From a virus, in IMG/VR virus record IMGVR_UViG_3300010373_000001, positions 51,611-115,610 of that record: a stretch of 64,000 bases of DNA. One strand, given 5' to 3'. Position 1 is the first letter of the stretch; each line of letters begins with the position of its first letter. The translations under genes and the position numbers were made by a program. The notes under the pieces are model-generated. The model worked only from the letters and a program-made list of their open reading frames with translations. It searched no databases and had not been told where the DNA came from. This document shows positions 1 through 64,000 of this stretch, piece after piece.

Positions 1-22
1 AGCTGTCATATTGAATCCTATA

Positions 23-535
23 TCATGATTGATTAGTTGTTATTGCATCAGCAGCTATAGCGATTTCCTGTGTGGCAAGTACCTGTTGCGGTGCATCAAG
101 AGTCCAGGTATAGGCAAGATTGCCAACTGTTCCTGATGCGACTGTAACCAGAGCTAGCCACTGGGCAGCCAAAGTCATATTTGCAGAGACAGGCCCGAAA
201 ATAAGCAAGCCGTTATTGGTGCTTACTGACGGCAATGTATCTGTCGCCGGGTTGAATGTTACTGCAATACGGGAGTAACCTGCTGTTGTTACTTCCTGAA
301 GATCGGATATAAAGACAGCACTGCTAGGATCTGCTGTGCAAAGAGCAAGATATCTTGATCCGGCCGCTACCCACGCGGTTCCATTGAACTCGTTTACAAC
401 GTAGCTGGCTGAAGAATTAATCCAGTACTGACCTGGAATTGGAGTTGATGGTGCAGTACCGGCAACAACAGGAGTCGTTAGACCAAGCAGCGAGTTAAGC
501 TGTACCTGTGCCCCCCATGGTGCAATGCCCGTCAT
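23..535 (-). CDS. Probable virion structural protein
   Basis: 170 aa, Thr/Ala/Val-rich beta-type composition; downstream of the capsid gene; AGYSR motif shared with 10229..10699. Confidence 0.55.
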   Translation of the reverse strand: MTGIAPWGAQVQLNSLLGLTTPVVAGTAPSTPIPGQYWINSSASYVVNEFNGTAWVAAGSRYLALCTADPSSAVFISDLQEVTTAGYSRIAVTFNPATDTLPSVSTNNGLLIFGPVSANMTLAAQWLALVTVASGTVGNLAYTWTLDAPQQVLATQEIAIAADAITTNQS

Positions 536-973
536 TTACTGTCCTATATAAGCTAGTCGGCCCTGAGCCTCTAGGTGCTTTGCCAGATCTACTGGAACTT
601 TATATGAGAAGCCAACCTTGAATGAAAAAGTATTCAGTGAGCCCATTACTGCGGGTCTTCCTGTATCCGGATCACCTGGATCGACTACTTGCCTGCCGAA
701 AGTCATATCTGTGATGTCAGAATTAACTCTAATTGTCCTAATAGGACTATTGATTTCGACTGGCGCTTTCTCGATACTCTCGTCTAGAGGAACGTCCGCT
801 CCTGTGTAGTCGATAACGGTATCGTAATCTTCTTCTCTTTGTGCATTGACCATAGCAAGATGTTGTGCTTGCTCTTTTAGTTCTTCTTTGTGTGCTTCAG
901 CTAGTCTCTGAGTAGTAATCCCAGTAAAGTCTGCGGGGCTCTTGCCCGAAGTTCTGGTCTTTGGTGCTGTCAT
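536..973 (-). CDS. Hypothetical head-associated protein
   Basis: 145 aa ORF immediately after the major capsid gene and abutting the next ORF. Confidence 0.5.
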   Translation of the reverse strand: MTAPKTRTSGKSPADFTGITTQRLAEAHKEELKEQAQHLAMVNAQREEDYDTVIDYTGADVPLDESIEKAPVEINSPIRTIRVNSDITDMTFGRQVVDPGDPDTGRPAVMGSLNTFSFKVGFSYKVPVDLAKHLEAQGRLAYIGQ

Positions 974-1009
974 TTTTATCCCTAATTACTTGTTCGAAAT
1001 TTGATTGTA

Positions 1010-1032
1010 TCCCCCTCCATATCGGAGGGGGA
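1010..1032 (-). terminator. Hairpin/terminator after major capsid gene
   Basis: tccccctcc-atatc-ggaggggg(g) inverted repeat just past the capsid stop codon. Confidence 0.5.
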
Positions 1033-1051
1033 CAACAGTCACGTAATAAAA

Positions 1052-2053
1052 TCAGTTAGTCTCTGCGATCAGAACTGCCTGATCGGTGATAAGACCAAGA
1101 CCCCAGATCGCGTACCATGCTAGAGCATGCTCACGACCGAAGTCCAGAATACCACCGTCTCGTAGCTCTACAGGCAGCGAGATAGCATGCCCGAAAGCGT
1201 TGTCACCAATGAAGATGGCATCGTACAGAAGAGGACCGGATGAACCCTGTACGTAGTTATTGAATACCTGAGTGGTTTCAATGAAAACTACGTCATTCAG
1301 ACGGCCAATTTCACCCAGAAGGAAGTTGCCAGGTGCGGCATACTTAGTCACTTCAATAAACTCAGGGTCATCCCTAAGCTGACGTGACTGGTGAGGGTGA
1401 ATGAAGCAGACGTAAGTCTCGCCTAGCCTCGGCACGTTCTTGGTAGCAAGTGTCTCCTGTGCGTCCTTAACTACAGCAGTTGTGAAGCTGAAGTTACCTG
1501 CTGAAAGCGCAGAAGATGAAGTTGCCGCAGAACCGTGGTCATAAGGCGAAAGCGGAGTACGAACAGCAGTTGACAGAGCAAACTTGTTGTATCCCCAGAT
1601 CTTTGAGGATGCCTGCATCAGTGTGTCTCTTGCACTGCCGTCAAGATAAAGGGCCATGTTACGGCCAAGCAGACGTGAACCAGATGCCATAACGTCATCA
1701 AATGATGCGTTCAGCAGCAGTTCTGATACTGCAATAGCGAAGCCCTGCTCAGCTACGGTGATGTCAAACTGAGAAGCTGTAAGAGGGTTAGTAGCCATAC
1801 GCACACCTTCAACAAGCTGTGAAGCTGCACCTAGGTTGTTGTACCTCATGAAATGAATGGTCAATCCCGGCTGTACGTTTAGTTCAGTCTTCTTTACAGC
1901 AAACTGCTCAAAACGCAAAATCGGCATTGCCTGGAACAAAATTTCTTTCGACCAGATTGTCTGGACCGCTGGGGTAAGCTGTGAACCTCCACCAGCATAA
2001 GCTGTTGGTGATGCGCTCAGAAAGCTAGTACCAGTGATAGCACTTCCTGCCAT
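1052..2053 (-). CDS. Major capsid protein (N4-gp56-like HK97-fold family)
   Basis: 333 aa; IWSKEILFQAMPILRFEQF, YVCFIHPHQSRQLRDDPEF, GEIGRL and DFGREHALAWYAIWG motifs; order portal-scaffold-capsid. Confidence 0.9.
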   Translation of the reverse strand: MAGSAITGTSFLSASPTAYAGGGSQLTPAVQTIWSKEILFQAMPILRFEQFAVKKTELNVQPGLTIHFMRYNNLGAASQLVEGVRMATNPLTASQFDITVAEQGFAIAVSELLLNASFDDVMASGSRLLGRNMALYLDGSARDTLMQASSKIWGYNKFALSTAVRTPLSPYDHGSAATSSSALSAGNFSFTTAVVKDAQETLATKNVPRLGETYVCFIHPHQSRQLRDDPEFIEVTKYAAPGNFLLGEIGRLNDVVFIETTQVFNNYVQGSSGPLLYDAIFIGDNAFGHAISLPVELRDGGILDFGREHALAWYAIWGLGLITDQAVLIAETN

Positions 2054-2080
2054 AGCAGAGTACCTTTCGTGTAAGTTATT

Positions 2081-2947
2081 TTAATTTAATAGACCCTTGT
2101 TTTGCCCTGCTTTATCCAAGCCCGACTGCTTTCTGTACGCCGCGAATTCCTCCATGCTCATCGCATTGATCTGTTCTGCGGTGTAAGTTCTCTGCCCTGT
2201 TAGATTGTCCAATGGCCCAGATGGACCGAAACCTGTTGGCGCGACCCCGGTTGGCCTGCCTTGTCCTGGGTTTACCGGAGTTTGTCCGGTCATGCTAGCT
2301 ACTATATTAGCAGTTTTCTGAATTGCTTTGGTTAGGCTAGCATCAATTTCTTCTTTTGTATTGCCGCCAATGTAATCAACAAAATCCTCGGCTAGCTGCT
2401 GGTTAGCAATAGCCTGGGCAACTACCTGCTGAGTATAAGCCTGAAGTTCGAAGAGCTGCCTCTCCTTATTCATGAAAGCTCTCTCAGCTTCCATGTCCTT
2501 CTTAAACTGTTCTTTCTCAGCGTCCCACTCTGCGGCTCTTTTAGTAATCAGCTCTTCTGCTGATAGCTTAGCCTCAGCGGCTTTCCTGGCTACTTCGTCT
2601 GCTTCTTCTCGCTGCTGTTTTGCAGCAGCTTCTCTGGCATTCTCAGCTTCAGATAGTCTCTTTAGTTCCTGCTGGAATTCAGCAGCCTGATCCTCAGCCT
2701 TCTTCAGCCTGTCATATACCTTGTCCTTTTCCTGCTTTCTTGCAGCTTCAAGCTGTTCTGCTGTGAAATACTGCTGTCCGGGAGGAGGGTTATTAACAGT
2801 GATATTCAAGGGTGAAGCATCAGCCGGTGGTACGGGGGGATTAACCGGAGGCTCGGTTGGCGTACTTCCGCCAGCCTGCAATCTGATTGGACCTCTTTTA
2901 CCGTAGCCGATGATCTGGCCGGGCATGTTTGTGTTCGGCATATACAT
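2081..2947 (-). CDS. Capsid scaffolding protein
   Basis: Pro-rich N-terminus, long E/K/A coiled coil, C-terminal MSMEEFAAYRK; lies between portal and capsid. Confidence 0.8.
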   Translation of the reverse strand: MYMPNTNMPGQIIGYGKRGPIRLQAGGSTPTEPPVNPPVPPADASPLNITVNNPPPGQQYFTAEQLEAARKQEKDKVYDRLKKAEDQAAEFQQELKRLSEAENAREAAAKQQREEADEVARKAAEAKLSAEELITKRAAEWDAEKEQFKKDMEAERAFMNKERQLFELQAYTQQVVAQAIANQQLAEDFVDYIGGNTKEEIDASLTKAIQKTANIVASMTGQTPVNPGQGRPTGVAPTGFGPSGPLDNLTGQRTYTAEQINAMSMEEFAAYRKQSGLDKAGQNKGLLN

Positions 2948-2989
2948 TATCTCTTTCAGTTAACTTACAGTTTTCCGTTTAAACCACGA

Positions 2990-4708
2990 TTAAGAATTAT
3001 CTGTGTTATTTATATTTCTTCTCTGCGGCAGTTTAGTGCCGTATGCCATTGTCACGATGTCTTCCATCGTGTTATCTCCAGCCAACCCTGTGATATCTCC
3101 CAGTGATGGAAGATCAGGCAATGGCTGGTTGTCAATGGCAGCATCAGGCTTTCCAGGTTCGCCTTCCTTTGGCTTATCATCCTGCTCGGCGTAACCTTCA
3201 GGTACTAGCCCTGTCAATTTCATAATTATAGCACTGATATGTGCTTTTAGAACCTGCATAGCAGCTTCCTGCTTTGCGTCTACTATTCTTTCCTCGAACA
3301 GCTCAGCCAGTTTCTCGTCTGGGAATTCTTCACCCAGTTCACGAAGAGCACCGACTTTAGACTCAAGCCCAAGAGCCTGCTTTACCTGGATTTCTGACAG
3401 CTTAATTGTCTCGTCAACCGGCAGTGGTGGTGGCCACACAATGCTGACATTGTAAATGTCGTCATCACCTGGATTAAGGATTAAAGGCTGTTCCTCTGTT
3501 TCCTTGATACCATCGGTTTCCGGATCGTACATCAGAGTCTCTGGCTCAAACAGGAACAATGTCTTGAGAGCCATCCTGCTTATTTCCTTAAGACCAACTT
3601 CGTACTGAGTTCTCTTCTGGTCATAGGCAAGCATAGTAGGCATGTACTGGATAGCCAGTGCCACGCCTGATGTACTAGAGATAGACTGAGCTTCACCCAG
3701 AGCCGTTTGCGGGATGCCGATCATCTCGTGCATTCCCAGCTTTAGCATCTGAAGGAACTCAATAGCGGCAGGAAGTCCCTCAGCACCACCGCTTAGGTTA
3801 GTGATCTTGGCATCTTTAGACGCAAGAGCCCAGATCTTATTTGCTCCCTGCTCAAGATTAGAAGCTTTTCCTCCGGTGATAACTGTCACGGGTGCCGTGT
3901 GATAGTTAATGATGTCAGAAACGTCAGTTGCTTTTTCGTTAAAGTCCCTGTTCAGAGGTATAACGTCCATGACATCTGATAGACCCCATGGAGAAGCAGA
4001 GGCAATACGGTTAGCAACATGAACAACCGGAATGAATCCTAGCGGATTCTCCCTGCGGTCAATCAGTTCGTCGTTAACGTATTCCTCAATGGTGTCATCA
4101 GTAAGAATTTCAACGTAGGTGAATACCTGACGTGTTCCCTCCGGTGCTGTGCCCCAGAAACGGTACTTGATCTTAAACCTGATCAGGCGATCCCTGTCAT
4201 GAGGATGCCATTCCGGGAAACAGAAGCTTGCGTTAATGGGCAGGATTCTTACCTTGCCCTTATGTACTGAACCTACTGCATCTGTGTAAGGAGGTTCCCA
4301 TGCAACCTTAACGAAAGAGTCTCCCTGAACACTTCCCTGGTTGCCGATTTCCCATAGTAGCTGCTGCTTGTTATTGTCCTTCATCCAGATACGGTCAAGC
4401 AGAGCGGGGATAATGTGCTGGAATTTCTTAGGTGACTGGAATGTAACTCCGCGAGAGAAGGTAAAGTTTACCATCCAGTCTGATAATGCACGCACATAGT
4501 TGAAAGTTATCTGCGGCTCTCCTGGCTCTCTTCTGTAAGCCCAGTGATGCCCAAGATAGAATGCCCAAGCTTGAGCATAGCGGTTAAGTCTGGGTCCATG
4601 AACCTCAAACTCTTCGTCAGCTAGCTCGACCAGACCTAGAGGAGAGATAGCAACAGTAAGGTCGCTACCAGCAGCCCTCATGGATGGGCTTACAAAATCA
4701 ATGCTCAT
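2990..4708 (-). CDS. Portal protein (SPP1 gp6-like)
   Basis: 572 aa; GDSFVKV, NPLGFIPVVHV, WGLSD and SGVALAIQY motifs; upstream of scaffold. Confidence 0.88.
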   Translation of the reverse strand: MSIDFVSPSMRAAGSDLTVAISPLGLVELADEEFEVHGPRLNRYAQAWAFYLGHHWAYRREPGEPQITFNYVRALSDWMVNFTFSRGVTFQSPKKFQHIIPALLDRIWMKDNNKQQLLWEIGNQGSVQGDSFVKVAWEPPYTDAVGSVHKGKVRILPINASFCFPEWHPHDRDRLIRFKIKYRFWGTAPEGTRQVFTYVEILTDDTIEEYVNDELIDRRENPLGFIPVVHVANRIASASPWGLSDVMDVIPLNRDFNEKATDVSDIINYHTAPVTVITGGKASNLEQGANKIWALASKDAKITNLSGGAEGLPAAIEFLQMLKLGMHEMIGIPQTALGEAQSISSTSGVALAIQYMPTMLAYDQKRTQYEVGLKEISRMALKTLFLFEPETLMYDPETDGIKETEEQPLILNPGDDDIYNVSIVWPPPLPVDETIKLSEIQVKQALGLESKVGALRELGEEFPDEKLAELFEERIVDAKQEAAMQVLKAHISAIIMKLTGLVPEGYAEQDDKPKEGEPGKPDAAIDNQPLPDLPSLGDITGLAGDNTMEDIVTMAYGTKLPQRRNINNTDNS

Positions 4709-4801
4709 TTGCTACTTTCTCTGCCATTTAAGTGTCCCGTATTAGTTGTTCTTAAACCTGAGGATGCCGGGAGTACTTTTTGAGTACTCCCGGCAGAAGA
4801 T

Positions 4802-5026
4802 TTAGCCTCTTCTTACCCTCGGTTTTGGTGCGTGCAGTACATATGTTCCGGGTCTTCTAACATCAGTTCCCGGCTTCTTAAGAGGTGATTTTCTCTTAGC
4901 ACCCAGCCTTGTTTCCGGCCTGTACCCTACCAGAGTTCTTCTGTGATGAAACTCTGGTACAACGGTATGACCTTTCGTGTGCCGGGTTGGCTTTTTGAAC
5001 TGCCCCGGATTTAGCGGCGCAGACAT
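4802..5026 (-). CDS. Small basic protein
   Basis: 74 aa, K/R-rich, inside the virion operon. Confidence 0.5.
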   Translation of the reverse strand: MSAPLNPGQFKKPTRHTKGHTVVPEFHHRRTLVGYRPETRLGAKRKSPLKKPGTDVRRPGTYVLHAPKPRVRRG

Positions 5027-5030
5027 AAGC

Positions 5031-5489
5031 TTAGTCCATTACTTCCGCAGGGTTACGACGCTCGTAACGCTTGCCTGAAGGGTTAGGAGCACCACGGTTA
5101 ACCTGCTCGTACTTCCTTTCGGCAGTAGCGTAGTCTGCACCATGAGAGAACTCACCAAGATATGTTGGTGCCTCTACCCATGCGGCAGAACCTACGTGAG
5201 CACGTTCCCTCATTGTTTCCGCTGGCCACTTCTCATATACATTCATGTTATGATTCGGGCGGCCCGGTGCGGGAACGTATCCCTGCCTGATACCGTTTTC
5301 AAACTCATTGGGAAGGTCGGTGTCAGTTGCCAGACCTTCCTCGAAACGCAATGGGCCAACCTGTCCTGACTGGTTTGGTCCCGACTTTACCTCATAAATA
5401 GTCCCCGGACGCTCTGGGTAGTGATCTACCGGAGCAAGAGGTGACCTGTTTGGAGTGGCCTGAGTGTAGCCAAAATCCTTATTTGCCAT
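5031..5489 (-). CDS. Hypothetical virion-module protein
   Basis: 152 aa, tightly packed in the structural operon. Confidence 0.55.
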   Translation of the reverse strand: MANKDFGYTQATPNRSPLAPVDHYPERPGTIYEVKSGPNQSGQVGPLRFEEGLATDTDLPNEFENGIRQGYVPAPGRPNHNMNVYEKWPAETMRERAHVGSAAWVEAPTYLGEFSHGADYATAERKYEQVNRGAPNPSGKRYERRNPAEVMD

Positions 5490-5506
5490 TTTATCTTCTT
5501 TCCTTA

Positions 5507-5917
5507 TCAGCCAGTGCCGGTTACGGTGTAACCCATTGTCTGTGCTGAGATAAGTTTAACTGTAGTTCCGGGGCTAGCGATACCGCCTGCTATAGATGAT
5601 CCCATAGGGGTTACAGTCTGGGGGATCGTTGTTATCAGTGTTCCTGCCGGAACATTCATCAGACCTTGTGTCCAGTATGGTTCTGCATTATCAAGTATAA
5701 CCGTCTGATTGGGCGCAATTTGCTCGTCATCCTGGCCACCGACAGTTGGTGTAGTTCCATCCACTGTAGCGTAAATAGGAGCCGGGGTTGTGCCACTCTC
5801 ATTAGTAATTTCAACAGCACCATAACGGATAGGAACAGAGCCCGATCCGAATGTAATAGTTGTGACAGTGTTCGCTACAAGAGTACCGTTTGCTGTCTCT
5901 ACTGCTGTGAATGGCAT
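5507..5917 (-). CDS. Probable structural/decoration protein
   Basis: 136 aa Thr/Gly-rich beta-sandwich-like sequence. Confidence 0.5.
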   Translation of the reverse strand: MPFTAVETANGTLVANTVTTITFGSGSVPIRYGAVEITNESGTTPAPIYATVDGTTPTVGGQDDEQIAPNQTVILDNAEPYWTQGLMNVPAGTLITTIPQTVTPMGSSIAGGIASPGTTVKLISAQTMGYTVTGTG

Positions 5918-5918
5918 A

Positions 5919-6548
5919 TCAGGCCCTTAGTCCTGCCCATACTTTTGAAGCGTACCCGATCTGACCTGAAAGAGTCAGGGAAGCAGGAAGAGTTGCCTGC
6001 ACGCCATAGTCAGAGGTAATCGGCGCAGACGCCAGAGTTACACCAGCGTTACCGAATGCGATAGCACCACCAGAACCGCCTGTTGGGTAAGTTACACCAG
6101 CAAGCACGGGCTGTACTGACCAAGTAATTGTAGTGAACAAGTAGTAGTAGTTACCGCCAACAAGGTTAGCTGAAGCGGCAAACGCTACGGGGGTCAGAGC
6201 GGTGTTCACAATAGCTGCGTGAGCATCTACTGATGTGGCTAGCTGTGCCCCTGTGGCTGAGTAAAGCCCGGAAAGGAAAACAGTAGTTGTTCCTGTAGTT
6301 GTGAAGTAATAGTCAACGTGGCCTACAGTGCAGTTAGCCGGAACATAAATTCTGGTTAGCAGACCGTGAGTTGAGGCCGGAAAGTTAACTGTAGCAGTGG
6401 CGTCATCTAGTTCAAGGCTCCAGGCATTGTACCCATTCTGGAGAGACGGCACGAAAAGAGTTGAGCTTGCGTTGGCATAGCTCTCAAGAGAAGCTAGCTG
6501 CTGGTCTGTCCAACCAGTAGTGTTCTCGATTCCTAGGGACGTAGCCAT
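5919..6548 (-). CDS. Probable structural/decoration protein
   Basis: 209 aa Thr/Ala/Gly-rich, in the structural operon. Confidence 0.5.
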   Translation of the reverse strand: MATSLGIENTTGWTDQQLASLESYANASSTLFVPSLQNGYNAWSLELDDATATVNFPASTHGLLTRIYVPANCTVGHVDYYFTTTGTTTVFLSGLYSATGAQLATSVDAHAAIVNTALTPVAFAASANLVGGNYYYLFTTITWSVQPVLAGVTYPTGGSGGAIAFGNAGVTLASAPITSDYGVQATLPASLTLSGQIGYASKVWAGLRA

Positions 6549-6595
6549 AGTGTTAGTCCTAACATGGATGTAAATATTTACAGTCTTATTGTATC

Positions 6596-8599
6596 TTACC
6601 TAGAATGCCTCTTGTAAACAGGTATTCTCAATTTAGCCATCCAGTCTCTAGGACCGAGAATGGCAGCAATTACTATCTGACCTGCGTGACCAGCAAAAGC
6701 TTTAACGGAAGTATTAGATGAAGGTCCAGGGATATTCAGGTTTACTGTTCCTGCACGGGCTGAAACTGATGAAGCTGAAGCAGTTCCAGGTACAGTAACC
6801 TTTACCGTTCCCGTCTTTGCCGATACTGCTACAGTAGCAGTGATTCCGTGAACAACAGCGTCAGCGCTTACTATACCCGGCGTTGCTGAAATAGTTACAT
6901 GAGCAGTTGTGCCCTGTACTGTTTCAGAAACAGTACCAGGAATAGCAGCCACAGTTGCGGTTGCTGTTACTCCTGTGATAGTTACATTTACAGTCCCCGG
7001 ATTTGCGTGGGCCGTAGCCTGAGCAACAGATCCGGAAATAGTTTCAACGATTGTTCCTGCAATAGCCGCGACGGTTGCCGTAGCTGTGACACCAGGAACA
7101 TTAGCTGATAGCTGCAATCCTCCAGGGTTGGCTACTACAGTTACCGTACTGGTAATGCCGCCAACAACAGTTGCCTGACCAACTACACCATCAGGAGCAA
7201 ATGCATTGACATTACCAGAAGTTCCGTTAATATCAATCTCAATATTACCGGCAACAGCCTGTACAGGAGAGTTAACAACAGTTCCGGGAGCGGAAATCGT
7301 AACTGTTCCGGCTATGGCTGCTACGGATGCTGTAGCAGTAACACCGCTAACTGTTACCGCAGCAGTTACAGTTCCGGGATTAGCAACCACATTTACATTA
7401 GAGGCTACGCCAGGAGTGGTTACATTAACTGTACCGGCTATAGCTGTAGCTGTTACTGTTGCTGCTGTGCCAGGAATGTTTACTACAGCAGTACCATTAT
7501 TCGCTGCTGCATTAACATTTGAAACTGTTCCCTGCGGATTTACTTTTACTGTACCGGCTTGAGCCGCAACTGTATCTGTAGCAGTTGTCCCGGTAATAGT
7601 CTCAACAACTGTGCCCGCGATAGGTGTAACAGTAACAGCAGAAGCTACCCCCGCTGGGGAAATTGTTACTGTTCCTGCAACTGCGGAAACTGTAACTGTG
7701 CCAGTAGGACCAGTAACACCAGTTGATCCAGCACCGCCAGGATTAGCTGTGACAGTTACAGCAGCAGCCACTCCTGGTATAGATTCAGTTACCGTTCCTG
7801 CTACTGCGGCAGCAGCTACAGTAGAAACTGTTCCCGGAATAGCTTCTGTTACTGTTCCGTTTACAGCAGCTACAGTTACGGTTGCCGTAACACCAGTGAC
7901 ATTTACCGGAACTCCGGAGGTAACAGGCAGCAGTTCAACTGCTACCATTCCCCACCAGTCAGCACCAGCGCTGTTTGTCCAAGATAGGAGAGTGGTTTTG
8001 CCGGTGCCTAGCGACGCCTGATCTTCAAACATACCGTTGCCAGCAGCATCGGTATTATTGATATCTTCTTGCCAGCGGATTGTAGATGACGGACCAGCGG
8101 TGAAAGTTCCCCCGCCGTTATTTCCGCCGTAGGAAGTAGCAGCAACTATAAGGCTACTTGCTGTCGTGTTAGCTACAGCGATAATTCCAGATGAACTATT
8201 ACCAAATGCGGTTACTGCTGTCCCGATACTTGATACACCACCGTAGGTGGTTGCACCAGCCCATATTGGGGGGCCACCAGTAACGGTAACAGTATTAGAT
8301 CCTGTAGGCAAGCTGCCAAGCTTGCCGTACATAGCCACGCCACCAGATGTCCCATTATTGCTTGGGATAAATCCGATAAGTGAAAGTGTTGCTGCACCAT
8401 AAGTAACATTAGTTATGGTGTTAGTTCCGCCATTGGTTTTAGCAGCAACGATAATGCAGTTACCAGCATTACCATTAACCAGTGCTCCTGAAGCCCCCGC
8501 GTATCCAGCAGTGGCATCAAGCGTTACCGTTGTTTGAGGCTGTGGCGCGGTTGGCAGAATCTTTGGCGGTATGGGAAAGCCGCGACCTAGAATAGCCAT
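6596..8599 (-). CDS. Repeat-containing fibre-like virion protein
   Basis: 667 aa; N-terminal globular part followed by about 20 repeats of 20-22 aa (GVTATxTVxAxxGTVxxxxx). Confidence 0.65.
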   Translation of the reverse strand: MAILGRGFPIPPKILPTAPQPQTTVTLDATAGYAGASGALVNGNAGNCIIVAAKTNGGTNTITNVTYGAATLSLIGFIPSNNGTSGGVAMYGKLGSLPTGSNTVTVTGGPPIWAGATTYGGVSSIGTAVTAFGNSSSGIIAVANTTASSLIVAATSYGGNNGGGTFTAGPSSTIRWQEDINNTDAAGNGMFEDQASLGTGKTTLLSWTNSAGADWWGMVAVELLPVTSGVPVNVTGVTATVTVAAVNGTVTEAIPGTVSTVAAAAVAGTVTESIPGVAAAVTVTANPGGAGSTGVTGPTGTVTVSAVAGTVTISPAGVASAVTVTPIAGTVVETITGTTATDTVAAQAGTVKVNPQGTVSNVNAAANNGTAVVNIPGTAATVTATAIAGTVNVTTPGVASNVNVVANPGTVTAAVTVSGVTATASVAAIAGTVTISAPGTVVNSPVQAVAGNIEIDINGTSGNVNAFAPDGVVGQATVVGGITSTVTVVANPGGLQLSANVPGVTATATVAAIAGTIVETISGSVAQATAHANPGTVNVTITGVTATATVAAIPGTVSETVQGTTAHVTISATPGIVSADAVVHGITATVAVSAKTGTVKVTVPGTASASSVSARAGTVNLNIPGPSSNTSVKAFAGHAGQIVIAAILGPRDWMAKLRIPVYKRHSR

Positions 8600-8616
8600 G
8601 GGTTAATTAATTCTTT

Positions 8617-9357
8617 TCACCACAGAGATGCATCATGTACTGGTACTCCGGGAGGCTGAATTACTGGTGGAGTTATTGTCCAGATAAGAATAACCTGACC
8701 GGCAAAACCAGCACCACCAACACGGTTAGTAGTAGCAGTTCCGGATTCTCCGCCTCCACCGCCTCCACCTGGGCCTGAGACTGGAGCATTTCCTACACCA
8801 CCAGCGGAACCTGTTCCTCCAACACCACCGATACCTCCACCAGTAGGAGGAGTTCCGGCAGCATTAACGCCACCAGCACCACCAACTGATCCTGTACCGG
8901 CAGAAGATCCTCCACCGCCGCCAAGATGTGTTGAACCTGCTCCTGTTCCGCCTAGACCACCATCAAAGTGAACAGTGTTAGTTGACCCTGTTCCTCCAGC
9001 ACCACCAGCACCGTTAGCTGTACCGCCAACGCCAAGAGAACCACCATGAGCGGTAACTGTGGTGAACCCGGTCATAGTAAAAGTTGAGCTATTACCATTA
9101 CCACCATTACCTGATGAACCAGCAGAACCAGCAGCCCCTACTACAGCAGTAAAAGCAGTACCAGGAATAATACTTCCTGTTTCCTGGGCAAACTCTCCAC
9201 CACCGCCACCACCAGAACCGTGAACGGTAACAGCACCAGATCCGCCACCGCCACCGCCACTTCCCCAACATTGTGCTATTAGGGAAGTGGCGTTGGGCGG
9301 AACGGTGCCGTTGTTTGTTCCGGCAGAAGAGAAAGTCTGAGTGAAAGTGTAAGACAC
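8617..9357 (-). CDS. Glycine-rich domain virion protein
   Basis: 246 aa; WGSGGGGGG...GGGGGGEF...GGAGFAGQVILIW pattern typical of phage Gly-rich fibre domains. Confidence 0.7.
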   Translation of the reverse strand: MSYTFTQTFSSAGTNNGTVPPNATSLIAQCWGSGGGGGGSGAVTVHGSGGGGGGEFAQETGSIIPGTAFTAVVGAAGSAGSSGNGGNGNSSTFTMTGFTTVTAHGGSLGVGGTANGAGGAGGTGSTNTVHFDGGLGGTGAGSTHLGGGGGSSAGTGSVGGAGGVNAAGTPPTGGGIGGVGGTGSAGGVGNAPVSGPGGGGGGGESGTATTNRVGGAGFAGQVILIWTITPPVIQPPGVPVHDASLW

Positions 9358-9366
9358 TCTTTTACT

Positions 9367-9876
9367 CTATTCTCTCCAGGTAATGTAGCAGATAGCGTTT
9401 ACCGCAGATGCCGCAGTAACCCTGATACGAAGAGCGTCACCAGCTTTAATCATTGGCTCTCTTCCTAGCGGCCATTGCTTGATATAAGTGTTGGTAGACA
9501 ACACCTGATAGTCATAAAGCTGAGTAGAAGTAATAGTACCTTCTGCCGATGCAGTAAATCCTGAAGCACCTGTTCCGATAGTTAGCTGTGATGCCTGTTG
9601 TCCGGGGTTAGTTACATTTGTTATGTCTACTGCGGCAGAAGTGTATGCCGTAACGGTAGCGAAAACTGTTCCCGTGTCGATTAGTTCAGTTCTAATAGCG
9701 GCAGGGGAACCGTCGAATGAGATTCCCCATTCAACGATATTGATATTACGGCCTGATGGGGGTGCCAACTGCATGAGTGTTTTAACTGTAGCTCCTGTGG
9801 TTACCGGAGTTATAGCTGCTGTCGCACCTGAAGTTGGTATATGACCATTGTAGGCCGAGTAGATATTTTCAGCCAT
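9367..9876 (-). CDS. Probable structural protein
   Basis: 169 aa, beta-rich, packed in the operon. Confidence 0.5.
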   Translation of the reverse strand: MAENIYSAYNGHIPTSGATAAITPVTTGATVKTLMQLAPPSGRNINIVEWGISFDGSPAAIRTELIDTGTVFATVTAYTSAAVDITNVTNPGQQASQLTIGTGASGFTASAEGTITSTQLYDYQVLSTNTYIKQWPLGREPMIKAGDALRIRVTAASAVNAICYITWRE

Positions 9877-9878
9877 AA

Positions 9879-10229
9879 TTACACCAGTTCACAAATAAGA
9901 TCTACTGAGCAAAGCTGGTCCGATCCAGTGGTGTTAGTAGTGAATATATCAAAAACCGGAGAGTTACCGCTGTGTCCCATGTGGAAGGTAGGAATATCAA
10001 TAGTTACACCAGCGGGCACATTAAATAGAAAACCGATTATATGAACATCTTCTGGTAGTTGCGTGCGCCACGGAAAAGGGCTGAGCATGTTCAATTGAAA
10101 ATTAGAGTCCGTAGACTCTGATGTCCATGAAACTGTTAGCTCAAATGGACTTGATCCATCAATGCGTGTATTGAGAAGTGTATATAGAACGCTTGCTTGA
10201 TACGAAGCATCGTCGTGAATAAAAGCCAT
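9879..10229 (-). CDS. Hypothetical protein
   Basis: Start moved to the ATG at 10229 (MAFIHDD), which overlaps the upstream stop (TGATG coupling). Confidence 0.5.
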   Translation of the reverse strand: MAFIHDDASYQASVLYTLLNTRIDGSSPFELTVSWTSESTDSNFQLNMLSPFPWRTQLPEDVHIIGFLFNVPAGVTIDIPTFHMGHSGNSPVFDIFTTNTTGSDQLCSVDLICELV

Positions 10230-10699
10230 CAGCTTGAAGTCCAAGTGATCAGGCCAGATCCACTGATAGTAAGAGTGAATGTGGCAGCGGTTGTTGCCTG
10301 TGTTCCGCCGAAATCCCAGTAGCACATCAGAAGCCTGGTTGTGTCGTTGGTGTCAACAGCAGCGTCATAGAAGAATGCGTACTTGTCTGAGAAGGTTGCG
10401 GAAGTCCATGAAGGATTAGCACAGGTAAGAGTGTTAACCAGACCAGACTGAGAGAAGCTTACTGAGGTTAGTGTCTGGCGGGAATATCCAGCGCCAGCCT
10501 CTTCAGTAAGAGCGCCACCGCCACCTGAACCAGAGTTGGCAAGGAACTGGGAAACAGTTGTGTATGCCTCAGTTGCGGCAACCCAGTTAAAGGTTCCTGT
10601 TGCCAGTCCTACCTTAAGAGTGTCTACGTTGTTCAGGGAGAATGTCTTAGTTCCCATTCCCTGAGTGAAGCCGGGGAAAACGTGTGCTGTAACGGCCAT
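10229..10699 (-). CDS. Probable structural protein
   Basis: 156 aa; DTLKVGL, GAGYSRQTL, LMCYWDFG motifs; RBS AAGGA. Confidence 0.6.
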   Translation of the reverse strand: MAVTAHVFPGFTQGMGTKTFSLNNVDTLKVGLATGTFNWVAATEAYTTVSQFLANSGSGGGGALTEEAGAGYSRQTLTSVSFSQSGLVNTLTCANPSWTSATFSDKYAFFYDAAVDTNDTTRLLMCYWDFGGTQATTAATFTLTISGSGLITWTSS

Positions 10700-10709
10700 A
10701 ATATGTCCT

Positions 10710-11552
10710 TTAGAAAATAACTAGTGTTCCGACTGATATGACCGGAACCTGAGATGATGTAATAACTCTGACCCAGATCTGGTAAGCACCAACGGCCAGA
10801 ACTAGCCCGCCATTTGCGGGGCCAACAAGAATCTGGGCAACGTATGGAGGATTATCTGAAGCCCACGCACCATTATGCCAGTCTCCTGATTGTGGCTCAG
10901 CACCGCTTGGGATGAAAGCAAACTGCACAGGGAAATCTGTAGGATTGATTCCCAGGCTGCCGATCATTGCGGTAATGTCAGATGACACAAACTCAGTGGA
11001 AACCGCAGCGATTCTCAGCACGTCATCCTGTTCCATGTTATTGATAGAGCCGGGAATAATCAGGGATTCCAGATGCACTGGAACCGAGGAAGCTTTGGGA
11101 ACCGTGATATCGTACTCAAGCCCATCGAGAAAATGTTCTTTAACGTGGTAGGTAAATGAGGTTGGCGTGGTACTGGCGTTATCTGTTGCTAGTAATGCTA
11201 CAAATAGCTTACCGTAATACAGATGAATTTTCCCGTTGCCAAATTCATTCAGTCCCACGGGGCTAAGATTCTGCCCGGCGAATCTCTGAGGGAATGTAGC
11301 TGTGGTTGTCCCGTCCGTTACCGTGATAGATGAACTGGGAAAGAAGGTAAAGAATCCTGATAGCGGATTCCCATCGAAATCAAACCTGTTAGTGAAGACC
11401 TGAACGTAAGTAAGACCAGTAGGAAACCCTGGCTCAGAGAACGGATTAGGCGGTGTTAAATTGTAAGACTGGTTTTGAGCAGTCCATGCAGGAGTCCACC
11501 AGGCATCAATAAGAGGCTGGCCCTGATAGTCAATTCCTGTCTGAGCGGTCAT
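10710..11552 (-). CDS. Probable structural protein
   Basis: 280 aa, two beta-rich domains, directly after the terminase gene. Confidence 0.5.
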   Translation of the reverse strand: MTAQTGIDYQGQPLIDAWWTPAWTAQNQSYNLTPPNPFSEPGFPTGLTYVQVFTNRFDFDGNPLSGFFTFFPSSSITVTDGTTTATFPQRFAGQNLSPVGLNEFGNGKIHLYYGKLFVALLATDNASTTPTSFTYHVKEHFLDGLEYDITVPKASSVPVHLESLIIPGSINNMEQDDVLRIAAVSTEFVSSDITAMIGSLGINPTDFPVQFAFIPSGAEPQSGDWHNGAWASDNPPYVAQILVGPANGGLVLAVGAYQIWVRVITSSQVPVISVGTLVIF

Positions 11553-11593
11553 TACTCACCGTAATTTCATTAATTGCTGACAGACCCATTTTA

Positions 11594-13153
11594 TCATCTG
11601 CGCCTTCTCTGATAGAGGATGTTCTGGTATACTTCCGCTTCCTCTGCTTCCTCGTAATCCATCTTGGTAAGAATGCAGGCCATTGACAATGAATCCGGGT
11701 AGTCATCGTGTGCGTTAGCAGCTTTAGGAGCCTTGGCTATAAAGTACGGACCCTTGTACTCTGATTCAAGATCTTCCATTTCCTGATAGAATCTCTGGAA
11801 CTTACGAAGTCTCTTAACTTTAGAACCTGCTGGCCAGGAAATCTGCTTGCGGTCCATCAGGTTTCTTAGGTGAGCCCATCTTACTGTCTGCTCTGACTGC
11901 GCTGAGCCAAGCTCAACAAATTCTATATGCGGATTAAGAACCTGAAGCCTCTGGCAGACTGTATCTCCCAGGCCGCCGATATCTATACCGACTTTCCATA
12001 CACGGTAGTTAGCCAGGAACTCAGTGATCCTGAAGTACTGCTCTTCCCAGTCCATACCTTCAAGGTCAAGCCAATTCAGTACGCGGTGATGATATAGCCC
12101 GAAAGGATCAGGATTATCCCAGTCAACAAAGACAACAGTAACAATTGTACGATCCTGTTTTCTTGCACAGTCGATACCGACGACAACTGGGGTTTTGTGA
12201 TAGGCGTGTACCACTGACTGCATCGAAATGTCCCCAAGTTCATCCAGCTTCTCGCTGGTGGTGAACATACCCTTGTCGAGAATCCACATAACCCTGTAGG
12301 AAAGCTTGAACTCGTCCGAATCTTCTCCAAGCCTGTCACGCTCTTTAGTTGCCCTCTTAAGATAATCAGGGTTATACTTGCCGACTGTTTTCCAGTCTAC
12401 TTCGTAATGATTCTGGGTGGATCTTCTGCCCGCAACAGAATATCTTTTATTGCTTTTAATTGTCTCGTAAAAGACACCCTTATGCATGGCAGGAGTGCCT
12501 GTGAAAATCATAGTGGAGTTAACAGCAGTACCCATAGGAGATACTGACTTGTTAATTACTACCTCGTCTGCTCCCTGGCATTCGTCAACCAGAATGATGT
12601 GGTAGGTACGTCCTTCAATGGTTGCCCTAGGGTGACAGGTAGTCTTACGTACCAGTGAGCCGCATTTCCCTAGCGCGATCATTCTTCCCCGGCCTGTGAT
12701 GAAATCATCTATCTCAGGGTCGGACAGAACCAGGGAAGCTGTGTGTGATGTAAGCCTGTCAACAATTCTGCCGAACAGGTTATCAGCCTGTTCGTCTACC
12801 GGAGCGAATGCTCCAACCCATACACCCTCTTTATATTTGTTAAGAGTTTCCGGATAAATCTTTGCCAGTCTTGGCAGCATGATCATGCATGTGGCTATAA
12901 CATTAGCCACGGCCTCCGTCTTACCTGACTGACGTGAGAACAGGGCAGTGATAGTTGCCCCGTCGTTTGTTATAAGCGACTCAAAAATTCTTCTGGCAAA
13001 TGGAATCTGATACGGCCTCAGAGGGTGCCCTGACAGGTCGTCACAAATGACCATCAGTTTATCAATAAGCTCGTCTACGAACTTCTGGCTGCTCTCGTCA
13101 AGTTCGTAGTCAATCTGTGCCGCGTCTACGTAATCTTCCTGCATTTGCTCCAT
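11594..13153 (-). CDS. terL: Terminase large subunit
   Basis: Q-motif LRPYQ, Walker A SRQSGKT, Walker B ILVDE, motif III TGTP, nuclease GIDCA...DRT and HDDYPDS. Confidence 0.93.
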   Translation of the reverse strand: MEQMQEDYVDAAQIDYELDESSQKFVDELIDKLMVICDDLSGHPLRPYQIPFARRIFESLITNDGATITALFSRQSGKTEAVANVIATCMIMLPRLAKIYPETLNKYKEGVWVGAFAPVDEQADNLFGRIVDRLTSHTASLVLSDPEIDDFITGRGRMIALGKCGSLVRKTTCHPRATIEGRTYHIILVDECQGADEVVINKSVSPMGTAVNSTMIFTGTPAMHKGVFYETIKSNKRYSVAGRRSTQNHYEVDWKTVGKYNPDYLKRATKERDRLGEDSDEFKLSYRVMWILDKGMFTTSEKLDELGDISMQSVVHAYHKTPVVVGIDCARKQDRTIVTVVFVDWDNPDPFGLYHHRVLNWLDLEGMDWEEQYFRITEFLANYRVWKVGIDIGGLGDTVCQRLQVLNPHIEFVELGSAQSEQTVRWAHLRNLMDRKQISWPAGSKVKRLRKFQRFYQEMEDLESEYKGPYFIAKAPKAANAHDDYPDSLSMACILTKMDYEEAEEAEVYQNILYQRRRR

Positions 13154-13232
13154 AAAAAATACCCCTATCGGTGCTACACGATTAAGTGTTCACCAATAAG
13201 GGTATCATTCTTTAAGCTATTTTATTGTGTCC

Positions 13233-13415
13233 TCAAGGGATAAGGAATGATAGTGTCATCGCTGTCAGACCGCCACCTAGAAGCCACGGCAGGTCACCGC
13301 TGATAATTGTTGCTTCTTTTAGGGTGAGCAGCAAGAACAAAAATGCTGCGACGATCATGAGTGCTCTTGAAAACCATGGGGACGATACATGTACGGTTCT
13401 TGAAGGTGCTGTCAT
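13233..13415 (-). CDS. Small two-TM membrane protein
   Basis: Two hydrophobic segments in 60 aa. Confidence 0.5.
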   Translation of the reverse strand: MTAPSRTVHVSSPWFSRALMIVAAFLFLLLTLKEATIISGDLPWLLGGGLTAMTLSFLIP

Positions 13416-13606
13416 TTATGACTCCACTTCTTTGCGTTCTTAGCGAACTGTGCTCTCTTCTTCTGAACAGTAGAGGCTTTAGGATCGGCCAGTACTGCTG
13501 AAGCTTCAGCTTGTACAGATTTCCCGGCCTTCTTTGCTGTCGCTGTGAACTTGCCCCTGTTCTTGGGCTTGATACGAATTGTCTTTTTCTTGGTCGCTGT
13601 TGCCAT
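13412..13606 (-). CDS. Small basic protein with IKPKNRGKFT...KRAQFAKNAKKW motif
   Basis: 64 aa Lys-rich; coupled to the next ORF. Confidence 0.6.
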   Translation of the reverse strand: MATATKKKTIRIKPKNRGKFTATAKKAGKSVQAEASAVLADPKASTVQKKRAQFAKNAKKWSHK

Positions 13607-13976
13607 CTTGACCTCTTACTGATGACTGGACGTAATCTCTTTCATTCTTCCATACAACTATACCCCATATTATGATCCCGGCGACGACACCCAGCATCGA
13701 ACAGTCATACCAGGCAACAACTTCGCTGGTCAATCTGTTCAGATGAAAGAACAAAGATAGGGCAGATGGAATCAGCAGAAGAACGATCCCGATAGTTTCG
13801 TAGACTATACGCTGACCAATGTGGTCCCTCCACCACGGCGCGTAGTATGTGTACTGAGCTACGAATGTGATGGCAGAAACCAGGCTCAGTATGATTACGG
13901 CCTTGAAAGTAAATACAAGATACTGAGCCTGTGTGTGGTGAAACAATGAAGCTATGAATGAAGCAATGAAGTGCAT
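13506..13976 (-). CDS. Three-TM membrane protein, holin candidate
   Basis: Three hydrophobic helices and a charged tail. Confidence 0.5.
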   Translation of the reverse strand: MHFIASFIASLFHHTQAQYLVFTFKAVIILSLVSAITFVAQYTYYAPWWRDHIGQRIVYETIGIVLLLIPSALSLFFHLNRLTSEVVAWYDCSMLGVVAGIIIWGIVVWKNERDYVQSSVRGQDGNSDQEKDNSYQAQEQGQVHSDSKEGREICTS

Positions 13977-14197
13977 TAGTTATCCGTGTGACCTATCTTC
14001 AGGGACTCCCTGACTATGCTGGCAAAGTTATTGTCATCCCGTAGAGATCTGCCTGGTTGCACAATAGTTCTGTGCCTGGCGTGGGCCACGGCCTTTGCTG
14101 TATTTAGTCCATGTTCTGCGTCACGGACTTTCTGTTCTGCATCTTTATGTGTCATAAACCCGAAAATCCTGATAAAGTGTTGTCTCAGGCAATTCAT
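13976..14197 (-). CDS. Hypothetical protein
   Basis: 73 aa, translationally coupled on both sides. Confidence 0.5.
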   Translation of the reverse strand: MNCLRQHFIRIFGFMTHKDAEQKVRDAEHGLNTAKAVAHARHRTIVQPGRSLRDDNNFASIVRESLKIGHTDN

Positions 14198-14478
14198 GCA
14201 TCTTCTCCCCGAGAAGAGGAAGTTTTAGGCTCTTCCCTATCCTGCCGCTCCATAGCGATGCTCTTTAGTGCTCCGATTAGCTGATTAGAGTTGGCTGCTG
14301 TGTCTGCCAGATCTTTGTTAGACTGCCTGAGCACCTTGTTCTCCTCTTCACGAAGATCAAGTGCCTTCTCCAGTTTTTTCGCATACCAGCCCGGTACAAA
14401 GATCTTAAAACAGATAAGTGCCAGGAACACTCCTGCCGCACCAAAGTTTATAAGCCAGTGGGCTGCTTCGGCGTCCAT
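14194..14478 (-). CDS. Single-TM coiled-coil membrane protein (lysis-cassette-like)
   Basis: N-terminal TM helix ending FVPGW, then a coiled coil. Confidence 0.5.
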   Translation of the reverse strand: MDAEAAHWLINFGAAGVFLALICFKIFVPGWYAKKLEKALDLREEENKVLRQSNKDLADTAANSNQLIGALKSIAMERQDREEPKTSSSRGEDA

Positions 14479-14542
14479 CTATCACTTTTCCTCTAGGTAC
14501 AGGGTTTTTCAGGGTTTATCTATATTATTCTACCCGAAACGA

Positions 14543-14827
14543 TTACCTTATACCGTCACGAAAAAGTAGCTCTTCTGTGACTGCCTGCATCTGTGAAATA
14601 GCGCTCTTTAACTCCTCTAGTATAGCGCCTCTTGTGTCCGGGTCTTTCTCTTTTCTGTAGTCTGAGAACGCCTTAGCCATAGCAGATCCAGCTACATCCG
14701 TCCATTCGAGTATGTCATGAGTACTCATAGTAGCAGCCCTTTTACCGGCTGTCCTGTATGCAGGGGTGTACCATGTTTCCTCAATCAGTTTCAGGTCGTT
14801 TAATTTCCTCTGCTTGCTTAGTCTCAA
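14543..14827 (-). CDS. Hypothetical helical protein
   Basis: 94 aa ORF in a packed run of minus-strand genes. Confidence 0.5.
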   Translation of the reverse strand: MRLSKQRKLNDLKLIEETWYTPAYRTAGKRAATMSTHDILEWTDVAGSAMAKAFSDYRKEKDPDTRGAILEELKSAISQMQAVTEELLFRDGIR

Positions 14828-15068
14828 CTTCTGTTATCTCTCTTCCCTCAATAGCTTCCATCAGCTTGTATACTTCATGGTCTTCCGGTGCTTCTGGCCC
14901 CCACTTACCGACCACTATAGCCTTGCCCGGCCAGCAGTGAATAATCAGGGAGCGTTTGCAGTCACGGAAAGGCTCTTCTATTTCCCTCGTAGGGGCTATG
15001 TCAAATACAAAAAATCCCCTCACCGATATTATTCCGATGAAGAGATCCTTGCCGTGCATTTTTGCCAT
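14781..15068 (-). CDS. Hypothetical protein
   Basis: 95 aa, abuts the KTSC gene. Confidence 0.45.
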   Translation of the reverse strand: MAKMHGKDLFIGIISVRGFFVFDIAPTREIEEPFRDCKRSLIIHCWPGKAIVVGKWGPEAPEDHEVYKLMEAIEGREITEVETKQAEEIKRPETD

Positions 15069-15422
15069 TCAGTTTATTCTTTCGTATGGTAGTGCGTTCA
15101 GCCTTGCGTTAATAAATCTGCCGGGCGATGCTGCCCTGCGGAATGCTCTGGCTGTTGCTTCGTCTACATTGTAGTAATCGTACACCGAACCATCAGTAAA
15201 GAACTTGATTCTCAATGTCTGAGTAGTCCTGTTGTATCCGGCCATAGTTGTTCTACGGTGATCCCAGCCATTTTGAGGCCAGGTAGTTTTAGTTGGATCG
15301 TAGGTCCAGGGAATGAAGTCGCCTTCTCCTTCTTCCTTAGCAAATTCTCTTGCCTTGGCTGCTTCCCTGTCCCTACGAAGAATTGATCCAACGTCTATCT
15401 TAACGCGGGGTCGTCTTGCCAT
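15069..15422 (-). CDS. KTSC-domain protein
   Basis: GYN...TLRIKF...GSVYDYYNV...F..AASPGRFIN KTSC pattern. Confidence 0.8.
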   Translation of the reverse strand: MARRPRVKIDVGSILRRDREAAKAREFAKEEGEGDFIPWTYDPTKTTWPQNGWDHRRTTMAGYNRTTQTLRIKFFTDGSVYDYYNVDEATARAFRRAASPGRFINARLNALPYERIN

Positions 15423-16045
15423 GTTAACCTACATTACTGCTGTCAGTGGTTGTCCAGGTCACCTTTACTGCCTCACAAGTGCAACTAATGATTGCGGGTG
15501 CGTAGTATGTCTTGCATCCTGGGCACTGCCATCCTACCTGTACCGGATTTGGCGCAGTCCCAATCGTCCAGTTCTGATGACTCCAGTGATAACAAGGATA
15601 GCCATGACAGTAATGAAATTCTCCTGACGGAGCTATTGTGTTAGCTACCACTTTGAACAGTCCATCCTGTTACTATATTCCTGCCCATTTCATCTGAAGG
15701 CTCGAAGTGCGGGCAATTATCTGCCATCTGAGTATGCTCACCGCGTTCGTCAAACTTGCAGACTTCATGGTACGCATTGATCGGCATCTGATAAGGCAGC
15801 GGCCTGGCACCAAGAGTTGTGTCATCCCAGAAGAAATCTTCAGCGGGTCTTGGTTCTTCATCTTCAACAGGAGAAGTTTTTACCGGAAGCTGGGCCTTCT
15901 CAGATGGATCGTTAACGTACATATCAGTCCTGTATTGCGCAAAGTATGTGGCAGCCGTTTTCGTGAATATAGCAATGACTGTCGTCTATGCAAGCACACC
16001 ACTTTGACTCACATCGGCAGTAATCTTTCTTACAGCCCAATCTTA

Positions 16046-16939
16046 TCACAATGGTTCTTCCCTCACTTCTGATCCGCCCTTTTTCTTGCTGCCCTTGCAC
16101 CAGCGTCCGCAAGACTGGCATTGATAACGTCTGTAGCTAGCCGCGTTAGTTCTTGCGTAGCCTCGCTTCTGAAGTTTGGGACTTCCGCACGAAGGGCACG
16201 TCTTATTCTCAGCAAAGACCGAAAGGTTCGGATGACCAGGAATCCACGGTAGCACTTTGATGTAAAGCGCTTCCAGAATCTTCGTATCATTCTCATTGTA
16301 TAGCCTCATCTGCTCCCACGCGTCAGGATCGTTATTAAGACAGGCGATCCATCCCTCGTATCCTATGCTCTTCTTCTTGCCAGGAATCCCGAGTGCTTTG
16401 GTAACGTAATCCAGCTTGTTAGACGGGAACTTAAACTGCCTCCTGATAGCCAGGCACAAGTCTACCTGCTTATATGGTGAAGGTGGCGTAAGTCCTGCCA
16501 GAAGAATCTCTTTATTAAGATGCGGGATATCGTGAGCCTTACCGTAGTAGTGAACAACGATATCTGCTTCGTCCAGTAGTTCATGGGCCTTACGGACCAT
16601 CTCTTCCTTGCCGTCATGGAAAGAAGAGAAGAACATAATTTCATCCTGGCCAAACCATTTGGCCGAGAAGCACATTAGTTCCTGAGGTACTACCACGCCC
16701 TGATGGCTTACGTAATTGTCTTTCAGACTCCATACGTAGGCGAGGTTAGGCGAGGTTTCGATATCCAGAAACAGGATCTTAGCTGAGGTGCCCTCAGGCG
16801 GCGCCGTACTGGCCTCTGAGACGTTTTCGGCCCTCTCCCTACCTGATACCCTAGGGAAGTAAGAAGTCACCTTAGAACCGCTTACATCGAGCCCTGGCAT
16901 GTACGGTAAGGCTTGGAACTCTAATTTGTATTCCTGCAT
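16046..16939 (-). CDS. RNase H-like/DEDD exonuclease with C-terminal Zn ribbon
   Basis: LFLDIETSP, YYGKAHDIP and YNENDT motifs; CPSC...CQSC. Confidence 0.8.
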   Translation of the reverse strand: MQEYKLEFQALPYMPGLDVSGSKVTSYFPRVSGRERAENVSEASTAPPEGTSAKILFLDIETSPNLAYVWSLKDNYVSHQGVVVPQELMCFSAKWFGQDEIMFFSSFHDGKEEMVRKAHELLDEADIVVHYYGKAHDIPHLNKEILLAGLTPPSPYKQVDLCLAIRRQFKFPSNKLDYVTKALGIPGKKKSIGYEGWIACLNNDPDAWEQMRLYNENDTKILEALYIKVLPWIPGHPNLSVFAENKTCPSCGSPKLQKRGYARTNAASYRRYQCQSCGRWCKGSKKKGGSEVREEPL

Positions 16940-16955
16940 TGTACTCCATATAATA

Positions 16956-16992
16956 GAAGCCCGTCAAGAATCTCCTGACGGGCTTTCTTTTT
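16956..16992. terminator. Hairpin terminator
   Basis: aagcccgtca-agaatctcc-tgacgggctt followed by a T-run. Confidence 0.55.
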
Positions 16993-17005
16993 CTCCTGTA
17001 TTCGG

Positions 17006-17077
17006 TAGGCAGTGAGGGATCTGAACCCCCGACCCTTTCGGTGTAAACGAAGCGCTCTCCCGCTGAGCTAACCGCCC
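17006..17077 (-). tRNA. tRNA-Val(TAC)
   Basis: Cloverleaf read by hand; loop TT-TAC-AC. Confidence 0.9.
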
Positions 17078-17162
17078 TTATGTAAGTTTTTTGCTAGATA
17101 CTTCTACGCCCAGCACATATCCTAAGATAACCGCCCTAGAGGAAAAACTTACAAACCTTGAG

Positions 17163-17235
17163 TACCCCCACTAGGATTCGAACCTAGGACTAACTGGTTA
17201 AGAGCCAGCTACTCTATCCGCTGAGTTACAGGGGC
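17163..17235 (-). tRNA. tRNA-Lys(CTT)
   Basis: Cloverleaf; loop CT-CTT-AA; TTCGAAT T-loop. Confidence 0.92.
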
Positions 17236-17240
17236 TTAGT

Positions 17241-17339
17241 TTAACAAGAACAATCTTTGTCAGGACAATGATCTTCTGGTGAATGAGGGTGAAACCCTGT
17301 TGAACAGGGAACGCACAAATGGTATTCTCTATCTTTCAT
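17241..17339 (-). CDS. Cys/His-rich microprotein (32 aa)
   Basis: MKDREYHLCVPCSTGFHPHSPEDHCPDKDCSC fills the gap between two tRNAs. Confidence 0.45.
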   Translation of the reverse strand: MKDREYHLCVPCSTGFHPHSPEDHCPDKDCSC

Positions 17340-17340
17340 G

Positions 17341-17413
17341 TACTCCCGACCGGGTTCGAACCGGCAGTCTCTACCTTGAGAGGGTAGCGAGATAGCCCTT
17401 ACTCTACAGGAGC
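17341..17413 (-). tRNA. tRNA-Glu(CTC)
   Basis: Cloverleaf; loop CT-CTC-AA. Confidence 0.9.
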
Positions 17414-17463
17414 GTGTGAGGCTAATATTTACTGACGAGTTAGCCTCAATCGTCGGGTCTATT

Positions 17464-18693
17464 TTAGCAGGTCTTGCTGCTTCTGATATTTCCGGCTGTA
17501 GCAGACTGACCCTTACTATTGCTAGTTGAGTTAGTCCACGTCTGACCGCATCCTGCATAACTAAACGTCCAGGTAGCGGGCTTTAGTCCAGCAGTACCGA
17601 ATCTTGTACCGGCACCAAAGAAACTCTTGTACCACGTAACAGCATCGAATCCACCTGACTTACCACCAGGCACGATTTCCTCATGCGGAACACCACTGCT
17701 GTAGAACTGAACAGTCAGAACTCCGGTTACCTTCCCAGCTACCACACCGGCAATTCTCTTACCGGCAGCTAGGAACTGGTTAGGACGGAAAGCGCTCAGG
17801 ATAGACTTGAAGGTTCCTGTGTCCTTGATATCCATCTGATAGATGTAGCAATCCACTGCCTGCGGAGCACAATCAGCTACCGGAACATCAGCACCACCAG
17901 TAATCGTAGCGGTCTGCTTGAATCCAGAGCTAGCCCACACACCATTTCCGCCGCCGACATTGAACTTAGTAACGTTAGTCACTGCGGTTGACGGAGTGAA
18001 TCCGCCTACGTTCTTAAGGTTAGGAGTAACCTTAGCTGCCAGCGTAGCAGGAACCGGGAGACAAGCAGGCCCACCGTTAATGTTACCGGCGAAATAAGCC
18101 TGACCATCATCAGTGTTCCATGCGTCTGTCCAGATCTGATGACAGTTCACGTCGCGGTAAACGAATGACCACGAGTTGCCGAAAGCAACTCCATTGTCAG
18201 TGAACGTTGTACCGACCGGGAAAAGATGCTGATAGAAGTTCGGAGTTCCTACACCACCACTTCCATGCAGATTCAGAACAGCAGGAGCAAGACTGGCGTT
18301 CGCCAGATGATTTGCAGTGAAGTCATAATCAGCAGTTCCGGTCATAGCAACCTTGAACGGAGCGCCAATGATATGCAGACCAGACTGCGGGTTACCCTGA
18401 TTCGGCCTGAAAGCATTCTTAATCGTAGTTGATGTTCCCTGAGTAGAAAGCTTCCCGGTGTAGTGATAACAGCTAGGACCACACGAAGTTGGTGGGCGAA
18501 GGAAAACCTGTAGCTTGAAGTTATCGATAGCCCAGTTTCCATTGCCACCGCTATCAGGATCGTTCAGAACATATGTAGTTGATTCAGTTCCCAGAGGGAG
18601 GACAGATGCATTAGCGACTGCCTGACCCCCAGATAGAAGTGCAATTGCAGCAGTCGCCAAACCTGCCACCAGAGAACTCTTGCGAAGTCGCAT
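17464..18693 (-). CDS. Secreted protein with internal two-domain duplication
   Basis: Signal peptide; repeated GGNGxWA, AFRPNQ and W[ST]F.Y...CxQxWT...AGNI. Confidence 0.7.
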   Translation of the reverse strand: MRLRKSSLVAGLATAAIALLSGGQAVANASVLPLGTESTTYVLNDPDSGGNGNWAIDNFKLQVFLRPPTSCGPSCYHYTGKLSTQGTSTTIKNAFRPNQGNPQSGLHIIGAPFKVAMTGTADYDFTANHLANASLAPAVLNLHGSGGVGTPNFYQHLFPVGTTFTDNGVAFGNSWSFVYRDVNCHQIWTDAWNTDDGQAYFAGNINGGPACLPVPATLAAKVTPNLKNVGGFTPSTAVTNVTKFNVGGGNGVWASSGFKQTATITGGADVPVADCAPQAVDCYIYQMDIKDTGTFKSILSAFRPNQFLAAGKRIAGVVAGKVTGVLTVQFYSSGVPHEEIVPGGKSGGFDAVTWYKSFFGAGTRFGTAGLKPATWTFSYAGCGQTWTNSTSNSKGQSATAGNIRSSKTC

Positions 18694-18726
18694 ATACCTC
18701 TCCTAATCTCTAGTCTTATACTTACG

Positions 18727-18798
18727 AGCCTGAATGGAGATTCGAACTCCACTCGATCCCTTACGAAAGGATAATTTTGCCGACTAAACTATTCAGGC
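18727..18798 (-). tRNA. tRNA-Thr(CGT)
   Basis: Cloverleaf; loop TT-CGT-AA. Confidence 0.87.
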
Positions 18799-18839
18799 GT
18801 AATGCCGAAGGACAGAGGATGCATCATATCCTTCAGCCG

Positions 18840-18913
18840 AGCCTATTTGCGGGATCGAACCGCAGACCTCCATCTTACCAAGATGGCACTCTAACCGACT
18901 GAGCTAAACAGGC
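18840..18913 (-). tRNA. tRNA-Thr(GGT)
   Basis: Cloverleaf; loop TT-GGT-AA. Confidence 0.92.
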
Positions 18914-18916
18914 GAA

Positions 18917-18936
18917 ATATATATATATATATATAT
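18917..18936. repeat. (AT)10 microsatellite
   Basis: Perfect AT run in a tRNA spacer. Confidence 0.9.
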
Positions 18937-18940
18937 TACG

Positions 18941-19024
18941 CGGAAGGTGAGAGATTCGAACTCCCAGGGCGATTAAACCCTACGGTTTTCAAGACCGCGA
19001 CACGCCACCGATGTTAGACCTTCC
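18941..19024 (-). tRNA. tRNA-Ser(TGA)
   Basis: Long variable arm, G73, loop CT-TGA-AA; atypical D-arm. Confidence 0.85.
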
Positions 19025-19037
19025 TTATCTTATTGCG

Positions 19038-19126
19038 CGGAAGTTACAGGATTCGAACCTGTGAGAGACGCAATGCTCAAGTGGATTAGCAGTCCACCGC
19101 AATAGACCGGACTATGCGAAACTTCC
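19038..19126 (-). tRNA. tRNA-Ser(GCT)
   Basis: Long variable arm, G73, loop CT-GCT-AA. Confidence 0.9.
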
Positions 19127-19243
19127 TTGGTGCGGAATTTCAAACCACCTTGAGCCCGTTTAGGTATCCGCTTGGCTCTGTTGATCAGGCTCTAATATAA
19201 TTATCATTAATTTGCGGCTTTTTCCTGGCAGCCGTTGGCCGAG

Positions 19244-19317
19244 AGACGATGACCAGATTCGAACTGGCACGATTAGGGTGGAAGCCTAAGATGCTAACCA
19301 TTAAACATCACATCGCC
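19244..19317 (-). tRNA. tRNA-Gly(TCC)
   Basis: Cloverleaf; loop CT-TCC-AC; U73. Confidence 0.88.
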
Positions 19318-19352
19318 GTAAAACTAGCCCGTGGGCCGGGCTGGTACTCACC

Positions 19353-19381
19353 ATCATACCAGCCCAGCCCCTTGATGTCAA
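19353..19381 (-). promoter_or_regulatory. SigA/HrdB-type promoter
   Basis: TTGACA-N17-TATGAT with TG extension. Confidence 0.8.
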
Positions 19382-19424
19382 CCCTTTCGGATTAAAACTT
19401 TTTACTGACTGCCCTGTTGAGTTA

Positions 19425-19901
19425 TTAGCTCTTCAGATAGCTACGGACATCCTGAGCAGCCTGCTTAAGCGCTGCCTTAGCGTCCTTCAGTTTGTTACCA
19501 GCAGCTTGCAGGCCAGCGGTGTTCTGCTTAGCCGCATCCTTTACAGCCACCTTAGCGTCACCCAGAGCGCGGGAAACATCTGTGTCAAGACCAGTAACGC
19601 ATCCTGGCGGCAGATCACTCTGCGCAGCGGTGATAGCATCCTCCACGGTCTTAGCGTTAGCCTTAACCGACTTGCTCTGATGCGACTCAATCTGACGAGC
19701 CATGGTAGCGATATCAGTACCAGCGGTATGCAGCTTCTTCAAGCCACCAGCCTTGTCCCACTTGTGATACTGAATACCACACTCAATCTTGCTAGCCACA
19801 TGAGTCGGATGCGGAAGATGCGTACTGCCGCAAGCAGCGACAATAACAGCAGCACCACCAGCAGCGATCACAGTGGAGATTCGCTTGAGAACTAGGTTCA
19901 T
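19425..19901 (-). CDS. Lipoprotein
   Basis: Signal peptide with VAAC lipobox; helical body. Confidence 0.7.
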   Translation of the reverse strand: MNLVLKRISTVIAAGGAAVIVAACGSTHLPHPTHVASKIECGIQYHKWDKAGGLKKLHTAGTDIATMARQIESHQSKSVKANAKTVEDAITAAQSDLPPGCVTGLDTDVSRALGDAKVAVKDAAKQNTAGLQAAGNKLKDAKAALKQAAQDVRSYLKS

Positions 19902-19934
19902 TTTTTCCTCCCGGATTTCTGTTTTCTACTTCGT

Positions 19935-20768
19935 TCAGGAAGTAGAGTGGATAACGAAGATCAGGATGCAGAGCCCATTAACCAGCAGGCCAATCCCAGC
20001 GACCAGCATAACCCACTTGAAAACAGTGTGACGAGTCTGGTGCTGAGCGAGATTGTAATCCCCATCCTTGATCTCATAGATGATACGGTCACGGTAGTTA
20101 GGGATCAGGTGATGATACCAGTGACCCTTAAAAACCTTGTTCGGGTTATCCGCGTAACCATGACGGATTGCGTAATCCTCTGCGAACCAGCTTTGAATAG
20201 CGAAGAACTCAGGCTTCATAATCCACGACGCCATGAAGATAGAACCGGCAAGCACAACCAGCTTCTTCTTACCGTCACCAGCAAGAGTAATACTGATCTT
20301 CTGCCACCAACTAGCATGAGTACTCTGAAATTCCTGAAGAGCATTGATGTGCGGAGGATGGAATCCGGTAACTGCCACGATATCGGCGTGAAGCTTTGTG
20401 TACGAGTAGAACGCCAGAGCCATAAGAGCCATACCAGGGATAGCGAACAAAAGAGCCACTACCGGCCTGATAAAGAGCCTAGGGATAGTCATTGTGTTCT
20501 TGTACTTAAGCTTCCCCTTCTTAACGAAGCAGTAAATCAGGGGACCAGCCACCCACGCTGCTGCCAGAGTTTCAGGAGCCGCACGGAAAAACAGATGACG
20601 GAAATCATCGTTTGGAACCGCCGCATGGAATGCATTGGTAACAGCCGGGATAGTTTCCAGAGTGTCGTAGTAGAAAGCGAATCCGATCATCAGGCCGATG
20701 AAAGCCAAGATCAGAATTACAGGCATCGAGCAAAGCTTGTAATACACTTTCCTGCCGAGTGCGTACAT
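19935..20768 (-). CDS. Multi-pass membrane protein
   Basis: About five hydrophobic segments; RBS GGAGGG. Confidence 0.7.
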   Translation of the reverse strand: MYALGRKVYYKLCSMPVILILAFIGLMIGFAFYYDTLETIPAVTNAFHAAVPNDDFRHLFFRAAPETLAAAWVAGPLIYCFVKKGKLKYKNTMTIPRLFIRPVVALLFAIPGMALMALAFYSYTKLHADIVAVTGFHPPHINALQEFQSTHASWWQKISITLAGDGKKKLVVLAGSIFMASWIMKPEFFAIQSWFAEDYAIRHGYADNPNKVFKGHWYHHLIPNYRDRIIYEIKDGDYNLAQHQTRHTVFKWVMLVAGIGLLVNGLCILIFVIHSTS

Positions 20769-20858
20769 GATTCCCTCCAGTTTCCTGAACTTGTATTTTG
20801 TTTTCCTGCCCAGTGCTGCCAGCCGGAAATTATGGCTGGCAGCACCGTAAACCTCTGA

Positions 20859-21230
20859 TCAGAACTTACGGTAAACCAGGCGAAGCCCAGTTCTGCCCCG
20901 CACTTCTTCCTTTGTCAAAGTGATAGTGCCAGTACCGCTCTGAAGCCTGAACTTACCGCCGATGAAGTGAAAAGTTCTGGTAGCGGTCTTAAACACATCA
21001 TCCTCCTGCGGAGGCCAGAAATCCTCCTCAGCTTTCTTCACCAGACTCACCTCAACACCATAGCCAACTGATCCGTCAAAGATAGCGTGGCTGTAACCTG
21101 CACCCCTGTCCCTGACTAGCAGGTAAGAGCTTGGCTTCAGGGTTCTATCCGCCGTGAGGTTATCCTCTTCCGTGACAATCGCTTCGAAAGTGATCTTAAC
21201 GATGTCACCCTTCTTGTACTCAGTGCCCAT
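20859..21230 (-). CDS. WPP-GD family protein
   Basis: KGDIVKITFEAIV...FWPPQEDDVF...LRLVYR. Confidence 0.7.
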   Translation of the reverse strand: MGTEYKKGDIVKITFEAIVTEEDNLTADRTLKPSSYLLVRDRGAGYSHAIFDGSVGYGVEVSLVKKAEEDFWPPQEDDVFKTATRTFHFIGGKFRLQSGTGTITLTKEEVRGRTGLRLVYRKF

Positions 21231-21247
21231 AAATCTGTTCTCCTGTT

Positions 21248-21598
21248 CTACTTGATTCCGCCGTTACGGAATACCAGTTCCAGATCGCCGTAAGCTCTCA
21301 CAGCGTCAATGTATGAAACTGCAAACACTCCGCTAACGCCGGTACGACGGTGAAACTGTCCCTTGGCAAGAACGTGATAGACAACATCACCCTTCTTGGA
21401 AACCCACACATCACCAGACTCCGGAGGCCAGTACTTAGGGCCACCTGAAACAGTAGTAACACTGCTGCTATCGGTGAGACTAACCTTATGAGTCCTTCCG
21501 GCAGAAGTCTTGACAACCGCCTTACCGTCAAGGTCGATGCTGTCAACAATCCCTTCAAACTTGACGCTAACGACTGAACCGAGCCTAGGTGTAGTCAT
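21248..21598 (-). CDS. WPP-GD family protein
   Basis: LGSVVSVKFEGIV...YWPPESGDVW...LELVFR. Confidence 0.7.
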   Translation of the reverse strand: MTTPRLGSVVSVKFEGIVDSIDLDGKAVVKTSAGRTHKVSLTDSSSVTTVSGGPKYWPPESGDVWVSKKGDVVYHVLAKGQFHRRTGVSGVFAVSYIDAVRAYGDLELVFRNGGIK

Positions 21599-21639
21599 TT
21601 GTGCCCTCCTTTTTCCCGCGATCCCTTGCGACGGGGACT

Positions 21640-21668
21640 ACCCTACCACAAGGGGCCACTCATGTCAA
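21640..21668 (-). promoter_or_regulatory. SigA/HrdB-type promoter
   Basis: TTGACA-N17-TAGGGT. Confidence 0.7.
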
Positions 21669-21676
21669 TAGTTCCG

Positions 21677-21718
21677 GAAAAGAAAAAAGAGACGGTTATG
21701 CCGTCTCTTTTTTCTTTT
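21677..21718 (-). terminator. Intrinsic terminator after Ro60
   Basis: aaaaaagagacgg-ttatg-ccgtctctttttt, A/T runs on both sides. Confidence 0.75.
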
Positions 21719-21735
21719 CCCCCGGCCTTACGTGC

Positions 21736-23364
21736 TCACTTCTCCCACGGCCATGCGGCACTATGAGAACGCTCGATAAGATCCATCATCTTGAACGCGC
21801 TATCAGTCAGACCAGCCAACTGATGCCTCCTGCCATTTCCGCTAGGAATGTCTCCCTGAGCGTACCCTGACAGATCGAAAGCGTATAGGTAAGTGCTTTC
21901 GGGAACAGAGTCACTTACGTTACCTCCGTAACCGTACCCACCATAGCTACGGCTTCCCATTGACTGCATGTCAGTGAATACCACTGCCCTCTTGGTAGAT
22001 GGGCTAGTAGTAGTTCTGATTGATTCAGCAGTGTTGGTGCCGTGGCCAACCGCACCGATCATACGGTTAACCTTCTCAATCTGCCTTAGCAGTGAGCCGC
22101 CACGCTCTACCTTTACTTCCCTTACGTTGTCAGCGAAGATGAACAGTCTGCTGTCCGGGTTTCTCATTGCCGTAGCAATACCGAACAACGCCCCTGCTTC
22201 TGCTCTTCTGATGCTGCTCTTGTTAGACATACCCGTATCCATTGACGCCGAAGTGTCAACGTATACGTCAGTTCTGCCGTTAAGCAGCGGAATGTTTCCT
22301 ACTGACAGTGTTAGGGCTTCCTCAAGAGAGTGAGCCCATGCTGTGCTGGAAGCATTCTTGTAAGCTGACCAGTAGCGGAATGGGAACTGCCTGCCCCTAG
22401 CAACAATCTCAGGGTTGCACAGATCAGCCTGTACCTTAGCAATAGTTGCCTTAGATACACCAGCCTCCTGCATGTTCCTCAGGTTTCTCAGCATAGCCAT
22501 GTGGCCAACTGATCCGCCCATGATAAGAGCATCCCACAGCTTACCCTTGTCCAGCTTAGAACCGGCAAGAGATAGCGCATCTTCCCACGTCATACCCGCA
22601 AACTTCAGGGATGAAGGATCAAGCAGAACGCTAGGATCACTCGCAGCCTGAGCGCGAAGATCAGCGTTGAACCTGATCATAGGAAGGTTAGACAAATCGA
22701 AGTCTGCCTCGTTTCCGTAACGACGGGTCATAGCGTAACGGTACAGATCACTCTGACTATCCACGCCAAAGGTTCTTGGGTGAGTCATCTGAATAACGTC
22801 ACCGAAACGCCACCCCTTAGAAGAGGTGTCGTACTTAAGAAGAGAGTACTCGTTGAACAGCCTGTTAGCTGCGTCAGCAAGACCTCTCTTAACAGCAGAA
22901 GGAATAGTCCTGCCGAACTTCTCAGTCCAGTAGGCAGCCAATTCCCCCGGCTCGTCTGCACGCTGGGGAACAGCACTGATAAACAGCCTGTTCATACCCT
23001 TCTCGCCGCGCTCAATAGAACCATCTTCAACACCAGCCGCTAGTCTTGCGTGTACAGCATGAGCCGCACCCATAAGAGAAGCAGTTCTGATGTTACCTTC
23101 CTGACGTAGCCACCTTAGGAAACTCAGCAGCCATGCAGGATCAGTGATAGCAATCTGCTCAACTAGAGCAGTAAATCTCTTGTCGCGGGACTTACCACTC
23201 TCGTAGAAAGTATCTTCTCCCGCGAACATGTTAACGCCAAGGCGGAACAGTTCACCATAGGCGTCATTGACATAACCAGTCCCGCCCTCATAAGTAACCG
23301 CAGGGCCAACCGTCGTAATTGGTGACGTAGCCGTAACGATCTTCTTGGTGTTCAGTCTTGACAT
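21736..23364 (-). CDS. rsr: Ro60/TROVE-domain RNA-binding protein with C-terminal vWA domain
   Basis: EDTFYE, RADEPGE, KRGLADA, KYD, HP, TWE, MAMLRNLRN, PFRYWSAY motifs; MIDAS DTSASM...TD; start moved to ATG 23364 (MSRLN) behind RBS GGAGG. Confidence 0.93.
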   Translation of the reverse strand: MSRLNTKKIVTATSPITTVGPAVTYEGGTGYVNDAYGELFRLGVNMFAGEDTFYESGKSRDKRFTALVEQIAITDPAWLLSFLRWLRQEGNIRTASLMGAAHAVHARLAAGVEDGSIERGEKGMNRLFISAVPQRADEPGELAAYWTEKFGRTIPSAVKRGLADAANRLFNEYSLLKYDTSSKGWRFGDVIQMTHPRTFGVDSQSDLYRYAMTRRYGNEADFDLSNLPMIRFNADLRAQAASDPSVLLDPSSLKFAGMTWEDALSLAGSKLDKGKLWDALIMGGSVGHMAMLRNLRNMQEAGVSKATIAKVQADLCNPEIVARGRQFPFRYWSAYKNASSTAWAHSLEEALTLSVGNIPLLNGRTDVYVDTSASMDTGMSNKSSIRRAEAGALFGIATAMRNPDSRLFIFADNVREVKVERGGSLLRQIEKVNRMIGAVGHGTNTAESIRTTTSPSTKRAVVFTDMQSMGSRSYGGYGYGGNVSDSVPESTYLYAFDLSGYAQGDIPSGNGRRHQLAGLTDSAFKMMDLIERSHSAAWPWEK

Positions 23365-23455
23365 TGTTACCTCCATAGATAACTGAAGCCACTGTCTGAG
23401 CAGCTTCATTGACAATCTGGTCACATAAAACTGCCACATTCAGTGGCTTGAAAGG

Positions 23456-23536
23456 ACCAGAGAAATAATCGAATACAGTATCTTGTGTTATTTGATAGTT
23501 GTAAATAGTGAAGTAACTGTATTCTTCGCATCTGGT
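23456..23536 (-). ncRNA. Y-RNA-like unit 1 (no tRNA cargo)
   Basis: ACCAGA-TGCGAA-GAATACAG-TTACTTC-loop-CTGTATTC-GATTATTTC-TCTGGT. Confidence 0.75.
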
Positions 23537-23555
23537 ATAAATATTTAAATGTAGA

Positions 23556-23684
23556 GCCTGAGAAAAAATTTAGCGGCCGGAAATGAGATGTTATCTCATG
23601 CGGGCTCCACGCCCAGCATCGCCGTGATTGGTGGCGATGAATAGAATCGAACTATTGAAGTATCCGTTTGCATTCACTTCAGGC
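23556..23684 (-). ncRNA. Y-RNA-like unit 2 (tRNA mimic opened at the variable loop)
   Basis: Shared frame; T-arm, capped acceptor CATCGCC-ACCAATCAC-GGCGATG, D-arm GGGC/GCCC, anticodon-like arm ATGAG-7nt-CTCAT. Confidence 0.8.
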
Positions 23685-23693
23685 AAACTTTGA

Positions 23694-23835
23694 TGGCTTA
23701 GAGAAAAAGTCGGAGTCAGAAATTTTTAGCGCTCTGCCAACTGAGCTATACCCCGGTGTTGTCGGGGCAACAGGATTCGAACCTGTGACCTCTCGTTCCC
23801 AATACGAAGTAACTGTTTCCTGCACTTCTAAGCCA
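23694..23835 (-). ncRNA. Y-RNA-like unit 3 (YrlA-like, tRNA-Pro-derived permutation)
   Basis: Shared frame; TTGGGAACGAGAGGTC, T-arm ACAGG-TTCGAAT-CCTGT, capped acceptor, D-arm GCTC-AGTTGGCA-GAGC. Confidence 0.85.
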
Positions 23836-23842
23836 AGATTTA

Positions 23843-23982
23843 TGTTCTGAGAAATAGTCTAGTACGGTGTCTTATGGGCAGGCACTCTACCAATTGAGTT
23901 ACAAGAGTCTATGACTCCAGACAGGATTCGAACCCGCAGCTTCCTGCTATACGGAAGTATCCGTGCTATTCACATCAGAACA
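23843..23982 (-). ncRNA. Y-RNA-like unit 4 (classical YrlA topology)
   Basis: Shared frame; GCAGG/CCTGC stem, T-arm, GAGTC-ATA-GACTC capped acceptor, D-arm ACTC-AATTGGTA-GAGT. Confidence 0.85.
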
Positions 23983-23989
23983 AAACTAG

Positions 23990-24098
23990 TATCAGAGGAA
24001 AAGTCGAAAACGGAAAAGGCACCAGCCCATATACCAGGGAATCGAACCCTTGGTACTCGATTGTTGGAGAGAAGTAACCGTTCTCTTCACATCTGATA
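23990..24098 (-). ncRNA. Y-RNA-like unit 5 (T-loop hairpin cargo)
   Basis: Shared frame; TACCAAGGG-TTCGATT-CCCTGGTA. Confidence 0.8.
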
Positions 24099-24101
24099 TA
24101 G

Positions 24102-24173
24102 AGACACCTACTGGATTCGAACCAGCGTAACAGGTTTTGCAGACCCGTACCTAAACCACTCGGTCAAGGTGCC
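24102..24173 (-). tRNA. tRNA-Cys(GCA)
   Basis: Cloverleaf; loop CT-GCA-AA; U73. Confidence 0.9.
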
Positions 24174-24181
24174 GTAAAGAG

Positions 24182-24333
24182 TGTGCTAGAGGAAAGCTAA
24201 AGAGAGTGGAATATCTATTTCATTTCACTACCGGCTGTTGCCAGCCGACTTGGACTCGAACCAAGAATTATTAATTTACAGTTAATTGTGTTTACCTTTT
24301 AAGAAGTAACCCTCAACAAACACTTCTAGCACA
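24182..24333 (-). ncRNA. Y-RNA-like unit 6 (tRNA mimic opened in the D-loop, intact GUA anticodon arm)
   Basis: Shared frame; GGTAAACAC, ATTAA-CTGTAAA-TTAAT, CTTGG-TTCGAGT-CCAAG, TCGGCTG-GCAA-CAGCCGG, TAGTG. Confidence 0.8.
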
Positions 24334-24346
24334 TTCAGTTATATGC

Positions 24347-24460
24347 CCAGAGGAACAAACTTGATCAGGGAAATTTCGACCTCCGGGCTATGAACCCGGC
24401 GCTCTATCTGAGCTAATGCGCAAATGCTGCGTATGAAGTACCTGTTCAATTCACTTCTGG
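24347..24460 (-). ncRNA. Y-RNA-like unit 7 (tRNA mimic opened at the T-arm, intact CAU anticodon arm)
   Basis: Shared frame; capped acceptor-like ATACGCA/TGCGCAT, D-arm GCTC/GAGC, CCGGG-TTCATAG-CCCGG, AGGTC. Confidence 0.78.
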
Positions 24461-24466
24461 AACTAG

Positions 24467-24539
24467 TAGTCAGTCTGAGATTCGAACTCAGGAACCCTAG
24501 CTTATGAGACTAGTGCCCTATGCCTCTGGCTTACCGACT
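24467..24539 (-). tRNA. tRNA-Met/Ile2(CAT)
   Basis: Cloverleaf; loop CT-CAT-AA; elongator type. Confidence 0.85.
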
Positions 24540-24857
24540 TTATATGGCTAGTTTCCCTCCATAGCCGGGGAGTGATAGAAGGGGCTGTCTGCCCTTAATC
24601 CGGAGAACAGAGTTGACATTGTATCCGGAAACTACGTAATGGCGCTACCCATATCTAATCTCAGAGTGGCCCCTGACTGTTATCCTTTATCCCTCACCAG
24701 TTGGCCTTGGAAACAAAGGGCACTAGATTTACGTATACTTTATGGCCCAGCCTGTTCTGTAGCCATTATTCAGTCACTATCTACAACTCTCCGTCGAGAG
24801 TTGTTAGTGATGGTAACAGTTCTGACACTGTTACCACCTTGGACGGACCAACAATTG

Positions 24858-24929
24858 TCCAGAGGAAATGCCGGTATTAGTTTACGTGTCCGTCCTGGCG
24901 TTGAAGTAACTAAAACCTTCACATCTGGA
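24858..24929 (-). ncRNA. Y-RNA-like unit 8 (short loop cargo)
   Basis: TCCAGA-TGTGAA-GGTTTTAG-TTACTTC...CTAATACC-GGCATTTCC-TCTGGA. Confidence 0.75.
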
Positions 24930-24935
24930 ACTTAG

Positions 24936-25009
24936 TTGCGGAGACAGGATTTGAACCTGTGACCTCTGGGTTATGAGCCCAACGAGCTACCGAACTGCTC
25001 CACTCCGCG
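24936..25009 (-). tRNA. Initiator tRNA-fMet(CAT)
   Basis: C1xA72 mismatch and GGG/CCC pairs in the anticodon stem. Confidence 0.93.
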
Positions 25010-25019
25010 TTGAATTAGA

Positions 25020-25088
25020 ATCAGAGAAATAATCGTTAAGGGTATTTTTTTCTGCTTAAAAGAAGTATCCCGTAACTGCGCTTCTGAT
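25020..25088 (-). ncRNA. Y-RNA-like unit 9 (short loop cargo)
   Basis: ATCAGA-AGCGCA-GTTACGGG-ATACTTC...CCCTTAAC-GATTATTTC-TCTGAT. Confidence 0.75.
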
Positions 25089-25093
25089 CACAG

Positions 25094-25167
25094 TACTCCT
25101 AGAGGGATTCGAACCCTACGCTGCCACCTTGAAAGGGAGGTGTCCTTGGCCGCTAGACGATAGGAGC
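25094..25167 (-). tRNA. tRNA-Glu(TTC)
   Basis: Cloverleaf; loop CT-TTC-AA. Confidence 0.9.
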
Positions 25168-25225
25168 TTATTAGCCGGGCCGAGATTTTCATGGGCAAAC
25201 CAACGTGTCTCGGCCCGACTCTTAC

Positions 25226-25254
25226 AGAGTACCACAGGGGAGCGTCCCTGTCAA
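25226..25254 (-). promoter_or_regulatory. Promoter of the tRNA/Y-RNA/Ro60 operon
   Basis: TTGACA-N17-TACTCT with TG extension. Confidence 0.75.
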
Positions 25255-25286
25255 GACCCCGCGTTAAACTATTTTAAAGCTATTTT

Positions 25287-25847
25287 TCACTGTCCACCCG
25301 GAGTGAACCTCTGGAACCAGCCTGATAGCTGGTCACCAGCAAAGGCAAACTGACTGCCGTTGTTCAAACCGGATAGATCGATCAGGCTATTACCGTTTGC
25401 CTGAGTTGCCGCTCTGTTAATGAATACGTCTGCACCATTCCTGGTTGTCAGCGGGAATACTACTCCGTGACCACCATTGCAGTGATCCATAACGGCAGAG
25501 GTATTGCTACTGTTTCCACCTACACACCAGCCGGTGTGCTCCTGCCACTGCAAATTACCATTCTCGTAGGTAACACCCTTGAAAGTAAAGGTAGTACCGA
25601 TATCATGCCACTGAATATCAGTGGCAGGACCGAATACTCCCTGAGAACCTTCTACTACCGGGTTACCTACTGATTCCAGGTTATTTGAATCGCGGATCAG
25701 GAAATTACCTGAAGTCTCATTCAGAACGAATACAACGTCTGGGTGAGGCTTATGTGTTGCTGGTGCAGTTGAACTTGCTGCTGCTACACCACCTGCTGAG
25801 AGCAAGATAGTAGCAGATGTTGCAATTAATGCTAGTAGTCTGCGCAT
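25287..25847 (-). CDS. Secreted protein, possibly ricin/beta-trefoil-like
   Basis: Signal peptide; GWCVG...MDHC disulfide-like pair; fold call is a guess. Confidence 0.5.
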   Translation of the reverse strand: MRRLLALIATSATILLSAGGVAAASSTAPATHKPHPDVVFVLNETSGNFLIRDSNNLESVGNPVVEGSQGVFGPATDIQWHDIGTTFTFKGVTYENGNLQWQEHTGWCVGGNSSNTSAVMDHCNGGHGVVFPLTTRNGADVFINRAATQANGNSLIDLSGLNNGSQFAFAGDQLSGWFQRFTPGGQ

Positions 25848-25874
25848 TATTCTCCTGTTATTCTTTTTCTTTAA

Positions 25875-26351
25875 TCAGCCTGTAGAAGTTGACGCCAGAA
25901 TCAGAAGGCCGTTCTTGGAAACAGGAATCACCATTACCGGCTGCGGATAAGCCACAGTTGGTGAGGCAGTTGTGTAACCTGGAACATCAATCTTGATTGG
26001 CGTAACTCCTGAGTTACCTGTTCCCGGTGCGGGAATCAGGGTAACAATGTAGCCACCATACTGTGTGTGGCCCAGACTGTCTACATAGGTAAGCTGCTGG
26101 ATAGTCTTAAGGGTAGGAAGAACAATAGTTCCGCCTGACGAACCGCCACCAGTTCCGTTGTCAGATCCGAAAATCTTTACGGGAACTACGCCCTCTTTAT
26201 CGATGACACCTACAACATACTGTGTACCACCCTGAGTGAACAGTCCATTGGTAAACGTGAACGTTGCAGCATCAGTCGGAGTACCAGCAGTTACCTGAAA
26301 TGTGCTGTTAACTTCAGGATAACCGGCAAGAGACGCTACTGAAAGAGCCAT
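25875..26351 (-). CDS. Hypothetical beta-rich protein, paralog of 28924..29244
   Basis: GGTQYVVG...GGYIV...GLLILAS shared pattern. Confidence 0.6.
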   Translation of the reverse strand: MALSVASLAGYPEVNSTFQVTAGTPTDAATFTFTNGLFTQGGTQYVVGVIDKEGVVPVKIFGSDNGTGGGSSGGTIVLPTLKTIQQLTYVDSLGHTQYGGYIVTLIPAPGTGNSGVTPIKIDVPGYTTASPTVAYPQPVMVIPVSKNGLLILASTSTG

Positions 26352-26416
26352 TTTAAGCTCCTAGAACTAGGAATTATTTACACTCCCAGTATACATGGAG
26401 ATATAGGCTCTTTCAA

Positions 26417-27418
26417 TTAAGCGGTAAGGATCAGCGCTCTGGTCCCTGCAATCAGTTTCCTGTTAGGTGCGGTGCTTTCCACAAAGATTGTGTAAGGATA
26501 GTTCTCAGGGATTACCTTTACAGATTCGTCGTCTGGCAAACCCAGGACTCGCCTGATTTCCCTGTACCCGATATACACACGGCCATCGAACAGAATAGCA
26601 ATTCTCTTCTGAGACTGAATTATCTCAGGCTTGCTTAGCTGGTAGAACACCATGCCTACATGGAATGGCAGACCGTTATCTCTTACGAAATCATCTGCTC
26701 TTGAGTCTGATAGCACGCCTCTTAGCGCGAAATCCTGCGGCATAAGAGGTGTCATTGTGCTGAGGATGTCATCAGGAGTAAGGGTGTTCAGCTTGAACAG
26801 CGACCTTGAACCGCGAATACCAACCTTACGGTTCTGCATAAAGGTTTCAGTTGTGCGGCGGATAGTTTCGCCCGCCTCAGCAATACCCTTAACTGAAGTA
26901 GCATCCCAGACTTCTACGTTGTCTGCCGGGAAACCAAATCTCTTAGCCTCAAACTTGCCATCCTGGTTCGGCACAAACGCCGCAATAGTCCAGTGATCAG
27001 GCAAACCATCAATAGTGTTCTTCAGATCATATGATCTTGCGGCACTGTTATTCTCCTGACCATCGGTCAGTACGTAGATAAGAAATGCGTGCTCGCCGTA
27101 CTTCTCAGGAGTCATCTTCAGGTCATTGATGGCAAGAAGCGTGGCATCAATAAGAGCAGTCTGGCTCATAACCCGGTAAAGGGATTTGATACTTGGCATT
27201 CTCAGCACATCTTTGTCATAGATCAGGCAGTAGATTTCTCTCCTGTTGCTGAACATATAGACTGTGACGCGAGTTTCCTGATCAAGATCCTTAGATCTTT
27301 GCGCAAGGTATGCAATCTGATTGTCAGCTACCTTGACTAATTCGGCCTCACGGCCTTTCATACTGAAACTGGCATCCAGTACCAGCACGATATGATTGAT
27401 AATGTTTGCTGGTTGCAA
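26417..27418 (-). CDS. vWA (MIDAS) domain protein
   Basis: LVLDASFSM, TALIDA and VLTDGQENNS motifs. Confidence 0.85.
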   Translation of the reverse strand: MQPANIINHIVLVLDASFSMKGREAELVKVADNQIAYLAQRSKDLDQETRVTVYMFSNRREIYCLIYDKDVLRMPSIKSLYRVMSQTALIDATLLAINDLKMTPEKYGEHAFLIYVLTDGQENNSAARSYDLKNTIDGLPDHWTIAAFVPNQDGKFEAKRFGFPADNVEVWDATSVKGIAEAGETIRRTTETFMQNRKVGIRGSRSLFKLNTLTPDDILSTMTPLMPQDFALRGVLSDSRADDFVRDNGLPFHVGMVFYQLSKPEIIQSQKRIAILFDGRVYIGYREIRRVLGLPDDESVKVIPENYPYTIFVESTAPNRKLIAGTRALILTA

Positions 27419-27446
27419 AATACCCTCCAGTAATTGTTTAACAAAG

Positions 27447-27517
27447 AGTGACTAGCGGGATTTGAACCCACGAGAACGACATGGCAAGCCGTTATGTTAC
27501 CGCTACATCATAGTCAC
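27447..27517 (-). tRNA. tRNA-Gly(GCC)
   Basis: Cloverleaf; loop TT-GCC-AT; U73. Confidence 0.9.
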
Positions 27518-27660
27518 GTAATCGGAAGAGACTTCCTATTGCTCCACCTGTATAGTCTGCTTCAGTGAAGTCAATCCGAAAGCCCCTGACGTATGTTTCC
27601 GGGCAGACCGTGGAAACCCCATATCAGTTTACTTCCTGAAGAGTTAGCTAAACTCTTTTG

Positions 27661-27733
27661 TAGCTCTGGTCGGATTCGAACCGACACTGAGGGAATTTTA
27701 AGTTCCGTTCCTCTGCCATTGGGATACAGAGCC
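27661..27733 (-). tRNA. tRNA-Leu(TAA), short variable arm
   Basis: Cloverleaf; loop CT-TAA-AA; A73. Confidence 0.88.
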
Positions 27734-27800
27734 TAAGCGGGAAAGAGGGCGACTACCAATGGTGTTAGCCATTTCCCTAGGAGTTAATTAGGCTCCCTTG

Positions 27801-27873
27801 TAGCCACTGTCAGACTTGAACTGACACTGTTTGGGTTTTGAATCCAATGCCTCTGCCGTTGGGCTAAGTGGCC
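27801..27873 (-). tRNA. tRNA-Leu(CAA), short variable arm
   Basis: Cloverleaf; loop TT-CAA-AA. Confidence 0.87.
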
Positions 27874-28278
27874 TTAGCTGAAATAAGAGATACCGATGAA
27901 CATGAAGATCAGGAAGCAAACTAACCACAGAGCCCTACTCCAGTAGAGCGCTTCCTCTTCTATGCTATCTTTCTTATCAGCCATGTGCTAATTATACTCT
28001 AGTGCGATGCTATGTAAGCCCAGCCCGCCAGGATTGTGACTACGATAGCAAAACCTAACCAGATAACTGCTACTACCGGATCATAGTCTTTCTTGCTATC
28101 CGCCATACCTACTCCTGCTAGAAGTTATACCCCAGAAAGATAGAGACGGCCAGCACAGCTAGAACTACTGCGGAAATAATTACAACCGCAAGAACTCTTC
28201 TCTGGTTAGGCTCTGGCTCTTCTGGTGGCAATGGTGATCTGTGTGTCATAGTACCCTCCCATATTATAAATCCTGAAG

Positions 28279-28350
28279 TGTCTCCTACAGGACTCGAACC
28301 TATGCGCAACGGGCTTCAACCGTCTGCTCTTCCCACTGAGCTAAAGAGAC
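28279..28350 (-). tRNA. tRNA-Phe(GAA)
   Basis: Cloverleaf; loop TT-GAA-GC. Confidence 0.88.
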
Positions 28351-28440
28351 TTGAGAAATAGAGTGAAGGACCGGCTTTTTAATCATTAAAGAGGTTGTCG
28401 TTTAATGGCGAGTAACCAACTGCCATCCTTTCACTCAGCG

Positions 28441-28514
28441 TAGCTCCCGAGGGATTCGAACCCATCACTGGCATGATCCTAAGTCATGTGCCTCTACCGT
28501 TGGGCTAGAGAGCC
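28441..28514 (-). tRNA. tRNA-Leu(TAG), short variable arm
   Basis: Cloverleaf; loop CT-TAG-GA. Confidence 0.88.
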
Positions 28515-28529
28515 GTATTTTATTTAAAG

Positions 28530-28613
28530 TTGCGGTTACTGGATTCGAACCAGTGAAGTCCGGGGACCACTGTTTTACAGACAGTTCGCTTTGAGCCGCT
28601 TGCATAAACCGCA
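28530..28613 (-). tRNA. tRNA-Tyr(GTA)
   Basis: Long variable arm; loop CT-GTA-AA. Confidence 0.9.
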
Positions 28614-28870
28614 TTGATGGCAGGTTTAGTCCTGATTATTATCAGGAACCTTTGCTGGGACTGGACTTATCCTAGGTTTGCCAGTTTACCAGACTAGAGC
28701 GGTGACTACACAGCCGACCGTCCTGCCTTGCCCGTCCTTTTAGTTTATCCGGAATATTAAAGAACCTTGATAGTCCGTAGCTATTTATTATTGTGCTAAG
28801 TCCTGAGTCGTGATTTAATTAGCACAAGCCTCAAGCGTTCGCTATCCGGGGATTCCGTCTTGCTGTGACC

Positions 28871-28899
28871 AGCATACCACAGGGGACCGCCCCTGTCAA
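28871..28899 (-). promoter_or_regulatory. SigA/HrdB-type promoter with palindromic spacer
   Basis: TTGACA-N17-TATGCT; ACAGGGG-CGGT-CCCCTGT dyad. Confidence 0.8.
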
Positions 28900-28923
28900 T
28901 ACCTAGCCGTTAAAAACTTTTAA

Positions 28924-29244
28924 TCAGCCGTTGTTAGAGCTAGCAATTAGGAACCAGCCATCCTGGTCAACTCTCACTGTCTGCGGAGAGTTAAGAGATG
29001 TGGTATCCAGTGCTGAAGGATTAATCTTCACCAGCCAGCCGCCAACCTTTGAGCTACCGCCACTGTCTACAATTGTGTCCTGTGCGGTGGATACGGTTAC
29101 CGGAAGAGAGTTAGCAATTCCGTTTAGGGGGGCGCCAGACGAGTTAATAAACAGCTTTGCACGCTGCTCCCCGTCAAGATAACCAGCTACGAACTGTCCA
29201 CCCGAAGATGTCAGTGAGCCTACTGCTACAAGTGATAGAGACAT
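28924..29244 (-). CDS. Hypothetical beta-rich protein, paralog of 25875..26351
   Basis: GGQFVAG...GGWLV...GWFLIAS. Confidence 0.6.
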   Translation of the reverse strand: MSLSLVAVGSLTSSGGQFVAGYLDGEQRAKLFINSSGAPLNGIANSLPVTVSTAQDTIVDSGGSSKVGGWLVKINPSALDTTSLNSPQTVRVDQDGWFLIASSNNG

Positions 29245-29306
29245 AAGATGTCCAATCTAGGTATGATCATACAATATTACACACCTAGTATATCATTTGA
29301 GCAGCC

Positions 29307-29420
29307 TTATGGTTTAGGGTGATATCCCTTGCACTTACAGAGTAAACAAGGGATATGGGTATCTTCCTGATCGTGATCGTCCCATGAATGTCCACACCAG
29401 CAAATCTCTACATACGCCAT
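29307..29420 (-). CDS. Cys/His microprotein, array copy 7 (37 aa)
   Basis: MAYVEICWCGHSWDDHDQEDTHIPCLLCKCKGYHPKP. Confidence 0.8.
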   Translation of the reverse strand: MAYVEICWCGHSWDDHDQEDTHIPCLLCKCKGYHPKP

Positions 29421-29549
29421 TTACGCCTCCGCAAAATCCTGGCAACCACATGCCCATGCACAAACATCACTCTTGAGAAGTGCATTGTAGTAATGATCCT
29501 CCCGAATATGTCCGCATGTACACATTGTCTTGTCGTAGTCTTTAGCCAT
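29421..29549 (-). CDS. Cys/His microprotein, array copy 6 (42 aa)
   Basis: MAKDYDKTMCTCGHIREDHYYNALLKSDVCAWACGCQDFAEA. Confidence 0.8.
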   Translation of the reverse strand: MAKDYDKTMCTCGHIREDHYYNALLKSDVCAWACGCQDFAEA

Positions 29550-29676
29550 TCCCGTACTTGCCTATAAAATTAGTACAACCACAGCAAGTACATGGGTACT
29601 TCAAAGTTGTGTGGCTATATTCATGATCTTCCCAGTAGTGCCCGCATAGGCACTGTGATCCATCGTGTAGCGGCAT
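29542..29676 (-). CDS. Cys/His microprotein, array copy 5 (44 aa)
   Basis: MPLHDGSQCLCGHYWEDHEYSHTTLKYPCTCCGCTNFIGKYGNG. Confidence 0.8.
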   Translation of the reverse strand: MPLHDGSQCLCGHYWEDHEYSHTTLKYPCTCCGCTNFIGKYGNG

Positions 29677-29801
29677 TAGTCAGCCCCCTTATAATTATTG
29701 CAAGGACAATAGATACATTCCATCTTACCTGATTCGGAATTGTACACATGATCCTCAAAATCATGATCACAGCGGCAAATCAGCGGCGGGACTGCGCTCA
29801 T
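29676..29801 (-). CDS. Cys/His microprotein, array copy 4 (41 aa)
   Basis: MSAVPPLICRCDHDFEDHVYNSESGKMECIYCPCNNYKGAD. Confidence 0.8.
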   Translation of the reverse strand: MSAVPPLICRCDHDFEDHVYNSESGKMECIYCPCNNYKGAD

Positions 29802-29923
29802 CGTGACCTCACAAAATTAGGGCATTCACAACGGCTGCATTCATAAGCCTGGGATGGGTTAAGCTGGTGTTCTCCAAATGTGTGACAGCACCTTTGGCAC
29901 TGTTCACTGATGTCAATAGTCAT
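29798..29923 (-). CDS. Cys/His microprotein, array copy 3 (41 aa)
   Basis: MTIDISEQCQRCCHTFGEHQLNPSQAYECSRCECPNFVRSR. Confidence 0.8.
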   Translation of the reverse strand: MTIDISEQCQRCCHTFGEHQLNPSQAYECSRCECPNFVRSR

Positions 29924-30048
29924 CGGTTGTTACTCGGCCTGTAGTTAGGGCAGTTACAGATTTCGCAAGGATATACTCCCGGTGTTTCAGAGGTAAGATG
30001 ATCCTCTTCCTCGTGACTGCAAACACATGCTGCAAATAGTTTAGGCAT
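29920..30048 (-). CDS. Cys/His microprotein, array copy 2 (42 aa)
   Basis: MPKLFAACVCSHEEEDHLTSETPGVYPCEICNCPNYRPSNNR. Confidence 0.8.
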   Translation of the reverse strand: MPKLFAACVCSHEEEDHLTSETPGVYPCEICNCPNYRPSNNR

Positions 30049-30192
30049 TTAAACCTCCCACGGTGCCGCAAGATCATCAGGAGGAAAGCGGAAATTAAAG
30101 CAGCCGCACTCCTGACACGGGGAACGCCGTGTCCACTTAGAATATTTGTGCTGTTCTTTAGTGTGATTACAAACACACTTTACTTCATCCAT
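30049..30192 (-). CDS. Cys/His microprotein, array copy 1 (47 aa)
   Basis: MDEVKCVCNHTKEQHKYSKWTRRSPCQECGCFNFRFPPDDLAAPWEV; RBS GGAGG. Confidence 0.8.
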   Translation of the reverse strand: MDEVKCVCNHTKEQHKYSKWTRRSPCQECGCFNFRFPPDDLAAPWEV

Positions 30193-30451
30193 TTACCCTC
30201 CCGAATACTGTCTGTAAATACACGCGGGACTGCTGTATAGCGAGCCATACGGCGCTTAAAGGTTTCCCACCAATCCATTAGCAGATGATCAATCCGCCCA
30301 GAAAGTAGCCTCCCCCGTATGTTATGTCAGATTTGACACTCTACAGCAGTCCAAAATTAAAGATCACTCGTTATCCCGTTATTGGCATTTAGGCTTCCCT
30401 TTAAATCAGGCTGAGCTACTTGCCGAAGGCGCTCTTACTAGAGTGATCTAG

Positions 30452-30526
30452 TCTGGATAGAGGGATTTGAACCCCCATTGTTCTTGGTCCCAAACCAAGT
30501 GCCATACCAAGTTAGGCGATACCCAG
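30452..30526 (-). tRNA. tRNA-Pro(TGG)
   Basis: C1-G72; loop TT-TGG-GA. Confidence 0.9.
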
Positions 30527-30529
30527 GTA

Positions 30530-30760
30530 ATCCCAGTCTCATTAAGGTTCGCTGGGCTGAACCTTTCAGTTCTGTTAACGGAAGCCGCACTGAAAAACGC
30601 CACATACTTTTATCCGAGGTGATATGCAACCTGTTATAACATGGCGGACGCTTCCCTAAGTAATTACTCAGAGGGAACATCCCAGTTTGCATCATTTTGA
30701 CAGCCTGTCTAGAATACTGTCACGATTTCGCGCCGGTCACTGGCCTAACAGCCTACGTCC
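30530..30760 (-). ncRNA. Candidate structured ncRNA (~230 nt)
   Basis: No credible ORF; consecutive hairpins and a 3' pseudoknot (loop CCCAG with downstream CTGGG). Confidence 0.5.
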
Positions 30761-30762
30761 AG

Positions 30763-30834
30763 TGGACCTATAGGGATTCGAACCCTAATGTACTTCGGTG
30801 CAAGCGAAGCGCTTCCCAGTCATGCCACAGGCCC
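30763..30834 (-). tRNA. tRNA-Ala(TGC)
   Basis: G3-U70; loop CT-TGC-AC; weak D-arm. Confidence 0.87.
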
Positions 30835-30846
30835 TTGGATTTTCTA

Positions 30847-31533
30847 TTATAACATATCAATACACTGTCTGCCCAGAAACTCTGTGTAGCAGGGTGGTAC
30901 TGATTCTGCCATTTCTTCTCTGGTCATCCATTCAGTGCCCATTATTTCTCGGGCTACTGCTACATAACCAACTCCGTGACGATTGTTACCGGATTTCTTT
31001 GGTGAATGCCCGGCCACTGTCACAGCATACGTTTTATGGTCGTGCGGTGCATCAGATTCTCTTAAATCAAGACTAGATTCGAAGTGACGATGCCTTCTCA
31101 GCACCACTTTTCCCCAGCCAGGCCACTCCGCATACCTATTAAACTGCGATCCACACAGATTTACCGGGTTTTCAAGCGGTGCTTGGGGCACATTCTCGAT
31201 AATATACGGGATTCCGATGAATTTCAGCCTTGATCTTACTTCTTCGATCAGATCAGGATATTTTTCCTGCAATCCTGGCCTGCAAGCTGCCATTTTTGAG
31301 TATCTTTGGCATGGTGGAGAAGCATGAATAAGGTCAAAAATGATCTTCCAGCCCTTATTTTTGAGCCAAATAAGGTGATCTAGCTCTTTTATCGCGTCTT
31401 TTTGCACAAAATTGAACGGATAGTTGCGCTGAGGAGCTATGTCTACCCCAACTACATCAAATCCTGCGTCAACATAGCCTTTAGAGGCACCACCAGCGCC
31501 GCAAAACAGGTCAAGAACTACTTTTTTCTTCAT
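30847..31533 (-). CDS. DNA cytosine-C5 methyltransferase (short form)
   Basis: LDLFCGAGG, ASPPCQ and IIENV motifs; start at ATG MKKK. Confidence 0.85.
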   Translation of the reverse strand: MKKKVVLDLFCGAGGASKGYVDAGFDVVGVDIAPQRNYPFNFVQKDAIKELDHLIWLKNKGWKIIFDLIHASPPCQRYSKMAACRPGLQEKYPDLIEEVRSRLKFIGIPYIIENVPQAPLENPVNLCGSQFNRYAEWPGWGKVVLRRHRHFESSLDLRESDAPHDHKTYAVTVAGHSPKKSGNNRHGVGYVAVAREIMGTEWMTREEMAESVPPCYTEFLGRQCIDML

Positions 31534-31548
31534 GTAGCCAGTATACAG

Positions 31549-31621
31549 TAGGCCACGTAGGACTTGAACCCACAACCAACTGTTAATAAGACAGGTGCTC
31601 TGACCATTGAGCTAGCGGCCC
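31549..31621 (-). tRNA. tRNA-Ile(TAT)
   Basis: Cloverleaf; loop CT-TAT-TA; A73. Confidence 0.82.
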
Positions 31622-31686
31622 TTGAAAAATGAAAGGTGTTCTGTGAATCTTCCAGTGCAATACTGGACGAATACATACGCACCTAG

Positions 31687-31760
31687 TACCCCTACTAGGA
31701 TTTGAACCCAGAACCAATTGATTAAAAGTCAACTGCTCTAAACCGTTGAGCTACAGGGGC
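31687..31760 (-). tRNA. tRNA-Lys(TTT)
   Basis: Cloverleaf; loop CT-TTT-AA. Confidence 0.92.
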
Positions 31761-31764
31761 TTAT

Positions 31765-32185
31765 GTAGGCCAATTTCACTCTTTGCGCTAAGAGCGAGGC
31801 TTGGCCAGACCTCCTATGTCTACAGGTATAGCCTTGGGACATAGTTCAAGGCAGTCATTAGATACGGCCAACGACCCAGAACCGGGCACCTTTTACGATA
31901 AGGTTACCAGTAAACGCCCATCTCGTCCTCAGGGTGGAGTCACGTAAACCTTAGTGACAAAGGATCAGACTTAATTAAGGGTGGAAATCTGACAGAGCAC
32001 CCCCGCCGTCACGTATCGGTCGGAACGTCCAGCTTTTTATGGAAAAACTTGGAATAAAAACCCTATCTGTCTCGTAGATAGCTACGTCCGCACCATAACC
32101 GGGTTACGAAAATCCGGCATCAACTTTCACAGTGTTGTATGAGACTGTCAGCATTTTTCTGGTTGGGATGCTAATAACCCAGATC
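31765..32185 (-). ncRNA. Candidate large pseudoknotted ncRNA (~420 nt)
   Basis: No ORF of 60 aa or more; many hairpins and three loop-to-downstream pairings. Confidence 0.55.
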
Positions 32186-32192
32186 TATTACG

Positions 32193-32265
32193 CGGTCCTT
32201 AAGGGATTCGAACCCTCGACCCTCCGCTCGACAGGCGGGCGCTCTAACCACTGAGCTAAAAGACC
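32193..32265 (-). tRNA. tRNA-Asp(GTC)
   Basis: Cloverleaf; loop CT-GTC-GA; G73. Confidence 0.9.
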
Positions 32266-32273
32266 TTGTTTAT

Positions 32274-32369
32274 TTACTTGTTAGGATGCGGACAATCACA
32301 ACCAGAACAGAGATTACACTGATCCACTTGACACGGGCCGCAAAGCCTCTTGCAAATTTTCCTTAACAT
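32274..32369 (-). CDS. Cys-rich microprotein (31 aa)
   Basis: MLRKICKRLCGPCQVDQCNLCSGCDCPHPNK. Confidence 0.6.
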   Translation of the reverse strand: MLRKICKRLCGPCQVDQCNLCSGCDCPHPNK

Positions 32370-32371
32370 AT

Positions 32372-32476
32372 TCATTTTAGTACTCCATTCGGATGATCGC
32401 AGAGGCAACCCTCTCCGCTGCACAGAATGCAGACACCACTATTACACGCATCACAGTAATCAGAATTTTTCTTCAT
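32372..32476 (-). CDS. Cys-rich microprotein (34 aa)
   Basis: MKKNSDYCDACNSGVCILCSGEGCLCDHPNGVLK. Confidence 0.6.
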   Translation of the reverse strand: MKKNSDYCDACNSGVCILCSGEGCLCDHPNGVLK

Positions 32477-32477
32477 G

Positions 32478-32551
32478 CACCTCTGGAGAGATTCGAACTC
32501 CCGACCGTCTGCTTAGAAGGCAGTTGCTACTATCCGCTGAGCTACAGAGGC
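32478..32551 (-). tRNA. tRNA-Arg(TCT)
   Basis: Cloverleaf; loop CT-TCT-AA. Confidence 0.9.
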
Positions 32552-32555
32552 TTAA

Positions 32556-32624
32556 AGTGAGCGCATTACCGCAATGCTATTTCCATCTTTATGATGGTAC
32601 GGAGTCGAACCGGCTTCTCTCACT
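32556..32624 (-). ncRNA. Free-standing circularly permuted tRNA mimic
   Basis: AGTGAG..CGG-TTCGACT-CCG..CCATC-ATAAA-GATGG..TA-GCAT-TGCGGTA-ATGC-G-CTCACT. Confidence 0.65.
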
Positions 32625-32765
32625 GTATTGTATTTTTCGCCTGTACCAAAATTGCCTAGGATTTGGGCCTTGGACGCGGCGGGAAGATATGGTTCTGCCA
32701 GAATCAGCCGCCGAAGATTCAGCCGTCTTTACGTGACAAGAGTGATCAACTCTCTTGTTGAACCG

Positions 32766-32838
32766 CGACCCCACCTGGATTCGAACCAGGAACCTACAGT
32801 TTAGGAAACTGTTATTCTATCCGTTGAACTATAGGGCC
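32766..32838 (-). tRNA. tRNA-Arg(CCT)
   Basis: Cloverleaf; loop TT-CCT-AA. Confidence 0.9.
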
Positions 32839-33030
32839 TTAAACGCCGTATTCACGACGCCACTGTCTGTTTTCACGATATCTCTGGCCGGATTTCCTGT
32901 GCTTGATGTAGTGCTTCCAGAGTCCATCATGACCCTGACAGCAATACCACCACCATCCACCCTGACGATTTCTCCTAGTTGCATTACCAAGCATAGCTGC
33001 CATATCGTCTCCCAGATTTCTTGGGTTCAA
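32839..33030 (-). CDS. Hypothetical small basic protein
   Basis: 63 aa ORF filling a tRNA spacer. Confidence 0.45.
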   Translation of the reverse strand: MNPRNLGDDMAAMLGNATRRNRQGGWWWYCCQGHDGLWKHYIKHRKSGQRYRENRQWRREYGV

Positions 33031-33033
33031 ACG

Positions 33034-33108
33034 TAGCCATTACAAGATTTGAACTTGTGACCTTTTACTTATCAGGTAACTGCTCTAACCAGACCGAGCT
33101 AAATGGCT
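33034..33108 (-). tRNA. tRNA-Ile(GAT)
   Basis: Cloverleaf; loop CT-GAT-AA. Confidence 0.9.
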
Positions 33109-33109
33109 T

Positions 33110-33186
33110 TGGAGCCGGGAGGTGGATTTGATACCACCACTATCTCCTCATTCTATAGAGGAACCTCTATCTTGGGCTACCCCGGC
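33110..33186 (-). tRNA. Atypical tRNA-like RNA with 8-nt anticodon and T loops and encoded CCA
   Basis: GCCGGGG/TCCCGGC-TCCA; TCCTC-TATAGAAT-GAGGA; GGTGG-TATCAAAT-CCACC. Confidence 0.7.
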
Positions 33187-33304
33187 GCGTTGGGTTGGTG
33201 GGAAAGTGGCCTGCACCTAGCTAGGGATTTTGAGTGAACGGTGTGGGCACAGATTAACTGTGCTTAATCCGACTTACCACTCGTACCTGCATTTCCCACC
33301 ACCG

Positions 33305-33377
33305 CACCGAATAAGAGATTCGAACTCCTAACACACGGTTCCGTAGACCGCTGCTCTATCCGTTGAGCTAATCCGGC
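33305..33377 (-). tRNA. tRNA-Arg(ACG)
   Basis: Cloverleaf; loop CT-ACG-GA. Confidence 0.9.
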
Positions 33378-33492
33378 ACAAAGTCGCAAGTTTTTAACCT
33401 TATCTTGCTTAAGGTTGCAATGTTTTAACTATATCTTGAATTCCGTTTTATATTTTTGGCGAATCGTTAGGAGCAACATTGCTTGTGCTCAG

Positions 33493-33568
33493 GGTGAATA
33501 GTGGGATTCGAACCCACGGTAACGCGGACCACAACCGCGCGCTTTGACCGGGCTAAGCTATATCCACC
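33493..33568 (-). tRNA. tRNA-His(GTG)
   Basis: G-1:C73; loop TT-GTG-GT. Confidence 0.92.
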
Positions 33569-33701
33569 GTGTTAAGAGAATTTCGTGCTTTCGTTACTGC
33601 TGTCCTATAGCTTTGGATTGGCCAGATCCTATGCGTACCAGCGCGAAACTACTAACCTTGATCCCAACACCCGTCAGGTATCTCTCTGTTGTCACGTTTC
33701 T

Positions 33702-33791
33702 ACGGGCGACTTTCCATTAGTCGAAGTTATCCAGAAGTTTTTTCAGCATGCATTTTACTTCCGGCACCGGAATCGAACCGGCATCTCCCGC
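33702..33791 (-). ncRNA. Free-standing circularly permuted tRNA mimic
   Basis: GCGGG-AGAT-GCCGG-TTCGATT-CCGGT, CCGGAAGT/ACTTCTGG capped acceptor, GACT-AATGGAA-AGTC-G-CCCGT. Confidence 0.65.
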
Positions 33792-33794
33792 TAG

Positions 33795-33866
33795 CAGGCA
33801 GTGTAGGATTCGAACCCACATCTCGCAGTTTTGGAGGCTGCTATTTTGCCGTTAAACTAACTGCCT
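33795..33866 (-). tRNA. tRNA-Trp(CCA)
   Basis: Cloverleaf; loop CT-CCA-AA; G73. Confidence 0.9.
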
Positions 33867-33870
33867 TAGA

Positions 33871-33996
33871 ATAGATCAGCCTACCTGCCTTAGAATATAC
33901 AACCGACCCCTGCTGTGCTCAGAAGAGCTAAAAGGCATCCACCCCTTGCAGCTACTCACCGCCAGTAGCCGCCCGCAGAATCCTCGGCTGATCTAT
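33871..33996 (-). ncRNA. Candidate structured ncRNA (~125 nt)
   Basis: 11-bp closing stem ATAGATCAGCC/GGCTGATCTAT with internal hairpins. Confidence 0.5.
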
Positions 33997-34045
33997 GATT
34001 ATTTTGTTTTCAAGCTTTCGTGTCTCTGTGTCTTGCTATGGCTAT

Positions 34046-34074
34046 AGCTTAGCACGTCCGGGCCTGTCTGTCAA
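34046..34074 (-). promoter_or_regulatory. SigA/HrdB-type promoter
   Basis: TTGACA-N17-TAAGCT with TG extension. Confidence 0.75.
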
Positions 34075-34186
34075 GCCCTCTGGCCGGGAAATTTCCCGGT
34101 GTCAGGCCGGTCAGACGTTACCGCAGGTCAGAGAGCCGGACAGGGGCTAAAATCACAGCAATACAGGACAAGATATTGTGTAATTC

Positions 34187-34693
34187 TTACTCCCTAACGT
34201 GTTTAGAAGAACCTCTTACGCGGAAAAACTCAGTTGGATGCCAGAATTGATTGGGATAATGCCACCAGACAGGCGCTCCGGTGTGTAATGCACCATAGGT
34301 TCTGCCTCTTCCCGCAACTAATTCGACGTGACCGCTACCGTAGAAGGCCAGATCTCCCTTTCTGATGTTATGACGGGAAATTCTCTTCAGCAGTGGCGAA
34401 TCTATCATATCAAAAGTGGTTCTGGGAAGGTGAATTCCCTCTTTTAGATATGCTTTGTAAACTAATCCGGAGCAGTCGAAGCCTACTGGCCCTATTCCGC
34501 CCCAGATATAAGGCTTTCCTTTTTGTTTCTCTGCCCAGATGTAGGCTGCATGGTGCTTAGTTATGATCTTAAGCGTACTAGCAGCCGCCACCACAGCAGG
34601 AGACAGCAGGAAAATTACTAATGCACAAGTTAAAGCTGTCCATAATCGGCGCATCAATTTCCTTTTTAGATAACGAAAGGCCCCTACAAGCAT
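34187..34693 (-). CDS. NlpC/P60 cell-wall peptidase
   Basis: GKPYIWGG, GFDCSGLV, LPRT, GDLAF and HV motifs; signal peptide; true start probably MRRLW. Confidence 0.9.
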   Translation of the reverse strand: MLVGAFRYLKRKLMRRLWTALTCALVIFLLSPAVVAAASTLKIITKHHAAYIWAEKQKGKPYIWGGIGPVGFDCSGLVYKAYLKEGIHLPRTTFDMIDSPLLKRISRHNIRKGDLAFYGSGHVELVAGRGRTYGALHTGAPVWWHYPNQFWHPTEFFRVRGSSKHVRE

Positions 34694-34721
34694 AAAAACA
34701 TGCTTTCAGGGCCTCCTAGCG

Positions 34722-34792
34722 CTGGAGAAGCTGGATTCGAACCAACGTTACAAGGGCCAAAACCTTGTGTCCTGCCGTTAAACGATTCTCCA
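34722..34792 (-). tRNA. tRNA-Gln(TTG)
   Basis: U1-A72; loop TT-TTG-GC. Confidence 0.9.
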
Positions 34793-34804
34793 TAGAGTAT
34801 TCAG

Positions 34805-34957
34805 TTATTCTGTGCCTGATCCCTTGCATCTAGGGCACGTTTTCCTCGCATTGTCCGGATCTTTACCATCACCTACACAATACAGGCAAGCCATTGCAAG
34901 TTCATCCGGGAGACACATATCCATATCCGCTGATTTTGCGCCTCTTAGTAATCTCAC
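34805..34957 (-). CDS. Microprotein with DnaJ-type CxxCxGxG zinc finger
   Basis: CLYCVGDG...CPRCKGSG in a 50-codon ORF between the two tRNA-Gln genes. Confidence 0.55.
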   Translation of the reverse strand: MRLLRGAKSADMDMCLPDELAMACLYCVGDGKDPDNARKTCPRCKGSGTE

Positions 34958-34958
34958 G

Positions 34959-35029
34959 CTGCTGGACAAGGATTCGAACCTCAATTAACGGGGCCAGAAC
35001 CCGTCGTATTGCCGTTATACGATCCAGCA
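34959..35029 (-). tRNA. tRNA-Gln(CTG)
   Basis: U1-A72; loop TT-CTG-GC. Confidence 0.9.
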
Positions 35030-35310
35030 TTATCCCCCGTTTCCGGGGGTGTTTAACTATGGTAGCACAGGTTCGCCTAGTTTTTCCAGTAGTTCTATCT
35101 GTGCTTCTTCACTAAGTCTGCGGAATGAAGCCCTGTTCCTTGGATCAGTAAGCTCATTCCTTGCTTCTGCCTCAAAATGCTTCATCTGGCGAAGTCTCCT
35201 GGCAATACCTTTTACATGACCTGATCCTTTGTAACCAGGATAAGAGCAATTAGGAGCCATGCCCTGAATACTGCCGTCAGTCCATCTAGATTTATCCGGA
35301 TTGCCCTCAC

Positions 35311-35661
35311 TCATACGACAACAACTTCATCGTATTCGTTGTTCTTTGGCATTTGGCCTGACACATAAGAAGGCAGATCATCAAAGTGCATTGCTGAGCT
35401 TATAGCATCAAGAAATGCCTCGTTCACGTTGTAATTAAAACCAGCAGCGGCCAGAGCACTGCCAATATTGCTGATGTATCCTCTTGGGGAGTTAGAGGGA
35501 GATCCGCCAATCTTCCCTGTCACTGCTGCTAATGCCTCAGCTTCACGCTGAGTCAGGGTCAGAACTACTCCCGCCTCCCTTGTTTTGTGGGACTTTCGTA
35601 GTTCCAGAGTCGCTCTTGTTGCCTTTGCCATTTTCTTCCTCCATATACTCAATTTCAGCAA
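35311..35661 (-). CDS. Hypothetical protein
   Basis: VVLTLTQREAEAL..V.G.IGG pattern; packed ORF. Confidence 0.5.
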   Translation of the reverse strand: MLKLSIWRKKMAKATRATLELRKSHKTREAGVVLTLTQREAEALAAVTGKIGGSPSNSPRGYISNIGSALAAAGFNYNVNEAFLDAISSAMHFDDLPSYVSGQMPKNNEYDEVVVV

Positions 35662-35849
35662 TTGAATGTCCTAGATCCTGAAACACCTGTACTGTTTCCA
35701 GTACCTTCTCGCCGGGAACAATTATGTGAACGTCAGCATCTCCCCATCCTGCCAGAAGCCACATACTGTTTTCCGGGTCAGAAGGATCATCCCATTCGGG
35801 AGGATAGTCTAGTGTGATGTGAATTTTGCACAACATGATCCCTCCTGAG

Positions 35850-36197
35850 TTACGCGATTAGTTTCCAGTCCCCATTTTCGAATGTATGAACAAGAAGATT
35901 CTCTGACCTCATGGATTCCTCTACCATCTGCTCAGGAGTTTTACCTCCCCAGGCAGCCTGTAACCTGATCCATGTTTGCATCTGAGATGTTTCTGCCATC
36001 CGTCTCCATGCCGTTTTTGAGTTCTGATCCTGTGATCTTTGCTCCCGGCATTCTCCACGGGCACCAGAAGGATGATGAATCCAGCGGACACCAGTTTCCC
36101 TCTTATTCTGGTTTTGCCCGCCTTTTCCTCCTGACCGGAAAGTTTGCCTTTCGCAATCCTCCGGCTTGATAGAGAAGAGTAATTCTTTCTTAGCCAT
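35850..36197 (-). CDS. GGQ-domain peptide release factor-like / peptidyl-tRNA hydrolase
   Basis: RSGGKGGQNQNK..TGVR..H.PSG....C.EQRSQ.QN RF-1 domain 3 signature. Confidence 0.88.
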   Translation of the reverse strand: MAKKELLFSIKPEDCERQTFRSGGKGGQNQNKRETGVRWIHHPSGARGECREQRSQDQNSKTAWRRMAETSQMQTWIRLQAAWGGKTPEQMVEESMRSENLLVHTFENGDWKLIA

Positions 36198-36198
36198 G

Positions 36199-36272
36199 AG
36201 CCGGATGTAGGAATCGAACCTACGACACCCGCGTTACAAAGGCGGTGCTCTATGCCACTGAGCTAAACCGGC
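36199..36272 (-). tRNA. tRNA-Thr(TGT)
   Basis: Cloverleaf; loop TT-TGT-AA. Confidence 0.88.
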
Positions 36273-36275
36273 GTA

Positions 36276-36464
36276 TCAGGAAGTTACCTTCCTGGTGGAA
36301 GTACTGTAGAAGCCGCTTCCTTTAAATACTACTGCGGGTACAGAGAATTTCTTTACCATAACCGTGCCGCAGGAACATTCCTGTTCCTGATCAGCTTCCG
36401 AAATAGGAAGAGTGATAACTCTTGTATCTCCGCAGAATGGGCACCTGTAATCGTATGCGGGCAT
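36276..36464 (-). CDS. FmdB-family zinc ribbon protein
   Basis: MPAYDYRCPFCG...CSCG...FKGSGFYST. Confidence 0.88.
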   Translation of the reverse strand: MPAYDYRCPFCGDTRVITLPISEADQEQECSCGTVMVKKFSVPAVVFKGSGFYSTSTRKVTS

Positions 36465-36773
36465 TACGTCCTGCGAGTAGCTAGATATGCGGTGCCGATA
36501 ATAACAAGCACAACTACGATAAGAATGTGCAGTACGGACCCGAAAAGCAAGTTAAACATAGCTGCCTCCCGCTAGTGGATAAAGTAATGACCGATTGGAT
36601 ATGCTCCATAGACACCAATACCGATGCCGATTATCATGATAACGATGCCCGGCACCGATTTTTCTGCCTTTTTCGGCACACTAGCTGCCAGCAGGATTCC
36701 CCCTACAAAGCAAAGCCAGCGTACTAAGTTCATAGCTTGAAACATAGTACCTCCCAGATTATATTTCTTAAAG

Positions 36774-36844
36774 CTCCCCCACCAGGACTCGAACCTAGAT
36801 CAATTGGTTAACAGCCAGCCGTTCTGCCATTGAACTATAGGGGA
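36774..36844 (-). tRNA. tRNA-Asn(GTT)
   Basis: Cloverleaf; loop CT-GTT-AA; G73. Confidence 0.9.
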
Positions 36845-36847
36845 TTG

Positions 36848-36901
36848 TGGAGCCGGGAAAGTTTACCTAGGAACTTAATAGGGGCGCTACCCCAACCCGG
36901 C
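36848..36901 (-). ncRNA. 54-nt CCA-tailed mini tRNA-like RNA without anticodon arm
   Basis: GCCGGG...CCCGGC-TCCA with two small hairpins; 5' end at the predicted transcription start. Confidence 0.55.
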
Positions 36902-36908
36902 GACTCCT

Positions 36909-36937
36909 AGCATAGCATAGGGCAGGGGCCTTGTCAA
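36909..36937 (-). promoter_or_regulatory. SigA/HrdB-type promoter overlapped by a hairpin
   Basis: TTGACA-N17-TATGCT; -35 lies in the loop of ATAGGGCAGGGG/CCCCTGCCCTAT. Confidence 0.75.
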
Positions 36938-36970
36938 CCCCTGCCCTATTAAAACTTTTATTCAGCTATC

Positions 36971-37333
36971 TTATGCTGCCGGAGCGGGTGCGGGTGCTAG
37001 TGCGTCTACTGATGCCTGTGCTGCCTGAAGATCAGCCATTGGCTGACTTAGACCTGCAACTGCTGCATTCAGTGCGGTAGTGTCTACACCATTTGCCTGT
37101 AGCGCAGCAAGTTCTGCTGCAATATTTGCTACTGCTGTCTGTAGGTCTGCTGCTACTGCCGCTACACCTGACTCTTCGCTCTGAAGCGCCGCGATTGCTG
37201 CGTTTACGTCATCCTGTGCTGACATAATATCATCCAGCTTTCTGTGAGCAATCTTAAGAGACTCCCGTATCTCCCACAGCTCTCTGATTATGTAATCTAC
37301 TGGGGATTCTTCGTGGCAATTGTCTCTATCCAT
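36971..37333 (-). CDS. Ala-rich coiled-coil protein
   Basis: 120 aa heptad-like sequence. Confidence 0.55.
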   Translation of the reverse strand: MDRDNCHEESPVDYIIRELWEIRESLKIAHRKLDDIMSAQDDVNAAIAALQSEESGVAAVAADLQTAVANIAAELAALQANGVDTTALNAAVAGLSQPMADLQAAQASVDALAPAPAPAA

Positions 37334-37381
37334 GGCTCTATACTATCATTTTTCTTGGCGGTTTGTGTAATATTTTGGCTG

Positions 37382-38149
37382 TTACTGGCCTGTCATATCG
37401 TTAAAATCCTGAATAAGTGCGTCCAGGCTGAATCCGTCAACGTCAGTTCCGCTGGCAGTGATCCACTCTTTATCGATGACAACCCAAGCCTCTTCAACGT
37501 AATGCTGAGAGAACTGAATGTTCATTGGGTGCAGTTCGCCCCAGGTTACAATGTCAAGAATATCTGGTGTGCCTGTCTGATTCATCTTCTGAAGTACGAT
37601 GCAGTGACCGCCCTCAATAGGTGATCCTGCTTCATATCTCCACGGCAGTCCGTTATTGAACTGATCCATAGCTGATGATGGGAAATTGATACCAAGATAC
37701 ACTGTGCCAAAGAGATACAGTGCCTTGCGAAGATTTGCTGTGTGGTAGAAATCCTCAAGCTCGGCGTAGGCATCGATCTTATGACCGGCTACCCCATTCT
37801 TCTGCCAGTAGTCAAGCACGTCCTGCATAACAGCACCATTGTCTGTTGAAGGATCGCCCGGTACATAGCCTCCTGTAGCCTCATACAGCTTCAGGATAGT
37901 ATTATCGGTAAGATCTACCTCTGTGCCGCCATATGCTGATAGAGCCTGCTCAGCATGCCCTACTCCTGCGGCAGTGCAATCGCCTAGCTGATCGTTAAGA
38001 TACATAGGCCATGAGCTTACTTTTGAAGCTCTGTCTACTACAGGCGGTACTACGATCTTAGATAGATCGAAGTGATCCTCAAGTGATACTCTTGGGTGTG
38101 TGCTTTTAGGATGCGGAGCAAGACGCCCCAGCTTTCCTGCTTGTCTCAT
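37382..38149 (-). CDS. Papain-like (C1-type) cysteine peptidase
   Basis: NDQLGDCTAAG, GGHC and TWG motifs. Confidence 0.7.
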   Translation of the reverse strand: MRQAGKLGRLAPHPKSTHPRVSLEDHFDLSKIVVPPVVDRASKVSSWPMYLNDQLGDCTAAGVGHAEQALSAYGGTEVDLTDNTILKLYEATGGYVPGDPSTDNGAVMQDVLDYWQKNGVAGHKIDAYAELEDFYHTANLRKALYLFGTVYLGINFPSSAMDQFNNGLPWRYEAGSPIEGGHCIVLQKMNQTGTPDILDIVTWGELHPMNIQFSQHYVEEAWVVIDKEWITASGTDVDGFSLDALIQDFNDMTGQ

Positions 38150-38190
38150 GTTTTCTCCTGATTAGCTTGGTTACGCTAATCAGTATATCA

Positions 38191-38694
38191 TCACGAAATC
38201 AGACCTCGCACGTATTTCTCGGCCTCAAAATCTGCTGCTGCCGCAACATGGATTCCGCCATGACCTCTGTGATGAAACTCGCAAAGCCACTCAAAGTTAT
38301 CTCCTGATTCTACCCATGCCCCGACACTGTTAGGATCAGAGATACCAGGATAATCGACCTCAAGCCATTTCAGGTCAACACCGTTCTGAAGAGAGAACTC
38401 TACGTGTGCGTGGTGCAATTCCAGTGGCTTGTCTAGTGAGCACTCAGAGAAGTCGTTTCTGTGTGCGCCGATTTTGCACTGTGCTGTCTTGTGAGTCTTT
38501 TTCCTGTATGCCTCAAAATCAACGTAATGAGGATCGCTGGTCCTGGCGGGATGCTCAGGGTAGTGCATGATGTACTTGTGCGATGAAAGCTGAATATGCG
38601 CTGATACAGCGGTGTCGTCAGACATAAAAAACCTCTGGTATAGATGTGATATTTTCCTCACATCATGATACCAGAGGTTCCTTAATACCAGCAT
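38191..38694 (-). CDS. HNH-like protein
   Basis: C...C...LELHH...N..WLCEFHH pattern; true start probably MSDD. Confidence 0.5.
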   Translation of the reverse strand: MLVLRNLWYHDVRKISHLYQRFFMSDDTAVSAHIQLSSHKYIMHYPEHPARTSDPHYVDFEAYRKKTHKTAQCKIGAHRNDFSECSLDKPLELHHAHVEFSLQNGVDLKWLEVDYPGISDPNSVGAWVESGDNFEWLCEFHHRGHGGIHVAAAADFEAEKYVRGLIS

Positions 38695-39134
38695 TTACCC
38701 GTACTTGAGTTAACGGGATGATTTGGTGTATTAACACAGTAAATGGCCCATATTCCGCAGGGTGTGCCCCATCTTCCATGAATATAAGCTGCCCCCCATC
38801 TTATCTGGGCTTTCCAGTCTCCTAGATTGTAAGGATGACCGTGGCCCAAGGATTGCGGGATTCCGTAAGCCCCAGAAGAGTTCTGAGCGTAAGGACTCCA
38901 TCCCGACTCAGCATTCCACAGAGCTACAAGACATCTTTGCTGTGCGGGATTATTATGGAATACGTGCTGAGCGTAACACTGCTCTACGGCAATGCGGGAA
39001 TGGCTATGACAGTTTGCGGCGCTTATACTGCCTAATACGGGATCAGTGCCTTTATGAGAGAAGTACAGGAATACTGCTACCAGAATCAGCAGCGCCATAC
39101 CGCCTGAACTCTTCTTTGGCTTCTTTTTCGCCAT
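38682..39134 (-). CDS. Membrane-anchored lytic transglycosylase (SLT-like)
   Basis: TM anchor; LWNAESGW, SSGAYGIPQ, QIRWG..YI..RWGTPC. Confidence 0.85.
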   Translation of the reverse strand: MAKKKPKKSSGGMALLILVAVFLYFSHKGTDPVLGSISAANCHSHSRIAVEQCYAQHVFHNNPAQQRCLVALWNAESGWSPYAQNSSGAYGIPQSLGHGHPYNLGDWKAQIRWGAAYIHGRWGTPCGIWAIYCVNTPNHPVNSSTGKCWY

Positions 39135-39323
39135 GGCACCCTCCCATCGTCAGTTAATCCACTAACATCGCCTTGAATATCAATTCAGTATTATTCGTTA
39201 TCTCTTCCAGATAGCCGAGGATAACGGCTTTAAGATCGTCATCGAACTCGTCACCGTTATCCTCGACTTCCTGGTACAGTTCATCAGCAAGATTGCTGAT
39301 TTCCCTGAGGCTTGCTGTGTCCA

Positions 39324-39758
39324 CTAAAAATCTCCGTCATCTACCTGCAATGTCCTTATGCCGATCTTCCTCCACATTGCGACAACCTGAGAGCGGTCGT
39401 CTATGCAGACGAGGATATCATAGTGTTCAGCGATGTGCTCACGGAAAATCTCGTACTTGATTATGAAATCTTTACGGTGATCTCCCGTTTTACGCATGAG
39501 TAGCAGATAAGAACCGGGCTCAAACCCGAATCTTGCCAGCCACTCAATTGTGGCTTCACGACAGGAATCTTCCCTGCCAGACACGAAGATGATGCTGTTA
39601 CCAGCATCCTTAAGTGCTGCAACTACTTCGATTATTTCCGGGATGGGAAGGTCATCAGAGACTTTAGAGTACTCATAGTGACCTCGCATCTGCTCGCCCA
39701 CCTCGTTATAGTGGGAAGCCATCGTACCGTCAAGATCAACGATGATAGCTCTCGGCAT
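39324..39758 (-). CDS. HAD phosphatase, T4 PseT/PNK 3'-phosphatase-like
   Basis: DLDGT, SGRE, MR..GD.RKD..IK, IDDR..V..MWR motifs; no kinase domain. Confidence 0.88.
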   Translation of the reverse strand: MPRAIIVDLDGTMASHYNEVGEQMRGHYEYSKVSDDLPIPEIIEVVAALKDAGNSIIFVSGREDSCREATIEWLARFGFEPGSYLLLMRKTGDHRKDFIIKYEIFREHIAEHYDILVCIDDRSQVVAMWRKIGIRTLQVDDGDF

Positions 39759-39800
39759 GTTAACGGGCGGGATATATCTCTTTAACTCTACTTCCTCGAT

Positions 39801-40655
39801 CTAAACCACCCACTCCATCGTCTTTGTGTTCAGAACAAACCAGTTGCCCGGTGTGCCATCCATATCCAGGCCGTCTACTCTTACTTTGGCCCAGTTCGTG
39901 CTGAGAACCCTTGTGTACTGTCTGTGCATGTGTCCATGCATAAGGTACTCTGGCTGAACTTCGTTAACTATGCCCTGAAGCAAGTTTCTGTGTGCGTCAG
40001 CTTCTTGTGTTTCCTTATGCGGGAACATGCCTACAGGAAGATCAAGAAATACCATAGACGGGCAGTCATGCGTGATCATAACATCACACTTTCCGCCAGC
40101 CTTGATAAACTCTGCCTGCTCTGGTGTGATAGTCTCCTGAGTCCACCAGGACTTGTTCAGTACCCGCCATTGCTTATCAACTGATACTGCACCACCACAG
40201 GCAAGCCACTTCCTGTTATGCCACTCCCACCTTTTGCCTCGCGGCAGATGGAATAGGTTCTCCCTTATCTGTACAGAGCCGTCCCAGATGTTACTTCCTA
40301 GATCCGGTACTGTGTATCTGCGTGCTCTGTTCTCAAGATGCCTGAAATTCTCATGATTACCATCAATGAAGAACAGTACTGCATCGTGCTTCATTAGTGC
40401 CGCACTGATTTTCCTGCGGTACTTCTCGCCGCCTTTTCCTGGCCAGATACCAAAATCCCCAAGATGAAGGATCAGGGGATATGGTTCGTCCTTGAGAACT
40501 TCAGAAGCTTTCCTGATAGTCTCGTACGCCCAGAGGTTGTTTCCGTGCCAGTCTCCAGCGACTACGATTTTTTCCGGGATCGGCTTGTCCCGAAGAACTT
40601 GCGGCAGCAAGAAGCTCGTCGCCTCTGCTGTCATTGCCGTCATCATTTTCAACAC
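39801..40655 (-). CDS. Calcineurin-like metallophosphoesterase
   Basis: GDWHG, GDFG, GNHE, THD and HGHMH motifs. Confidence 0.9.
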   Translation of the reverse strand: MLKMMTAMTAEATSFLLPQVLRDKPIPEKIVVAGDWHGNNLWAYETIRKASEVLKDEPYPLILHLGDFGIWPGKGGEKYRRKISAALMKHDAVLFFIDGNHENFRHLENRARRYTVPDLGSNIWDGSVQIRENLFHLPRGKRWEWHNRKWLACGGAVSVDKQWRVLNKSWWTQETITPEQAEFIKAGGKCDVMITHDCPSMVFLDLPVGMFPHKETQEADAHRNLLQGIVNEVQPEYLMHGHMHRQYTRVLSTNWAKVRVDGLDMDGTPGNWFVLNTKTMEWVV

Positions 40656-40864
40656 CCACTACTTTCAGTGGCGGAACAGGAAGCATTGGCACCATTGCTG
40701 GTGCTTCATCTTCTATTTTTATCCACCGTACTCTTCGCAGACTGTCCTCATGGTACTCTTCACTGTGCCTGAAATCCAGGTCACAGAGAAGGACAGCACT
40801 GCCCGGACTAAAGTGATCGTACAAGATTTCCTTGCATCTGGACATTGCTGCCCTCCTCTTCTGA

Positions 40865-41161
40865 TTAAAGCCTGCCCTCAGCCTTCAGCATTGCAAGACC
40901 AGCAGCCGCAGTCGTGTTAATTGAACCTCGGCGCAGTGCTTCTGAGCCATCCAGGCCATCCTGAACAGAACTAGCAAGAGCATCGAAGTTCTCAGCAACG
41001 TACATGAGAATTTCGTGAATCTCCTGCATACTTGCCCACGGCATTTTAGCCTGGGCAATACGGATACCCTCTTCCGAATGCCTCTTCATCTCAGGGTCAG
41101 CATTGAAAAGCTCAACCGCAAGATCCAGGGCCATTTCCTTAAGATCACTGAAATCGTTCAT
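40865..41161 (-). CDS. Hypothetical protein
   Basis: 98 aa, coupled to the upstream ORF. Confidence 0.5.
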   Translation of the reverse strand: MNDFSDLKEMALDLAVELFNADPEMKRHSEEGIRIAQAKMPWASMQEIHEILMYVAENFDALASSVQDGLDGSEALRRGSINTTAAAGLAMLKAEGRL

Positions 41162-41804
41162 TATTTCTTCTTACCTCGTTTCTTGACCGGGAACCCTCCA
41201 GGCCCCAGTTCGCCTCGTCTGATTTTATCCTTGACTTCTGAACTAGTTGGTCTGTGTCTGTCTCTTGCAAGGTTACGTTCGTCTCGCATGCGTTCCAGCC
41301 TGTGCAGAAACCATATGAAGCCGAAGAACACGATAGCGCCCAGAATCAGCAGCCAGAAAGCATCACCGGCCAGCGTATTGAATACTGATGAAGCGCTAGC
41401 CGTGCTTTGCATGGTGAATCGTAGTTTTCACGCCGTTGTGAACGTGGTGGATCAGATCACCGATAGCAGCGAATACGTGGTTGTACCCAACGAAAGCTGC
41501 CAGAACGATGATGAAGATAAGAATGATCCCGATCCACTTTCCTATCGTACCCAGTCCTGAGAACATCAGTTACCCTCCTCGCCGGAGCCAGAAACCTTCC
41601 TTGCCTTACGTCGCTTACTTGCCACAGCTTCGATGCTGAAGCCCACGATACAGGCCACGATGAACATCGTCACCAGTGATGGATGAATCAGAAATCCCAC
41701 TGTTACCTCCTCTTGCCGAATCACAGTTACTTAGGTCTACGGTAGTTGCGTAATTTCCGTAATTATCAACTTCCATCGTTGCAACTTCCTCCAGTGTACC
41801 GAAC

Positions 41805-41833
41805 ACACTACACGACGGGCGGGCCGTTGTCAA
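41805..41833 (-). promoter_or_regulatory. Leftward promoter of divergent pair
   Basis: TTGACA-N17-TAGTGT. Confidence 0.75.
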
Positions 41834-41869
41834 GGGGTACGGCCAGGAAAGTTTTCCGGCCCCTAGGGG

Positions 41870-41898
41870 TTGACAGCCCGAGCGGGCTGTGCTACCAT
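41870..41898 (+). promoter_or_regulatory. Rightward promoter of divergent pair
   Basis: TTGACA-N17-TACCAT; spacer dyad ACAGCCCG-AG-CGGGCTGT. Confidence 0.8.
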
Positions 41899-41954
41899 GA
41901 GGGTATGCCCGGTCACCGCTTCACGGTGCGGGCCACGTACAGGAGGTTAGAGAG

Positions 41955-42353
41955 TTGCACGAAGAGATTAAAGCACGGTGGGTTGCAGCGTTACGTGAGC
42001 CTGATCGTGTACAGGGAACAGGTCAGCTTAGAGATGAAGAGGGCAGACAGTGCTGTCTGGACGTACTGTGTGACCTAGCGGTTGCAGACGGTATTATCTC
42101 AGCCCCTAGTCTACTGCCTCCCTCAGTTACAGGGCTGGATCAGCCCGTATATGGTTATGCAGACAAGTACACGGTAAATTACTATCAGTGCGAGGTTCTT
42201 CCTAAAGAAGTTATGGAATGGGCCAAACTGAAGGATCAGAACCCGGCAGTTGACTACAGTGATAGTTTTTCCGATCTATCGGAACTCAATGACGAATATC
42301 ATCTGAGTTTTACTGAAATTGCTGACACCATCGAAGCTGACAGAGATATTTGA
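41955..42353 (+). CDS. Hypothetical protein
   Basis: WVAALR....QG.G.L......CCL.V.....ND....F.EIAD pattern; RBS AGGAGG. Confidence 0.65.
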   Translation: MHEEIKARWVAALREPDRVQGTGQLRDEEGRQCCLDVLCDLAVADGIISAPSLLPPSVTGLDQPVYGYADKYTVNYYQCEVLPKEVMEWAKLKDQNPAVDYSDSFSDLSELNDEYHLSFTEIADTIEADRDI

Positions 42354-42857
42354 TCTTCACTTCGCTCAGTTACCTTTGATATACTGACGGAAAGCACATA
42401 TCAGGGGGAGGGTCGATAAAATTGAGTATGTTTGAGTTTAGTACCCGTGATCTGGAACACGGAGTCTGCAAATTCTGCGAGAAGGATATTAGCAGGATGT
42501 CTCCCGTAAGAAAGTGGGAGACAGATTCCGGTCAGAACTGTGACAGTTCCCCTGATCGTGCTCATCATCCGAAGAGCAAAGGGGATAATTGATGCCTAAC
42601 GGTTTAACTCCCGAAGAAGTCTGCAAGCTGGAAGGTCATAACGCAAGACCTGGATCTAGTACTTGCAGCAGGTGCGGGAATAGAGTATAGTCCGTAAGTC
42701 TTTCTAGTCTCGGGAGGCAAGCATGGCTATCGTAATACATTTTACGTCTGGTCAGGCCGAAATCACTGAAGATGAAACAGAGAACGAAGATAGGGAAGAG
42801 CAGGACTGCATCTGACGGGAAAGGCCGGTACGGTGAAAAGTTTTTAAGCCGTAGGTC

Positions 42858-42886
42858 TTGACAACCGGCCCCGTCCGGTGTATGGT
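42858..42886 (+). promoter_or_regulatory. SigA/HrdB-type promoter
   Basis: TTGACA-N17-TATGGT. Confidence 0.8.
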
Positions 42887-42942
42887 GTACGTCATCGCCC
42901 CAACCGGGGCAAGCTAGCTAGCGAAAAAGGAGGACACTTATT

Positions 42943-43191
42943 ATGTCCAAGATTGTTAAGGCCACTCAGGAGCACATCGATAAGGGTGTTCCGGGTAGTC
43001 CCTGCGGTTGCGCTCTTGCGCTCGCAATTAAGGATGCCTATGGCACTTCCGATGTTTCGGTGAACGGTTCTATCATCTCTGTTGATGGCAGGACCGCTGC
43101 TACTCAGCCGCCGCAGAAGTCGTTCATCAATGTCTTCGACACCAAGCCGAAGAGTGAGTCTAAGCCGACTGCGTTTGTGCTGGACCTCTGA
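42943..43191 (+). CDS. Hypothetical protein
   Basis: 82 aa; RBS AGGAGG. Confidence 0.65.
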   Translation: MSKIVKATQEHIDKGVPGSPCGCALALAIKDAYGTSDVSVNGSIISVDGRTAATQPPQKSFINVFDTKPKSESKPTAFVLDL

Positions 43192-43541
43192 TGGCTGGAA
43201 CTAAGCCGAAGAAGGGTGACAAGATCAAGGTTACCCGAAATGGCCTGGAAGTCGTTGACGTTACTGATAACCGGGTATGGGTGAAGGATTCGGAAGGTAC
43301 TACACGTTCCTACTACTTCAGCGACATCGACTTTACGGTCACTGAGGTAGCTAAGCCCAAGCCTGATTACTGGCCGCCAAAGGCGAACGATATCTGGAAG
43401 TCTGAGTCTTATAACGTGACTTATCACGTTCTCGGCTCAAAGGGTTACCGTACTACCTACTCAGGTAGTGTTTCCTCCGGCATTTCGGCAGAGGAAATGC
43501 TTAAGTACCCGGATCTTCGCCTGATCTGGCGCGATCTGTAA
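43191..43541 (+). CDS. WPP-GD family protein
   Basis: KGDKIKVT...YWPPKANDIW...LRLIWR. Confidence 0.7.
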   Translation: MAGTKPKKGDKIKVTRNGLEVVDVTDNRVWVKDSEGTTRSYYFSDIDFTVTEVAKPKPDYWPPKANDIWKSESYNVTYHVLGSKGYRTTYSGSVSSGISAEEMLKYPDLRLIWRDL

Positions 43542-43570
43542 ATCCGGATAAGTTAAGACATAACGAGAAA

Positions 43571-43609
43571 TGAAGGGAGGCCACTGTACTTGGAGTGGCC
43601 TCCCTTCAC
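43571..43609 (+). terminator. Hairpin terminator
   Basis: tgaagggaggccact...agtggcctcccttca. Confidence 0.6.
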
Positions 43610-43814
43610 GCGATTGAGGACACATAAACTATGGAGCAAATTTTCAGGGTAACAACGTCAGTTGCTCGCAACAAAGGTACTGTCAGGTATGGCACCGCAT
43701 TCAGGGCACATCGAATCTGGATGGCTAACAGGAATCAGCCTGACAACACTGTAACAGTTGAAGTTATGACTGGCGAGTTCCGTGATGTTACAGCAGAATG
43801 GGAGGCAGGTAACT

Positions 43815-44645
43815 ATGCAAGCACTCAGGAACCTGTGGAAGCGGTTACGGAAGTTGTCGTTCAGGAGGAATCTTCTGGCAGTGGCAATACTAGCGATACT
43901 GTCAGTACTTCTGCCGTCAGCGGCCTGGGCTGGCCAGAATAGTATAGGCGTAGGAGTACAGGCAGCACCAGTAGCAATTAGTACTCCCGTAACTCCTGGC
44001 AGTACACATAAGCTAAGTGTTCAGGTTTACAACACAGGAAGTGATAGTGAGAGCATCAGCCTTACTATCAGTAATCTGTCAAATCTGAAAACTTACACAT
44101 TGCGGCCGTCCTGGGTTTCGTTTGACCAGAACACTGTGAACCTTGATTCGGGCCAGACCGCTACGGTAGGAATCACACTGTCTGTGCCGTCAGGACTCCC
44201 TGATGGATACTATACAAGTGATGTCTGGGCTAGGTCGGTTGATCCTTCTAATGCGCAAGTTTCACTAGGCGCGGGATCTTCTACCTTGATAGAATTCAAG
44301 GTAGGTGCGGGCACTGTCAACTTCAGTCAGTTCCTTCATCACAACCATCAGCATCTAACTAAGAAGCAACTGCGTAAAATCAGGCGGGAAAACCGTAAGC
44401 TGAGTCACGCTAACGCCCCTGCTAATAACAGCGGTAACGGATTCCCTGCTGGTTCCGGTGTTATTGCTGTGATTGTTCTTGGCGCTCTGGTCTATCTTAT
44501 GCTAAGGCATTCGATGAAGCATCGCCGCAAGCACAGCCCGAGAATCAGCAAAGCTGCACATCAGAAGGTTAAAGATCATAAGGCGAAAGACGATGCCGCA
44601 CGGGCGAAGAAGGAAAGAAACAGAAAGATGCGTGAAGGTAAGTAG
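43815..44645 (+). CDS. Surface protein: signal peptide, Ig-like domain, C-terminal TM and basic tail
   Basis: V.NTG..., V.L..GQTATV..T..VP....G.Y Ig-like pattern. Confidence 0.6.
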   Translation: MQALRNLWKRLRKLSFRRNLLAVAILAILSVLLPSAAWAGQNSIGVGVQAAPVAISTPVTPGSTHKLSVQVYNTGSDSESISLTISNLSNLKTYTLRPSWVSFDQNTVNLDSGQTATVGITLSVPSGLPDGYYTSDVWARSVDPSNAQVSLGAGSSTLIEFKVGAGTVNFSQFLHHNHQHLTKKQLRKIRRENRKLSHANAPANNSGNGFPAGSGVIAVIVLGALVYLMLRHSMKHRRKHSPRISKAAHQKVKDHKAKDDAARAKKERNRKMREGK

Positions 44646-44924
44646 GTTCTGGGGCTGGTTCAGGTCACTGCTGGATGAACCAGCCCCGGTTCCTGACGAA
44701 ATTTACGTGGAAATCTCAGAGACGGAGGGCAGATGACTCACAGGGACAAAAGCGATCAGCCTCAGAAGCACAGGCACCGTAAAATGAGCAAGCGGAAGAT
44801 GTTCGATAAGAAGAACAGAACTAGTGACATCATCATTGCTTGCTGTATTGTTCTGGGAGTGGCAATCATCGCGTATCTGGTAGTTACAGGTGCCCATTTC
44901 GGCGGGAATATGTAGGAGGATGAA

Positions 44925-45326
44925 ATGAGACGACTAGCGTTTGGTGAAGTTCCGGAAGTAGGATCAAAGGTCCGGATTATTCATGACGGCAGAGTCACCA
45001 AGATGGAAAAGAACGCTCAGGGTAAAACCAGGATTTATGTTCAGCCCGACTATCGTGGTGACGAAGTTATCCCGTGGACCTTCTTTGTTGAAGGTGCAGT
45101 GGATCGAGCAGCCCCGGAATTTCACGTAACAGAAGAGGCACCCCGTAAATGGGTAACTGGTGCTATGTACTGTTCTCCCGGAGCCGATCCTACTGGGAAT
45201 GCTTACTATCTTCGCAGGAGAGATGGATGGAAGGCTGTATCGAACGAGGAAATATTCCACGACGGCAGCGTATACCTTACGGAAGGATTCCTCCGCAAAC
45301 TCAAGATTATGGAGATTAAGAAGTAA
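44925..45326 (+). CDS. Divergent WPP-GD family relative
   Basis: VGSKVRIIHDGRV...PRKWVTGAMY...YYLRR.DGW. Confidence 0.55.
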   Translation: MRRLAFGEVPEVGSKVRIIHDGRVTKMEKNAQGKTRIYVQPDYRGDEVIPWTFFVEGAVDRAAPEFHVTEEAPRKWVTGAMYCSPGADPTGNAYYLRRRDGWKAVSNEEIFHDGSVYLTEGFLRKLKIMEIKK

Positions 45327-45777
45327 ATGTTTATTCTATTCGCGGAAAAAAAGGAAGGCGTGTTCCTGTGCGGAGTTAATGCAAACCTGATGGTTTTCTC
45401 CGCACAGCTAGGGATCAGTGCAGATGACTGGTCTAGGCACGAGTCAGAGCACGGTGAGTTTTACGAGTACCTTCCTATGAAAGCTGACGAGCCGCTGTGC
45501 TACGTAGCTTACTGGGTCAATTCAATGAGTCCAGTTCTAGCGGAAATTCCCGTCGCTTTTGATGACGAGATTCTGGACGCATAGGCAAGGAGAAAATTAT
45601 GCTTCATTATGTTTTCGGTGTAACGCTGGTTATCGGTAGCCTGATGTGCCTAACTGGTGGCCGTCATAAGACTCCCGCCAGAAGCCCGCTGCTTAAAGTT
45701 GCCGGGGTTATGCTTGCCGCAGGGGCAGTACTAATCGCTATCTGAACTAACATCAAACGAGAACGCAGGAGGAAATA

Positions 45778-46149
45778 ATGTCTGATACTTACAGCAAGGG
45801 TGATAGGGTTACCGTCACCTATTCGGGCACAGTCAAGGGTACTGAGATTCTGGGTCATGGCCTCGGCAGGGGTTATGTCATCAGGACAGATGATGGCTTT
45901 GAGCATACCGTTCACGCATACGGATGCTCAGGCATTATGCAGAGAGAGAAGCCTCAGAACTGGCCTCCTCGTCCGGGCGATGTTTGGACTGCAAACGGAA
46001 TGGACTGGTATGCAGTTCACGCAGATGATGGTGTTCTTATGGTGCCACAGAATCTCAGGACGTATACCTCATGCAATCCGGAGAAGCTGAGTACCGCATA
46101 CTCAAACGTTCATATCAAGATCAGGGGAACCAAGTTCTTCGCGGAGTAG
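45778..46149 (+). CDS. WPP-GD family protein
   Basis: KGDRVTVTYSGTV...NWPPRPGDVW. Confidence 0.7.
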   Translation: MSDTYSKGDRVTVTYSGTVKGTEILGHGLGRGYVIRTDDGFEHTVHAYGCSGIMQREKPQNWPPRPGDVWTANGMDWYAVHADDGVLMVPQNLRTYTSCNPEKLSTAYSNVHIKIRGTKFFAE

Positions 46150-46707
46150 AACAAAGAATAAGGGCCGGGAAATGTTTCCCGGCCCTTTGGGCGAGGGAGG
46201 ATAAAGATGGCACAGCTTTGCACGGTATGCAATCAGCAGTTCACATTTGAGGAAGATCCTGACGAGCCAGGAACCTATGTACCTAAGTGCGGCTGCCCAT
46301 GATTACTAAAGTTCTGGGAGCAATCACCGCTGTCGGCTTCTCTGTATGGTTCATATGGATTCTATGCATGGCTGGACTTGCAGTGACAGGAGTGATTCCG
46401 TTAGCGGCAACCAGAAACGAGAACATTCTTGTCGTCGCCGGATTTGGAGCAATTTTGATGATGGCGGCATTGACAGGGATCAGCACAATTTTCACAGGAG
46501 GTAAAGATAAATGCTAACAGTATTAGCGATAGCCGGTGCAGTTCTGATGGTTTTCACATTAGGGTTGCTTGGAGGTGCGGCCGAAGCTGCGCTGAAAAAG
46601 CAGACTAAGCTGAGAAAAGACAGAGCTAAAGCTGCACTGATCTGCGCACTGACAGGAGTCGCCTGTTTCGCCTTTGTGATCTTTACGGCAGGTCACGGAG
46701 GGCATTA

Positions 46708-47100
46708 ATGGAAGAGTACGTATTTAATCCTTACACCGACAAGATCACAAGAGGGAAATACCTGAAAAACGGCCTGCTGGTTATGCCGGATAATGACTAC
46801 GGCAGGAAATACGGTGGCTGGGGCAGGATTGAGGAAAGAAGTCAGCAATTTGCCAGGGTTACTCAACTGGAAGTGCTTTACGACAAGATTCAGTTTGTAG
46901 GAGCCTGGGATGATGGTTTCCAGCATGGGATGACATATGCGGCTGATAGTTTCTGGATTACCAGAGGCCGTGAGCTAACCGGAAATGACAGACTCAAGGA
47001 AATGGCTGATCGTGCCCATCTTGGCAAAGAGCCGTGGGGAATTTACCAGTTTGATGTTCGTGGAGTGCGAACAGGAAGATTCTGGACCGAGGAATACTAG
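46708..47100 (+). CDS. Hypothetical protein
   Basis: 130 aa packed ORF. Confidence 0.55.
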   Translation: MEEYVFNPYTDKITRGKYLKNGLLVMPDNDYGRKYGGWGRIEERSQQFARVTQLEVLYDKIQFVGAWDDGFQHGMTYAADSFWITRGRELTGNDRLKEMADRAHLGKEPWGIYQFDVRGVRTGRFWTEEY

Positions 47101-47108
47101 GAGGAAAA

Positions 47109-47480
47109 GTGGCAAAGTATGCAGTTGGAGACGAGATTGATGTTAGGTTCACCGGGATCATTCGGGGCATCGATGACAGCCCCCTTCTGGGTGAATGCTA
47201 TCGGGTTGAGAGCAAGAACTCCATGTATGAGCATCACATTTTCGTTGATGCCGACTGTGATGGGGAAGAGGATTTCGTAAGAGGGAATCCTGAGTACTGG
47301 CCACCGAAGCCTGGTGATCTATGGGCTACTCCTGGTGGCACTCTTTACTTCGCCAAGAAGTCAAGTTCTGCTGATATGACTCTTCTGACACCATCTGATG
47401 CTGGTGGTTCATCAGTTTACAATGACAGCTTCCTTAAGAGGTTCCCTGAGGCGCATCTGGTATTCCGGAACTTCTCATGA
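47109..47480 (+). CDS. WPP-GD family protein
   Basis: VGDEIDVRFTGII...YWPPKPGDLW...HLVFRN. Confidence 0.7.
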   Translation: MAKYAVGDEIDVRFTGIIRGIDDSPLLGECYRVESKNSMYEHHIFVDADCDGEEDFVRGNPEYWPPKPGDLWATPGGTLYFAKKSSSADMTLLTPSDAGGSSVYNDSFLKRFPEAHLVFRNFS

Positions 47481-48182
47481 CCGAGGAAAGCCAGTCAGCA
47501 AGAGACCGCAGGAATATAGACAAGATCACCGCTGACTATCTTGCTTCTGCCGGAAACAGGTTAAGCGGACTCGATCTTGAGGAAATTGGCATGGACGGTC
47601 ACGATCTGGCTAATCGTGTGTGGAGAGTCGTGGAGTATCTTAGGACGAGAAATGTCAAGCCGGGAGATTAAGGCCATAGGTATGCGACCAGGCAGAAGAT
47701 ACACAATCGAGATTCCCTCTGATTTCGCGGGAAGAATTGATACCGCCTATGACGATCCCATGTGGACTGATCGTGTCGGCGTCTATGGAAACCCTAACAC
47801 AGCACCACTCGGAGTCAGTTTTCAGTCGATCACACTTAGGTTCAGTCAGCTAAATCATGGAAGCTCAGGACTGAAAGTCATTGAGCATATCGACTGGGAA
47901 AACGGTGCTGTGTACAAATCTAAGCACTCAGGAAAACTTTACATGAGAAGGTCAGATGGCTGGCTTGTTCTTCCGGCCAGTGGATCAAGCTCATACTATC
48001 TGGAAGACAGCCTTACCAAATGAATTTCGAAGTACTGATTGGTAAAGCTGGTGGAAGAAAAATGAAAGTCCCGATGTGCAACTGCAAGTGCGACGATTGC
48101 CATAAAGCAAATCAGGCGGGGAACATGCATTTCGGGCACTGCAAAACAGGCGAATGCAGAGTACTGTAACTAGGAGGATCAA

Positions 48183-48548
48183 GTGGTAAACAGAATGGAT
48201 GTAGGCGACAGGGTAACCGTCAGCTTTACCGGAGTGGTAGAGGAAGTAAGAACCCACGATATGCCGCTGGGTATCAGGCATGTTGTAAGAAGTGACACAG
48301 GCTCAGCACATATGATTTTCGATCAGGCTGTGGGCAGAGACTTCACAGTAGAGAGGGCGGCACCGAATTACTGGCCACCGGAGAAGGGTGATGTCTGGAA
48401 AGCTGATAACGGCAAGCTCTTTTTCGCAAGAGCTACACCCTCTGGTGAGGTTCAGCTTTACGAGGGCACGATTTCCCGTGGCGGCGAAGACAACGAGGAA
48501 GTTCGAAAGCTCAATCCAGGTCTTCATCTGGTTTTCCGTAATCTGTGA
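48183..48548 (+). CDS. WPP-GD family protein
   Basis: VGDRVTVSFTGVV...YWPPEKGDVW...LHLVFRN. Confidence 0.7.
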   Translation: MVNRMDVGDRVTVSFTGVVEEVRTHDMPLGIRHVVRSDTGSAHMIFDQAVGRDFTVERAAPNYWPPEKGDVWKADNGKLFFARATPSGEVQLYEGTISRGGEDNEEVRKLNPGLHLVFRNL

Positions 48549-49511
48549 TGGACTATTATGAACTGACGGCTGATTTTGATAATCACAGAACTGGCCTGAG
48601 GATTCATCTTGAGGGAGTACACGGTATCAGCCCTTTGGCAACGTGTACTCCCGTCAGGGATATTGTTACCCATCTTGAGATTCATCACGAGCCAGGAATT
48701 GAGCCAGACGAGTTTTTCCCATATGGAGATAAGATATGAGACTATTCAGGAGACGCTACCCGGAAATGTCCAGAGAGACAAGACGACTGGTAAGAGCAGC
48801 TAACCGGGAAGCAAGAAGGCTGAACCGTAAACTGAGGAAGAAGAAAAAATGAAATCAGCTAGGCGTATGAATGACAGTGAGCTAGGAGCAGCATTAGCTA
48901 TGAATTGCGTGTGCTTAGCCCTGGTGAATTCATCAAAGAAATTTACGGCTAAGGCAGAAGAACTCAGAGGAACAGCAGCAGGTGAAATTTACCTGACGAT
49001 TGCTGAAGAGCTTTTCGCCCTTCAGCGGGATATCGAGAGCAAACTTCCTTAGGAGTACGATGCTAGGATTCACCAGAAGGCAGCAAAGAGATCTGTGGAG
49101 AGCCACAGCTAAGGCTAAAGACAGAAAAGGCGATAAAGCCGGGGCCAGAAGAGCAAGGCGGGCAGCCAAGCAAGCAGGAACCCGGTTGAGAGATATCAAC
49201 GGAAAGCCGTGGACTGATTAATGCTAGTTGCAGACATACTGATAGTCGCTGGCATCATTTCTGTCGTATGCGGTGTTATTTATGCGGTCAGGACTAAGCG
49301 GGCAAGCAAAGATGATTGAGAACAAAATTTACCGCGACCCGAAAACGGGGGAATGGGCAGTAAAGATCAGGTCAATGACTTTTACGCTCAATAAGGATTA
49401 CTCCCTTGAGGCTGTTAAGCAGTGGCGGGATAACGAAATTGCCAAGTGGGATAAGCGGGATAAAGAAGAAGCTGATTTTGCTAACGCGATGGCAAGAATG
49501 GAACTGATGGA

Positions 49512-49958
49512 ATGAAAGCAAGTTTAGGGGTATTTCAGATATTGCCTGCTACCCCGCTGGAAAGAGAAAAAGTGTCAGAAAAGATAGCAGAAGATCCTGC
49601 ACTGAATAAAACACATAAGTTCGAAGTAGACATCACGGTAACTTCCGGGGTTGAGAATACTCCCTGGACGTTTAACCTGAAAGTACAGTCAGCTTATGGA
49701 TTAAACCTGGGAACCGATACTCAGGGATTTCTTACCCTGTCCCGTCTTGTTGCAGCCGGGGCAGATGAATTTTACCGCTGGCTGGACGAGAACTGGACTG
49801 CTGATCTGGTTATCATCATGGACAATATCAGGTTCATAGTCAAGAACTGCACGGCAGAAACTCTCTATTACGGCCCGCTGGACAAAGCTGATAATCAGTA
49901 CCTAACCGAATCTCTTGAGGTGAAGTACGATCTGATCCTCCCGTCCTACCGAACGTAA
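49512..49958 (+). CDS. Hypothetical protein
   Basis: 148 aa coupled ORF. Confidence 0.5.
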   Translation: MKASLGVFQILPATPLEREKVSEKIAEDPALNKTHKFEVDITVTSGVENTPWTFNLKVQSAYGLNLGTDTQGFLTLSRLVAAGADEFYRWLDENWTADLVIIMDNIRFIVKNCTAETLYYGPLDKADNQYLTESLEVKYDLILPSYRT

Positions 49959-50204
49959 TGCAGTACCGTATGAGGCAGATCTACCAGCTAACCGATAATA
50001 CTGAGGATGGCTGGTCGGACTGGAGAGATCTGCCGGAATTTATGACTATCTCTAACGAGTGGGGCTGGACCCAGATGCAATTCCGGGAGAGTGAATAATG
50101 AAAACAGCATACGTAATTTTCCACTGCCGTCATTGCACTAGTAATCATCTAGAGCCTAAGGTCTGTACTGAAGGTCACTGCATAGGCTGCCAGCGGGAGA
50201 CAGC

Positions 50205-50792
50205 ATGAAGATAATTAATTTCGGCCTTGACGAACTTGACGTAACTGGTGAAGTCAGGACTAAGGAAGTAACAGCAAATGGTGAGCGTACCGGGATTGTA
50301 ATCTACCTGTATGACTCTAGTTACAGAGTCAGCGTGGTTAATTCCGCTGGCCGTGCGCTAAGAACTGAATACGATACTGCGGACGAATTCTGGGCGGATC
50401 TAAGGAGAGTCTATAAGATGAAGAAACGTAAAAGAATATTTATGTGGTCGTTTCTGGCCATTCAGGCGATTTTCGTAACATGGATAGTAGCAGGTGCAGC
50501 TATGGCACATAACGCACCTTCTGCGGCAGAAGTACATAGAGGATGTGATAACGGAGGATGGCAAGCTCTGTACTCTTCACATGCCGATTGCATGACTCAC
50601 TATGCATCCTTACTTCATTCGGCCGGTGATGCGGGAACAGCACTAGGAGTAGGTTTAGTTATCTTCCTATGGGTAGCGGCGGATATTATCCTTGGTGTAT
50701 CCAGACTGATAGTACTAACCGCAAGAAAGCACTCATCACCTAGTATTGCGGAACAGCCGCAGGCTATTAATCCAGATAACTACATAGCGTAA
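50205..50792 (+). CDS. Two-TM membrane protein
   Basis: KKRKRIF followed by TM, Cys-flanked loop, second TM. Confidence 0.6.
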   Translation: MKIINFGLDELDVTGEVRTKEVTANGERTGIVIYLYDSSYRVSVVNSAGRALRTEYDTADEFWADLRRVYKMKKRKRIFMWSFLAIQAIFVTWIVAGAAMAHNAPSAAEVHRGCDNGGWQALYSSHADCMTHYASLLHSAGDAGTALGVGLVIFLWVAADIILGVSRLIVLTARKHSSPSIAEQPQAINPDNYIA

Positions 50793-50831
50793 CCACTATC
50801 GGTATTTCACCTATGGTAGATTACGACACTT

Positions 50832-50864
50832 AGGCCCTTAAGGTATCCCCTTAAGGGTCTTTTT
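50832..50864 (+). terminator. Intrinsic terminator ending the rightward block
   Basis: aggcccttaagg-tatccc-cttaagggtct followed by a T-run. Confidence 0.7.
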
Positions 50865-51888
50865 GCTATACAGAGAGTAACCATAATCGTCTCCTAGCCA
50901 TAAAAACACTGTCTAAAATAGCCGATTTTCATGAAATTTGTGAATAAGGTTCCTCTAGAGCAAGATACTGTGATCATCAAGTTAATAATATCTACCAGAA
51001 TTTCCTGGCCCCCTGGGCGATTTGTCCGTTTTGTTTGATATGGGGGGGTCTGGTGTGTTGTGTCCTATTTGGGTGTATGTGGTATAAAATGATGATATTT
51101 GGGTATGAGTGGCCTGTTATGTATGGATTTAGGCTACTATGTGCTGTTTAGGGGGTATGTTATGAGTTGTGAGTTATGCCAGGTAATATGTGGTTTGGGG
51201 CATATGCCCACTAACTCCTGGTATAGCCTGCTATGTATAGCTATGTACTAGTATGAGTACAATGCACTAAATGTCTGATTCCCCCGCGAAATTGTTTAGC
51301 TGGTGGACTGTTAGCATGGGTAATGAGTTGGTTAGCTTAGGTAATGAACGTCTCAGATGGCCTGTAACAAGATCAACTAATGGGGGGTAGGGCATTACAC
51401 CTAGAACATGATCAAATAGCCTCAGCGTTGATCCTGGCGCGATTTAGAGGGCATTGGGTAGGCATGGACCTAGCCCGGAATCGTCTAGGCATAGGAAAAG
51501 CCCTAGCCTGGCAGGCAGGCTAGGGCTTATGTCCTGTTTTATGCGGTTACAGGGTAAATGTCCGCATTGCATCATCATGTACCGCATTGCGGCAATCGTA
51601 CGCAAAGAGAGCGGTTTCCTTTTTGCCGCAATCGTCGCAATAGCCCGGAATGCCCTTGCTTGCGTGCCGTATGGCGAATACAGCGCTGTTGAGGCATATT
51701 CCCGTTCTGCGCTTGTATGTGATGATTGCGTCAGATGTCCGGAATGCCCTGATCATGTCCATGATGTCCGGAAACGACTGCGGCGGGCGGTATGTAACAG
51801 TTTCGGTCACATAGCCCCGAGGTGAGATAGAAACGGTGTGATTGATCTCATATGCCATGACTTGCTCCCTATATCCTGGTTTGGGTGG

Positions 51889-52356
51889 TTATGACTGGTT
51901 TGAGGGGCATTCGGTGCAGATGTCTGATTCGCCCCACTTCATGCAGGTTTGGCACTGAATCATACCGATTTCGCGGTAAAGTGCCTCTTCCGCCAGGTTT
52001 GCGATCTTTGCGGCGTTATGGGCGGCGTATACCGCTTCGTCTGAGATGTCCACATATGATGCGGTTTCAGCATCGATGATAAGAATGGGCTTGTCTATCC
52101 CCTTCTGGGCCATTTCGTCCGCTCTGTCCGCATAGTGCCATGCTGCTACGGTATGGGCATCATTGAGATCATTTGTGGAGTAAATCCACGAATTAGTCAG
52201 ATCGTACCCTTTGGCCGATTCGCCCGGAACATACACCGAACGATCGAAATGCACGATGTGATACCTTTTCGCCGTAATTTCACCGTAAAGGTTGCTCTGT
52301 ATCTCATTCATGCGAATTGAGCCGATCTGGTGTGCTGTGATCCAGATTGCGTCCAT
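51889..52356 (-). CDS. Hypothetical protein with C-terminal CxxC pair
   Basis: 155 aa; RBS GAGG. Confidence 0.55.
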   Translation of the reverse strand: MDAIWITAHQIGSIRMNEIQSNLYGEITAKRYHIVHFDRSVYVPGESAKGYDLTNSWIYSTNDLNDAHTVAAWHYADRADEMAQKGIDKPILIIDAETASYVDISDEAVYAAHNAAKIANLAEEALYREIGMIQCQTCMKWGESDICTECPSNQS

Positions 52357-52618
52357 TGTCCTGTTTCCTCTCGGTTTGGGTTGATTGTGCCAGGATCAGG
52401 CGACTTGTACCAGAATGCGCTTTACGTTGCGATTTGACTGGATTATGCCCATAGGGTCTATTATGTCCAGTGCGTACTTGATTGCGGCGGTTTCGTCCGG
52501 AATGGGGTGAACGTCCGGGTTGAGGTAGAATGTCGGGATCTGCGTGTTATCGCCCGAGTTGTACTCGATTGCGGCCATAATGCGGTACATGTCTGTTTCC
52601 TCCTGTTTTGTGGTGATA

Positions 52619-53020
52619 TCAGACGTACATGGGATTTTGCGCCATTCCTGGCAGCATGTCCGAAATGTCCTCGTTGCCCTCTTCGTCATACAGTGCGCCT
52701 TCTGCCCCGATAAATGCATTCTGGGGCCATCCGAACCACATAGCCGCTATGTCGCATTCGTTCTTGAATGAGGCATATTCGGCGGTCTGGTATGGCATCA
52801 CACCATTACGGTTAAAGAATCCGTTCTGTATGATTTCGCGGCGGCATGAGAGCAATGCACCGATTTCAACCAGTTTGATCCACATTGGGTTGAATTCATC
52901 CGAAAACATCTCATTGTGCGGGGTCTGTGCCGTTACGCGGTCGATTGTCTCGATAAGTGCCCAGATCTTAGGAAGTGAGTTGATCTGAGCTATATCTGCC
53001 TTGATGGCCCGAATGTCCAT
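52619..53020 (-). CDS. Hypothetical protein
   Basis: 133 aa ORF. Confidence 0.55.
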   Translation of the reverse strand: MDIRAIKADIAQINSLPKIWALIETIDRVTAQTPHNEMFSDEFNPMWIKLVEIGALLSCRREIIQNGFFNRNGVMPYQTAEYASFKNECDIAAMWFGWPQNAFIGAEGALYDEEGNEDISDMLPGMAQNPMYV

Positions 53021-53221
53021 TTTGTCCCGTTTTCCCTTCGCTGCTGGTCTATCCCGCGTGCCTACGTGAGAAACATATCAAACCCTAGGTCAGAGCGTTA
53101 TTTAGAACATCATTCTTGCATAGTCGCAGGCCAGGAACTTAATTCGATTGTCCGGATTGACATATTTTGACCTGATATGCCAGGTTTCACGGACCAAGAT
53201 CAGCAAGTGATTTAAGTGAAT

Positions 53222-53461
53222 CGTTATCAATCTGTTACTGATCACCGTTACCTGGCTGTTACAAAGCCCTCAGATCGATTCTAAGGCTTAATGATCATGG
53301 ACCTAGGCAGTCATACCAGGACCATGATCAAAAACGCTTACGGGCCATCCTGGGGCCGTCTAGGGCATACCTGCTGGTGATGGCCTAGGCCAGTAGCGGC
53401 AGGCATAGGCCAGACATACAAATAGCCCGGACTAAGGATCGATCCTTAGTCCGGGCTATTC
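53222..53461. repeat. Long intergenic dispersed repeat, copy B
   Basis: Ordered blocks CGTTATCAA, GATCGATTCTAA, CCATGATCAAAAACG, GGGCCATCCTGGGGCCRTCTAGGGC, AAATAGCCCGG hairpin. Confidence 0.8.
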
Positions 53462-53731
53462 GCTAGGCCATAGCTACCCCGTTAACTACTCGCATAGGTA
53501 GCGCTAGTTCTATCCGTGTTATGTGCGCCTCATTAAAAGCGCTGCGGATATCTTCCACGCTATCCGCTTGCACAATCATAGAATGATGTGCGCCCGTGCT
53601 ATCCGTGCAAACAAACGAGCATGGACAGCTAGCAGTTTTCTTGTCTGCCGGATTATGGTTAGCGTCACGCGGATACTTAAACGTGACTATGTATATGTCT
53701 CTTGTGCAGTCCATGATTATTGCCCCTATTC

Positions 53732-56146
53732 CTAGAACTTACGCCGCACACCGTAGCGGCCTATTGCGCGGTCCAGTACTTCAGTGATGATTGATTCATC
53801 ATCGCCATCGGGCACCGAGCCATCATTAACGGCATCGCATACTTTACGCTTAGCCTCGATAAGCTCAAATAGCCACTCGTCTATCGTGTCAAGGCCGACC
53901 AGATACCATGCGGTTACGGTATCCGTCTGGCCGATCCTATGTGCTCTATCTTCCGCCTGATTATGCGTGCCAGGATTCCAACCCTGTTCTATGAATAGCA
54001 CGTCACTAGCAGCGGTTAGTGTGTGCCCTTCCCTAGCGGCATCTAGTGACAGAACTATGACTTGTGATCGCCCGGCCTGAAATTCTGCCTTGTGATCTTC
54101 TGTAATACGCTGGTCCTGGCCGCCTAGGATATGCGTAACGTTGATACCACTAGCCTTAAGGACAGCGATTATCTCATGCTGCACCTTCTTGTGTTTTGCG
54201 AACACAATAAGCTGCTTGTCTGTCTCCAGAAATTCGTTTATCCACTCTAGGGCCATCTCGATTTTTGCATTCCCTACCGCCATACGTAGCGCGTTAAGGT
54301 AGACCAGTGCTTCAGCCCTAGATTCTGCCGCTTTCTCTGCACCTTCCTGGGCCATACGCTCATAAAGTGCCCGGCTGGATTTAGTCAACTCGATAAAGCG
54401 AGGTGACCTAATCTTGCGCGGGAGATCTTTCAGGACATCTTTCTTAAGGCGGCGAATCATGCAAGACATCCTAAGCCATCTATGCAATTCCTCCTCATTA
54501 GACGAACCTGTGAAGGATACGCGGCCTTTATAACCCTGCTCCGGCTTACAGAACTGATATTTGAACCATGCGGCCGAACCGATAACGCTAGCGCTAGGGT
54601 TATCGGAAAGAATACCCAACACCCTAAGCGGTTGCACTAGTTCTATCGGACGGTTAAGGATAGGCGTTCCCGTCATACACATAACCAATGCATCATCGGT
54701 CAGACTCGCCGGGATCTTTTCGCCATCCTTAGTGACACCTTTACCGCATACCTGAAGTATTGCGGCAGTGCGCTTTGCTTTGTCGTTTTTGATGTAGTGT
54801 GATTCGTCCGCTACGAATCCCTTAAAGAGAGGCATAGCGTCTAGATATGAATCGACCACACCGTATGGCATGATCGTGATATCGGCATCACCGATCATGA
54901 ATTCATTACCAACCATGCGGAAGGTAAAAATCTCTGTTGACCGATGCGGTATTAGTGCCTTAATCTCCCGCTCCCAATTGAGCACTAGAGATGACGGACA
55001 GACTATAAGCGCGGGGTATGCTTGCACAGTTTCCAGCGCTGATATTGCCTGCCATGTTTTACCCAAACCCATTTCGTCAGCGAGTAGGGTATGGAATGCA
55101 TGCGGCCGGTTTTCATCTAGTGAATAAACTACCCCGGCACGCTGATATGGCCTAAGCGCATCGGCCAATGCCATATCCATACGGTCGGTCGTTTCGGCCT
55201 TAGATGCTGACACAAATTCATCAGCTTTCTTTGCCGCTGCCTCTACTGCGGCGCGCTTAGACTCAATAAGCGCGATAGCGTCATCTGAAATTGTTAGACC
55301 GTACTTTTCCACTAGGTCTAGTACGGAAGGCAGAGCAGATATGTAATTGACCTTAGCATAGCCATCCCACTTACGGCCAGGAATTGCGCGGGTGACAGTT
55401 AGCGGGATCTGATTCCATTCTGTTGCAAGAATCAGGGTATCCGAACTGTCATCCTTTACGGTGATGTTATACCGTGTTTCTTTCTCTTCAGGGATAACCT
55501 GGATTACTGACGGACCACTAAGCGCGCGGCGATCCGATTCGCTAATGGTAATCAGCGGATTGTTAAGCACGGTGCTAGCAGTAACGGAATTAACCGGGCC
55601 GTCCCATGTCTTACTGGCACGGTTAAAGGTAAATCCATTTTCCCTAAGCTCATTCCGCACTTCATAAGAGTTATAGACCTTAATAACTCCGTACTCTATA
55701 GAGATGTATGGCGCATGCTGCTTAGCATATTCTCTCTGCCAAGCCTCATGGTGCCCATTCTTGCTAACAGTTGTTTCGTCTATGTCACCAGCAGCGGTAA
55801 GAATATCGTTAATTGCTGGCACGATATCGATACCGTAACTAGATAGCTGATTTGTGTACTTGCGCAAAACCATTGCGCTAGTGATCAGCATTTCCTCTGA
55901 CCATTCACCAGACGGGATATCCGCCATACGCTTACCGAATTTGGTATCTGTTCCGTTAAAACCTATACCGTCCCTAGTAAGCGCGCCGTCACATACTCCG
56001 GCGAGTGAACGCATAGCGTATTCAATTGTCCCGACTGATTCGAGCGCGTATTTCGCTGAAGTATCCACGGCTGATTTTTCCCTTCCTATTAATGACACAT
56101 GAATAACGGGCCGCACATAAATATCAGTAACGGGCCGCAAAGTCAA
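53732..56146 (-). CDS. SNF2-family helicase (SMARCAL1/HARP-like)
   Basis: LRPYQ, ADEMGLGKT, DESH, TGTP..NRP, IRRLK and QAEDRAHRIGQ motifs; true start may be slightly downstream. Confidence 0.9.
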   Translation of the reverse strand: MTLRPVTDIYVRPVIHVSLIGREKSAVDTSAKYALESVGTIEYAMRSLAGVCDGALTRDGIGFNGTDTKFGKRMADIPSGEWSEEMLITSAMVLRKYTNQLSSYGIDIVPAINDILTAAGDIDETTVSKNGHHEAWQREYAKQHAPYISIEYGVIKVYNSYEVRNELRENGFTFNRASKTWDGPVNSVTASTVLNNPLITISESDRRALSGPSVIQVIPEEKETRYNITVKDDSSDTLILATEWNQIPLTVTRAIPGRKWDGYAKVNYISALPSVLDLVEKYGLTISDDAIALIESKRAAVEAAAKKADEFVSASKAETTDRMDMALADALRPYQRAGVVYSLDENRPHAFHTLLADEMGLGKTWQAISALETVQAYPALIVCPSSLVLNWEREIKALIPHRSTEIFTFRMVGNEFMIGDADITIMPYGVVDSYLDAMPLFKGFVADESHYIKNDKAKRTAAILQVCGKGVTKDGEKIPASLTDDALVMCMTGTPILNRPIELVQPLRVLGILSDNPSASVIGSAAWFKYQFCKPEQGYKGRVSFTGSSNEEELHRWLRMSCMIRRLKKDVLKDLPRKIRSPRFIELTKSSRALYERMAQEGAEKAAESRAEALVYLNALRMAVGNAKIEMALEWINEFLETDKQLIVFAKHKKVQHEIIAVLKASGINVTHILGGQDQRITEDHKAEFQAGRSQVIVLSLDAAREGHTLTAASDVLFIEQGWNPGTHNQAEDRAHRIGQTDTVTAWYLVGLDTIDEWLFELIEAKRKVCDAVNDGSVPDGDDESIITEVLDRAIGRYGVRRKF

Positions 56147-56160
56147 TACCCCAGCAGCAC

Positions 56161-56439
56161 CGTTATCAAACCGTTATAATCCTGGCTGACGGCGCTAGGA
56201 TCGATTCTAACAAGATCAACTAGGCCGGGCCGTCCGATCACCCTAGGTCCATGATCAAAAACGTTCTAGGGCCATCCTGGGGCCATCTAGGGCTAGCCTC
56301 AGCTTGCCAGGCTATCCGCTGGCAGGCCATCCGTGGGCGAATTGCCCGGTTTGCCAGGAATGTCCTGAAATGTCCTTTTCCTGGCTATAGGCATAAAGCA
56401 AATAGCCCGGTTATCTCTCACGAGATAACCGGGCTATTT
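56161..56439. repeat. Long intergenic dispersed repeat, copy C
   Basis: Same ordered blocks as 53222..53461. Confidence 0.8.
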
Positions 56440-56450
56440 ACCGGCGAGTT

Positions 56451-56828
56451 TCAGGCACCCTTACGGATAATCCGGAAAGCAACCCGAGCCTGGGCACCTT
56501 CCTTATCCTTAGCAGTCGTGGAATACTCCCCACGATGCGAAGCGGTAAGGCCCTGAGTCTCCAGCCACTTCTTGACGTTGTTCCGCAGCGAAACAACCGA
56601 CTTAGCATCGGCCGGCTGGTCCTTAGGCGGATAGTGCGCAAAGCGCACCGTACCGTCAAGAATAGCCTGGAAAGTATTCGCCAGCACTGGCGGCACCTCG
56701 GAAGCCTGCCGACCCTTCTTAGCAGTCGGGAATTCCTCGCTGTCATCCATAACAACACCAAGCAGCAGCTCAGCGTCATTACCAGTGGCGGAACCGGCCG
56801 GGCTGCGAAGCGTAGCACCATTAGCCAT
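56451..56828 (-). CDS. Hypothetical protein with its own promoter and terminator
   Basis: 125 aa; RBS AGGAGG. Confidence 0.65.
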   Translation of the reverse strand: MANGATLRSPAGSATGNDAELLLGVVMDDSEEFPTAKKGRQASEVPPVLANTFQAILDGTVRFAHYPPKDQPADAKSVVSLRNNVKKWLETQGLTASHRGEYSTTAKDKEGAQARVAFRIIRKGA

Positions 56829-56910
56829 GACATTTCCTCCTGTTTACTTGTCAAACAAGATCAGACTTCCCGATCTTGCGCCGTTCCCGTGTTTCTTGCT
56901 TACAACGAGA

Positions 56911-56940
56911 ACACTACGCCGGGCCGGGTTGGTCTGTCAA
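56911..56940 (-). promoter_or_regulatory. SigA/HrdB-type promoter
   Basis: TTGACA-N18-TAGTGT. Confidence 0.7.
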
Positions 56941-57626
56941 CACCAAACCCAAAGTTTTTTTGAAATAGCCTCTGACCTGCGGAAACTCCTGGCAGCTTGC
57001 AGAAACGATCATGGAACTGGTTAGCCTAGCTAACGATAATCCGGCTGCCAGCAGGCCAGCAACGGGCCGGGATCACTAAAAGATCTTGGTAAAGCCTATT
57101 GACATATCTTGATGATCATGCTATCGCGCACACGGTTCCTACTAAGATCAACTAGCACCGTTGCCCGGTGTCCGGTTAGAACGGATATACAGGTACAAAG
57201 CGGACAGAATCACCACAACCCACCCAAAGGGGCCTAATGTGGCGAATATCAGGATACCTAACACAAGACATATTAAAGTTAATAAAGGATCTCTTATCAT
57301 CTCAAACTCTCCTATTACGGTTATAACGGGCATTTGGGGCATCCTTCCCGGCCAGGACTCGCGTCCCCGCATGGGTAGCCATGTATGCGCGTATAGGCTT
57401 AAAGCGCTATATAATGCTGTGCCCGCGGATTTTTCGTTTTTATTTCTGTATTTATAACTAGTGTACATACGGATAGGCATGGGTACAAGTTTCTGTACCC
57501 ATGCCCGCCGATTATTCGTCTTTGAAGTCTGCGAGAATCTTGTTAAAATTATCGCATTTTGCTGCGTCACCAGTTAGGCTGTCGTCTGAACAGACTGGAC
57601 AGTTCTTAACATGATTTGATAGCAGA

Positions 57627-58340
57627 CTAAGAAGATCGTCCACTTAGAGCCTTCCTTCCGCCGAGTGATCCGCCACGGCCGAGGCCCATAGCATTACCGG
57701 CTGCTTTTCCCGCACCATACCCAGAACCACCATTGCCATACCTGCTGGTGTGGGTAAGACGAGGGAATACTTTACTGACTGCTTTGTTCACAGCAGCCTC
57801 ACGCTTCACCAGAACTAGAGCAGTACCAGTATTGGCAGCGTTCGCCTTTACGTTTTCCTGCCTGTTCATTTCGGTAAGCCTGCGAGTGATGGTCACCATG
57901 AATCCATCCCAGAAACTAACTGTGAATGTCTTCAGGTGCTCAAAGGGATCACGATCCTCCATAGCCTGATTCAGTGACCACACACCATACTTCAGCACGT
58001 AGTCATAAAGGTCATCAGTTTTCTCGATGTCTGATCGCCATCCGAAAACATGATAACCCTGCTTGCCTCTAAGCTGAACCACAACACACCGGAAAGACCT
58101 TGCGATTGCCGCATAAAGCCTTGCCTTAGTGGCAGCGTAGGGAGCATCGAATGAAATGATCTTGTTGCTCATTTCATCCTTGAGATGACCAGCCTCAGCA
58201 AGCATGGCGTCATCAATACCCTTTTCAGCCATGAGGCCGAGAGCTTTATCAGTAAGGGCATTTCTCTCATCTTCGGGTATTGTGGGATCTTCTGCCTTTG
58301 CGAACAGACTGGTGATCGTCTTTTGCCAGTCACGAGCCAT
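57627..58340 (-). CDS. DUF2786-domain protein
   Basis: I..L..KAE.....E......KA..LM...GID N-terminus; Gly-rich G..AG..AG tail. Confidence 0.8.
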   Translation of the reverse strand: MARDWQKTITSLFAKAEDPTIPEDERNALTDKALGLMAEKGIDDAMLAEAGHLKDEMSNKIISFDAPYAATKARLYAAIARSFRCVVVQLRGKQGYHVFGWRSDIEKTDDLYDYVLKYGVWSLNQAMEDRDPFEHLKTFTVSFWDGFMVTITRRLTEMNRQENVKANAANTGTALVLVKREAAVNKAVSKVFPRLTHTSRYGNGGSGYGAGKAAGNAMGLGRGGSLGGRKALSGRSS

Positions 58341-58575
58341 CTTCGGTTCCTCCTACCGGATACCTCTTGAGTAATTCTCGAAGATCCTGAACACGGCATG
58401 AGCCAGGATCAAAGTGCCTATCAGTACAGTTATAGTTTTCCAGCTATTAGGCACACTGTAAAGACCAGAAGCCACAACGAGAAACCCCGCAGTGGCTTTG
58501 ATCGATTCCTGTACCTGCGGCTGTGAAACTTTATTAGTCATTTCTCCTCCCATCACCTGTAACCTTGTGAGCGCG

Positions 58576-58604
58576 AGCCTACACCCGCCAGGGAGAGAAG
58601 TCAA
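58576..58604 (-). promoter_or_regulatory. SigA/HrdB-type promoter
   Basis: TTGACT-N17-TAGGCT. Confidence 0.6.
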
Positions 58605-59272
58605 GACCTGTGTCCGCAGATTTTTCATTTTATTTTTTCATCCCAGAAACAGAACGAGGATTGTTACCACGCCCATTACCGTGCAGGCAATCACGTAATC
58701 AGTTGCCTTGTCTTGATTCATTGTGAATACTGACAGTAGCATGAACCACAGTTCTGCCATCAAGCAGGCGAAAGCTAGTGTATTCATTGTTCAGATATTC
58801 AGCAGGATAAGTGCGGGAACCATGATTACCACAGCGGCTACCGTGTAAATCACAGCATCAGTCTTACTTGGAGTTCTACTCGCACGCCAGAACAGACCAA
58901 ACTCAATTCCCGCTAGCATGTAACCCAGAAGCGGCAGGTACTTGCTCATCTCTTCATCCTCACTATGGCTGACCCTGCAAATATAATCGCTACGATGCCA
59001 CCAGCTATTACCGGCAGCAATATGTGATTCAGTAGCATAAAGATTGCTGTAAGAATCGCAGTTACCGCGCAGAGGACAAGAAAGATAACATCTACGGTCC
59101 TGTCCCTAACTCTTGTTCTGCTCATTTGCGCTTGCTTAGCGTAATCAGGAACCACAACAGAAAGCAGAGCACAAAACCAATCACTACTGGCAGTACCCAG
59201 CCTGGATATTGCGGACCTGAGTTAATAGCACTTGCCAACATCGTTTCTCTCCCTTATTTTTATTTTACCTAG

Positions 59273-59348
59273 TATCCTCAGCAGGACTCGAACCTGCGCC
59301 TCCATCATGTGAATGATGACGCTCTATGCCATATTAAGCTATGAGGAA
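59273..59348 (-). tRNA. Atypical tRNA with 8-nt anticodon loop (Val-CAC-like)
   Basis: Good D and T arms; TCATC-ATTCACAT-GATGG; U1xU72 mismatch; A73. Confidence 0.65.
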
Positions 59349-59427
59349 AATAGTCATCTTCTGCCAGATTCTTACACTCACAGCCCCTGTGAGCCTAAGT
59401 TCTGAGGGTTGCAGAATCAGACTACAG

Positions 59428-59474
59428 CGAGCATGGAAGGAATCGAACCTTCACTCTCCCAACTGATCATGCTC
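59428..59474 (-). ncRNA. 47-nt acceptor+T-arm tRNA-like RNA
   Basis: GAGCATG/CATGCTC-G with GAAGG-TTCGATT-CCTTC and a 15-nt linker. Confidence 0.6.
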
Positions 59475-59687
59475 ACCCGGAAACGAATTTCCGGCTTTCA
59501 TTAAGTATGGGGCGTGCTAGCTACCGTTCTTGCTCCCGCCTATACACCAGGCATTATCCACGAAGTTTACGTGCGCACTCCGTTTCTTCCCCATATAATA
59601 CCATTCTACTTTTTTTGTACCATCCTACTATTTTTACATTTCATTGTGCCTGGATATTACCGCGAAGCGTACCAGGACTTTGCGGAA

Positions 59688-60107
59688 CTACTTGAGAATG
59701 TCGTCCAGAACCCCACCCAGCGTGCTAGTGGCCTCTTCAATACCAAGCTCAAGCCTGACACCCTTAAGGGTAGCTGGGCATGAAGCCTGATGGAGAGCGA
59801 CTTCGATGTCATTGGCGAAATTAGTGAAGGTAGGAAGATCCTGACCCATTTCAGCAACATCTACCATAGACATCATCCACATCGTAGCGTGCATGATGGC
59901 CGCATCCCTGTTCTGAGCCAGAGTCCTGATAGTTACATCTTCAGTTATGCCAGAAGTCTGACTAACCGTAAAAGTAACATCGAAAGCGCCGGGCTGAGTC
60001 ATAGGATCAACCTTAACCGGAGCCGCCGTAGTAACGGTAGGATCAAGCACAGGGACAGCAGATTCAGTTGTGGTCTGCTCTTCTTTTCGGCTAAACGGAT
60101 TTTTCAT
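59688..60107 (-). CDS. Hypothetical protein
   Basis: 139 aa; RBS AGGAGG. Confidence 0.6.
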   Translation of the reverse strand: MKNPFSRKEEQTTTESAVPVLDPTVTTAAPVKVDPMTQPGAFDVTFTVSQTSGITEDVTIRTLAQNRDAAIMHATMWMMSMVDVAEMGQDLPTFTNFANDIEVALHQASCPATLKGVRLELGIEEATSTLGGVLDDILK

Positions 60108-60122
60108 TTGTCCTCCTGACTA

Positions 60123-60154
60123 GATTTACTTACTGATCGATTTACTTACTGATC
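60123..60154. repeat. Tandem 16-bp repeat upstream of an RBS
   Basis: GATTTACTTACTGATC twice; a third 15-bp copy at 60573-60587. Confidence 0.85.
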
Positions 60155-60161
60155 GAATCTT

Positions 60162-60557
60162 TTACGAACCCGGACGGTAAACCAGGACAGCACTAGGACG
60201 AAGCCGAGTGAAATTATGAGCCGAGTACTCAACCCCACTCTCGACATTCACCAGATAAAGATCGGCGTTTCGCATAATGCAAACGTAGTAGCTAGGACCA
60301 GCCTTCCACGTATCACCCATCTTGTACTTGCTGTCAGTGATCTTGTAAGGCGGGTAAGCGCAGTCCTTCCCGGCGGTGTGAGCCCACAGCATGTGCGTTC
60401 TGCTAAGAGCATCATCCTTGACGAAAAGGTAATAATCCGTTGCTGACGTGCCAACAGTTTGCAGCCCATGACCGATGTTCTTGTCACCTTCTGCGGGGAG
60501 CAGAACTACGCCCTCAATAAGCATAGAAATCTTGTCACCCGGACGTGCTTGCCTCAT
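60162..60557 (-). CDS. Divergent WPP-GD family protein
   Basis: PGDKISMLIEGVV...YKMGDTWKA...AVLVYR. Confidence 0.6.
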   Translation of the reverse strand: MRQARPGDKISMLIEGVVLLPAEGDKNIGHGLQTVGTSATDYYLFVKDDALSRTHMLWAHTAGKDCAYPPYKITDSKYKMGDTWKAGPSYYVCIMRNADLYLVNVESGVEYSAHNFTRLRPSAVLVYRPGS

Positions 60558-61431
60558 GACTTCCTCCTGTTTGATTTACTTACTGATTTCAGTCCAGATA
60601 AGAAACGTCTGTGACTTCGCCGCCCACATCGTTAAGAAGGCCGTTACCCTCACCAGTTGTGAGATCCAGAACACGCGGAAATTCCCCGTGAAGAGCGCTC
60701 ACAGCAATGTATGCAGTTGTGGCCTTGAAGATAGCATTATCGCTGTCATCAGCCAGAACCAGAATCCTGTGCTTCCCGTTCTTGTCCTGTACAGTTACAA
60801 CATACGTAGACATCCAGCCCTCCAGCCATTAGTATTTTATCTATCTTAGCAAGCACACGGGATCTCGCATCACCCCAGAATGTCTTACTCTGAAATTAAT
60901 CAGTGCATTCTGCGCTCAACCTAGGCTGTGTGCTTATCAGGCTCGTGTCAAGCGGACCCGGTTCCAGTTTGCTAATCTGAAGTGACACGAAGCTTAGCCT
61001 GAAGTTTTAATAGTAGGGATACTAGTTTTAGAAGCTGCAATGTGTGCTAAGGGGTTCGAACCCTCCCTCTATACACCAGACCAGTTCCGTCAACTTTCCT
61101 CATTGCAGTGTGACGACTCGCGGAGGATATTAACCCGGAGAGAGATGATCAATCTCATAACCCGGTGGGACTCGAACCCTCTTAACTCCCAGCCCTGTAC
61201 TTCCTGAATCGAGGCTATTACAGAGCCCGACCCTCACCAATTCAATCCGGCCGCTAAACCAGAAGGGGAAGCACCTAAGATTTTGTTCAGTTAGAAATGC
61301 TGTTCTTCTTGTAGCTGATCCAGGCCATGCCGAACTTGTACAGAAGGACAAGACCGATACCAACTACAACGCAGATGTCGTCAACCATTTCATCCTCCGT
61401 CATTACGCGGCGTTTCTTGCTGACAGGTAGA

Positions 61432-61460
61432 ACACTACCACGAGGGGCCAGTCATGTCAA
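61432..61460 (-). promoter_or_regulatory. SigA/HrdB-type promoter
   Basis: TTGACA-N17-TAGTGT with TG extension. Confidence 0.75.
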
Positions 61461-62143
61461 GCCCCCCGCATTAATTCTTTTTGATCAGTTCTCTTCCCAC
61501 CGAATTGCGCCGACCCACTTACGCCGCATGGTTAGGTCAATGAAATCGCCAGAGCTATTCTTACCAGCGAAGTAGATGTACTTGTCAGTACCTTGCAGAC
61601 GGTCCAGAAGCAGTTCGTACTGCCACCGCTCCACGTTGAAGAAATAGGTCTGCTCATTGTCGTGGAAGATAATCACAGTACCGACCCTGACCTTGGCTAT
61701 CGGCTTGCTGCCATATCCATCCGTAATACAGCAGCGATAGAAACCATCGTAGTTATGCATCTTTACTCTCCTCCTTGATTACTACTTTTTGCGGTTCGTT
61801 GATTACCGTGGTTGGTGCGTTAGCTATAGCAGCAAGTATCTCCTCATGCTTGTGCTGATGAAGCTCTCTTGTTATCTCGTGCTCTTTCTTTATAGCAGCA
61901 GTCTGGAACTTAAGAAACATCCAGACTATAACAGACGCTACTAAATTAGGCCAGATCGGAATCCCTACGTTATTCCAGAATTGCAGTAGAAAGTGATGCA
62001 TATAAATCCGTTTCAGGTGAGGTTGCTAACCTCTATATGATAACATTCCCACCTGAATACGAATCTACTTAAGCACAAACGGAGCGTCTGCGGTGTAAGG
62101 ATCGTATCCCAGATCCCTCTGAATAAGCTGAGCACCTTTCAGA

Positions 62144-62440
62144 TCACTTGCCCTCACTGGACGCCTTCCTTTTGGCCGACGCTGCGACCCGTCCGATTCT
62201 GGCCGCATTTTCCTTATCTTTGACTCCGGCGTGAGCCGCGTCTTTGCCATCGACTATCCTCGCTTCTTTACTTGTCAGATGATAATGCTTGCCATATTTA
62301 CATGGATACGCCCGTCTGGGCACTTCCATTCTGTCGTTGTTATCGCGCTGCTTAGCTAGGGCGATCTTAGCTGATAGTTCGTCCCGAAAGCAAACTTTAT
62401 TATGATCGGGACGGCAGCGCGGGGCTGTTCTCCGCGCCAT
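62144..62440 (-). CDS. Small basic Cys/His protein
   Basis: C....KVCF......A...RAYPC....HYHLTS pattern. Confidence 0.6.
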   Translation of the reverse strand: MARRTAPRCRPDHNKVCFRDELSAKIALAKQRDNNDRMEVPRRAYPCKYGKHYHLTSKEARIVDGKDAAHAGVKDKENAARIGRVAASAKRKASSEGK

Positions 62441-62494
62441 TTTTCCTCCGCTATAATTTCGTCCTTCCTCCCTGCCTGACTTCTGACCGGCCCC

Positions 62495-62523
62495 ATACTA
62501 GCACAGTGCCGGGCGGCTGTCAA
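62495..62523 (-). promoter_or_regulatory. SigA/HrdB-type promoter overlapped by a hairpin
   Basis: TTGACA-N17-TAGTAT; -35 at the centre of TGCCGGGCGGCT/AGCCGCCCGGCA. Confidence 0.75.
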
Positions 62524-62575
62524 TAGCCGCCCGGCAAATATCTGGCACGCCCGCCGTATTACGTCACGATCAAAA

Positions 62576-63262
62576 TCAGTAGCTTCCTACCGCTTGTTCG
62601 TGTGACCATGCCGCGCATGGTGTACCGTAAACAGGGCCGATATAATAGTCGATCATCCACTTTAGCTGAGTATACGCACTTGTCTGCCAATCCGGTCCCG
62701 CGACGGACATTTTAGATCCGGGCAACGCCTGAGGTATTCCGTATGCCCCTGAATATGGGTTAGAAGCATAGACATTCCAGCCGCTTTCAAAATTAATGAT
62801 CGCAGCCAGACATCCATACTGACTTCCCCAGCCTTTCGCATTGAGCAGTGCTTGTGCTATTTGCTGTTCAGATCCTTGCGGAACCTGAACGGGAGGATTA
62901 TTACCACCTGTTGTGCTCACTGGTGCTGATTTTATTACTTCCAGCGCTGGCAGCTTGCAGTGAGCGTTTTTAAGTACTAATTTCTGTCCCGGATAGATCA
63001 GATCAGTCTGACCGTGCAACTTCTTCTTGTTAGCACAGTAGAGAGACTGCCACCGGATATGATATCTCTTGCCGATTAAGGAAAGAGTGTCATTCTTCTT
63101 GACTACATAAGTCCTGTCTGGTTCCTTCACGCTTAGAGCATAGTGCTGTTCGGTGAACGGAGTGCCGTTAGGGACAGGGGCAGGACTAGCGCTTGCTGAC
63201 GAGGTTAAGAAGAATAACCCGGTCAGCAGTGGCGCTAACCCTGCTAAAACACGTTTAATCAA
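62576..63262 (-). CDS. Secreted LysM + lytic transglycosylase (SLT-like) protein
   Basis: Signal peptide; YVVKKNDTLS.I...LIYPGQKL LysM; ESGW, SGAYGIPQALPGSKM. Confidence 0.9.
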   Translation of the reverse strand: MIKRVLAGLAPLLTGLFFLTSSASASPAPVPNGTPFTEQHYALSVKEPDRTYVVKKNDTLSLIGKRYHIRWQSLYCANKKKLHGQTDLIYPGQKLVLKNAHCKLPALEVIKSAPVSTTGGNNPPVQVPQGSEQQIAQALLNAKGWGSQYGCLAAIINFESGWNVYASNPYSGAYGIPQALPGSKMSVAGPDWQTSAYTQLKWMIDYYIGPVYGTPCAAWSHEQAVGSY

Positions 63263-63607
63263 TATTGTTGCCTTTCGTCACCGCCAGGTTTAGGCGGCAA
63301 GCAAATGAAAAAACGTGCCAGATATTTAATTATCTCACTCTTCTGTATTTCTGTTTTCCTCAGACTGCCTGATACCTGTTCCCCACCCTCTATGCTGACA
63401 TGAGCAGCCAGGCGGGCATCCATCAGGCTTGCCAGTGTGATCCTGTGTCTGGCAGATACCACACGTCATTCTTCTTCACCCATCGCTTTTCTTGTTCTCT
63501 TCCTGAATATACCGAAGATTACTTCTCTGTCGTGTCCCGTGGCAGTATCAAATCTTCTGGCTAGCTGTTCTTCTGAGTACTGATCCCAGTTACGCTCTTC
63601 TTCATCA

Positions 63608-63964
63608 TCAAATTCTGGTGGGATCTGGCGTCGTCTCCTCATTCCCATCTGGATACCACCTTGCCGGGGAATTTGGCCGGATCTCTGTGTAAATCAGATC
63701 TGGATCTGCCATGATTGCTGATGGCGCTTCCTCTTTTCTTGAGAGTCTTTCGTATGTAATCTTCTCTGCTGTTGACAGAGCTTTGCACAGATATTCAAAT
63801 CCTGCTGTATCAGCAGGCCATACACCATACTTGCGCAGTGCGTCATGCAGAGCCCTGATAACGGGAGCAGTTCCTACAAGATTCCAGATCTCCTGATCTG
63901 GCATCTCTTCATTATCCTCGTTCTCACTCATGGGTATGTAGAGAACTGGAACTTCTTTACTCAT
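63608..63964 (-). CDS. Hypothetical protein
   Basis: 118 aa; RBS AGGAGG. Confidence 0.55.
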   Translation of the reverse strand: MSKEVPVLYIPMSENEDNEEMPDQEIWNLVGTAPVIRALHDALRKYGVWPADTAGFEYLCKALSTAEKITYERLSRKEEAPSAIMADPDLIYTEIRPNSPARWYPDGNEETTPDPTRI

Positions 63965-64000
63965 CTTCTTCCCTCCTAAGATGGATACAGCCCGGCTAGA

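What the first reader, a model, noticed from the sequence alone, without database searches (positions are those of the whole stretch)
23456..25088. Array of nine Y-RNA-like genes with a common frame and swappable cargo, in one operon with phage Ro60
Seen in the sequence: nine minus-strand units of 69-152 nt lie between a promoter (25226-25254) and the Ro60/TROVE gene, interleaved with tRNA-Glu, fMet, Met and Cys. Each reads 5'-[stem P1]GA-WGYGMA-[8-9 bp stem P2]-(W)TACTTC-[cargo]-[P2']-pyrimidine-rich 9-mer-TC[P1'], with unit 6 the most divergent. P1 and P2 differ in sequence between copies yet stay largely complementary (for example GAATACAG/CTGTATTC, TAGCACGG/CCGTACTA, GTTACGGG/CCCTTAAC). 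TACTTC is invariant in all nine. Established: Ro60 binds the terminal stem of Y RNAs, bacterial Y RNA genes lie next to rsr, and YrlA RNAs carry a tRNA-mimic module. Inference: this is a modular Ro60 RNP system with one constant protein-binding handle and nine interchangeable effector modules. It could tether different partners or act as a panel of decoys against host anti-phage tRNA nucleases. I know of only small numbers of Y RNAs per Ro60 locus, not an array like this.
Basis: partly seen in the sequence, partly recalled or inferred. Interest (0 to 1): 0.95.

Follow-up and report, generated by a model that had tools for sequence, protein, structure and literature searches.

The report
Nine Y RNA genes beside phage Ro60
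A 116-kb soil-type phage carries nine small RNA genes that share one conserved Ro60-binding "handle" and differ in their inner part. The inner parts are mostly tRNA look-alikes joined to the handle at different points, so this is an unusually large and varied set of known Y RNAs next to the gene for their partner protein.

Summary
Nine minus-strand units (23456-25089) share P1 stem, GA-WGYGMA loop, P2 stem, (W)UACUUC, cargo, P2', a pyrimidine-rich 9-mer and P1'. They are interleaved with tRNA-Glu, fMet, Met and Cys, between a promoter (25226-25254) and a TROVE/Ro60 gene (23364-21736).

- **Covariation:** Both stems covary, with 14 of 17 pairs changed on both sides in the nine copies and 90% of cells paired over 118 homologous units.
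- **Specificity:** A covariance model finds exactly nine copies in the 115.6-kb genome.
- **Linkage:** The model also found about 340 further copies beside about 160 other Ro60 genes. All are on the Ro60 strand, and all but four in phage Atuin are upstream.

The handle carries the published YrlA hallmarks (CGAA-N0-1-G, YUAC). Units 6 and 7 are classical YrlA-type permuted tRNA mimics. These are therefore Y RNAs of the actinobacterial YrlA/YrlB family, not a new class.

What I did not find in print:
- The array size: 9 here, and 8 and 10 in sister phages, against 1-4 in bacteria.
- The conserved, collinear variety of cargo.
- The different points at which the tRNA mimic joins the handle (anticodon loop, variable loop, in place of the T arm).

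Ro60 binding, expression and function are untested. This scan has noted comparable handle-plus-cargo arrays beside Ro60-like genes on other DNA.

The parts
25226..25254 (-). Promoter: TTGACA, 17 nt, extended -10 TGgTACTCT
   Evidence: Pattern TTGACA-N16-19-TANNNT occurs 13 times in the window against 2.1 expected; this is one of them. Function is inferred.
25174..25219 (-). GC-rich leader hairpin (GUCGGGCCGAGA ... UCUCGGCCCGGC) between the promoter and the first tRNA
   Evidence: Read from the sequence. Role unknown.
25093..25167 (-). tRNA-Glu(UUC)
   Evidence: ARAGORN and Rfam tRNA, 47.7 bits.
25019..25089 (-). Y RNA unit u1 (71 nt): handle plus a 19-nt unstructured A/U-rich cargo
   Evidence: R1 62.5 bits. 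P1 GAUCAGA/UCUGAUU, loop AGCGCA.
24935..25009 (-). Initiator-type tRNA-Met(CAU)
   Evidence: ARAGORN and Rfam, 64 bits. C1-A72 mismatch and GGG/CCC anticodon stem read from the alignment.
24858..24929 (-). Y RNA unit u2 (72 nt): handle plus a 22-nt cargo
   Evidence: R1 57.6 bits. P1 UCCAGA/UCUGGA.
24569..24801 (-). manA-like structured RNA inside the operon (below the Rfam threshold)
   Evidence: RF01745 42.2 bits, gathering score 55.2, E 5e-9 for the 2.1-kb search. Similar sub-threshold hits in BRock and Alone3 tRNA clusters.
24466..24539 (-). tRNA-Met(CAU), second copy
   Evidence: ARAGORN and Rfam, 46.9 bits.
24346..24461 (-). Y RNA unit u3 (116 nt): cargo is a closed acceptor-like hairpin, a D arm (UAGCUCA..GAGCG), an anticodon-like arm (loop UUCAUAG) and AGGUC. 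P2 stands where the T arm would be.
   Evidence: Unconstrained MFE gives a four-way junction of P2, AS, D and anticodon arm. The same type occurs at the same array position in L018, L023 and L032, with compensatory changes. R1 87.2 bits.
24182..24333 (-). Y RNA unit u4 (152 nt, most divergent handle): A/U-rich 5' cargo, T arm, 7-bp acceptor-like stem with GCAA loop, atypical third hairpin
   Evidence: R1 60.4 bits. Fold. Cargo counterparts L023:2940 and L032:2853, identity 0.71 and 0.67.
24101..24173 (-). tRNA-Cys(GCA)
   Evidence: ARAGORN and Rfam, 56.8 bits.
23990..24098 (-). Y RNA unit u5 (109 nt): cargo with a T arm and a small hairpin only
   Evidence: R1 97.9 bits. Fold. Counterpart L023:3636, identity 0.76.
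23843..23982 (-). Y RNA unit u6 (140 nt): classical YrlA-type cargo, a tRNA mimic opened at the anticodon loop and closed at the acceptor end
   Evidence: Rfam YrlA 31.2 bits over the full model. ARAGORN calls a tRNA on the circularised cargo with a 9-nt 'intron' at the junction.
23694..23835 (-). Y RNA unit u7 (142 nt): classical YrlA-type cargo (T arm, 7-bp acceptor-like stem, D arm UAGCUCAGUUGGCAGAGCG)
   Evidence: Rfam YrlA 32 bits. ARAGORN calls a tRNA on the circularised cargo at default settings, with the junction in the anticodon loop. R1 97.7 bits.
23556..23684 (-). Y RNA unit u8 (129 nt): full cloverleaf (T arm, 7-bp acceptor stem whose loop starts ACCA, D-like arm, anticodon-like arm) joined to the handle at the variable loop
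   Evidence: Unconstrained MFE gives P2 plus four hairpins. ARAGORN finds a 73-nt tRNA on the circularised cargo, with the junction in the variable region. The counterpart L023:3757-3886 has the same topology and GCCA after its acceptor strand.
23456..23536 (-). Y RNA unit u9 (81 nt): handle with a perfect 8-bp P2 and loop UGCGAA, plus a 31-nt unstructured cargo
   Evidence: R1 70.6 bits..
23424..23447 (-). Weak terminator-like hairpin plus U-run between the array and Ro60 (possible attenuator)
   Evidence: Consensus scan. Not above the shuffle expectation.
21736..23364 (-). Ro60/Rsr-like protein gene (542 aa; TROVE with a C-terminal vWA-type region)
   Evidence: Pfam PF05731 3.4e-17. PDB 9KOP/9L5Y, Thermus phage Ro60, 2.9e-22. 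37-40% identity to actinophage 'Ro-like RNA binding protein'. 4095 homologs at E<=1e-20.
21640..21668 (-). Next promoter of the same family, marking the downstream limit of the unit

Best explanation
The region is a phage operon: promoter, tRNA-Glu, Y1, tRNA-fMet, Y2, a manA-like RNA, tRNA-Met, Y3, Y4, tRNA-Cys, Y5-Y9, then Ro60. It encodes nine Y RNAs of the actinobacterial YrlA/YrlB family.

**Shown by sequence comparison**
- All nine share one two-helix handle: P1, an asymmetric internal loop (5' G-R-W-G-Y-G-M-A, 3' a pyrimidine-rich 9-mer), P2, then the invariant UACUUC.
- The helices covary.
- The handle occurs only beside Ro60 genes.
- The cargo is a conserved, position-specific set of tRNA-derived modules.

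**Inferred**
- The precursor is cut up by the host tRNA-processing enzymes at the interleaved tRNAs. Y units start 2-5 nt after tRNA 3' ends.
- Single-strand endonuclease and exonuclease trimming acts at the 7-19-nt A/U-rich spacers.
- Each mature RNA binds the phage Ro60 ring through the handle.
- The cargo acts as the effector or adaptor module, as in the bacterial Ro60-Y RNA-PNPase complexes.

Most likely the particles couple Ro60 to host 3'-5' exoribonucleases or tRNA-binding enzymes. This would allow them to survey, degrade or protect structured RNA, above all the phage's own 34 tRNAs, during infection. Different cargoes would give different partners or orientations. The identity as Ro60-linked Y RNAs is well supported. 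The cellular function is the weakest step.
For: **Anatomy and covariation**
- 78% of cells paired against at most 48% when slid, and 14 of 17 pairs compensatory.
- Over 34 units from eight loci, 87% are paired. Over 118 units from 27 loci, 90% are paired.
- G8, G11 and UACUUC are invariant or nearly so in all 118 units. U, C, U, U and C are 118/118 and A is 116/118.

**Specificity**
- Exactly nine hits in the window and in the whole genome.

**Linkage to Ro60**
- In five complete phage genomes (722 kb), all 22 hits lie beside the Ro-like gene and none lies elsewhere.
- In 80 IMG/VR Ro60 loci, all 171 hits are on the Ro60 strand and upstream.
- In 80 actinobacterial chromosomal loci, all 150 hits are on the rsr strand and upstream.

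**YrlA hallmarks (PMC4201824)**
- Location within 4 kb of Ro60 on the same strand.
- CGAA-N0-1-G near the 5' end. Here this is YGMA, an optional 1-nt insert in u4 and u8, then G.
- YUAY opening the cargo (UUAC, AUAC or GUAC).
- T, acceptor-like and D arms with the conserved UAGCUCA..GAGC D arm.
- Sub-threshold Rfam YrlA hits on u6 and u7.
- ARAGORN calls a tRNA on 31 of 89 circularised cargos, and on one more in normal order, against 0 of 890 shuffled controls.

**Precedents**
- M. smegmatis YrlA and YrlB are cut from one precursor upstream of rsr, and both are bound by Rsr.
- Thermus phage phiLo Ro60 binds two adjacent Y-like RNAs and host PNPase.

**Operon limits**
- Promoters of one family at 25254 and 21668, with no convincing terminator between them.

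**Conserved synteny**
- Glu-Y-Met-Y..Cys-Y..Ro60 recurs in L018, L023 and L032.
Against: - There is no expression, processing or binding data.
- No unit reaches the Rfam YrlA gathering score (31-32 bits against 69). Chromosomal actinobacterial rsr-linked units fail it too.
- The literal GNCGAA motif is complete only in part. CGAA occurs in u9 alone and the other units have UGAA, CGCA, UGCA or UGUU.
- Three units (u1, u2, u9) have no recognisable effector structure.
- The genome has no RtcB, RNA ligase or CCA-adding enzyme by Pfam, so an RNA-repair context is not visible.
- A hairpin plus U-run at 23424-23447 could uncouple Ro60 from the array.
- The covariation counts on A3 and A6 come from model-fitted alignments, which lean towards the structure.
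Confidence: 0.8

Rival explanations
1. The RNAs are Ro60-bound Y RNAs as above, but their main job is to act as a panel of tRNA decoys. The tRNA-shaped cargoes would soak up or misdirect host tRNA-targeting defence nucleases or tRNA-modifying enzymes, protecting the phage's own tRNA set.
For: - The phage invests in 34 tRNAs, and the array sits inside the tRNA clusters.
- Cargoes present different faces of a tRNA. The elbow with T and D arms is shown in u6 and u7.
- A free anticodon-like arm with a canonical 7-nt loop is shown in u3 (UUCAUAG) and u8 (AUAACAU).
- The counterpart L023:3757 has a perfect CUCAUAA loop.
Against: - The commonest cargo type lacks an anticodon loop altogether, so it cannot decoy anticodon nucleases.
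- The loop sequences of the u3 type are not conserved between relatives: UUCAUAG, UUCAUAC, GCGG and CUCAAAA.
- The same handle-plus-tRNA-mimic RNAs sit upstream of rsr in 80 actinobacterial chromosomes, where an anti-defence role makes no sense.
- No defence target is identified.
Confidence: 0.2
2. Some units are not stable Y RNAs but genes for unusual tRNAs. The handle would serve as a processing scaffold that is removed or nicked. This would yield permuted or two-piece tRNAs that may be charged, such as u8 with its encoded ACCA, or an ordinary tRNA released from inside the handle, as in L032:3145-3287.
For: - The u8 cargo is a complete 73-nt cloverleaf with a 7-bp acceptor stem followed by ACCA. 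None of the 34 normal tRNAs encodes CCA.
- The counterpart in L023 has a different acceptor stem but again N-CCA.
- M. smegmatis YrlA is cut by RNase P in its acceptor-like loop and receives CCA in vivo.
- In L032 and L023, one handle encloses an unpermuted tRNA scoring 63 and 51 bits.
Against: - The CCA feature is absent from the u8-type units of L032 and L018.
- Anticodon and acceptor sequences are not conserved, so no amino-acid identity is maintained.
- Units u1, u2 and u9 have no tRNA part, yet they keep the handle best.
- The strict linkage of the handle to Ro60 is unexplained by a pure processing role.
- No RNA ligase is encoded.
Confidence: 0.07
3. The units are decaying tRNA pseudogenes, or tRNA-operon spacers with conserved processing signals, with no dedicated function and no relation to Ro60.
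For: - They lie in a tRNA operon and several contain tRNA fragments.
- Some relatives have been annotated as tRNAs in GenBank: Alone3 'tRNA-Ser' and Frankenweenie 'tRNA-Pro'.
Against: - The real tRNAs of the window are not flanked by the handle. There are nine model hits only.
- The handle is found only beside Ro60 genes in whole phage genomes.
- The helices covary, and six nucleotides are near-invariant across 118 units from phages and bacteria.
- Cargo types are conserved and collinear across phages with about 46-49% Ro60 identity.
- Cargoes show no specific similarity to the phage's own tRNAs.
Confidence: 0.03

Closest known systems
Mycobacterium smegmatis YrlA and YrlB upstream of rsr (Chen et al. 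2014, PMC4201824)
   Same: - Actinobacterial lineage.
- Several Y RNAs in tandem upstream of Ro60 on the same strand, cut from one precursor.
- A CGAA-type motif near the 5' end.
- YrlA carries T, acceptor-like and D arms opened at the anticodon stem.
- YrlB is a smaller RNA with at most a T arm (compare u5).
- RNase P cleavage and a CCA end in the acceptor-like loop (compare u8).
   Different: - Two RNAs, not nine.
- No interleaved tRNAs are described.
- No cargo attached at the variable loop or in place of the T arm.
- Binding to Rsr was shown there and is not shown here.
Salmonella Typhimurium YrlA/YrlB (Rfam RF02553; crystal structure 6CU1, bioRxiv 10.1101/312249)
   Same: - Modular build: a Ro60-binding stem plus a tRNA-like effector module.
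- YUAY at the junction.
- Conserved D and T stems.
   Different: - Encoded 3' of rsr in the RtcR-controlled rsr-yrlBA-rtcBA repair operon.
- The phage has no RtcB or RtcA.
- The phage units score only 31-32 bits on the Rfam model.
Thermus phage phiLo Ro60 with Yrl1 and Yrl2 (PMC12135203)
   Same: - A phage-encoded Ro60, the closest solved relative of this protein.
- Y-like RNAs with a CGAA loop just upstream.
- Shown to bind Ro60 and host PNPase in vitro.
   Different: - Two RNAs.
- No tRNA-like cargo is reported.
- No tRNA operon.
Unannotated Y RNA arrays of cultured actinophages (Streptomyces phages BRock, Alone3, pSt2308; Arthrobacter phage Atuin)
   Same: - The same handle, including UACUUC.
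- The same position beside the 'Ro-like RNA binding protein' gene inside a tRNA cluster.
- 4-6 units with mixed cargo.
   Different: - Fewer units.
- In Atuin, four units lie downstream of Ro60.
- The units are not annotated, or are annotated as tRNAs, in the records.
Deinococcus radiodurans Yrn1/Yrn2 and the Ro60-Y RNA-PNPase machine
   Same: It is the working model for function: the Y RNA tethers the Ro60 ring to an exoribonuclease and gates the ring.
   Different: - A separate Y RNA lineage with a metazoan-like binding helix.
- Two to a few RNAs.
- The tRNA-like features are arranged differently.
Multi-copy Y RNA families of animals (four human Y RNAs; nematode stem-bulge RNAs) - from my own knowledge, not checked here
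   Same: Several paralogous RNAs share one Ro60-binding stem and differ in the loop module.
   Different: - The genes are dispersed or loosely clustered, not an operon with Ro60.
- They have no tRNA-like modules.

Membership tests
YrlA/YrlB-type bacterial and phage Y RNAs (Chen et al. 2014; Rfam RF02553) | Encoded within about 4 kb of a Ro60/TROVE gene on the same strand | tested here: met
   All nine units lie 92-1725 nt upstream of the Ro60 start on the same strand. The same holds for about 340 homologous units in about 160 loci.
YrlA/YrlB-type bacterial and phage Y RNAs (Chen et al. 2014; Rfam RF02553) | Terminal stem formed by the 5' and 3' ends, supported by covariation | tested here: met
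   P1 is 6-9 bp and P2 about 8 bp. 14 of 17 pairs are compensatory in the nine units. 90% of cells pair over 118 units, against at most 47% when slid.
YrlA/YrlB-type bacterial and phage Y RNAs (Chen et al. 2014; Rfam RF02553) | GNCGAA-N0-1-G motif near the 5' end (proposed Ro60 contact) | tested here: inconclusive
   Family consensus over 118 units is G-R-W-G-C/U-G-A/C/U-A-(N0-1)-G. This matches CGAA-N0-1-G including the optional spacer, but the first G of the published motif is U or A here. In the window only u9 has CGAA. The others have UGAA, CGCA, UGCA or UGUU.
YrlA/YrlB-type bacterial and phage Y RNAs (Chen et al. 2014; Rfam RF02553) | YUAY at the start of the cargo or V loop | tested here: met
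   (U/A/G)UACUUC in all nine units. Within UACUUC, U, C, U, U and C are invariant in 118 of 118 units and A in 116 of 118.
YrlA/YrlB-type bacterial and phage Y RNAs (Chen et al. 2014; Rfam RF02553) | tRNA-like module with T arm, closed acceptor-like stem and D arm, opened at the anticodon stem (YrlA proper) | tested here: met
   Met by u6 and u7. u4 meets it in part. Not met by u1, u2, u5 and u9, which are YrlB-like, nor by u3 and u8, which have other topologies.
YrlA/YrlB-type bacterial and phage Y RNAs (Chen et al. 2014; Rfam RF02553) | Score at or above the Rfam gathering threshold (69 bits) | tested here: not met
   u7 scores 32.0 and u6 31.2 bits. The test is weak: no rsr-linked unit in 12 actinobacterial chromosomal loci or 4 phage loci reached it either.
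YrlA/YrlB-type bacterial and phage Y RNAs (Chen et al. 2014; Rfam RF02553) | Bound and stabilised by the Ro60 protein; present as discrete small RNAs | not testable with these tools
Ro60/Rsr (TROVE-domain ring protein) | TROVE (HEAT-repeat ring) domain, plus full-length similarity to characterised Ro60 proteins | tested here: met
   PF05731 3.4e-17, above the cut-off. Thermus phage Ro60 structure 9KOP, 2.9e-22. Full-length 37-40% identity to phage Ro-like proteins. Many homologs also carry the vWA family PF13519. I did not model the fold.
Canonical tRNA genes (considered for the cargoes) | Contiguous cloverleaf with free 5' and 3' acceptor ends, detectable by tRNA finders in the native order | tested here: not met
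   ARAGORN and Rfam call only the four interleaved tRNAs in the region. The cargoes of u6-u8 are called only after circular permutation.

The most novel reading that the evidence does not exclude
The Ro60 handle is a general docking module that phages use to display a whole repertoire of tRNA shapes, each attached at a different point of the cloverleaf.

At least one member, the u8 type, would be matured by RNase P into a two-piece tRNA that ends in its encoded CCA while staying tethered to the Ro60 ring. It has a complete cloverleaf joined at the variable loop, with N-CCA after the acceptor strand in two phages.

Such a tethered tRNA could be charged, or could engage tRNA-binding enzymes, ribosomes or tRNA-targeting defence nucleases. 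The array would then be a programmable set of tRNA baits rather than simple nuclease tethers.
Probability: 0.12. Interest if true: 0.85.

Novelty: new variant of a known kind. Interest (0 to 1): 0.62.

Why it matters
Y RNAs with tRNA-like modules have been known in bacteria and a few phages since 2014, but nobody knows what the tRNA-like module binds or does.

This phage clade offers a natural experiment. Nine to ten paralogues share one handle, each with a conserved cargo, and the cargoes present a tRNA fold from different attachment points or carry none.

Because the same handle and smaller arrays (4-6 units) exist in cultured, freely available actinophages (BRock, Alone3, Atuin), partners could be found by pulling down individual units.

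The result also shows that Ro60 loci of actinobacteria commonly carry up to four Y RNAs. It shows too that some 'tRNA' annotations in phage records are really Y RNA cargo.

Tried and rejected
- **Near-identical phages:** megablast of the locus against GenBank phages gave only a 40-nt tRNA match. A single-protein scan of IMG/VR gave nothing. An alignment-based scan worked.
- **Rfam at gathering threshold:** no YrlA in the window or in 16 related loci.
- **Recent capture of cargo from the phage's own tRNAs:** rotated cargoes align to the 34 tRNAs no better than tRNAs align to each other. Rejected as unsupported.
- **RNA-repair context:** no RtcB, RNA_ligase or PolyA_pol/CCA-adding family in the genome.
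- **manA-like element:** MAFFT plus RNAalifold of four copies gave no convincing consensus. Left as a side note.
- **u8-type consensus fold over four phages:** only P1 and the T arm aligned. The topology claim for u8 therefore rests on the window and L023 alone.
- **Coding potential:** the four short ORFs overlapping the array have no Pfam match.
- **Literature:** searches for Y RNA arrays in phages found multiple YrlA-like hits per genome mentioned only in passing (355 RNAs in 276 genomes). They found no description of large arrays.


Full report
**What is there**

The minus strand between 25254 and 21736 reads, in order:
- a promoter, TTGACA-17 nt-TGgTACTCT, at 25254-25226;
- a GC-rich leader hairpin;
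- tRNA-Glu(UUC);
- unit u1;
- an initiator-type tRNA-Met;
- u2;
- a roughly 320-nt stretch holding a manA-like structured RNA;
- a second tRNA-Met;
- u3 and u4;
- tRNA-Cys;
- u5 to u9;
- a weak hairpin with a U-run;
- a 542-codon TROVE/Ro60 gene behind a GGAGG ribosome-binding site.

The promoter belongs to a family of 13 sites in the window, against 2.1 expected. The next member sits just past the Ro60 stop at 21668-21640. A single transcription unit is therefore the natural reading, but it is inferred.

The window is part of a 115,610-bp viral record with direct terminal repeats.

- TACTTC occurs nine times on the minus strand in the region.
- Unit limits found by extending P1 are 71, 72, 116, 152, 109, 140, 142, 129 and 81 nt.
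- MAFFT aligns the two flanks of all nine units without help.
- On that alignment P1 and P2 pair in 78% of cells, against 32-48% when the 3' partner is slid.
- 14 of 17 pairs show changes on both sides.
- No shuffle of 500 reaches the observed pairing or covariation.
- A covariance model of the nine (R1) scores them at 53-98 bits. The next best site in the window scores 11.5 bits. The whole genome holds nine copies.

**What it is**

The handle is not private to this phage. R1 finds it beside the Ro-like gene of cultured actinophages:
- 6 units in Arthrobacter phage Atuin;
- 5 in Streptomyces phages pSt2308 and Alone3, the latter with a sixth at E 0.003-0.008;
- 4 in BRock;
- 2 in Quantum, Frankenweenie and Gordonia phage Rabbitrun.

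Linkage to Ro60 is strict:
- In five complete genomes of these phages (722 kb), every hit lies next to the Ro-like gene and none lies elsewhere.
- In 80 IMG/VR loci found with a Ro60 alignment, all 171 hits are on the Ro60 strand and upstream of it.
- In 80 actinobacterial chromosomal loci (Micromonosporaceae, Streptomyces, Actinomadura, Dactylosporangium and others), all 150 hits are again upstream on the rsr strand, 1-4 per locus.

Over 118 units from 27 loci the helices pair in 90% of cells, against at most 47% when slid. These counts come from a model-fitted alignment. Positions G8, G11 and UACUUC are essentially invariant.

The family consensus of the 5' loop is G-R-W-G-Y-G-N-A-(N0-1)-G. 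This contains the CGAA-N0-1-G that Chen et al. proposed as the Rsr contact. UUAC/AUAC is their YUAY at the start of the variable region.

Units u6 and u7 give sub-threshold Rfam YrlA hits (31-32 bits). They have the T arm, the closed acceptor-like stem and the conserved UAGCUCA..GAGC D arm of YrlA.

The Rfam threshold of 69 bits is not reached. It is not reached by any of the chromosomal actinobacterial units either, so that failure says little.

I conclude that these are Y RNAs of the actinobacterial YrlA/YrlB lineage. In M. smegmatis, members of this lineage are bound by Rsr and cut from one precursor.

**The cargo**

Unconstrained folds, and ARAGORN run on circularised cargo, give four kinds.

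1. *No stable structure:* u1, u2 and u9, with 19-31 nt of cargo.
2. *T arm only, or T arm plus acceptor-like stem:* u5 and u4.
3. *The classical YrlA topology:* u6 and u7. This is a tRNA closed at the acceptor end and opened at the anticodon loop. The same topology was called in 24 of the 89 cargos of 40 nt or more (118 units surveyed).
4. *Two unusual topologies:*
   - u8 is a complete 73-nt cloverleaf whose junction with the handle falls in the variable loop. Its 7-bp acceptor stem is followed by ACCA.
   - u3 has an acceptor-like hairpin, the conserved D arm, an anticodon-like arm with a 7-nt loop and AGGUC. P2 stands where the T arm would be.

Shuffled controls gave 0 tRNA calls in 890 sequences.

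Comparative support for the two unusual topologies:
- The u3 type recurs at the same array position in three related phages, with compensatory changes in its arms.
- The u8 topology recurs in L023, with an unrelated acceptor sequence and again N-CCA.
- The CCA is absent from the corresponding units of L032 and L018.
- None of the 34 ordinary tRNAs of the window encodes CCA. All end in discriminator plus a single C.
- In L032 and L023, one further unit encloses an unpermuted tRNA.

**How unusual the array is**

Counts with R1 are lower bounds.
- Most phage loci have 1-4 units. L058 has 5 and L018 has 6.
- Two roughly 116-kb contigs share the window's tRNA synteny (Glu, Met, Met, Cys upstream; Gly, Ser, Ser, Lys, Glu, Val downstream). 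L032 has 8 units and L023 has 10.
- The window therefore belongs to a clade with expanded arrays and is not the largest.

Cargo of most window units is more similar to a positional counterpart in those phages than to any other unit of its own array. Examples are u5 at 0.76, u7 at 0.76, u4 at 0.71 and u8 at 0.68, against 0.52-0.67 within the array. This holds although the Ro60 proteins are only 46-49% identical. The diversification is therefore old and maintained, which argues for specialised roles. The margins are modest.

**Mechanism**

*Shown:*
- a conserved, covarying two-helix handle;
- exclusive linkage to Ro60;
- conserved cargo types;
- tight packing with tRNAs. Units begin 2-5 nt after tRNA 3' ends, and spacers elsewhere are 7-19 nt and A/U-rich.

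*Inferred:*
- transcription from the 25254 promoter;
- release of units by RNase P and tRNA 3'-end processing at the tRNAs, and by endonuclease plus exonuclease trimming elsewhere;
- binding of each unit to the Ro60 ring through the handle;
- use of the cargo as an effector module.

The published models are tethering of Ro60 to PNPase for structured-RNA decay, and gating of the ring. I take them as the most likely function here, probably directed at tRNA or other structured RNA during infection.

A decoy role against tRNA-targeting defences is possible. It fits poorly with three facts: most cargoes lack an anticodon loop, the loop sequences are not conserved, and the same RNAs occur in bacterial chromosomes.

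The genome encodes no RtcB, RNA ligase or CCA-adding enzyme.

**Novelty**

The kind is known. Chen et al. reported YrlA-like RNAs in 254 bacteria and 22 phages. They noted that some genomes had several (355 RNAs in all). A Thermus phage Ro60 has been shown to bind two adjacent Y-like RNAs.

I found no paper describing any of the following:
- arrays of this size;
- their interleaving with tRNAs;
- handle-only members;
- tRNA mimics joined to the handle at the variable loop or in place of the T arm.

Earlier notes of this scan report comparable handle-plus-cargo arrays beside Ro60-like genes in other phages. Those are unchecked AI notes, not publications.

**Limits**

- There are no RNA or binding data.
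- The host is unknown. An actinobacterium is likely from the Ro60 relatives and the promoter type, but this is inferred.
- The large covariation counts rest on model-fitted alignments.
- The unusual topologies of u3 and u8 rest on thermodynamic folds, ARAGORN and two to four related sequences.

Noticed in passing
window 24569-24801 (-); L005:7052-7215; L004:6922-7154: A manA-like structured RNA (Rfam RF01745; 42, 50 and 48 bits, just under the 55.2 gathering score) sits inside the Ro60 operon here. It also sits between tRNA-Lys genes near Ro60 in Streptomyces phages BRock and Alone3. A four-sequence consensus fold was inconclusive.
   Followed up: partly
window 24888-24895 and 24841-24848 (-): The cargo of u2 (GGACGGAC) is perfectly complementary to GUCCGUCC, which lies 10 nt past the 3' end of u2. 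This could be a pseudoknot or an alternative pairing that links u2 to the downstream manA-like RNA. It could also be chance (roughly 2-5%).
   Followed up: no
window, all 34 tRNA genes (17004-59348): Every tRNA gene ends with discriminator plus one C. None continues with a second C or with CCA. That is 0 of 34 with C at the next position, against about a quarter expected. It suggests a constraint from the 3'-end processing route.
   Followed up: partly
L032:3145-3287 and L023:3173-3301: In two sister phages, one Y handle encloses an unpermuted, complete tRNA. Rfam tRNA scores are 63.4 and 50.8 bits. ARAGORN calls Tyr-GUA and an anticodon UUA, which would read the UAA stop codon.
   Followed up: partly
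L004:4729-4802 (Alone3 gene 36) and L009:4706-4796 (Frankenweenie gene 148): The features annotated in GenBank as tRNA-Ser(gct) and tRNA-Pro(tgg) lie inside Y RNA units (L004:4723-4870, L009:4722-4879). They are probably tRNA-like cargo, not tRNAs.
   Followed up: partly
window 7206-62523 (13 sites, e.g. 19353-19381, 21640-21668, 28871-28899): A phage promoter family TTGACA-N17-TGnTAnnnT with GC-rich spacers occurs 13 times against 2.1 expected, mostly on the minus strand ahead of tRNA clusters.
   Followed up: partly
L099 (Catelliglobosispora koreensis chromosome, NZ_KB903249.1:568371-575927): About 20 tRNA genes are packed directly upstream of the rsr gene and its two Y RNAs. This may be a prophage or a tRNA island built like the phage locus.
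   Followed up: no
L007:4687-4883 (Gordonia phage Rabbitrun): One Y unit of 197 nt carries two T arms. This looks like a double tRNA-like cargo within a single handle.
   Followed up: no
window 59272-59348 (-): ARAGORN reports a tRNA of unknown identity with a two-base 'anticodon' (ca). Rfam scores it 44 bits. It is an odd tRNA-like gene far from the main clusters.
   Followed up: no

What the first reader, a model, noticed from the sequence alone, without database searches (positions are those of the whole stretch)
23556..24460. The Y-RNA cargoes are tRNAs circularly permuted at four different positions
Seen in the sequence: the acceptor stem is closed by a loop in each mimic, but the point where the frame joins differs. 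Units 3 and 4 are opened at the anticodon arm, the known YrlA topology; unit 3 retains a tRNA-Pro-like TTGGGAACGAGAGGTC. Unit 2 is opened at the variable loop, keeps all four arms, and its capping loop begins ACCA, like a fossil discriminator plus CCA. Unit 6 is opened in the D-loop and keeps ATTAA-CT-GTA-AA-TTAAT (Tyr anticodon). Unit 7 is opened at the T-arm and keeps CCGGG-TT-CAT-AG-CCCGG (Met anticodon). Unit 5 has only a T-loop hairpin. Inference: cargoes were captured independently from tandem tRNA genes or from circularised tRNA. The set displays different tRNA faces (elbow versus anticodon loop) on RNAs that cannot be charged, as expected of baits for anticodon nucleases, synthetases or modification enzymes.
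Basis: partly seen in the sequence, partly recalled or inferred. Interest (0 to 1): 0.9.

Follow-up and report, generated by a model that had tools for sequence, protein, structure and literature searches.

The report
Phage Y RNAs carrying rewired tRNAs
A 116-kb phage encodes, just upstream of its Ro60 gene, nine small RNAs that share one Ro60-type stem; five of them carry a tRNA look-alike joined to that stem at different points of the cloverleaf, and the same wirings recur in related phages, so this is a real and apparently undescribed extension of the known tRNA-mimicking Y RNAs whose function is still untested.

Summary
Nine minus-strand units (25091-23455) lie upstream of a TROVE/Ro60 gene. 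Each has a covarying terminal helix, a conserved GAWGYG motif, a second covarying helix and a conserved KWUACUUC.

After in-silico re-permutation the cargoes score like real tRNAs in ARAGORN:
- Unit 2: 110, joined at the variable loop.
- Unit 3: 115-120, joined at positions 26/27.
- Unit 4: 108-112, joined in the anticodon arm.
- Unit 6: 120, joined in the D arm.
- Unit 7: 115-118 once any T arm is grafted in.
- Shuffles and genomic controls reach at most 104. The phage's own tRNAs score 105-124.

The T-arm-less, D-split and variable-loop classes recur in the same order in related phage arrays, with compensatory changes in their stems. They are therefore old, maintained classes, not debris or recent captures.

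Capping loops begin N-CCA in the tRNA register far more often than chance (25/291, p=7e-8). Anticodon-like loops keep U33/R37/A38 while the triplet varies.

The "tRNA-Pro fossil" reading is doubtful. "Independent capture" and "bait" remain untested.

Most likely these are Ro60-bound tRNA mimics that expose different tRNA surfaces. The scan has noted similar arrays in other phages.

The parts
21736..23367 (-). Ro60 (TROVE + vWA) gene. The likely start is the ATG at 23365-23367, preceded by GGAGGT. The longest ORF runs to 23439.
   Evidence: Pfam TROVE, E 3.4e-17. 2502 homologues at E<=1e-10, all carrying TROVE.
23455..23539 (-). Unit 1: frame only, with no tRNA-like cargo (48-nt loop).
   Evidence: Frame motifs and closing helix ACCAGA/TCTGGT. 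Helix 2 is 9 bp, -11.3 kcal/mol. No ARAGORN hit.
23555..23687 (-). Unit 2. Order: frame, T arm (23656-23640), capped 7-bp acceptor (23639-23617, cap ACCAATCAC), D arm (23614-23602), anticodon-like arm ATGAG-ATAACAT-CTCAT (23599-23583), frame. The frame emerges at the variable-loop position.
   Evidence: Re-permuted ARAGORN 110.1; 0 of 1000 shuffles reach it. The RNAfold MFE gives all four hairpins plus both frame helices. Homologue at L008:5757-5886 with loop CTCATAA.
23695..23836 (-). Unit 3, YrlA type. Order: anticodon-like ('V') hairpin 23808-23792 built with the frame's TTC, variable AGGTC, T arm 23786-23770, capped acceptor 23769-23749, D arm 23746-23731.
   Evidence: Rfam YrlA 32 bits, below the gathering score of 69. 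Re-permuted ARAGORN 115.1-120.5. Homologues L002:5617-5756, L005:5555-5693 and L020:5561-5698 have compensatory stem changes.
23843..23984 (-). Unit 4, YrlA type. T arm 23937-23921, capped acceptor 23918-23904, D arm 23899-23884. The anticodon stem GCAGG/CCTGC is formed by the two ends of the cargo. An alternative local hairpin is CTTCC-8 nt-GGAAG.
   Evidence: Rfam YrlA 31.2 bits over the full model. Re-permuted ARAGORN 108.1-111.9.
23989..24101 (-). Unit 5. Hairpin with loop TCCAACAAT (24071-24056), long T-loop hairpin (24055-24032), GG-loop hairpin (24028-24018). There is no acceptor stem and it is not a full tRNA mimic.
   Evidence: Best re-permuted score is only 97.2. Homologue at L008:5639-5747.
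24101..24173 (-). Genuine tRNA-Cys(GCA) between units 6 and 5. It lies 10 nt after unit 6 and 4 nt before unit 5.
   Evidence: Rfam tRNA 56.8 bits and ARAGORN. Related arrays (L008, L096, L118) carry a framed, native-order tRNA-like unit immediately after their D-split unit.
24183..24334 (-). Unit 6. Order: frame, D-loop 3' part and D-stem 3' strand (AAAAGGTAA-ACAC, 24300-24288), anticodon arm ATTAA-CTGTAAA-TTAAT (24286-24270), T arm (24265-24249), acceptor capped by GCAA (24248-24231), TA-GTG D-stem 5' strand (from 24230), frame.
   Evidence: Re-permuted ARAGORN 119.8, junction after position 12; 0 of 1000 shuffles reach it. Rfam tRNA local hit, model 10-63, 23.4 bits. Homologues L008:4940-5092, L096:2854-3007 and L118:2501-2658.
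24345..24464 (-). Unit 7. Order: frame, capped acceptor (24434-24416), TA, D arm GCTC-AGATA-GAGC (24413-24401), anticodon arm CCGGG-TTCATAG-CCCGG (24399-24383), variable AGGTC, frame. There is no T arm; frame helix 2 sits where the T stem would be.
   Evidence: ARAGORN 115-118 with a grafted T arm, against at most 100 for shuffled bodies. 86% identity to positions 1-48 of a tRNA-Met gene. Homologues in L002, L008, L096 and L118 have covarying stems.
24857..24932 (-). Unit 8: frame only.
25019..25091 (-). Unit 9: frame only.

Best explanation
This is a co-oriented, probably co-transcribed array of Ro60-binding Y RNAs.

Every unit has the same handle: a terminal helix formed by its 5' and 3' ends, a conserved purine-rich motif (GAWGYG here, GGUGCG in most relatives) facing a U-rich 3' strand, a second helix, and KWUACUUC. 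Five units carry a tRNA-shaped module.

Both RNA ends must lie in the handle. The tRNA module therefore has its acceptor end closed by a loop and is threaded in permuted order. The handle leaves the cloverleaf at a different junction in each class:
- Position 26/27 or the anticodon arm in U3 and U4. This is the published YrlA arrangement with its 'V' hairpin.
- The variable-loop side in U2.
- The D arm in U6.
- In place of the T arm in U7.

Shown here: the tRNA-likeness, the connectivities, the conservation of each class in related phages, and the anticodon-loop signature.

Inferred: the RNAs bind the phage Ro60 through the handle and present tRNA-like surfaces (elbow, anticodon arm, or both) to host or phage proteins that recognise tRNA. 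This would tether those proteins to Ro60 or titrate them. As transcribed the RNAs cannot be aminoacylated. Flanking tRNAs would let RNase P and 3' processing release the units.
For: - The Ro60 gene lies directly downstream on the same strand.
- The terminal helix covaries between the nine units.
- Helix 2 pairs better with its own partner than with other units' partners: -8.2 vs -4.5 kcal/mol in the window, and -12.0 vs -8.1 over 364 units, p 6e-46.
- The same handle was found in 364 distinct units on the Ro60 strand of 131 Ro60-containing loci (flanks of 4-6 kb; position relative to Ro60 not tallied).
- Re-permuted or grafted cargoes score as tRNAs, far above the controls.
- Each unusual class has orthologues with compensatory stem changes and shared order in L002, L008, L096 and L118.
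- The U7 class lacks the T arm and also lacks the D-loop GG that would contact it, in all five members.
- Anticodon-like loops have U33 in 75/75, A38 in 74/75 and R37 in 73/75, with 34 different triplets. Such a hairpin is present in 49% of units against 4.7% of shuffles.
- From the literature: YrlA RNAs bind Rsr/Ro60, are modified by TruB and DusA, and M. smegmatis YrlA is cleaved by RNase P (PMC4201824). A Thermus phage Ro60 binds two upstream Y-like RNAs and host PNPase (PMC12135203).
Against: - No expression, end-mapping or binding data exist for any of these RNAs.
- Rfam YrlA matches only U3 and U4, at 31-32 bits against a gathering score of 69.
- The window's 5' motif (AGAWGYG) departs from the published GNCGAAN0-1G.
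- For U2 and U6 the secondary structure allows a second description: YrlA plus an extra hairpin for U2, and a local D-like hairpin for U6.
- One member of the T-arm-less class (L008) has a GCGG tetraloop instead of an anticodon loop, and L055 has an 8-nt loop. The anticodon loop is therefore not indispensable.
- The partner proteins are unknown.
Confidence: 0.6

Rival explanations
1. Decoys. The mimics are baits that soak up tRNA-targeting defence or toxin enzymes (anticodon nucleases, CCA-end modifying toxins). Each class or anticodon triplet would imitate a different target tRNA, and Ro60 would stabilise the bait or hand it on.
For: - The anticodon-loop architecture is conserved while the triplet is hypervariable, even between close relatives: CTATTAA in L055 vs CTACTAA in L078.
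- N-CCA is enriched in the caps.
- The array sits inside a 34-gene tRNA cluster.
- The mimics cannot be charged as transcribed.
Against: - There is no direct evidence.
- Some class members lack a 7-nt loop (L008 tetraloop, L055).
- About 60% of framed units have no detectable tRNA-likeness at all: 167 without a T arm plus 53 with a T arm but scoring below 108.
- The genome has no RtcB, Rnl-type ligase or CCA-adding enzyme that would point to a tRNA-damage theme.
Confidence: 0.2
2. Two-piece RNAs. Units with a 7-bp acceptor stem, above all those whose cap starts N-CCA (U2), are cut by RNase P at the 5' side of the acceptor 5' strand and trimmed to CCA. This is what happens to M. smegmatis YrlA. 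The result would be a split tRNA-like molecule with a free CCA end, still held together and bound to Ro60 by the handle, and possibly chargeable.
For: - Perfect 7-bp acceptor stems in U2, U3 and U6.
- N-CCA at the exact register in 25 of 291 caps, against 2-3 at every other offset.
- None of the phage's real tRNA genes encodes CCA.
Against: - About 91% of caps lack N-CCA, and many are stable tetraloops (GCAA, TTCG).
- The motif extends beyond CCA, as (N)CCAAT(C)A, and also occurs in loops that do not cap an acceptor stem. It may therefore be a binding loop rather than a 3' end.
- U2 lacks U8 and A14.
Confidence: 0.15
3. True permuted tRNA genes. The handle would be removed, the ends joined and the cap opened, as in algal and archaeal permuted tRNAs, to yield working tRNAs.
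For: - Re-permuted U6 (119.8) and U2 (110.1, with encoded CCA) look like complete tRNAs.
Against: - The phage already has tRNAs for all 20 amino acids, including Tyr-GTA, Pro-TGG and Met-CAT.
- No RNA ligase was found.
- The handle is a conserved Ro60-type stem shared with units that have no tRNA cargo, not a bulge-helix-bulge motif.
- U7 has no T arm.
- Anticodon triplets are not conserved between orthologues.
Confidence: 0.03
4. Debris. The cargoes would be decaying tRNA fragments trapped between repeated sequences of a recombining tRNA cluster, with no function of their own.
For: - The array is interleaved with real tRNA genes.
- Three of the nine units are empty.
Against: - Every arm is intact.
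- Each odd class is kept, with compensatory changes, in phages whose Ro60 is under 50% identical.
- The loss of the D-loop GG goes together with the loss of the T arm, which is coordinated rather than random.
Confidence: 0.02

Closest known systems
YrlA (Y RNA-like A, Rfam RF02553; Chen et al. 2014, PMC4201824)
   Same: - A small RNA encoded next to Ro60/Rsr on the same strand.
- Its 5' and 3' ends pair in a Ro60-binding stem that carries a conserved purine motif.
- Its body mimics the tRNA T arm, a loop-closed acceptor stem and the D arm, often with a fourth 'V' hairpin upstream of the T arm.
- U3 and U4 have exactly this arrangement.
   Different: - There are nine units in a row.
- The handle has an extra covarying helix plus KWUACUUC.
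- The 'V' hairpin has a full anticodon-loop signature.
- Three further connectivities occur: variable-loop side, D arm, and replacement of the T arm. Relatives add native order, position 7/8 and position 65/66.
- The Rfam score is far below the gathering threshold.
Deinococcus radiodurans Yrn1
   Same: It is a Y RNA whose tRNA-like part is wired differently from YrlA: the T and D arms are in the opposite orientation and the closed stem lies at the anticodon position. It was already taken as a sign of independent origin from tRNA (PMC4201824).
   Different: - It is a single RNA from another lineage.
- It is not part of a multi-class array.
- Its D arm is doubtful.
Thermus phage phiLo Yrl1/Yrl2 with phage Ro60 (PMC12135203)
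   Same: Phage-encoded Ro60 with several Y-like RNAs just upstream. Binding was shown in vitro, and a complex with host PNPase was observed.
   Different: - There are two RNAs.
- They are described as stem-bulge-stem with a CGAA motif.
- In the passages I retrieved, no tRNA-like, permuted cargo is described.
Circularly permuted tRNA genes of red and green algae and Thermofilum (PMC3978253, PMC3218864)
   Same: The 3' part of a tRNA is encoded before the 5' part, with the acceptor ends joined by a short linker. Several junction positions are known.
   Different: - Those genes mature into working tRNAs through a bulge-helix-bulge cut, a circular intermediate, and RNase P and tRNase Z.
- Here the junction carries a Ro60-type handle, no such machinery is evident, and one class has no T arm.
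Two-piece (permuted) tmRNA
   Same: A bacterial tRNA-like RNA whose gene is circularly permuted and whose tRNA-like domain is assembled from two strands.
   Different: - tmRNA is charged and acts on ribosomes.
- It has no Ro60 handle.
- It has a single permutation point.

Membership tests
Bacterial/phage Y RNA of the YrlA type (RF02553) | Encoded within a few kb of a Ro60/TROVE gene, on the same strand. | tested here: met
   The units lie 15-1650 nt upstream of the TROVE ORF on the minus strand. The same handle was found on the Ro60 strand in the 4-6-kb flanks of Ro60 in 131 related loci.
Bacterial/phage Y RNA of the YrlA type (RF02553) | 5' and 3' ends pair in a stem. | tested here: met
   A 5-9-bp terminal helix is present in all nine units and differs in sequence between them. 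RNA ends were not mapped.
Bacterial/phage Y RNA of the YrlA type (RF02553) | GNCGAAN0-1G Ro60-recognition motif near the 5' end. | tested here: inconclusive
   The window has NNAGAWGYG or NNUGAWGYG, with no C before the GA. Relatives have CCGAAGYG or CCGGUGCG. The motif is similar but not identical.
Bacterial/phage Y RNA of the YrlA type (RF02553) | tRNA-like T arm, loop-closed acceptor stem and D arm, in that order. | tested here: met
   Met by U2, U3 and U4. U6 has the D arm split or replaced. Not met by U7 (no T arm), U5, U1, U8 or U9.
Bacterial/phage Y RNA of the YrlA type (RF02553) | Score at or above Rfam's gathering threshold. | tested here: not met
   U3 scores 32.0 bits and U4 31.2 bits against a threshold of 69. 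The other units give no hit.
Bacterial/phage Y RNA of the YrlA type (RF02553) | Bound by Ro60 in vivo or in vitro. | not testable with these tools
   This needs a pull-down or EMSA.
tRNA (RF00005) | Contiguous cloverleaf with free acceptor ends. | tested here: not met
   ARAGORN and Rfam call no tRNA in any unit as encoded. There are only local Rfam hits of 16-23 bits. The cloverleaf appears only after re-permutation.
Circularly permuted tRNA genes (algal/archaeal type) | 3' half before 5' half, with acceptor ends joined by a linker. | tested here: met
   U2, U3, U4, U6 and U7.
Circularly permuted tRNA genes (algal/archaeal type) | Bulge-helix-bulge motif at the termini and maturation into a functional tRNA. 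| not tested
   No BHB search was run. The termini carry a Ro60-type handle shared with cargo-less units. No RtcB or Rnl ligase is present in the genome.

The most novel reading that the evidence does not exclude
The handle-plus-tRNA units would form a programmable family. The anticodon-like loop has fixed U33/R37/A38 and a free triplet, and together with the choice of junction it would set which tRNA-recognising enzyme or tRNA-targeting defence nuclease each Ro60 particle engages. The array would then be a phage-encoded panel of isoacceptor-specific tRNA decoys or adaptors. Some members, those with N-CCA caps, would be opened by RNase P into two-piece molecules with a real CCA end.
Probability: 0.2. 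Interest if true: 0.85.

Novelty: new variant of a known kind. Interest (0 to 1): 0.72.

Why it matters
Y RNAs that mimic tRNA have been known since 2014, but what the tRNA-like part is for remains open.

This array is a natural experiment on that question. The same Ro60 handle is attached to a tRNA body at several different junctions. One class has lost the elbow and kept the anticodon arm. Another keeps the elbow without an anticodon arm. All classes are conserved across related phages. This tells experimenters which surfaces to test and supplies ready-made variants for pull-downs.

Two further points. Circular permutation of tRNA-like RNAs recurs in phages and is tolerated at nearly every junction of the cloverleaf. 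And the 'variable' hairpin of YrlA-type RNAs in this clade carries a strict anticodon-loop signature with a fast-changing triplet, which is what a specificity element would look like.

Tried and rejected
- The contigs encoding the closest Ro60 relatives (81%, 73% and 70% identity, Logan assemblies) could not be fetched. All comparisons rest on relatives with Ro60 at or below 49% identity.
- **Single-protein locus search.** The scan of viral contigs found nothing. The alignment-based scans worked.
- **DNA search of the whole array against phage records.** It hit only the genuine tRNAs.
- **Donor search.** No cargo is closer to the phage's own tRNAs than the generic tRNA-to-tRNA identity of 0.60-0.71. 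BLAST of the U6 and U2 bodies gave nothing significant. Only U7 found a tRNA-Met relative.
- **The GAAG...CUUC 'frame hairpin'.** Rejected as a conserved helix. GAWGYG varies (A/U, U/C) without compensation in the invariant UACUUC. The stretch between the two motifs pairs instead with the 3' tail, forming helix 2.
- **MAFFT alignments of the U7 and U6 classes**. They were not structure-consistent in the acceptor region. Stem covariation was read from per-sequence parses.
- **First automatic census.** It mislabelled U2 as T-arm-less because the graft scored slightly higher. This was corrected by requiring the absence of a T arm.
- **ARAGORN solutions for un-grafted U7 and for U5 (both 97.2).** The U7 solution is spurious because it uses the anticodon arm as a T arm. 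The U5 solution is marginal.
- **The motif at 36319.** It is just two hairpins, not a unit.
- **Promoter and terminator scan of the array.** It was no different from shuffles.
Full report
**Setting**

The window is part of a complete 115.6-kb virus record with terminal repeats. All 34 of its tRNA genes lie in the window, on the minus strand.

The ORF at 21736-23439(-) is a Ro60 homologue: TROVE at E 3.4e-17 plus vWA. It has 2502 homologues. No RtcB, Rnl-type RNA ligase or CCA-adding enzyme is encoded.

**The frame**

Nine units on the minus strand between 25091 and 23455 share the motif GAWGYG-(11-12 nt)-TACTTC.
- In each unit, the 5-9 nt ending in the GA of that motif are complementary to a stretch 70-150 nt downstream, which is preceded by TTTCC or TTTTC.
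- The paired sequences differ from unit to unit: CCAGA/TCTGG, GCTAGA/TCTAGC, TATCAGA/TCTGATA, GTTCTGA/TCAGAAC, GCTTAGA/TCTAAGC, GCCTGA/TCAGGC.
- The variable stretch between GAWGYG and TACTTC pairs with the segment just 5' of the U-rich 3' motif. This is helix 2. Cognate duplexes average -8.2 kcal/mol against -4.5 for non-cognate pairs among the nine units. Over 364 related units the figures are -12.0 against -8.1, with Mann-Whitney p 6e-46.
- The handle is therefore: terminal helix, conserved internal loop, helix 2, KWUACUUC.
- GAAG and CUUC do not covary, so I do not take them as a helix.

The same handle occurs in 364 distinct units found on the Ro60 strand of 131 of the 160 related loci that were fetched with 4-6 kb of flank on each side of Ro60. 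Most of these carry GGUGCG as the 5' motif and UUGAUC as the 3' motif. Position relative to the gene was not tallied and a few regex matches fall inside or downstream of Ro60, but in every array I examined individually the units lie upstream. This is a widespread Ro60-linked RNA family, not a peculiarity of this phage.

Rfam's YrlA model sees only U3 (32 bits) and U4 (31 bits). Both are below the gathering score of 69.

**The permutation test**

I trimmed each cargo by 0-15 nt at the 5' end and 0-45 nt at the 3' end, duplicated it in tandem, and kept the best ARAGORN hit that spanned the junction. A second run started from wider windows.

| Unit | Score | Called as | Junction |
|---|---|---|---|
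| U2 | 110.1 | Val-AAC | after position 45 |
| U3 | 115.1-120.5 | Pro-TGG | after 27-29 |
| U4 | 108.1-111.9 | – | after 31-38 |
| U6 | 119.8 | Tyr-GTA | after 12 |

- None of 1000 dinucleotide shuffles per unit reached the observed value (maxima 94-104).
- 1000 genomic 105-mers put through the same optimisation reached at most 103.4, with a 99th percentile of 93.9.
- The phage's real tRNAs score 105-123.5.
- U7 has no T arm. With any of five T arms grafted between its variable loop and its acceptor 3' strand it scores 115-118 as tRNA-Met(CAT). The same graft on a shuffled body gives at most 100.
- The U7 body is 86% identical over 50 nt (E 5e-7) to an unannotated tRNA-Met gene of Bordetella phage PHB09. 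The match covers tRNA positions 1-48 and ends where the T arm begins.

**Anatomy and caveats**

- **U2.** The secondary structure is a five-way junction: helix 2, T arm, acceptor, D arm and one further hairpin. RNAfold predicts all of these. "Opened at the variable loop" and "YrlA plus an extra hairpin after the D arm" describe the same drawing. Which helix stacks as the anticodon arm cannot be read from sequence.
- **U3.** It has a local hairpin, TTCGT-ATTGGGA-ACGAG, whose 5' strand is the frame's TTC plus two cargo bases. In relatives those two bases covary with their partners: GT/AC, GA/TC, GC/GC, TC/GA. This is the hairpin that Chen et al. called 'V' (PMC4201824).
- **U6.** The D-stem 5' strand GTG can pair with ACAC upstream, across the frame, or with CCAC downstream. 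In L096 and L118 both alternatives change together (GTTT with AAAC on either side), so covariation does not decide between them. The conserved GGTAAA in the 5' linker favours a split D arm.
- **U5.** It is not a full mimic.

**Relatives**

AT-rich relatives carry large arrays: L008 with at least 10 units, L096 (identical to L018) with 7, L118 with 7, and L002 with 4. The classes of the window recur there:

| Class | Members | Covariation and other features |
|---|---|---|
| T-arm-less | U7, L002:5391-5525, L096:2489-2614, L118:2146-2274, L008:4769-4900 | Anticodon stems CCGGG/CCCGG, CCGAC/GTCGG, CTGGC/GCCAG, CCACAC/GTGTGG. Acceptor stems covary. No D loop has GG. |
| D-split | U6, L008:4940-5092, L096:2854-3007, L118:2501-2658 | Acceptor, T and anticodon stems all differ and all pair. 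|
| Variable-loop | U2, L008:5757-5886 | L008 loop is CTCATAA. |

- In WIN, L008, L096 and L118 the T-arm-less unit is followed by the D-split unit.
- The classes are therefore orthologous and older than these phages' divergence (Ro60 at or below 49% identity).
- A census of the 364 units:

| Category | Units |
|---|---|
| Opened at 26-31 | 109 |
| Opened in the anticodon loop | 12 |
| Opened at 39-48 | 6 |
| T-arm-less | 5 |
| D-split | 4 |
| Native order, or opened at 7-9 | 5 |
| Opened beyond position 48 | 3 |
| T arm present but score below 108 | 53 |
| No T arm and no tRNA-likeness | 167 |

- Of the three units opened beyond position 48, L144 and L053 are opened at about 64/65, between the T arm and the acceptor. 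The third row (L015) spans two adjacent units and is not a clean example.

**Two family-wide signals**

- **Capping loops.** Caps of the acceptor stems start N-CCA in 25 of 291 cases, against 7.1 expected and 2-3 at any other offset (p 7e-8). None of the phage's own tRNA genes encodes CCA. The motif often extends to CCAAT(C)A and also appears in loops that are not acceptor caps. Whether it is a fossil, an RNase P or CCA-register signal, or a binding loop is open.
- **Anticodon-like loops.** Among 152 units with a T arm, 75 have a perfect 5-bp/7-nt hairpin in the anticodon-arm register, which is 49% against 4.7% of shuffles. Their loops have U33 in 75/75, A38 in 74/75, purine 37 in 73/75 and pyrimidine 32 in 67/75, but 34 different triplets.

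**Interpretation**

The structural claim is solid. On origin:
- Descent from tRNA genes is supported for U7 and is plausible for the rest.
- "Captured independently by this phage" is not supported, because the classes are shared with distant relatives and no donor exists among the phage's tRNAs.
- The 'tRNA-Pro' string is mostly the conserved GGAAC-GAG-AGGTC of YrlA-type units.

On function: Ro60 binding and tethering or titration of tRNA-recognising proteins is inferred from what is published for YrlA, Yrn1 and the Thermus phage particle (PMC4201824, PMC12135203). The decoy idea remains an attractive but untested special case.

**Prior notes and literature**

Earlier notes of this scan describe similar many-membered arrays with differently wired tRNA mimics next to Ro60-like genes in other phages. 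They are unchecked by me and are not counted as evidence.

In the papers I could search I found no description of such multi-connectivity arrays. The two main reviews were not held.

Noticed in passing
window 24569-24801 (-): A match to the manA RNA family (RF01745) sits inside the array, between unit 8 and tRNA-Met. It scores 42.2 bits with E 5e-9 over the full model, below the gathering score of 55.2.
   Followed up: no
window 32556-32640 (-): A free-standing YrlA-like mimic without the Ro60 handle lies a few nt before tRNA-Arg(TCT). It has a closing stem AGTGAG/CTCACT, a T-loop hairpin with TTCGACT, a capped stem CCATC-ATAAA-GATGG, and a GG-loop hairpin.
   Followed up: partly
window, all 34 tRNA genes: No tRNA gene encodes CCA after the discriminator. 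The set includes tRNA-Ile(TAT) and one gene with an abnormal anticodon loop at 59272-59348.
   Followed up: no
L096:3145-3287, L008:5174-5300, L118:2788-2920: Related arrays contain a class absent from the window: a tRNA-like cargo in native order. Its open acceptor stem (for example ATACAAA/TTTGTAT) continues into the handle. It sits immediately after the D-split unit in those arrays; in the window the genuine tRNA-Cys follows unit 6.
   Followed up: partly
L144:~8400-8510, L053:~5530-5640: Another connectivity in relatives. The order is capped acceptor-like hairpin, D arm, anticodon arm, variable loop, T arm, then the handle, so the unit is opened at 65/66. It looks like the T-arm-less class with the T arm still present.
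   Followed up: no
WIN U2 cap 23632-23624; WIN U5 loop 24068-24059; L040, L096, L118, L144, L005, L020, L023, L035: A recurrent loop motif (N)CCAAT(C)A or CCAACAAT appears in acceptor caps and other hairpin loops of several unit classes, in both GC-rich and AT-rich relatives.
   Followed up: partly
window 26417-27418 (-) and 25287-26351 (-): Upstream of the array lie a weak vWA-domain ORF (333 aa) and two ORFs without Pfam matches. Whether they belong to the Ro60 module was not examined.
   Followed up: no
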